Part shown: positions 1 through 13,882 of the stretch, piece after piece
Layout of the letters: every line of letters begins with the position of its first letter
Position numbering within the stretch: the stretch's first letter is position 1
Assembly (NCBI GenBank): GCA_048941265.1
Contig: JBHLNT010000110.1
Span: 1-13,882, forward strand
From: Promethearchaeota archaeon
GTDB lineage: Archaea > Asgardarchaeota > Lokiarchaeia > Sigyniarchaeales > SOKP01
Direction: 5' to 3'
DNA length: 13,882 nt
Made by a program: the position numbers and the translations under genes
The notes under the pieces: generated by a model
The model's database searches: none
What the model saw: the letters and a program-made list of their open reading frames with translations, nothing else
What the model was told of the DNA's origin: nothing

Positions 1-2
1 TT

Positions 3-1010
3 AAAAAAGCAACAAATGAAGTTCAAATCATAATTTATGAAAATAAGAAAATATCCGCTAATGGAAGGAAAAATTTAGAAATTTATGATTATCCAAACAA
101 AGAAATTATAACATATTCAAATCAACAAGTGGATAAGCTTCGAATTTGTTTTAATAAAAATTGTCCCTTATGTGAGAATGCAAAAAAATTATTTGTTTAT
201 ACATTTAAAAAAAATTGCCCTTATTGTAGTTCAGAAACAGTTAAGTTAAATAGAATTAGGATAAAAATTAATAGCCTATTATTTCAATTAATAAATAAAA
301 TTGAAAGTGAGGGAGATTTAAATTATTTAAATCATATAAATTTCCCTCGTATGATTAGAGGAGAAGAAGATAAGGGTTTAAAACAAGTTAAAGCAATTCT
401 AAATAAAGATTTAAATGGCTCATGTTATTTTATTAACGCAAAGGATGATTTTCGATATTATTTCATAGAAAAAAAAAGATCTTTTAACATTGACGAAATC
501 AATGATAGTGTGCTAAAAGGAGATAATTATGAATATTACAAAAATCCTAAACTTCTTATTAAACATAACAATATTATCCCCGAAGCTATTTATATGGATG
601 AAAATATATGTTTTACTTCCTCAGTTTATTCACTACTCCATGATGATCCCACAGAATTAAAATTTCTATGTGCAATACTAAATTCCATCTTAATGCAATT
701 TTATTGTATGTATGGAATAAATAATCAAAAAGATACTACGATAAATTTGAATCAATATATGATTAGGCATCTTCCTATAGTAAAACCAGAAAGCCAAGTT
801 AAATCCGAAATTGTTAAAAAAACCGATAACGTCCTTAATTTATTTGAAGCTAGTACAGGCGAATTAAATGAAGATATTATCAAAGTTTTAAGGGAGATTG
901 ATAATCTTATTTTTAATCTTTACTCTATTACTGATAATGAGAGAAATATTATAATAAATAATGTTAAAAATAAAATAGATTTTTTTGATATTATCTATTC
1001 CTTCCAGTAG
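3..1010 (+). CDS. C-terminal part of an N6-adenine DNA methyltransferase / type IIG-like RM protein with a TaqI_C-like target recognition domain (5' truncated by the window edge)
   Basis: The frame is open from nt 3 (KKATNEVQIIIYENKK...), so GTG at 129 is unlikely to be the start. PKLLIKH...AIYMDENICFTSSVYSL...LKFLCAILNSILMQFY...INLNQYMIRHLPI and the end EIDNLIFNLYSITDNERNII match the TaqI_C/Eco57I-type C-terminus. Catalytic motifs lie outside the window. Confidence 0.8.
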   Translation, partial: KKATNEVQIIIYENKKISANGRKNLEIYDYPNKEIITYSNQQVDKLRICFNKNCPLCENAKKLFVYTFKKNCPYCSSETVKLNRIRIKINSLLFQLINKIESEGDLNYLNHINFPRMIRGEEDKGLKQVKAILNKDLNGSCYFINAKDDFRYYFIEKKRSFNIDEINDSVLKGDNYEYYKNPKLLIKHNNIIPEAIYMDENICFTSSVYSLLHDDPTELKFLCAILNSILMQFYCMYGINNQKDTTINLNQYMIRHLPIVKPESQVKSEIVKKTDNVLNLFEASTGELNEDIIKVLREIDNLIFNLYSITDNERNIIINNVKNKIDFFDIIYSFQ

Positions 1011-1051
1011 GAAGTTATAACGATATACGTAGTACTAATCTATATCTCACA

Positions 1052-2065
1052 TTATTTAAATTTAAAGTGAAAATCACATACCGAATCTCCTACTCCTAGA
1101 AATTGCCTTCTCTCTAATACAATCTCCGGATTAAATTCTTCAATCGCAGGTTCATAAAAAGGAATACACATATCTTTACAGATGGCTTCGATTCTATCAT
1201 GTCTTGCTGGATTTCGATCCATCATATCTTTATATGGGCAACCAGTAATGTTAAGTAATGCTTCAATCTCTTTTTGGTCTACAATTTCATATTTATAACC
1301 TTCGCATGCCCACATAAATTCAAGGATTTTTATTAAATCTTTAATTGAATTACCCTCTATATTAAGATAACGCTTCATTCTTCGAAATATAATTTGATAT
1401 AATCTCTGCCAAACAACAGTATCTATTTTTAAAGCCAAATCATACCCCAATTCATTTTCAGTTTCAACCATCCACAAACCATCCATAGTGAACCAATGGC
1501 TTTCGTAATAAAATAGTTTATCATCTACAGATGCTTCTTGTTTTAAAAAATCAACTGGCGATTTTACTCCATTATTATTAAAAGCAAACTTAAAATCACA
1601 TAAATCATCGCCAAGCCCTTGAGATTTGATTACATTAAAAGTAATACTATTTTTAGTGTCTTCAATTACTTCTTTATAAAATGGATGACACATCTTCTCA
1701 CAAATTATTTTTATCATATCTCTACGCTCTGGATTACGATCCATCATTTCTTTATATGGACACGTAGATATTCCAATATGGATTTCATTGGGTTTATTTT
1801 CTAATAATTTATAGCCCCAACCCTCAATAAACCACCGAAATGTCAACATTTTTATAATATCATAAGGAGTATTAGTTTCAATATCGAGATACCTCTTGAG
1901 TCTTCGGAATATAGTTTTCAATAATCTTATCCATACATTTTTATCAATTTTTAACGCAGTCATCCAATCTTTCTCATTTTCAATTTCCAAAAACCATAAT
2001 CCATCTAAAGTAAACCAGTTTCGCTCAAAAAAAAACAGTTTCTCTTCTTTACTTAACTCTCTCAA
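1052..2065 (-). CDS. Tandem two-domain DUF6125-like (V4R / ATC-hydrolase-like fold) protein, ~337 aa
   Basis: Two internal copies of KLF..E..WFT(L/M)DGLW..E.ENE....ALKID..VW.RL...IFRR.KRYL.IE, CPYK.MMDRNP.R...I..IC..MC.PFY and G.GD..CDF.F. Start moved to TTG at 2065 (after GGTAATAAAA) to avoid overlap with the amidohydrolase, which ends at 2088. Confidence 0.75.
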   Translation of the reverse strand: MRELSKEEKLFFFERNWFTLDGLWFLEIENEKDWMTALKIDKNVWIRLLKTIFRRLKRYLDIETNTPYDIIKMLTFRWFIEGWGYKLLENKPNEIHIGISTCPYKEMMDRNPERRDMIKIICEKMCHPFYKEVIEDTKNSITFNVIKSQGLGDDLCDFKFAFNNNGVKSPVDFLKQEASVDDKLFYYESHWFTMDGLWMVETENELGYDLALKIDTVVWQRLYQIIFRRMKRYLNIEGNSIKDLIKILEFMWACEGYKYEIVDQKEIEALLNITGCPYKDMMDRNPARHDRIEAICKDMCIPFYEPAIEEFNPEIVLERRQFLGVGDSVCDFHFKFK

Positions 2066-2087
2066 TTTTATTACCGAGTATTTTCTT

Positions 2088-2954
2088 CTAATTAATTTTG
2101 ATATTAAATAACTTTTTAGCATTGTTGAAAAATATATCTTCATAAAAAGCTTTTGGCATCTCCATCTCAAATAAACCCATCGTAGAGTATTTATAGTCAT
2201 AAGGGATATTTGGAAAATCACTCCCAAAGAGTATACGATCCTGATATGAAATGAGCACCTCTCGCTTTATACGCTTAACCTTCCTCTCGGGAAAAATATT
2301 GTCCGGGATATATATCATAGCGGTATCTAAATAGAGGTTTTCGTGCTTATCCAATAGATTTATAAATTTTTCATATTCAAAAGCCCCCATATGGGCAACT
2401 ATTACATGCATGTCCGGATATTTATCTATAAATTGCTTAAAAAATTTATATCCTACAAAATTATTTCGATAAGGAGCTGTGCCCGCATGTATCGCTAACC
2501 ATTTTCCTCTATCAATGATTAAATCATAAATCGGATACATTCGCTTATCATTTACATGAAAATTTTGGACTAGTGGCTGAACCTTTATGCCAAGAAAGTC
2601 GTATTGATCAAAGAGTTTAGCGATATAATCAATTCGGTCTTTATCATCAGGCCATACACAACCAAAAGGAATTGCATTTCTATGGGTTTTAACAAAATCT
2701 ACTGTCCAATTATTAATAAACTCTGCTACTCCTTCCTTATGAGCATAATTATATGTAGTAAACGCTAATACATTCTGACTTTCGAGAATTTTTGCTAATT
2801 CTTCCGGAGATTGCTTATAATTAATAGGCCATCCTATAATATTACCTTTCTCATCAGGTAATTCAAAAAAGTTCCAAATTGCTTTAAAAATCTGATGAGG
2901 GAAAAAATGACAATGGGTATCTACATACTTGAAATCAAAATGCGAATAGACCAT
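2088..2954 (-). CDS. Amidohydrolase_2 family metal-dependent TIM-barrel hydrolase, ~288 aa
   Basis: Motifs DTHCH, GIKVQP, IHAG, VAHMG, YLDTA and ILFGSDFP. ATG at 2954 has a T-rich TATA-like box ~25-30 nt upstream, so the mRNA may be leaderless. Confidence 0.9.
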   Translation of the reverse strand: MVYSHFDFKYVDTHCHFFPHQIFKAIWNFFELPDEKGNIIGWPINYKQSPEELAKILESQNVLAFTTYNYAHKEGVAEFINNWTVDFVKTHRNAIPFGCVWPDDKDRIDYIAKLFDQYDFLGIKVQPLVQNFHVNDKRMYPIYDLIIDRGKWLAIHAGTAPYRNNFVGYKFFKQFIDKYPDMHVIVAHMGAFEYEKFINLLDKHENLYLDTAMIYIPDNIFPERKVKRIKREVLISYQDRILFGSDFPNIPYDYKYSTMGLFEMEMPKAFYEDIFFNNAKKLFNIKIN

Positions 2955-3047
2955 TAAGTTGAGAAGTGATTCACTCAATAAAAAATTTTGAACTTTTGAT
3001 TAAAACCTAGCACTTTTTAAACGAATATCCAACACTTTTAAAGGCAA

Positions 3048-3118
3048 AATAAAAAGAAAAATGAAAAAAATCGAATGATTCATTCTTTTTGAGTTAGTCT
3101 ACCAATAATCAGAGTAAG
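3048..3118 (-). repeat. Degenerate duplicate of the 3' end and T-rich terminator of the RHH gene (left direct repeat)
   Basis: 3048-3090 matches 6326-6368 at 41/43 nt, and 58/71 ungapped out to 3118/6396. The minus strand reads LTLIIGRLTQKE* against LTTIVRRTPEKE* in the RHH gene. Confidence 0.85.
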
Positions 3119-3328
3119 GTTAATTATTCTCTAATTTATTTTAGTTTTGTTAAATGCTTAGTAAACGTAATTTTATTTATGAACTATATTTTGAATATAG
3201 TTTTTCAAATTTAAGATAATGTATAAAAATAAAGCTAATATACAAATATATCTTTTTAAAAAATATAGTTCTTTTTTATTGAATAAAATTCTAATGACTA
3301 AATTTCATTTAATTAGGGAGATTAAATT

Positions 3329-3856
3329 ATGGATTTAAAAAGAGAAATAATGTTAAAAGTCAGTATTTTTGGAGAAAAAAATGTTGGAAAGACTACTTTA
3401 ACTAAACGATACCTTACTGGGCTTTTTGACGATGATATAAAATCTACATTAGGATCAGAGATTTTTATCAAATTTTTAAATTTTAAAAATTACTTAGTTA
3501 CCCTTCAAATATGGGATTTTGGAGGAGAAGATAAGTTCAGATTTTTACTTCCGATATACTCGAAAGGCTCACATGGAGGAATCTTCATGTATGATCTCTC
3601 AAGACCTAATACTTTGAATAAAATTAATGAGTTTTTAGATCTTTTTAAGCAAGGGTTAGAAGAAAACAAAAAAGAAATACCGATTTTATTGGTTGGTGGA
3701 AAATTAGACCTTATTAACACTAGCGATGGAATATCAGAGAATATAAGGAATTTAATGGAATCTAGAAATTTCTGCAATTTTATTAAATGTTCTTCAATAA
3801 CAGGTGAAAATGTTGAGCGCTTATTTGAATTATTGATTGAAAATATATTGGATTAA
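3329..3856 (+). CDS. Rab-like small GTPase (Ras superfamily, Asgard type), 175 aa
   Basis: G1 GEKNVGKTT, G2 STLG, G3 LQIWDFGGE, DKFRFLLPIYSKG resembling RabF motifs, G4 variant VGGKLD, G5 variant CSSITGENVE. SD GGGAG at 3316-3320. No C-terminal prenylation motif. Confidence 0.95.
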   Translation: MDLKREIMLKVSIFGEKNVGKTTLTKRYLTGLFDDDIKSTLGSEIFIKFLNFKNYLVTLQIWDFGGEDKFRFLLPIYSKGSHGGIFMYDLSRPNTLNKINEFLDLFKQGLEENKKEIPILLVGGKLDLINTSDGISENIRNLMESRNFCNFIKCSSITGENVERLFELLIENILD

Positions 3857-3924
3857 AGAAGTCAATAACAGAAAAACTCGTTTGTAATTGTAAATTTCAT
3901 ACTCCTTATTTTATACATGAACAA

Positions 3925-5007
3925 TTAATAAAATATTTCTTTTGCAATCTCATCTATAGGTCTTAGGATATTTATATCACCAGTCCAATCTTTTAAAATA
4001 TTATAATATATAGATTCAATTTTTTCAACAAATTTTTTAAGTAAGATTTGAAGAGACTTCAATTTCTCATCACATACAATTGCTCCATATATATATTCCC
4101 CGGGTTGTATTAGTATTATTTTTTCCCCCTGATCAATAATTAAAGCTTCTTTTTGCTTGGTAACTGTTTCGAAAAGCATTTTAGCAATAGTCATTCTGCC
4201 AGAAACAATATACTTGCTGTCATTTTCATTTAATCCATCAAATGACTTTTCATAGATAAACAAGCCAGAGTTATGAATAATTAGAATAGAGGATATTTTT
4301 TCTTGCCAATCGAACTCAGAAAAAGATGGAATTGAAAGAGAAAAAAGAAATATTAAAGTTATGCCTATTATTTGCATAATATCCCCAAATAATCTGCCCG
4401 TCAACCCAAAAATCCTTAGCATGAAAGTTAATGTCAGTTGATACCCAATTACAATAAGGATAAGTCCTATACAAAATTCAAAAAATTTTAATTTAAAATT
4501 AGCAATTAAACCCTTCTTATATAGGTCAGAATATATAGATTTTATATAAAATACAAAAAATATTACAAATATGGGCCATAATAAATCAGAGAATAATGTA
4601 GCATACTCCAAACTAAAAAAAAGAATACATATATAAATTATAATCATAATTGAAAATATCTTAGTAAAAAGAAATTTTGTTATAAAAATCTTATTTTTCT
4701 CAAAAATGTAAATGAAAAAAAGTGCAAATATAATAATAATGATATAACCAATATTAATTAGCAAAGTCCTTAATTCAGAATCATAAATCTGGTAATCAGC
4801 AATAATTATTATCATCCATCTAAGAGAATATCCTAATAATACCCAAAAATATGATTGTTCTTGTAAAGTTCTTAAATCTCTCCTTTTATTTTTAATCCTT
4901 ATATAAAATATTAATGCAAACTCTAAAAAGATAAACGCGATAATGCATTCCAATAATAATAATATATCTCTTAACGAACCAGTTATCGGATATAGCTCTT
5001 GAATCAA
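3925..5007 (-). CDS. Membrane protein with ~7 TM helices and a C-terminal longin-like domain (paralog B), ~360 aa
   Basis: Seven hydrophobic segments, then PSFSEFDWQEKISSILIIHNSGLFIYEKSF...IIDQGEKIILIQPGEYIYGAIVC...LLKKFVEKIESIY...WTGDI, a beta-beta-alpha-beta-beta-beta-alpha-alpha pattern. Start moved to TTG at 5007 behind the strong SD AAGGAGGGG. Confidence 0.75.
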   Translation of the reverse strand: MIQELYPITGSLRDILLLLECIIAFIFLEFALIFYIRIKNKRRDLRTLQEQSYFWVLLGYSLRWMIIIIADYQIYDSELRTLLINIGYIIIIIFALFFIYIFEKNKIFITKFLFTKIFSIMIIIYICILFFSLEYATLFSDLLWPIFVIFFVFYIKSIYSDLYKKGLIANFKLKFFEFCIGLILIVIGYQLTLTFMLRIFGLTGRLFGDIMQIIGITLIFLFSLSIPSFSEFDWQEKISSILIIHNSGLFIYEKSFDGLNENDSKYIVSGRMTIAKMLFETVTKQKEALIIDQGEKIILIQPGEYIYGAIVCDEKLKSLQILLKKFVEKIESIYYNILKDWTGDINILRPIDEIAKEIFY

Positions 5008-5023
5008 ATTAATACCCCTCCTT

Positions 5024-6169
5024 TTAATTAAAAATTTTATATATAATAGTATCAAAACCTGAAAATATTTTCTCTTCAGAGCCTTTAATCATCTCTATAT
5101 TTAAGAGAATATTTCGATAAAACGCCTCAAATTCATTTTTAAGTACTTTATGAAAATAACTAACGCTTTTCATTTCTTTCTTAACTAAAAGACAATACAT
5201 AACAAAAGAAAGTGCTTCTTCGCCCTGATTAATTAATATTATAAAATTCCCATGTTCAATCCTTTTTATGGTTCCTCCCTCAATATGAGTCAGACCTGTG
5301 AAAATATCTTTAATCCCTTTTATCCCACTAGAAAATAGAAGTCTGTCCTCCGGAAGAATTAAACTTTCCCGAGAATATTTATTTTTTTCTTCTTGTTTAG
5401 TGAAATCATAGGTATATATAATCTTAAAATTATTATAGTCAATAATATAGAGCTTTAAAACGTTTTCTTTCCATTTAAATTCGAGAAATATTGGAAACCT
5501 ATATGATCCAAAAAAGGTTATCATTAATCCAATCACAAAAAGCGAGATAAATAATAATTGCACAATATTTTGGACCTGGTCAGAAAATATTTCTTGCTTT
5601 TTTTCAGCTCCTAATAAAATGCCACTTATCAGAATGACTTCTCCGATAAAAAAGACTATAATTCTCCTTCTAATATCACCTGATGTTAATTTTATTAATC
5701 TAATATGAAAATAAAACATGTAAATCACTCCAATCGAAACGGCAATTAATATTAGTATGATATAAATTAATGTACCCATAACAAGGAGAATTAATAAGCT
5801 TAATATTATTGTTATAACACTAATTGCTCTACTAATTTTTGGATTAATTATATCACGAAAATCGTTTAGAGAAATAATAAGCTGAAAAATAATTACTCCA
5901 ATCGATACTAAAATATGAGATAAGTAGCGTAAGAGATTACTTAGAGGAATATCTGTAATGTAATAACTATTAATAGAGAGCAAAATCACCCCTGTAACTC
6001 CAAACAAATATAAACATCCCATTGCTACTAAAAAATAATTAAGACGTATTTTCTCATCTTTAACTTTATAAAATAAATAGAAGAAATAAATACTAATTTG
6101 ATAACCTATAATAAGAGAGATAATTGTAAAAGGAAAATAATATTCATTTAAATAATCGGTCCAAATCAT
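5024..6169 (-). CDS. Membrane protein with ~7 TM helices and a C-terminal longin-like domain (paralog A), 381 aa
   Basis: Seven hydrophobic segments, then PIFLEFKWKENVLKLYIID...FSSGIKGIKDIF...IKRIEHGNFIILINQG...YCLLVKKE...LKNEFEAFY. SD GAGGGG upstream of the ATG; 16-nt gap to paralog B suggests an operon. Confidence 0.75.
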   Translation of the reverse strand: MIWTDYLNEYYFPFTIISLIIGYQISIYFFYLFYKVKDEKIRLNYFLVAMGCLYLFGVTGVILLSINSYYITDIPLSNLLRYLSHILVSIGVIIFQLIISLNDFRDIINPKISRAISVITIILSLLILLVMGTLIYIILILIAVSIGVIYMFYFHIRLIKLTSGDIRRRIIVFFIGEVILISGILLGAEKKQEIFSDQVQNIVQLLFISLFVIGLMITFFGSYRFPIFLEFKWKENVLKLYIIDYNNFKIIYTYDFTKQEEKNKYSRESLILPEDRLLFSSGIKGIKDIFTGLTHIEGGTIKRIEHGNFIILINQGEEALSFVMYCLLVKKEMKSVSYFHKVLKNEFEAFYRNILLNIEMIKGSEEKIFSGFDTIIYKIFN

Positions 6170-6325
6170 GTTCTACCCCTCTTTATGAAAAAAATTATTA
6201 TTTTGGGTGACTTAATTTTTTAAATCAGAACTATACTAGAATTAAAGCAAATTCTATAAAAAATTTTTATATTAAAAATGGATGATTCTCTTAAATTAGA
6301 TTAATGTTACGTAGCATATAAAAAT

Positions 6326-6357
6326 AATAAAAAGAAAAATGAAAAAAATGGAATAAT
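6326..6357 (-). terminator. Oligo-T archaeal-type terminator of the RHH gene (part of the right direct repeat, 6326-6396)
   Basis: Runs of T7, T5 and T5 on the minus strand directly after the TGA stop. Confidence 0.6.
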
Positions 6358-6525
6358 TCATTCTTTTTCAGGAGTCCTACGAACAATCGTAGTGAGCTCT
6401 GATTTGAGTAAGTCTCTTATGGCAACTCGTATCACTTCACTTCGATTAGGATAAACGTTAAGATTTACTAATTCTTCGATTCCTGATAAATATGCCTCTG
6501 GCAAATGACACGTTATTAATTTCAA
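6358..6525 (-). CDS. Ribbon-helix-helix (CopG/Arc/MetJ) regulator, CdrS-like, ~55 aa
   Basis: KLITCHLPEAYLSGIEELVNLNVYPNRSEVIRVAIRDLL is a typical archaeal RHH with the PNRSE.IR.A.R signature. Likely start is TTG at 6525, behind AAGGTG/AGGA. Confidence 0.88.
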   Translation of the reverse strand: MKLITCHLPEAYLSGIEELVNLNVYPNRSEVIRVAIRDLLKSELTTIVRRTPEKE

Positions 6526-6619
6526 ATTCTTCCTAACACCTTCAAAATTGTGGTTTTTGTTAATATTAGCATGAGAAGACAAGGATAAATATTAATATAA
6601 TATACATATAACACTCCCT

Positions 6620-6644
6620 TACCCCAATAATACTCCAATAATAC
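6620..6644. promoter_or_regulatory. 11-bp-period direct repeat upstream of the RHH gene (candidate operator)
   Basis: CCAATAATAC occurs at 6624-6633 and 6635-6644, just upstream of TTATAT-like boxes on the minus strand. Confidence 0.4.
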
Positions 6645-6736
6645 AAAAGATCGGGAAAATTTTGACATAAAAATAATTATAAGAGTGAAAAATATAGTGA
6701 AAAATCAAAAAAAATATAAAAAAGAAAAAAATAATA

Positions 6737-6825
6737 ATATTGGGTTGCGCTTTGGAATTGAAACTTTTCTGTTTACTCCCAATTTACACAATTGATCTCA
6801 ATTTTCCAAGCGCTGCCCCTAATAT
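6737..6825 (-). other. Imperfect stem-loop 3' of hsp20, followed by T-tracts
   Basis: Minus-strand arms AUAUU-GGG-GCGCUU-GG-AAUUGAGA pair with UUUCAAUU-CC-AAGCGC-CCC-AAUAU. GC-rich relative to its flanks; oligo-T follows at about 6707-6731. Confidence 0.55.
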
Positions 6826-6838
6826 CTTAAAATTTGAA

Positions 6839-7309
6839 TTAATTGCTTCTCGCATCATTAATGTCTATTTTCTTTGAAGGTTTTTTCCCAACTTTCACTT
6901 TTAACAAGCCGTTGGCCATGACAGATTTTATCGAATCCACGTCTGCGTTCGCAGGTAATGGGATATCCATATCTACATCAATAAAAGTGAAAAAGAACCT
7001 CATAAACGGATGTCCACGTTGACCAGATTCTTCTTTAGTTTCTCCCTCAGTCTTAGGCTTTGATGCTTTAACATTTAAGCTATTGCCTATTAAAGAGACC
7101 GTTACATCCTCTTTTGTACGCCCAGGTAATGGCACTGTAATCAAATAGCCGTCTTCACGATCCTCAATATTGTATGGAACCCATGAACCAATTCTGCCCA
7201 TGCATTCCTCTACATGTCGAGCTATTCTCCCCATGAAATGCGGAAAGCCGTGAGCAAAGGCGTCAGGCCCACACCAATTTTGATGCTTACCTCCTTTTGT
7301 ATGACACAT
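6839..7309 (-). CDS. hsp20: Small heat-shock protein (Hsp20 / alpha-crystallin family), 156 aa
   Basis: PYNIEDREDGYLITVPLPGRTKEDVTVSL, IPLPANADVDSIKSVMANGLLKVKV and the C-terminal IXI motif (KIDIN). SD AAGGAGGT upstream. Confidence 0.93.
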   Translation of the reverse strand: MCHTKGGKHQNWCGPDAFAHGFPHFMGRIARHVEECMGRIGSWVPYNIEDREDGYLITVPLPGRTKEDVTVSLIGNSLNVKASKPKTEGETKEESGQRGHPFMRFFFTFIDVDMDIPLPANADVDSIKSVMANGLLKVKVGKKPSKKIDINDARSN

Positions 7310-7377
7310 GGTTTTTATACCTCCTTTTATTTTGTTTTTTTTTATAATTTGTTATTTAATATCAGATCAAAATTATT

Positions 7378-7530
7378 CTAAAGGAAAACTGCGATTAATA
7401 ATCGAAAATAGTACAAGGATATCCCTATAATTGAAAAAACTAAACCAGCAATGATATAGCTACATGTTCTACTGCAAAATTTTTTAAGCGTTCTGCCTAT
7501 TCCAATATTATTTTCCCTCAGATTGATCAT
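7378..7530 (-). CDS. Possible 50-aa membrane peptide (below the ORF-track cutoff)
   Basis: ATG at 7530 to TAG at 7378 gives MINLRENNIGIGRTLKKFCSRTCSYIIAGLVFSIIGISLYYFRLLIAVFL. It is co-oriented between padR and hsp20 but has no clear SD. Confidence 0.35.
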   Translation of the reverse strand: MINLRENNIGIGRTLKKFCSRTCSYIIAGLVFSIIGISLYYFRLLIAVFL

Positions 7531-7559
7531 CCTTAATTTTTTTTTCTAATATTTATTTT

Positions 7560-8216
7560 CTAAAAGTTCTTTTCAAATTCCTCATCATCATCTACTATTT
7601 CGATAATTTTAGCGTTCTTATCTCGTTCTGCTCTAATAGTCTCAAGAACTTTTGTGTATTCCTCAATTTTACTCTCTACCACATTTAATCTTGTTTTTAT
7701 TCTATGTTTACCATGCTTTAAATGTGAAATAATTCGCTCTAATCTATCAATATTTCTCAAGGAATAATCATTAACATCAATTTCCTGTTCAAACGGAAAC
7801 TCTGGAAACGGAAAACAACCCATCATTTTCTCCATTGTTTCCTCACTTGGCACTGATGCTTTGATAATCGTTTTTATATAATCTCCTAGTGTAGTAATAC
7901 TTGGCTCGAGATTATCCTCTAAGACCTTTTTTAATTCTTCCTTGCCTTTTTCCGTAATTCTATATACTTTTTTTCTACGATTATTTTCATCAACTAATTC
8001 TTTCATTTCTATTAATAACTTTTTAGAGAGTCGATTTAATAATGGATATATTGTTCCCGCTGAAGCTTGCCATAAATCTTTAAATTTATCGTTAATGTCT
8101 TGAATGAGTTCATAGCCAGTAATGCCAGTTTGGTTTGTAATAATTGATAACACTAAAATCTCTAATCCTGATAATGACTTCTTATGATAACCACTAAATC
8201 TCTTTCCAAAGAACAT
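7560..8216 (-). CDS. PadR-family winged-helix regulator with a C-terminal coiled-coil extension, 218 aa
   Basis: LEILVLSII...TGYELIQDI...WQASAGTIYPLLNRL...RRKKVYRITEKGKEEL. Confidence 0.93.
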   Translation of the reverse strand: MFFGKRFSGYHKKSLSGLEILVLSIITNQTGITGYELIQDINDKFKDLWQASAGTIYPLLNRLSKKLLIEMKELVDENNRRKKVYRITEKGKEELKKVLEDNLEPSITTLGDYIKTIIKASVPSEETMEKMMGCFPFPEFPFEQEIDVNDYSLRNIDRLERIISHLKHGKHRIKTRLNVVESKIEEYTKVLETIRAERDKNAKIIEIVDDDEEFEKNF

Positions 8217-8235
8217 ATTATAATCACTGATCTAT

Positions 8236-8299
8236 TGTTCGATTTTTTTATTCGATCTTAATATATCTAAAATCGAACACCTATTTAAATGTATCGAAT
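8236..8299 (-). promoter_or_regulatory. padR promoter (TTTAAATA box) with an inverted-repeat operator candidate
   Basis: Perfect 11-bp inverted repeat TGTTCGATTTT (8236-8246) / AAAATCGAACA (8269-8279). Extra half-sites TTCGAT (8251-8256) and ATCGAA (8293-8298). Minus-strand TTTAAATA at 8282-8289. Confidence 0.55.
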
Positions 8300-8398
8300 T
8301 TTATTAAAATAAAAAATTTGTAGCAATATTATTCATTCTGAGCAATGAACAGAAAATTATTTCCTTTCTGAAGACATTTTAATTTTTAGCAATTTTAA

Positions 8399-8986
8399 TC
8401 ATGGTTCAATGGTTGAGCCGATCAATTTGAGGAACTGTCTCATCCATTCAGGATGAGCGGGCCAAGCTGGTGCTGTCACAATATTTCCATCAGTCACAGC
8501 ATTGGAAAAAGTTTCATTTGGGCCTTCAACTTTAGCTCCTGCGATAGCACATTCTGGACCACAAGCGGGATAGGGACTGCAAGTTTTATTTTTTAATAAA
8601 TTAGCTGCAACGAGAATTTGAGGTCCATGACAAATTGCGGCAATAGGTTTATTAGTTTCAGCAAAATGTTTTGTAATTTCAATCACTCGTTCATTCAGAC
8701 GAAGATATTCTGGAGCTCTACCTCCAGGAATAACAAGTGCATCATAGTTTTCTGGTTTTATCTCATCAAAAGACATATTTATTGCAAAACGATGACCAGG
8801 GAATTCCGCATAAGTTTGATCGCCTATAAAGTCATGTACTGCTGTCTTGACTGAATCACCGGCTTTCTTATCAGGACAAACAGTATGAACTGTATGTCCA
8901 ACCATAGTTAAGATTTGGTAAGGTACCATAGCCTCATAATCTTCAACAAAATCACCCACAAGCATTAAAATTTTCTTACTTACCAT
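8399..8986 (-). CDS. DJ-1/PfpI family protein (glyoxalase III / intracellular protease type), ~195 aa
   Basis: GDFVEDYE, YDALVIPGGRAPEYL, nucleophile elbow AAICHG, DGNIVTAPAWP. ATG at 8986 lies 9 nt after SD GGAGG. Confidence 0.95.
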   Translation of the reverse strand: MVSKKILMLVGDFVEDYEAMVPYQILTMVGHTVHTVCPDKKAGDSVKTAVHDFIGDQTYAEFPGHRFAINMSFDEIKPENYDALVIPGGRAPEYLRLNERVIEITKHFAETNKPIAAICHGPQILVAANLLKNKTCSPYPACGPECAIAGAKVEGPNETFSNAVTDGNIVTAPAWPAHPEWMRQFLKLIGSTIEP

Positions 8987-9373
8987 AGTCAATTTCCTCC
9001 CAATTGTTATTTACAATTTTTTTTTTTTAAATATTGGTTATTAAAATTATAGTTTTAATAAATGAAAAATAGGAAATCTTAATTTTTAATTATTTACATC
9101 ATTGTAAATAACTAGTAATAATTTAATTTGAAAGAATGGATGGATTTAGACAAATTCCTTTCGAATAATGCATATTGAAGCTATTGTATTTTCAAAAGTC
9201 TAGACTTGTGATAATTAATCTCCTTTTCTAATTATTATTGAGTAAAAAATTAATCATAAAAATTGAACTACATGTCATTTTTAAACGAATTTTTATTTTT
9301 GTACATAATAATTCTTTAAAAATGCAATTTATTAAAATAAATTCAAGAAAAATTAGACATATATATATTAATC

Positions 9374-10120
9374 ATGCCGTATCAAAAAGTCAGAAAAGCA
9401 TTGTTATTTATTTCCTTGCTTTTATTTCCTATAACGCTCAATTACTTCTCACCGTATTTAATAATAGATGCCGCAATGCAGGGAATTATCAACGCAAGTT
9501 TCATCACATTCTCAATATTATTTGTTAGTTCCTTATTCTTTGGGAGATATTGGTGTAGTCATTTTTGCCCTGGGGGTGCTTTGCAAGATTATGCTGGAAT
9601 TGTAGTTAATAATAAACCAGCAAAAGGAGGAAAACGAAACTTGATTAAATATGTCATATGGGTACCATGGTTAGGTACAATAATGACTTTTGCATTTTTA
9701 GCCGGAGGATATACAAAAATAGATTTTTTTTATCAAACACCTTATGGGATATCAGTAGATGAGCCTAGTCGTTATATTATATATTTAGGAATTGTTTTTG
9801 CATTTACAGCGCTTGTTTTTATTGGTGGTAAGAGAGCAGGTTGTCTTTATATTTGTTGGATGGCTCCATTCATGATTATTGGAACAAAAATCAAAAATTA
9901 CTTTAAGTGGCCCTCCTATCACTTAGAAGTAGAACCCGAAAAGTGTAAAGGATGTAAAATTTGTGATAAAAACTGTCCAATGAGTCTAAATGTTAGTGAG
10001 ATGGTTCAGAGCGGAGATATGAGGAATTTGGAGTGTATTTTATGTGGGAATTGCGTTGATAATTGTCCTCAAGGAGTAATAAGGACTGCCTGGAAGTGGA
10101 ACAAAATAGATAATGTTTAG
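9374..10120 (+). CDS. Membrane-bound 4Fe-4S binding protein (NapH/MauN-like polyferredoxin), 248 aa
   Basis: About four TM segments, GRYWCSHFCPGGAL and CLYICW, and two ferredoxin motifs CKGCKICDKNCP and CILCGNCVDNCP. Confidence 0.92.
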   Translation: MPYQKVRKALLFISLLLFPITLNYFSPYLIIDAAMQGIINASFITFSILFVSSLFFGRYWCSHFCPGGALQDYAGIVVNNKPAKGGKRNLIKYVIWVPWLGTIMTFAFLAGGYTKIDFFYQTPYGISVDEPSRYIIYLGIVFAFTALVFIGGKRAGCLYICWMAPFMIIGTKIKNYFKWPSYHLEVEPEKCKGCKICDKNCPMSLNVSEMVQSGDMRNLECILCGNCVDNCPQGVIRTAWKWNKIDNV

Positions 10121-10358
10121 ATTGATTAAAATTATTGAATTAGATTCGAAATTCTTAAGGCACCTTTCTCATGTGTCTTTTATTTTTAATTTAAAAGACT
10201 GTTTAGATATTACTTGAATTAATTCGATGTTAGCTTTAAATTCTATGAAATCTCACTTTATTTTCCCATTCCATAGATATCACGTCGATATTACTCGGTT
10301 CTATAGACAATGGCTCCGAGTAATATCTCGATAATATGCAAATAAAAAAGAGATCACA

Positions 10359-11255
10359 ATGACTGAAACAGAACTGAAAAGAAATACGGCGTGGTATACC
10401 CTAGTAGATTTACTTCAGGACGAGGTACATAAAGAGAAAGCTCAGATTCCTCCATCTTTCGATTCTATTGCGGAGTTTTTAGCAATTTCTCGTCCCATTG
10501 TTGAACTGATTTTAATGAATTGTGGAGATTGGACGGATCAGATCGAACACAGAGATCGTGGAAAACCCCCGATCTCGCATGTAAGCCTTATGCTCATTCA
10601 CATTTTATCAAAGATGTTAGGGATAAGCTACCGTCAGATAGAACGGGAGTTAAGGATTCATGATACCTGGTTAAAAGCATTAAAATTGAAAAAAGCTCCT
10701 TCTCATTCAAGGTTAAGCACGTTTCGGACGGAATTGGGAGAATCGTTTTTTCAAGCATTTTTTTCTAATCTTACGGCCCTGTTGCATAGATTTGACCTCA
10801 TTCAAGGAGATGAAGCTATAATCGATTCTGCTCCGATTATCGCCTCAATGAACTTTGCACGTGTAAATACCAAACCCCAACTTAATTTAGATCATGTAAA
10901 AGCGTTTTTTACCGCTATTGATGTGTCTCCTGCAACCTGTGTCCTCCGAATTTTTAGGAAATCAAAATACAATCCCGAGTCATTTATACGATTTTTTATG
11001 TTTGAAAAACTCGGGGGCTTCCTTTCCACCTCTCAAGCGTTAAAATTCTTAAACAACTATCCTGAAGTTGTAGAACTCCTGGGATTCAAAAATGGGCATA
11101 TGCCAGATTATCAGAACTTTACGTATTTCAAACGGAAGCATGGAGCGGTTTCTGAATTATTAGAGCCTCTGGTTGATGCTGTCACTGAATTTTTTGAACT
11201 GTCAAAAGCGACCCCGGAAGCATCCGATATTGATTTTTTTTTTTGGAGGGTTTAG
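10359..11255 (+). CDS. Transposase, N-terminal part (DUF772-like HTH, first catalytic Asp, second DUF772-like HTH)
   Basis: RGKPP...GISYRQIE...APSHSRLSTFR and AIIDSAPI. The ORF stops just after a T11 run at 11234-11244. Confidence 0.85.
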   Translation: MTETELKRNTAWYTLVDLLQDEVHKEKAQIPPSFDSIAEFLAISRPIVELILMNCGDWTDQIEHRDRGKPPISHVSLMLIHILSKMLGISYRQIERELRIHDTWLKALKLKKAPSHSRLSTFRTELGESFFQAFFSNLTALLHRFDLIQGDEAIIDSAPIIASMNFARVNTKPQLNLDHVKAFFTAIDVSPATCVLRIFRKSKYNPESFIRFFMFEKLGGFLSTSQALKFLNNYPEVVELLGFKNGHMPDYQNFTYFKRKHGAVSELLEPLVDAVTEFFELSKATPEASDIDFFFWRV

Positions 11256-11811
11256 GAAAGATTGGTGCGGTCCTGATGCAGATGCGCGTATCAGATATTG
11301 TACCTCAAAGAAATTAGCCTATATCGGATATAAATGTCATTTATTATGTAGTGCGGAAGATATGACGGTGCTTAACTTTGACATAACTCCCGCTAATCGA
11401 CATGACAGCCAAATGTGCATTCCAATTGTCATTCAGGCTTGTTCTACCCATTTAAAAACCTTGATCAAAAAGTTGTACGGGGATAATGCCTATGATATTG
11501 AACGAAACCGCACATTTTTGGAAGAACATCATATCAGAGTATTGTTTCACACAAAAGAAGAAACGGGAAAGCATCCTAAAAATCCCGTTTCTGCGAAAAA
11601 GAAAAGCAAAAAACGCTCCCGTGTAGAAGCTTTATTCGGAATATCTCAAGAAAATCTGGGTTTTGGAAGAGTTAATGTTCGTGGTTTGGGTAGAGTTTTC
11701 ATAGATACCGCAATAATTTTTTCAGGATGGAATTTTGGTATCTTATATTCGTATTTCATAAATCAATTTAAAGATCGAATAAGTTTAAAAAGATTACTTT
11801 ACAAATCTTAA
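11173..11811 (+). CDS. Transposase, C-terminal DDE part (+1 frame relative to ORF1; probably joined at the T11 run)
   Basis: DADAR...GYKCH, TPANRHDS, LYGDNAYD (second Asp) and KKRSRVEALFG (Glu). Deleting one T fuses both ORFs into ~483 aa. Confidence 0.85.
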   Translation: MMLSLNFLNCQKRPRKHPILIFFFGGFRKDWCGPDADARIRYCTSKKLAYIGYKCHLLCSAEDMTVLNFDITPANRHDSQMCIPIVIQACSTHLKTLIKKLYGDNAYDIERNRTFLEEHHIRVLFHTKEETGKHPKNPVSAKKKSKKRSRVEALFGISQENLGFGRVNVRGLGRVFIDTAIIFSGWNFGILYSYFINQFKDRISLKRLLYKS

Positions 11812-11915
11812 TTAGTGGTTAATTCTAATAATATCTAAACAGTCTTTTTAAATGAAAAAAAGTTAAGAGAATTAAGGATGTTTGAAAAAAGTCCAAAATG
11901 AATATTTTTTATTAA

Positions 11916-12761
11916 TTATTCTTTTTTAAACTCAATCCTTATGAATTTGTAAAACTTTAAAACCCGACTTAATTTAAATAAAAGACGAGTTTTCCTTTTC
12001 CATTTTGGATTCATCTCTAATCCTTTAAAGAAGATATCGCAAGAAACATCCTTTATTCTATCGGACCAATTAAAAATTTTTTTAGGAGTTCCTAAACCGA
12101 ATTCATTATCGACCCCCTCAACCCCTAATTTTTTAAACTTTTTATTAATGATTTTTTTTAATATGGCTGAGGGTACATCAAATAGAAATACACCTCCAAT
12201 GAAGTGTTCTGCCATTTTATCGCATAATTCTCTTAATCTTTTTTCGGGAAAGTAATTTAATAATCCAGCAGCAAGAAACATTATGCCCTTTTCTTCTATA
12301 AATTCAATGTCCTCAAACCATGTATAATTGAAAATTGATTTGGGGATATACTTAGAATTTACCTGAGGAGGTATTAACTTTTCTCTCAAAGCAATTGCTT
12401 CGGGTAAATCTAAATAATACCAAGTAAAATCATTTTTTCCGATGCGCCAATTTACTGTGTCTAGACCACACCCAAGATCAATTATAGTAGCAAAAGGGTG
12501 AATTGCTTTAAACTTTAATAATTCATCATCAAATTTTTTTGCACGGAAGAGAAAATTTAATCCTGCAAATTCATCGATAAATTCTTTCATAATATCAAAA
12601 CCTTCTTGCTGCTCAGGATATAATTGCCATAATTTCTGAAGTATCATTTCAGCTAGTGGATCTTTTAAAATTTCTGGATAGATAGCACTATATTTGGCTC
12701 TTGCCCATAAAGGTCCAACCATTGTAGATTCAATTGTTGCAGAAAATTTTTTCTTGGTCAT
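11916..12761 (-). CDS. Class I SAM-dependent methyltransferase, LCM/TcmP-like, ~281 aa
   Basis: TMVGPLWARA, FRAKKFDD, IIDLGCGLDT, WYYLDLPEAIALR, KSIFNYTWF, AAGLLNYF. ATG at 12761 has TTTAAA 25-30 nt upstream, so the mRNA may be leaderless. Confidence 0.9.
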   Translation of the reverse strand: MTKKKFSATIESTMVGPLWARAKYSAIYPEILKDPLAEMILQKLWQLYPEQQEGFDIMKEFIDEFAGLNFLFRAKKFDDELLKFKAIHPFATIIDLGCGLDTVNWRIGKNDFTWYYLDLPEAIALREKLIPPQVNSKYIPKSIFNYTWFEDIEFIEEKGIMFLAAGLLNYFPEKRLRELCDKMAEHFIGGVFLFDVPSAILKKIINKKFKKLGVEGVDNEFGLGTPKKIFNWSDRIKDVSCDIFFKGLEMNPKWKRKTRLLFKLSRVLKFYKFIRIEFKKE

Positions 12762-12822
12762 ATTAAGAGAAGTATATCTTAATGATTTAAAAAAACTAGC
12801 TTCCTTTGCAGAGGACATTGTC

Positions 12823-12918
12823 TCAAGGAAAAATAAACAAATTATACTCACTCTTTAAAGCGCCAAGATGTACATCTAAGACAATTAAAATATTTGAAGA
12901 ATTTTCTTCATATACCAT
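12823..12918 (-). pseudogene. 5' remnant of a calcineurin-like metallophosphoesterase gene
   Basis: MVYEENSSNILIVLDVHLGALKSEYNLFIFP* contains a beta strand plus the DxHLG motif I, and is preceded by AAGGTAATAAA. Later motifs (GD, GNHD) are absent. Confidence 0.45.
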
Positions 12919-13104
12919 TTTATTACCTTAGAAAACTATGTTTACTTTTGGATTTTTGTAAGCAAAGGACATAAATTCACATATAAATTTTATACTTAAG
13001 TACAATGGTTTTTTATTTCTCAAGAATCTTTTAAACTCAGAGGGATTAAATAATAAAATCTATTCAAAAAGTGCTTTTTTGCTTTATTTTAAATAAAAAA
13101 AAGG

Positions 13105-13653
13105 TTAGGGAATTGAGATAATTTGATAAAAGTCCAGAACTATTAATCCTAAACAGATGAGTTCTAAAAATATCCATAGATTGCGTTTTAAACTTCTCAC
13201 TGCTCCTAATGGTTTACCAGAGTAGTTTATTACATTATAAATGAAGATCACTATCCATGCAGTAAGAAGAAAGGAAACTGGTAATAATAAGACAATAAAT
13301 TGGCGACCAGTATAGGTTAATAGATATTTATAGCCAAGTATTGCAAATCCTGTAATGATAAGAGTGAAGCCGAATCCGAACGAATATTCAGCAAAGGTAA
13401 CAAAGCGGTTAATGCGTTTTTCAGAAACATTACCTAAATTTGCTTCAAAATACGCCTTCGAATTAGCAGTTACAGAATTAACGATAAAAATAAACGAAAT
13501 CATTAGTAAGAAAGTTGCAGTAACTATCCCGCTCAGGGGTGGTACTTGCCATATCAATGCAAGGATTGTCAAAACTGCCCCAATCATTACAGTGCTGAGT
13601 GTAATCCAGTCTCTCACATTTATTTTTTTAGATGCATCTTCTTGATTACTCAT
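13105..13653 (-). CDS. Hypothetical integral membrane protein (~5 TM), 182 aa
   Basis: Clean ORF with five hydrophobic segments; no family recognised. Confidence 0.8.
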   Translation of the reverse strand: MSNQEDASKKINVRDWITLSTVMIGAVLTILALIWQVPPLSGIVTATFLLMISFIFIVNSVTANSKAYFEANLGNVSEKRINRFVTFAEYSFGFGFTLIITGFAILGYKYLLTYTGRQFIVLLLPVSFLLTAWIVIFIYNVINYSGKPLGAVRSLKRNLWIFLELICLGLIVLDFYQIISIP

Positions 13654-13703
13654 TTTCTAAACCAATAAATTATTCTTTTAATAAAATTACTATTAGCACA
13701 GAA

Positions 13704-13716
13704 TATATAAATTTTG
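13704..13716 (-). promoter_or_regulatory. BRE/TATA-like promoter of the membrane protein gene
   Basis: Minus strand CAAAA-TTTATATA about 50-60 nt upstream of the ATG at 13653. Confidence 0.45.
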
Positions 13717-13882
13717 ATGTTATTATTGAAGAAATCACTTTTTTATTCTTTATTTGACTTGAACTTATTAGGTAGATTTTACAAAATTGTCAGGGATTCC
13801 TATACATTAAAGTAAAAATTTATATTTTTGTAAAAAAAAAGTAACCTACTTCTGAAATCTAATAAAACAAAAAATAAATCAA

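Follow-up and report, generated by a model that had tools for sequence, protein, structure and literature searches.

A 71-bp direct repeat as the probable footprint of an old, integrase-independent insertion at a gene terminator in an Asgard archaeon

Our results support a model whereby the 71-bp direct repeat that flanks a Ras-family GTPase gene and two 7TM-longin genes is the footprint of an old and fixed insertion, anchored by homology and independent of an integrase; we put the probability of this reading at about 0.6. Across the window (the whole stretch of 13,882 nucleotides that was analysed), an intact RHH gene is followed by a foreign block and then by an orphaned RHH end on native downstream DNA. 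The same kind of scar recurs in the genome, at two or more further loci that have an empty counterpart in relatives.

The repeat and the genes that it encloses

The features of the locus, in window coordinates, are:

2088–2978, minus strand: amidohydrolase (Amidohydro_2, Pfam E = 1.3e-29)
2979–3047, minus strand: native amidohydrolase upstream region, collinear with the empty site
3048–3118, minus strand: left, orphan repeat copy; decayed 28-nt RHH coding tail (3091–3118), then stop and core (3048–3090)
3119–6325: inserted block, 3207 nt; GTPase upstream region, GTPase, 7TM_A, 7TM_B, 7TM_B upstream region
3329–3856, plus strand: Ras-family small GTPase, 175 aa, convergent with 7TM_A
3857–3924, minus strand: spacer between the 7TM_A and GTPase stops; about 27 nt (roughly 3870–3900) align with the start of an amidohydrolase pseudo-fragment of metagenome contig L088
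3925–5007, minus strand: 7TM_A, 360 aa as called, longest ORF start at 5055; seven predicted TM helices and a C-terminal longin/roadblock-like domain
5024–6169, minus strand: 7TM_B, 381 aa, paralogue of 7TM_A and directly upstream of it
6326–6396, minus strand: right repeat copy; last 12 RHH codons (6361–6396), stop (6358–6360), T-rich terminator-like core (6326–6357)
6358–6582, minus strand: RHH (CopG-type) gene with the duplicated tail (Pfam RHH_1)

The true start of the amidohydrolase is likely the ATG at 2954, as orthologues align from residue 8–9.

On recount, the two repeat copies match without gaps at 58 of 71 positions with an offset of 3278 nt, exactly as the sequence-only reading had given them. 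A 43-nt core (3048–3090 and 6326–6368) is identical at 41/43 positions and includes an exact run of 24 nt, whereas the two copies of the 28-nt coding part agree at 17/28, a significant difference (Fisher test, p = 3.6e-4). Across the window, ungapped direct repeats reach a top score of 37, compared with 14–19 in all 20 first-order Markov shuffles. A search of the 5.0-Mb genome with the repeat recovered the partner copy at E = 1.9e-14; the next-best match is an A-rich stretch (E = 1.3e-3), and none of the 41 matches listed is a further significant copy, which answers the worry that the repeat might be dispersed over the genome.

The right copy consists, as first described, of the last 12 codons of RHH, the stop and the terminator, with 32 nt of T-rich RHH 3′ flank inside the repeat, and on the minus strand the cargo starts directly 3′ of it. 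The left copy sits within the 350 nt that separate the amidohydrolase start from the GTPase start; it is followed on the minus strand by the native amidohydrolase upstream region and reads as 16 codons with a stop at the end and another before them. RHH similarity was not found further 5′ of these 16 codons, in line with the earlier description of this copy as an orphan and at odds with the notion that it is the relic of a full tandem RHH gene. Differences in the 28-nt orphan tail fall 6/2/3 on codon positions 1/2/3 (counted by eye), a non-coding pattern that fits neutral decay. The near-identity of the T-rich core in both copies points instead to constraint or to gene conversion, and the core may be a functional cis-element retained in both copies.

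The GTPase matches Ras (E = 1.2e-30) and also Roc and Arf in Pfam, and its score of 106.6 bits against PF00071 (cut-off 21.6) places it in the Ras superfamily. 7TM_A and 7TM_B have no Pfam match and cross-match weakly in tblastn. In an AlphaFold2 model of 7TM_A (mean pLDDT 80.3), seven long helices precede a beta-beta-alpha-beta-beta-beta-alpha-alpha domain. The best Foldseek matches in the PDB are zeta-COP, AP sigma subunits, MK-D1 Roadblock2/3, LAMTOR and MglB (E 1e-3 to 2e-2, TMt 0.43–0.63), and nearly all of the best 50 matches are longin or roadblock proteins. As modelled, the C-terminal domain thus resembles the longin/roadblock fold.

That the arrangement is an assembly artefact, or the repeat a chance similarity in AT-rich DNA, is extremely improbable. 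The source of the window, a metagenome-assembled genome, is split into 361 contigs and carries 4.8% contamination, and the right junction is bridged in one run only (X1, probably the source sample). However, the X1 Logan contig covers 2000–6964 with 0 differences and even depth, and an independent contig assembled from a second sample, X2, runs across the left junction (2442–4672, 5 differences), which counters the misassembly that had been feared. The longest exact run of the repeat, 24 nt, is too short to mislead assemblers, so that a misjoin at this place is unlikely, and a chimera through the shared core would yield an empty site rather than a duplication. Chance similarity is contradicted by the shuffled scores, none above 19, and by the genome-wide E value of the partner copy.

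The empty site in relatives and the position of the junctions

An RHH orthologue was found in 41/41 genomes searched, and in 16 related Asgard genomes, spanning several genera, RHH adjoins the amidohydrolase, as had been predicted for an empty site. The gap between the two genes is at most 189 nt in ten of these genomes; three have an extra RHH copy and three another single gene. The GTPase and 7TM genes lie between them in 0/16, contrary to the possibility that relatives all retain the three genes here. The expectation that removing one repeat unit would restore the run RHH, amidohydrolase, DUF6125 is borne out by the conserved arrangement in relatives, with the repeats exactly at the block junctions.

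The closest relative, G007 (RHH 92% identical in amino acids), locates the junctions. Its sequence agrees with the right copy as far as the core extends, with 24/28 matches in the coding part and two mismatches plus a 1-nt indel in the core, and then diverges; beyond the right core similarity is not significant (185/500 shuffles reach the score). With the left copy it agrees from the core onward, as far as the start of the amidohydrolase (19/28 in the coding part, counted by eye; G007:C72:268–438 is 81% identical to window 2950–3118), and downstream of the core the local alignment score of 120 is reached by 0/500 shuffles. The repeat therefore ends where empty-site homology ends, directly past the T-rich terminator, and together with the empty site this pattern indicates the insertion of a 3.2-kb block precisely at the terminator of RHH. 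Of 15 relatives tabulated, 10 have a terminator of this T-rich kind after the stop of RHH; the other five entries are blank, have a tandem RHH copy or lack a clear T-run.

Deletion of an ancestral block by recombination between the cores would give exactly the G007 sequence, and the amidohydrolase fragment does not separate the possible branching orders of G000, G007 and the L088 lineage. Loss in the relatives is nevertheless very improbable, given that the block is absent from all 16 relatives with both genes and that the synonymous divergence of the cargo from L088 (dS 0.61–0.86) lies below that of the G000–G007 amidohydrolases (1.22). The latter relation fits an insertion after the split from G007. 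To look for a recombination breakpoint at the insertion, the synonymous divergence of RHH was divided by that of the amidohydrolase; the ratio showed nothing special (0.45 for G000–G007, compared with 0.31 and 0.79 for two further pairs that are not saturated).

Tests for a mobile element

In elements bounded by attL and attR, direct repeats duplicate the 3′ end of the target without disrupting it, and the empty site in relatives has one copy only. The locus shares these traits, with direct repeats at both junctions, an intact RHH gene and a single-copy empty site in relatives. It differs in having no integrase, no site reuse and no excision seen in contigs, and its repeat arms differ strongly outside the 43-nt core. 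None of the 15 window proteins has a recombinase domain, in agreement with the initial statement that no integrase is present, and neither a tRNA in the window nor any Rfam family was found. We also rejected a transposon or IS origin, as the block has no inverted repeats at its ends (3119/6325) and no transposase in the cargo. Elsewhere in the window, an IS at 10180–11861 has 43-nt inverted repeats, unlike the cargo block.

We consider it unlikely that the block is a true site-specific cassette for which the 43-nt core serves as att site and which a tyrosine recombinase encoded elsewhere integrates and could excise. Such a cassette would account for the direct repeats with their 24-nt exact stretch and for the single-copy "attB" in relatives, and the genome does have three PF00589 tyrosine-recombinase matches on other contigs (one on C132, two on C31). 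Different genes also occupy the same junction in other lineages (Na_Ca_ex in G022 and L104, GNAT in L100), so that the anticipated variation of cargo at this site exists, but these insertions have no flanking repeat. Moreover, no recombinase lies in or beside the cargo, the core has no other genome copies, the cargo has diverged in place (dS at least 0.6), and the other scar loci described below use unrelated sequences of 40–290 nt, unfit for one site-specific enzyme. A joint skipping 3278 nt did not occur in the assembled contigs of four runs, which drop rare variants. One candidate in run X3 (3071 to 6324, skipping 3252, side 21, depth 26.9) proved to be A-rich DNA of another organism. We therefore do not retain the attL/attR interpretation in its integrase sense; the fallback offered with it, an old insertion or a recombination scar, fits the evidence.

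Age of the insertion and a second lineage with the cargo

The only other lineage found with the cargo is L088, which has it in common with window positions 3870–6277 at 80% DNA identity. The cargo proteins are 71–76% identical to their L088 counterparts (GTPase fragment, 76% in amino acids and 87% in nucleotides), and a dN/dS of about 0.2 (0.19 for 7TM_B) shows that the genes evolve under purifying selection. A strain in run X4 with 97–98% identity carries pieces of the cargo, and among 134 other family genomes the best DNA match to the block is 66%. The divergence from L088, the X4 strain and the X2 contig over the left junction show that the insertion is old and fixed.

In L088, a pseudogene fragment of the amidohydrolase 5′ end sits between the 7TM pair and the GTPase (tblastn E = 7e-35; 78% DNA identity over 283 nt). 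It begins at the ATG and lacks the amidohydrolase upstream region; its similarity to the spacer between the 7TM_A and GTPase stops is weak in the window alone (19/27, by eye). The L088 upstream side has different genes, namely radical-SAM fragments and ISL3 transposase pieces. The fragment is a mirror-image orphan such as anchored illegitimate recombination leaves, and its presence inside the cargo implies at least one further event. With this fragment between the 7TM pair and the GTPase, the proposed arrival of the three genes as one cassette is not demonstrated.

The same scar at other loci

Inspection of 22 direct-repeat pairs in the genome revealed eight further candidate loci at which one copy lies at a gene 3′ end and the other is orphaned after one to four genes. 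At seven of the eight (all but C5), a scan of 31 proteins gave no integrase domain. Two candidates, C17 and C331, were checked against relatives, and at both the repeats also end where empty-site homology ends. HisB, which a P-type ATPase gene separates here from a 400-aa gene, directly adjoins the latter in G001 and G003, and the ATPase is present at 0/17 relatives' loci; the duplicated unit comprises the gene tail and the whole intergenic region. Likewise, a 169-aa gene separated here by three genes from a PAN ATPase adjoins PAN in G001 and G003, and its intact copy tracks the empty site to just past a T-rich terminator. The repeats at these loci are mutually unrelated. An integrase-free scar thus recurs in the genome, with an empty site in relatives at no fewer than two further loci.

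Discussion

In our model of the insertion, a segment with 7TM_B, 7TM_A and the GTPase would have recombined into the chromosome at the RHH 3′ end, anchored by homology in the RHH tail and terminator. This could have occurred by one-sided homologous recombination with an illegitimate join (homology-facilitated illegitimate recombination, or "C-terminal displacement") or by a Campbell-like single crossover with a circular fragment bearing homology to the RHH tail and terminator. Either route would leave intact RHH with its terminator, the cargo, and an orphan RHH tail and terminator on the native amidohydrolase promoter. Thereafter the orphan coding part would decay as neutral DNA while the T-rich core would stay near-identical. 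We know of no DNA uptake or gene-transfer route for these archaea.

Support for such a mechanism comes from bacteria, in which homology-facilitated illegitimate recombination is described to leave orphaned 3′ regions at T6SS and Rhs loci (PMC5361080, citing de Vries & Wackernagel 2002, Prudhomme 2002 and Meier & Wackernagel 2003). As that paper describes the effector–immunity scars, they have a homology anchor on one side, an intact gene followed by the new DNA and, further downstream, the former 3′ end of that gene as an orphan, with neither recombinase nor inverted ends, and the same spot holds different genes across strains (PMC5361080). By this likeness the left copy would be the native RHH end. 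The present locus differs in that it belongs to an Asgard archaeon, affects ordinary housekeeping or regulatory genes, not polymorphic toxin genes, and has a very short orphan of 12 codons plus terminator.

Several observations count against the insertion model. The contrast between the core (41/43) and the tail (17/28) in an old event needs constraint or gene conversion, and the amidohydrolase fragment in the L088 cargo means a history of at least two steps, which the simple model does not spell out. No donor with an RHH terminator directly before 7TM_B was found, RHH or amidohydrolase genes lying near 0/15 paralogous 7TM loci, and the 134 other family genomes held no close copy of the cargo as donor, the L088 upstream side being different.

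The most probable of the rivals, although unlikely, is a local replicative duplication: template switching or tandem duplication would have doubled in place a segment with the RHH tail, its terminator and possibly also the 5′ end of the amidohydrolase, and the foreign genes would have been copied or inserted into the space between. Duplication recurs at this spot: a partial tandem RHH (residue 25 to stop) directly follows RHH in G002, G005 and G006, while the second RHH of G013 is complete. The amidohydrolase 5′ fragment in the L088 cargo and the HisB-locus unit with its whole intergenic region also suit a duplication. The relatives' tandem copies, however, start at residue 25, exclude the terminator and have nothing between them. 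Nor does the locus show an RHH trace upstream of the orphan's 16 codons; past the right core nothing resembles the amidohydrolase upstream region, and the L088 fragment likewise begins at the ATG without that region. Duplication would in addition need the separate arrival of the 7TM pair and the GTPase, a trio that recurs elsewhere. The product alone does not separate replicative duplication from the two recombination routes, nor these from each other.

The repeat had been taken as independent support for a functional link among the cargo genes, but alone it is no proof that the three genes travelled together. The link is better supported by recurrent neighbourhood: a Ras-family GTPase gene is adjacent in 8/15 paralogous 7TM–7TM loci examined, and the order 7TM_B then 7TM_A is conserved in 14/15, L079 having 7TM_A alone. 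Similarly to MglA–MglB, Rag–Ragulator and the Asgard RB and longin proteins, the cargo pairs a Ras-family GTPase with two proteins that appear, from the modelled fold, to be longin/roadblock-like; unlike in those systems, the longin-like domains are fused to seven TM helices and form a tandem pair. Tran et al. 2024 (PMC10933270) describe MK-D1 GTPase genes as generally lying outside operons with RB or longin genes. The recurrent GTPase–7TM neighbourhood matters here, as GTPase–regulator pairs are, on that account, otherwise hard to assign in Asgard genomes (PMC10933270).

Placing the insertion at the RHH terminator locates to the base the entry of a membrane-anchored longin–GTPase module, of a kind discussed for eukaryogenesis, into an Asgard genome, an entry that was probably a recombination at a gene terminator and not the work of a mobile element. 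The recurrence of the scar suggests that exchange among relatives is a general route to new genes, one for which all Asgard genomes could be scanned. We tentatively speculate, while giving the idea less than even odds, that this Asgard lineage routinely gains blocks, including membrane-anchored longin–GTPase modules, via integrase-free, homology-anchored recombination with the DNA of relatives, each event leaving an orphaned gene end beside a terminator. If true, such scars would constitute a genome-wide and datable record of DNA exchange.

Repeats and genes at the RHH locus

The window is an entire contig (13,882 nt) of a 5.0-Mb metagenome-assembled genome (G000; 361 contigs, 91% complete), and its GC content ranges from ~0.21 to 0.40 along its length. 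PadR, HSP20, RHH, 7TM_B, and 7TM_A genes follow one another in this order on the minus strand, and the features at and to the left of the RHH gene are as follows.

3-1010, plus strand, TaqI_C-domain gene at the left end of the window
1052-2227, minus strand, two-domain DUF6125 gene
2088-2978, minus strand, Amidohydro_2 gene (amidohydrolase)
3048-3118, left repeat copy
3329-3856, plus strand, Ras-family GTPase gene
3925-5007, minus strand, 7TM_A gene
5024-6169, minus strand, 7TM_B gene
6326-6396, right repeat copy
6358-6582, minus strand, RHH gene

The direct repeats duplicate the 3′ end of the RHH gene, as the sequence-only reading had described: 3048-3118 and 6326-6396 form an ungapped alignment offset by 3278 nt with 58/71 matches, the right copy comprising the last 12 RHH codons, the stop, and the T-rich 3′ flank, and the left copy a 16-codon orphan with stops at both ends, further 5′ of which no RHH similarity was found. 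The repeat splits into a 43-nt core (3048-3090 and 6326-6368) with 41/43 matches, including a 24-nt exact run, versus 17/28 in the remaining 28 nt (Fisher p = 3.6e-4). Its ungapped score of 37, the highest for any direct repeat in the window, compares with 14-19 in 20 Markov shuffles, and in a genome-wide search the partner copy formed the sole significant pair (E = 1.9e-14; the next match, an A-rich stretch, had E = 1.3e-3).

Among the three genes between the repeats, the GTPase matches Ras, Roc, and Arf profiles, and Pfam gives no match for either 7TM protein. For 7TM_A, an AlphaFold2 model (22-sequence alignment, mean pLDDT 80.3) predicts seven long helices and, after them, a beta-beta-alpha-beta-beta-beta-alpha-alpha domain. 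The label "7TM-longin" is fair at the level of fold, because the top PDB matches of this model are longin (zeta-COP, AP sigma) and roadblock proteins (MK-D1 Roadblock2/3, LAMTOR, MglB), with modest E-values of 1e-3 to 2e-2. The B-then-A pair of 7TM genes recurs as a paralogous unit in this family, adjoined by a Ras-family GTPase gene in varying orientation in 8/15 loci examined, among them a further G000 locus on contig C143; 7TM_A also has three near relatives (76-81% identity), which lie on contigs of 1.3-3.2 kb. Glutamine usually stands directly after DxxG in Ras. In an alignment of cluster-linked GTPases, the residue following the DxxG motif of the GTPase at 3329-3856 is not glutamine, and GGKxD occupies the NKxD site, deviations that would fit partner-dependent GTP hydrolysis.

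Elsewhere in the window, the DUF6125 gene consists of two DUF6125/ATC_hydrolase halves produced by internal tandem duplication (repeats 522 nt apart), and both halves map to one single-domain gene in five relatives (G009, G002, G005, G004, and G006). An insertion sequence at 10180-11861 has 43-nt terminal inverted repeats (86% complementary), two overlapping ORFs (DUF772 and DDE_Tnp_1), and a GC content of ~0.38-0.40 versus ~0.28 around it; fragments of a related transposase lie directly behind RHH in the relative G018 (L042 6694-7077), which lacks the amidohydrolase there. Scans of the window for tRNAs and Rfam families gave no hits.

The empty site and the junctions

All window proteins were mapped onto the RHH loci of 15 related Asgard genomes, among which the order PadR-HSP20-...-RHH-amidohydrolase-DUF6125-TaqI is conserved; the named relatives with this order are Promethearchaeota, Hermodarchaeota, and Hodarchaeota MAGs, which identifies the source of the window as an Asgard archaeon. 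RHH is followed by the amidohydrolase in eight of the 15, and in none does a GTPase or 7TM gene separate RHH from the conserved gene that comes next. G009, G004, G006, and G018 lack the amidohydrolase, and G012 and G024 lack both it and the DUF6125 gene. A second, independent set collected via the amidohydrolase had RHH upstream in 10/10 named loci and overlapped the first by two records (G007 and G019), giving 16 distinct genomes with both genes. The predicted empty site, with RHH beside the amidohydrolase, therefore exists, and no GTPase or 7TM gene interrupts it in any of the 16.

Table. Interval between RHH and amidohydrolase genes in 16 genomes
Gap of <=189 nt: 10/16
Extra RHH copy: 3/16 (partial tandem in G002 and G005; full in G013)
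Other single gene: 3/16 (Na_Ca_ex in G022 and L104; GNAT in L100)

Na_Ca_ex is a membrane protein (locus L044 of G022; L104) and GNAT an acetyltransferase (L100).

The junctions can be read against G007, the closest relative (amino acid identity 92% for RHH and 83% for the amidohydrolase), in which RHH tail, stop, core, and amidohydrolase upstream region follow one another. The right copy tracks G007 through the final base of the core (24/28 in the coding part; two mismatches and one 1-nt indel in the core, by eye) and diverges beyond, where a gapped alignment gave no significant match (score reached by 185/500 shuffles). The left copy is dissimilar to G007 5′ of 3118, matches it at 19/28 in the 28-nt tail, and tracks it from the core to the amidohydrolase start, with a gapped-alignment score past the core reached by 0/500 shuffles. 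This pattern of divergence therefore places the insertion of 3119-6325 (3207 nt) exactly behind the RHH terminator, with 71 nt of RHH tail and terminator now duplicated. Of the 15 relatives tabulated, 10 have a T-rich tract after the RHH stop, the other five being blank, having a tandem RHH copy, or having no clear T-run. A relic of the amidohydrolase upstream region suspected past the right core, on the basis of a 9-mer common to G007, was rejected as an extension of the repeat (scores reached by 185/500 and 102/500 shuffles).

The two parts of the left copy have fared differently. In the orphan 28-nt tail, differences are distributed 6/2/3 over codon positions (by eye), and by a hand estimate its 61-68% identity is at the level of neutral decay for dS ~0.3-0.45 per lineage. 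By the same kind of estimate the core would have lost a dozen positions under neutral decay; it has lost two, and it is also kept between G000 and G007. The core is either a functional element in both places, as RHH terminator and as something needed upstream of the amidohydrolase, or its copies have been homogenised by gene conversion.

Age and fixation of the insertion

A metagenome contig, L088, from an organism of the same genus as judged on two flanking proteins, carries the cargo (amino acid identity 71% for 7TM_B, 75-76% for 7TM_A, and 76% for the GTPase C-terminus; 80% DNA identity to window 3870-6277). In 134 other genomes of the family there is no closer cargo copy, the best being at 66%. 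The 7TM genes of the window and L088 differ by dS of 0.86 and 0.61 with dN/dS ~0.2, and purifying selection has acted on the cargo genes from the split of the two lineages onward. An insertion later than the branching of G007 fits these values, because the cargo dS against L088 lies below the dS of 1.22 between the amidohydrolases of G000 and G007. RHH is closer to its G007 counterpart (dS 0.33; 92% DNA identity over 264 nt) than the amidohydrolase is; this does not single out the insertion as a recombination breakpoint, the RHH/amidohydrolase synonymous ratio of 0.45 lying between the 0.31 and 0.79 of two other unsaturated pairs (rows with frame errors, pN ~0.7, excluded).

In public sequencing runs, one contig of X1, which may be the source sample, covers 2000-6964 exactly, one contig of X2 spans the left junction, and X4 has cargo pieces at 97-98% identity; absence of X2-X4 contig cover over parts of the window is uninformative. 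No joint skipping 3278 nt was seen in the assembled contigs, from which rare excision could escape. The only apparent excision joint, from 3071 to 6324 (skipping 3252 nt) in one X3 contig, with a side of 21, proved to be A-rich sequence of another organism, the contig having a depth of 26.9 versus 2-7 for this organism.

The cargo has a history of more than one step, because L088 has an amidohydrolase fragment inside the cargo and an unrelated upstream side. The fragment, a pseudogene between 7TM_A and the convergent GTPase, covers residues 9-104 with stops and a frameshift, has 78% DNA identity to window 2668-2946, and clusters with the amidohydrolase genes of G000 and G007; upstream of 7TM_B, L088 and the window are unrelated beyond position 6277. 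With such a history, the earlier proposal that the three genes arrived as one cassette is not demonstrated. In the window, ~27 nt abutting the GTPase stop align with the start of the fragment, a match that is weak alone. L088 1-5423 is decayed and IS-rich (split radical-SAM gene, split ISL3 transposase pieces, helicase fragment), and neither this upstream 5.4 kb nor a 365-nt segment of L088 has any match near the RHH-amidohydrolase locus.

Similar repeats elsewhere in the genome

Comparison of G000 with itself gave 59 direct-repeat pairs of 40-400 nt, 0.3-30 kb apart, of which 22, picked by length and spacing, were inspected. Besides the pair on this contig (C77), there are eight in which one copy forms the 3′ end of a gene and the other stands as an orphan 1-4 genes further on.

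Table. Candidate scars
C17: repeats 2963-3165 and 7532-7733; P-type ATPase between HisB and a 400-aa gene; empty site in G001 and G003
C331: repeats 1154-1265 and 6878-6989; three genes between a 169-aa gene and PAN ATPase; empty site in G001 and G003
C235, C226, C120, C129, C245, C5: repeats of 60-290 nt, 81-94% identity

The cargo of the candidates includes P-type ATPase, MFS transporter, radical-SAM, and lipase genes and a Ras GTPase, and a scan of 31 proteins at seven of the eight (all except C5) found no recombinase domain. Ras-family GTPase genes lie in or beside the cargo at C120 and C235.

At C17, HisB directly adjoins the 400-aa gene in G001 and G003 (80% and 79% identity) and stands beside a 33-34% homologue of it in five more relatives, with the ATPase at the HisB locus in 0/17. 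At C331, the 169-aa gene directly adjoins the PAN ATPase in G001 and G003, the other 5/7 loci having no PAN within 1.5 kb, and the cargo starts just past a T-rich terminator. In both, the intact copy tracks the empty site as far as the cargo start and the orphan copy continues into native downstream DNA; C17 and C331 thus behave exactly like C77. An inner 40-nt direct repeat (1280-1319 and 6828-6867, 95%) at the C331 cargo ends gives the order A-B-cargo-B′-A′, and this cargo may already have been flanked by a repeat in the donor. At C129, the cargo is absent in 4/4 orthologous loci, which have no common downstream synteny; the target genes of C226, C235, and C120 have no orthologues in 24 relatives.

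Within the window, a 53-nt direct repeat (11846-11898 and 13087-13139, 79%) brackets an LCM methyltransferase gene, 13087-13139 being the last ~10 codons and T-run of a gene for a 182-aa membrane protein and 11846-11898 lying just 3′ of the LCM gene. LCM is absent within 1.5 kb at 10/10 close orthologous loci of the membrane protein, which have no common downstream synteny. This pair could be another such scar in the window, but with a score of 20 it barely exceeds the best shuffle (19) and relatives offer no definable empty site, and we did not retain it.

Discussion

We suggest, at a probability of roughly 60%, that the RHH locus is the outcome of homology-anchored recombination independent of an integrase, because the repeat ends where homology ends, the orphans start at arbitrary positions, the sequences at the different loci are unrelated, and a recombinase is absent. 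In this model, recombination anchored at the RHH 3′ end would leave the gene intact, place the cargo behind it, and strand an orphan copy of its end on native downstream DNA, either through one-sided homology and an illegitimate join or through one crossover with a fragment in circular form; anchoring on the opposite side would be expected to leave the mirror image, as in the amidohydrolase 5′ orphan of L088. A study of T6SS and Rhs loci (PMC5361080) proposes one-sided homology with an illegitimate join for orphaned 3′ regions there.

Local replicative duplication would give the same product as these recombination routes, and the partial RHH copies that lie in tandem in G002, G005, and G006 keep this explanation alive, although we consider it unlikely. 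The partial copy runs from residue 25 to the stop directly after the RHH stop in G002 (L037) and G005 (L039) and is further deleted in G006 (L038), and G013 (L047) has a full second RHH. Least probable of the three is an integrase-type att site. The earlier comparison of the repeats to attL/attR is disfavoured by a cargo that contains no recombinase or transposase and has no inverted repeats at its ends, and by the other genes found at the junction (G022, L104, and L100), which are not flanked by RHH-tail repeats; the three tyrosine-recombinase matches in G000 are all on other contigs.

The other possibility raised from the sequence, an old insertion or recombination scar, fits the evidence, and the insertion is real and precisely bounded. 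Altogether, the block behind RHH marks not a mobile cassette but a recombination scar that is old and fixed, and the genome has several such scars. It shows the route by which a longin-GTPase module entered the locus, and scars of this type may more generally record DNA exchange in Asgard archaea.

Follow-up and report, generated by a model that had tools for sequence, protein, structure and literature searches.

Within the window analysed here, a stretch of 13,882 nucleotides from a Promethearchaeota archaeon, two adjoining genes, A and B, encode proteins that by their sequences are full-length paralogs, each predicted to join seven membrane helices to a cytoplasmic tail of longin type, and a Rab-like small GTPase is encoded next to them. 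A functional link between the A-B pair and the GTPase is well supported, based on the strict pairing of A with B, the adjacency of the GTPase throughout one clade of the family and the dedicated GTPase subfamily involved. Regarding the nature of this link, we lean, by a modest degree, towards an A-B longin heterodimer that docks or activates its dedicated GTPase at the membrane, as a GEF or as a docking site. The features of the locus are as follows:

3329..3856, plus strand: small GTPase of 175 aa (Pfam Ras 1.2e-30, NCBIfam small_GTP 4.4e-19)
3925..5007, minus strand: gene B, 360 aa plus stop, predicted 7TM-longin protein, the more canonical longin partner (start and ribosome-binding site, AlphaFold2, Foldseek, hhalign)
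3928..4299, minus strand: predicted cytoplasmic longin domain of B, aa 237-360 (AlphaFold2, Foldseek, hhalign)
4300..4329, minus strand: juxtamembrane linker of B, PSFSEFDWQE, aa 227-236 (alignment invariance)
4333..5007, minus strand: predicted membrane domain of B, aa 1-225, seven helices (AlphaFold2 and K+R loop counts)
5008..5023, minus strand: A-B intergenic spacer of 16 nt, which holds the GGAGGGG ribosome-binding site of B
5024..6169, minus strand: gene A, 381 aa plus stop, predicted 7TM-longin protein, the diverged partner (AlphaFold2, Foldseek, homology to B)
5027..5464, minus strand: predicted cytoplasmic domain of A in longin order, aa 236-381 (AlphaFold2, Foldseek)
5465..5494, minus strand: juxtamembrane linker of A, PIFLEFKWKE, aa 226-235 (alignment invariance)
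5504..6169, minus strand: predicted membrane domain of A, aa 1-222, seven helices (AlphaFold2 and K+R loop counts)

Gene A starts with ATG, has an AGAGGGG ribosome-binding site ahead and is located upstream of B on the common strand, with a gap of 16 nt. The true start of B is the TTG at 5007, preceded by GGAGGGG, and this start agrees with the length of the B homologues (360-364 aa). In related loci the next ATG, GTG or TTG in the B frame is found at most about 22 nt past the A stop or upstream of that stop, and the spacing of the genes suggests that A and B are co-transcribed. The run listing for a 2951-nt stretch comprised nine DNA-type runs containing all or part of it and no RNA run. B and the GTPase gene lie on opposite strands and converge across a gap of 68 nt, as had been claimed in the preliminary description, so that in this window the GTPase would be carried by a transcript separate from that of A-B.

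The diverged paralogy of A and B proposed in the same description was borne out. BLASTP aligned the two proteins at 26% identity over 144 residues (E 2e-7), and 21 relatives of A and 24 of B were gathered. By hhalign the two family profiles correspond over 326 columns, with a probability of 98.9% and E 3.3e-17. With loci counted as testable where 1200 nt or more of sequence follow A or precede B, B came after A in 41/41 cases and A before B in 42/43. A and B are thus most likely obligate partners. This strict gene pairing, along with the precedents discussed below, suggests that they may heterodimerise through their tails. Structure prediction was run on the A tail (222-381) and the B tail (222-360) with the GTPase as partner, and the resulting score lay within 0.20 of that of a control in which chain 1 had been exchanged. 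The family is large, with 332 cluster representatives at E <= 1e-30, and without a name; the records met here were archaeal only, and Asgard where named, while the ESM Atlas returned archaeal clusters only, of 109, 313 and 65 members, none of them named. Neither A nor B passed any threshold in Pfam or NCBIfam, and in a PDB sequence search the A profile had no match and the B profile matched solely Trs23 (3cue_A), at E 0.096.

The tails provide the connection to GTPase regulation. In the AlphaFold2 model of B, the tail is composed of strands at residues 238-245, 250-255, 289-292, 297-302 and 306-312 and of helices at 266-283, 317-333 and 346-359. The A tail follows the same beta-beta-alpha-beta-beta-beta-alpha-alpha order and contains in addition a low-confidence insert (aa 260-299, pLDDT < 50); tail pLDDT was moderate in both models. 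The longin superfold is defined by this order over about 120-140 aa. Roadblock/LC7 domains open with an alpha helix that lies ahead of their first beta hairpin (order alpha-beta-beta-alpha-beta-beta-beta). In A and B nothing but short helical turns of the linker comes before beta-1, and the tail order is therefore that of a longin and not of a Roadblock domain, which was rejected as a candidate. Foldseek matched the tails to zeta-COP, sigma-adaptins, Sec22b, VAMP7, TRAPP, Mon1-Ccz1, MglB and LAMTOR, with TM-scores of up to 0.70 by target. GTPase-bound platforms were among these matches, namely Mon1-Ccz1-Ypt7 (5ldd_D), TRAPP (3cue_C and 7e93_E), MglB (6h5b_B and 3t12_B) and LAMTOR. The E-values were weak, with one match at E <= 0.001 for B and a best E of 0.05 for the A tail.

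At the sequence level, the B tail aligned with stand-alone longins of the same genome (hhalign 97.4%, E 1.4e-11), three of which, out of five, pass Pfam PF19036 (35.8, 35.1 and 30.5 bits; cut-off 26.1). PF19036 (Fuz_longin_1) represents the first longin domain of FUZ, MON1 and HPS1. The A tail had no direct profile match to the same Pfam-positive longins (hhalign 1.1%) and, given the homology of A and B, is tied to them only through B. Neither A nor B exceeded the gathering cut-off of PF19036, PF04099 (Sybindin) or PF13774 (Longin); Sybindin matches below threshold were seen in 3/23 B members (best E 6.2e-4), and 0/20 A members matched the Pfam longin families. Taken together, the models, the longin matches by Foldseek and the profile alignment of the B tail agree with the earlier assignment of the tails to a longin/roadblock-type fold.

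Concerning the membrane domains, AlphaFold2 modelled seven helices in each protein (mean pLDDT 77.9 for A and 77.6 for B), in accordance with the approximately seven hydrophobic helices noted before. Loops 1, 3 and 5 are rich in lysine and arginine (mean K+R of 3.5, 1.7 and 4.0 in A and of 5.5, 3.4 and 4.5 in B), compared with loops 0, 2 and 4 (0.8, 0.1 and 0.3 in A; 1.3, 1.0 and 0.0 in B). By the positive-inside rule, the N-terminus would be outside and the tail in the cytoplasm in A and B alike. Seven helices with this predicted topology, N-terminus outside and C-terminus inside, are also the order of microbial rhodopsins and GPCRs. For the membrane part of A, Foldseek found rhodopsins and GPCRs as weak matches (E 0.04-0.15; TM-score by target 0.33-0.48), a generic resemblance. 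In rhodopsins, helix 7 carries the retinal-binding lysine. No lysine occurs in helix 7 of either protein (IVQLLFISLFVIGLMITFF in A, LFGDIMQIIGITLIFLFSL in B), and a rhodopsin identity was rejected; no Pfam or NCBIfam match assigned A or B to a rhodopsin or GPCR sequence family. An inverted-repeat 7+7 transporter was also rejected, as A and B share their predicted orientation.

The linker following helix 7 had been described as a common P.F.EF.W.E motif, of which the core was retained: P, E and W are invariant in 31/31 rows of the joint A and B alignment. Within B, P227, E231 and W234 are invariant in 23/23 rows, and within A the same holds for P226, L229, E230, F231 and W233 (20/20 rows). Relaxing the motif to P.[FL].E[FYQI].W captures 67/73 B and 36/49 A reading frames, whereas the strict form did not stand as a family-wide motif, being present in only 11/73 B and 16/49 A reading frames.

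In the mechanism towards which we lean, A and B would form a parallel heterodimer of two seven-helix subunits, with the N-termini outside and the tails inside, and the two cytoplasmic longin domains would pair into a single platform comparable to those of Mon1-Ccz1, TRAPP and BLOC-3. This platform would dock the anchor-less Rab-like GTPase encoded next door and would most likely recruit and activate it at the membrane, while the conserved P..E..W linker right after helix 7 would transmit the membrane-domain state to the longin pair. The proposal presumes binding of the GTPase by the tails, action in the GEF direction, and not as a GAP or an anchor, and a sensing role of the 7TM domains; no catalytic GEF residues could be named. 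A bolder version, in which A-B is a seven-helix receptor heterodimer with a Mon1/Ccz1-type longin pair serving as signal-gated exchange factor for a private Rab-like GTPase, is offered as a tentative and rather doubtful possibility. If true, it would amount to GPCR logic made of Rab-GEF parts and would give a candidate picture of longin Rab-GEF platforms tied to membranes before eukaryotic endomembranes.

The proposed arrangement can be compared with several known systems. As in Mon1-Ccz1, BLOC-3 (HPS1-HPS4) and Fuzzy-Inturned, two paralogous longin subunits, one canonical and the other diverged, would build a platform for a Rab-type GTPase; the B tail is homologous to PF19036-positive Asgard longins, and 5ldd_D is among the Foldseek matches. 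However, the subunits of these tri-longin Rab GEFs contain three consecutive longin domains, whereas A and B have one after helix 7, and the former are soluble and peripherally recruited, whereas A and B would be integral seven-helix proteins. In TRAPP, the longin heterodimer Bet5-Trs23 (TRAPPC1/C4) contacts Ypt1/Rab1. The B profile weakly matches Trs23 and Sybindin, below family thresholds, and the A tail matches 3cue_C, but no Bet3-type subunit was seen at the A-B locus and A and B are predicted to be membrane-integral. MglA-MglB and Ragulator-Rag also involve a dimeric platform of the same superfold that docks a small GTPase, membrane-anchored in the case of Ragulator. In contrast to MglB and Ragulator, A and B lack the Roadblock helix before beta-1 and show the longin order, and instead of the lipidated adaptor of Ragulator they would be anchored by seven helices of the same chain. 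Two paralogous 7TM subunits with the N-terminus outside and the C-terminus inside are further reminiscent of GPCRs, especially of the obligate heterodimeric class C (GABA-B), in which analogy the intracellular face would act on the GTPase; GPCRs and 7ca5_B were also matched weakly by Foldseek (E 0.07-0.15). Nevertheless, Pfam and NCBIfam scans revealed no sequence homology to GPCRs, a folded longin domain rather than the receptor helical core would face the GTPase, and the GTPase is Ras/Rab-like and not a G-alpha.

Stand-alone and fused longin and roadblock proteins of Asgard archaea belong to the same phylum and the same domain superfamily, and links to small GTPases have been proposed for them (Liu et al., 2020, 10.1101/2020.10.19.343400; Tran et al., 2024, PMC10933270). 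Covered in the accessible text of these two studies are soluble longins, fusions of GTPases with longins, an operon of LAMTOR1-like, Rab and DENN genes, and longin-two-component fusions; no 7TM-longin pair appears there, and the terms "7TM" and "transmembrane" are absent from both main texts. A full-text literature search likewise found no 7TM-longin protein described, though the supplementary asCOG lists of Liu et al., which lie outside the scope of that search, may include these families. A longin platform within a seven-helix membrane protein would be a domain architecture that we did not find described for any organism, and A-B may represent a variant within the longin-type GTPase regulators not found described in print.

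The GTPase scores 106.6 bits against Pfam Ras (cut-off 21.6), and its motifs are GEKNVGKT (P-loop), WDFGGE (G3, with Glu in place of the catalytic Gln), GGKLD instead of NKxD (G4) and CSS (G5, CSSI). GxxxxGK[ST], DxxG and K-x-D are present, and 18/19 aligned orthologues possess S-[AS]-K, the exception being the GTPase of this window. The catalytic Gln gives way to Glu or Asp in 18/19 rows, and the Asn of NKxD to Gly in 16/19. Eukaryotic Rab proteins carry a C-terminal cysteine prenylation motif. The GTPase described here ends in ...ENILD, without cysteine, and no C-terminal cysteine was present among the 19 aligned orthologues, consistent with the previous view that it has no lipid anchor.

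It appears unlikely that the longin pair serves the GTPase as a GAP, or as its state-specific anchor or effector, instead of as a GEF. Models for such a role are available in MglB on MglA, SR-alpha SRX on SR-beta and Ragulator on Rag, and for B Foldseek ranks MglB and LAMTOR about level with the GEF-type longins. Robl_LC7 (PF03259) also matches 3/23 B members weakly, always below the cut-off (best E 0.013), and in another, related clade a Roadblock/MP1-like gene is found beside the pair in 5 loci. MglB-type GAPs are not known to need an arginine finger, which counts in favour of this role. On the other hand, the tail order is that of a longin, without a helix before beta-1, the sequence ties are to the first longin of Mon1/Fuz/HPS1 and to Sybindin types, and the GTPase carries Glu for the catalytic Gln, so that an MglB-like positioning of the intrinsic Gln would not apply as such. 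A folliculin-type GAP was examined as a distinct candidate. According to the accessible text of PMC12290439, the longin GAP subunits FLCN, NPRL2 and SMCR8 are marked by a conserved arginine finger and by a GP motif within the loop between beta1 and beta2. In B this loop has the sequence HNSG and in A DYNNF, and the tails have neither a GP motif nor an invariant or near-invariant arginine, as expected if A-B is not a GAP of this type; the candidate was rejected.

A regulatory platform acting on the GTPase, which we prefer, also has to be weighed against the opposite direction of control, in which the GTPase regulates A-B as a transporter, channel or other membrane machine and the longin tails receive the signal. 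The conserved buried polar residues in the membrane domain of B are E20, E29, N85, T115, D209 and Q212, and conserved residues in that of A are Q24, R64 and E177. The charged or polar residues inside the helices (E20, E29, D209 and Q212 in B; Q24 and E177 in A) argue for a role of the membrane domain beyond anchoring, and they would suit such a machine, as would the fact that most clades of the family are without an adjacent GTPase. We nonetheless regard this direction as quite improbable, considering that no transporter family matched A or B at any threshold and that the membrane part finds its best, though weak, structural counterparts in receptors and rhodopsins. A single CitMHS match (E 9.7e-4) was recorded in 1/20 A members.

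Gene neighbourhoods were evaluated for 65 full-length B rows, of which 20 were GTPase-adjacent, 10 were not and 35 were undeterminable, i.e. had a flank below 800 nt or no A gene seen upstream. A small GTPase therefore adjoins the pair in 20/30 determinable loci. All 20 fall within one 28-row clade of the B tree (SH-aLRT 94; 20 adjacent, 1 not, 7 undeterminable), while in other clades a GTPase was present within about 1 kb in 0/9 determinable loci, which indicates that the family as a whole needs no adjacent GTPase. The predicted enrichment of homologues beside small GTPases was accordingly recovered, in one clade only (20/21 versus 0/9 elsewhere). Among the 21 neighbouring GTPases, 13 lie upstream of A in divergent orientation, 5 follow B on its own strand and 3 are convergent. 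Beside the pair there are 0.19 GTPases per kb, against 0.034 in the farther flanks and 0.018 across the genome (90 Ras-family matches in 5.01 Mb). One GTPase subfamily takes in 18/21 neighbours (clade of 19, SH-aLRT 89), and only 2/62 GTPases of this genome belong to it: the one in this window and one beside a second A-B pair on contig C143, i.e. the whole A-B-GTPase trio is duplicated within the genome. That the GTPase and A-B do not interact directly, being merely co-inherited or co-regulated neighbours in one lineage, is the least probable reading in our estimation: the adjacency is limited to one clade of a GTPase-rich group (90 Ras-family matches in this genome), and GTPase genes of MK-D1 lie generally outside roadblock/longin operons in the accessible text of Tran et al. 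(PMC10933270), but the linkage survives three gene arrangements and the duplication of the trio, involves one private subfamily, shows an enrichment of 5.7-fold relative to the farther flanks and of 10.6-fold relative to the genome, and concerns a tail fold of a class that docks small GTPases.

With a constant longin pair and a private GTPase subfamily, the module constitutes a matched set for asking which longin regulates which GTPase. Since the trio is duplicated and conserved through rearrangements, Asgard longin function becomes testable, and three recombinant proteins would suffice to ask whether Asgard longins are already Rab exchange factors or docking platforms. Asgard genomes encode dozens of small GTPases and dozens of longin/roadblock proteins. 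Genome layout rarely pairs the GTPases with longin/roadblock genes, as stated in the accessible text of Tran et al. (2024, PMC10933270). Finally, truncation of the neighbouring GTPases before the P-loop was considered and rejected, as the region is in-frame and conserved and a non-AUG start is probable.

The genes of interest lie close together in the window:

3329-3856, plus strand, small GTPase, 175 aa
3925-5007, minus strand, gene B, 360 aa
5024-6169, minus strand, gene A, 381 aa

Genes A and B share a strand; A, which has its own ribosome-binding site (AGAGGGG), is the upstream one, and 16 nt lie between the two. B and the GTPase gene are convergent, their ends being 68 nt apart. In the mechanical ORF list B begins at the TTG at 5055; the real start is the TTG at 5007, because B homologues are 360-364 aa long and a GGAGGGG ribosome-binding site lies 6 nt ahead of it. 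The GTPase matches Pfam Ras (1.2e-30) and NCBIfam small_GTP (4.4e-19), and no Pfam or NCBIfam family was found above threshold for A or B. The source genome comprises 5.01 Mb in 361 contigs (91% complete), and the window's contig is 13.9 kb long with a G+C content of ~24-39% (1-kb stretches). The window also carries an HSP20 gene with a PadR-type regulator before it (6839-8216, minus strand), a protein with two DUF6125/ATC_hydrolase-like repeats (1052-2227, minus strand) and, at the contig start, a TaqI_C-like specificity domain (3-1010, plus strand), none of which recurs beside A-B pairs in other loci.

The preliminary description read the three genes as a receptor/GEF/GTPase module, of which the fold part (longin-type tails) and the synteny part stand, the latter as a GTPase linkage limited to one clade. 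We lean towards a mechanism in which a longin platform of A and B docks, and most likely activates, a private GTPase at the membrane. A and B would form a parallel seven-helix heterodimer, their longin domains would pair into a cytoplasmic platform, and the latter would hold the anchor-less GTPase and most likely activate it, as a GEF or as a recruitment site, with the invariant linker after helix 7 coupling the membrane and longin parts. The established parts of this mechanism are its architecture and the genetic linkage.

That A and B are paralogs was borne out by BLASTP, which aligned the last helix and the tail at 26% identity (E 2e-7), and by comparison of the family profiles (20 sequences for A, 23 for B), which aligned over 326 columns with an hhalign probability of 98.9% (E 3.3e-17). 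AlphaFold2 models on the family alignments (mean pLDDT 77.9 for A and 77.6 for B) contain seven long helices each, in agreement with the approximately seven proposed earlier, followed in both by the order beta-beta-alpha-beta-beta-beta-alpha-alpha. This is the longin order, and a roadblock order was ruled out for both tails, because no helix precedes beta-1. When both models were compared with the PDB using Foldseek, the best match of the B tail was zeta-COP (5mc7_A, E 6.9e-4), the only one at E <= 0.001; further matches included sigma-adaptins, the VAMP7 longin, TRAPP (7e93_E), Mon1-Ccz1-Ypt7 (5ldd_D), MglB, LAMTOR and solved Asgard roadblocks, with TM-scores by target of up to 0.70. The A tail matched Sec22b (1ifq_A, E 0.05), VAMP7, Bet5 (3cue_C) and sigma-adaptins, and no PDB entry at E <= 0.001.

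At the profile level, B matched Trs23 weakly (E 0.096), 3/23 B members matched Pfam Sybindin (best E 6.2e-4) and 3/23 Robl_LC7 (best 0.013), while longin-family matches were found in 0/20 A members. A stronger bridge to longins than these is offered by stand-alone proteins of ~140-160 aa in the same genome, several of which match the tail profiles. Three of them, at 35.8, 35.1 and 30.5 bits, score above the cut-off (26.1) of PF19036, the Pfam model named 'First Longin domain of FUZ, MON1 and HPS1', and an alignment of five stand-alone longins matched the B tail with an hhalign probability of 97.4% (E 1.4e-11, 123 columns). The A tail gave no match to the same alignment (probability 1.1%) and is tied to longins only via B; B is thus the canonical partner and A the diverged one. 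Helix order, Foldseek longin matches and the PF19036 bridge of the B tail thus uphold the longin-like tails originally suggested. The same partners could also work with another polarity, A-B being a GAP, anchor or effector, which we regard as rather unlikely. Longin GAPs are described as marked by an invariant arginine and a GP motif in the text of PMC12290439, whereas both features are absent from the A and B tails in the family alignments.

Regarding the membrane part, K+R residues are enriched in loops 1, 3 and 5 (family means 3.5, 1.7 and 4.0 for A; 5.5, 3.4 and 4.5 for B) and depleted in loops 0, 2 and 4 (0.8, 0.1 and 0.3 for A; 1.3, 1.0 and 0.0 for B), so that by the positive-inside rule the N-terminus would be outside and the tail in the cytoplasm. 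The shared linker noted between helix 7 and the tail proved to be real, with P, E and W invariant in 31/31 rows of a joint A+B alignment. Among reading frames of related loci, a relaxed motif was present in 67/73 B and 36/49 A, and the strict P.F.EF.W.E in only 11/73 and 16/49, respectively. The membrane domain gave no family match, and Foldseek returned only generic seven-helix likenesses, to GPCRs and microbial rhodopsins (E 0.04-0.15, with TM-scores of 0.33-0.48 by target); a retinal protein was ruled out because helix 7 carries no lysine. Conserved buried polar residues (E20, E29, N85, T115, D209 and Q212 in B; Q24, R64 and E177 in A) suggest that this domain may be more than an anchor. 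Control of A-B by the GTPase, with the pair acting as a membrane transporter or channel, is in our opinion improbable.

Gene order was examined in 79 pooled loci, of which 21 came from genomes and 57 from metagenomes, the last being the second pair of the window's genome. Where the sequence runs on for >= 1200 nt downstream of A, B follows in 41/41 cases; where it reaches >= 1200 nt upstream of B, A precedes B in 42/43, the exception (L075) having a second B-like gene in place of A. The next start codon in the B frame lies, in related loci, at most ~22 nt from the A stop, or upstream of it. Tandem arrays were also observed, namely B-A-B (L018, L044) and A-B-A (L066).

Loci were scored as adjacent when the 1.3 kb upstream of A or the 1.0 kb downstream of B contained a Ras-type reading frame, and as 'none' only when both flanks were >= 800 nt. 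The 65 full-length B rows divided into 20 adjacent, 10 none and 35 undeterminable (flank < 800 nt or no A gene seen upstream). In a maximum-likelihood B tree, a quick search with several long branches and finer branching that is not trustworthy, all 20 adjacent rows fell in one clade of 28 (SH-aLRT 94), along with 1 none and 7 unknown; no adjacent row was found among the remaining 37 (9 none, 28 unknown). The anticipated enrichment of small GTPase neighbours therefore holds for the window's clade but not for the determinable rows outside it, and the claim is limited accordingly. GTPase density was 21 in 110,548 nt beside pairs (0.19 per kb), compared with 7 in 208,607 nt in farther flanks (0.034 per kb); the genome-wide figure was 90 in 5,011,874 nt (0.018 per kb). 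Binomial values calculated for these densities take no account of relatedness among loci and are not to be taken as probabilities. More telling than density is the linkage being kept through three arrangements: 13 divergent upstream of A, 5 downstream of B in the same orientation and 3 convergent, including the window's. Co-inheritance of the GTPase and A-B without any contact has very little probability in our view.

When 88 GTPase domains were placed in a tree (62 from the window's genome, 26 from loci), 18/21 neighbour GTPases formed a clade of 19 (SH-aLRT 89), the sole other member being the L001 tandem neighbour. Of the other three neighbours, two fell in the parent clade and one is an extra Arf-like gene in L007 (3459-4010, plus strand; Pfam Arf 1.5e-22), located directly downstream of B in a locus that also has a subfamily GTPase upstream of A. 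Only 2/62 own-genome GTPases belong to the clade of 19, the window's and that of contig C143, where a second complete trio (C143:38641-41502; locus L030:3642-6503) consists of A-like, B-like and GTPase genes on one strand, with gaps between open frames of 15 and 55 nt and the GTPase 55 nt downstream of the pair. Each of the two stands beside an A-B pair, so the trio was duplicated as a unit.

Alignment of 19 GTPase orthologues revealed a normal P-loop, a T/S-M/L-G switch I, LQIWD-x-x-G followed by Glu or Asp for the catalytic Gln (18/19), a GGK-x-D G4 with Gly for the Asn of NKxD (16/19) and, in most rows, ECS-[AS]-K-T-G-x-N-V as G5. We take these motifs to resemble Rab signatures. In Ras, changes at the catalytic Gln or NKxD Asn positions alter intrinsic hydrolysis and nucleotide affinity. 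A C-terminal cysteine was found in 0/19 orthologues, consistent with the GTPase having been described as free of a lipid anchor. Most orthologues end in a short basic-then-hydrophobic tail (e.g. KRSSFI), which the window's does not have. In 15/19 pair-adjacent orthologues, ATT, ATC or ATA occupies a conserved site that follows a G-rich Shine-Dalgarno-like motif by 6-8 nt and lies 12 codons ahead of the P-loop, for example:

L002, 5236-5769, minus strand, GTPase with putative ATT/ATC/ATA start
L004, 3851-4384, minus strand, likewise
L009, 5222-5764, minus strand, likewise
L014, 8406-8942, plus strand, likewise
L030, 5979-6500, plus strand, likewise

In 13 of these 15 the reading frame contains no ATG, GTG or TTG from the upstream stop to the P-loop, and as a result standard gene callers shorten the proteins to ~140 aa from MGV. 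A non-AUG start is probable, judging from these sequences; the window's GTPase starts with ATG. In the same genome, 5/60 Ras-type reading frames with a P-loop have no canonical start.

Relatives found by word-seeded searches numbered 21 for A and 24 for B, all source names given being Asgard labels. An exhaustive profile search covering 1.84 billion cluster representatives returned 1717 proteins at E <= 0.001 (881 at <= 1e-10, 332 at <= 1e-30); the best 150 of the 1717 were mostly full-length, most at 350-390 aa. The ESM Atlas held only unnamed clusters (109, 313 and 65 members; 93-98% Archaea). B-type matches at E <= 1e-30 occurred in at least 49/301 sampled genomes of the phylum, at least 23/90 high-quality genomes and at least 30/68 genomes of the window's own family (window's genome not counted), all lower bounds with six candidates scored per genome. 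The 21 loci found by a pattern-limited scan of 185,579 species genomes were all Asgard-labelled or 'uncultured archaeon'. The main text of the preprint by Liu et al. (10.1101/2020.10.19.343400) reports 130 Roadblock/longin asCOGs, a LAMTOR1-like/Rab/DENN operon, and longins fused either to GTPases or to two-component domains. That of Tran et al. 2024 (PMC10933270) describes GTPase fusions as well as soluble proteins of the roadblock and longin types, and places MK-D1 GTPase genes generally outside operons with the latter. The words '7TM' and 'transmembrane' are absent from both main texts, and our literature search found no described 7TM-longin protein, although asCOG tables may include the family.

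In one other clade, a gene for a 173-aa Roadblock/MP1-like protein (Pfam MAPKK1_Int/MP1 2.7e-7, Robl_LC7 4.7e-7) follows the pair in L076, L078, L083, L086 (1295-1813) and L090, with no GTPase in the available flanks of these five loci. In further clades, a CheR methyltransferase neighbour (Pfam CheR 6.9e-44) was observed at six loci (L063, L067, L068, L069, L073 at 1427-2476, and L092) and a RING/C1-type zinc-finger neighbour at nine, among L051-L059, L082, L087 and L088. The window's genome has a further B-like gene at the start of contig C79 (141-1241), its upstream side lying beyond the contig end. More distant multi-helix proteins with the same tail are encoded at C113:26-2500 (L037), C337:10137-13071 and C351:15971-17104, as adjacent pairs on C113 and C337; Ras-family matches were found on neither of these two contigs, and the first C113 protein matches Sybindin weakly (E 0.0012). 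Finally, a PAS-HisKA-HATPase_c sensor kinase at C300:4407-5855 (L040:908-2353), ~0.9 kb upstream of a Ras-family GTPase (C300:6786-7268), matches the longin tail profile at its C-terminus (E 4e-16), a fusion that fits the longin/two-component fusions reported in the text of Liu et al. (10.1101/2020.10.19.343400).
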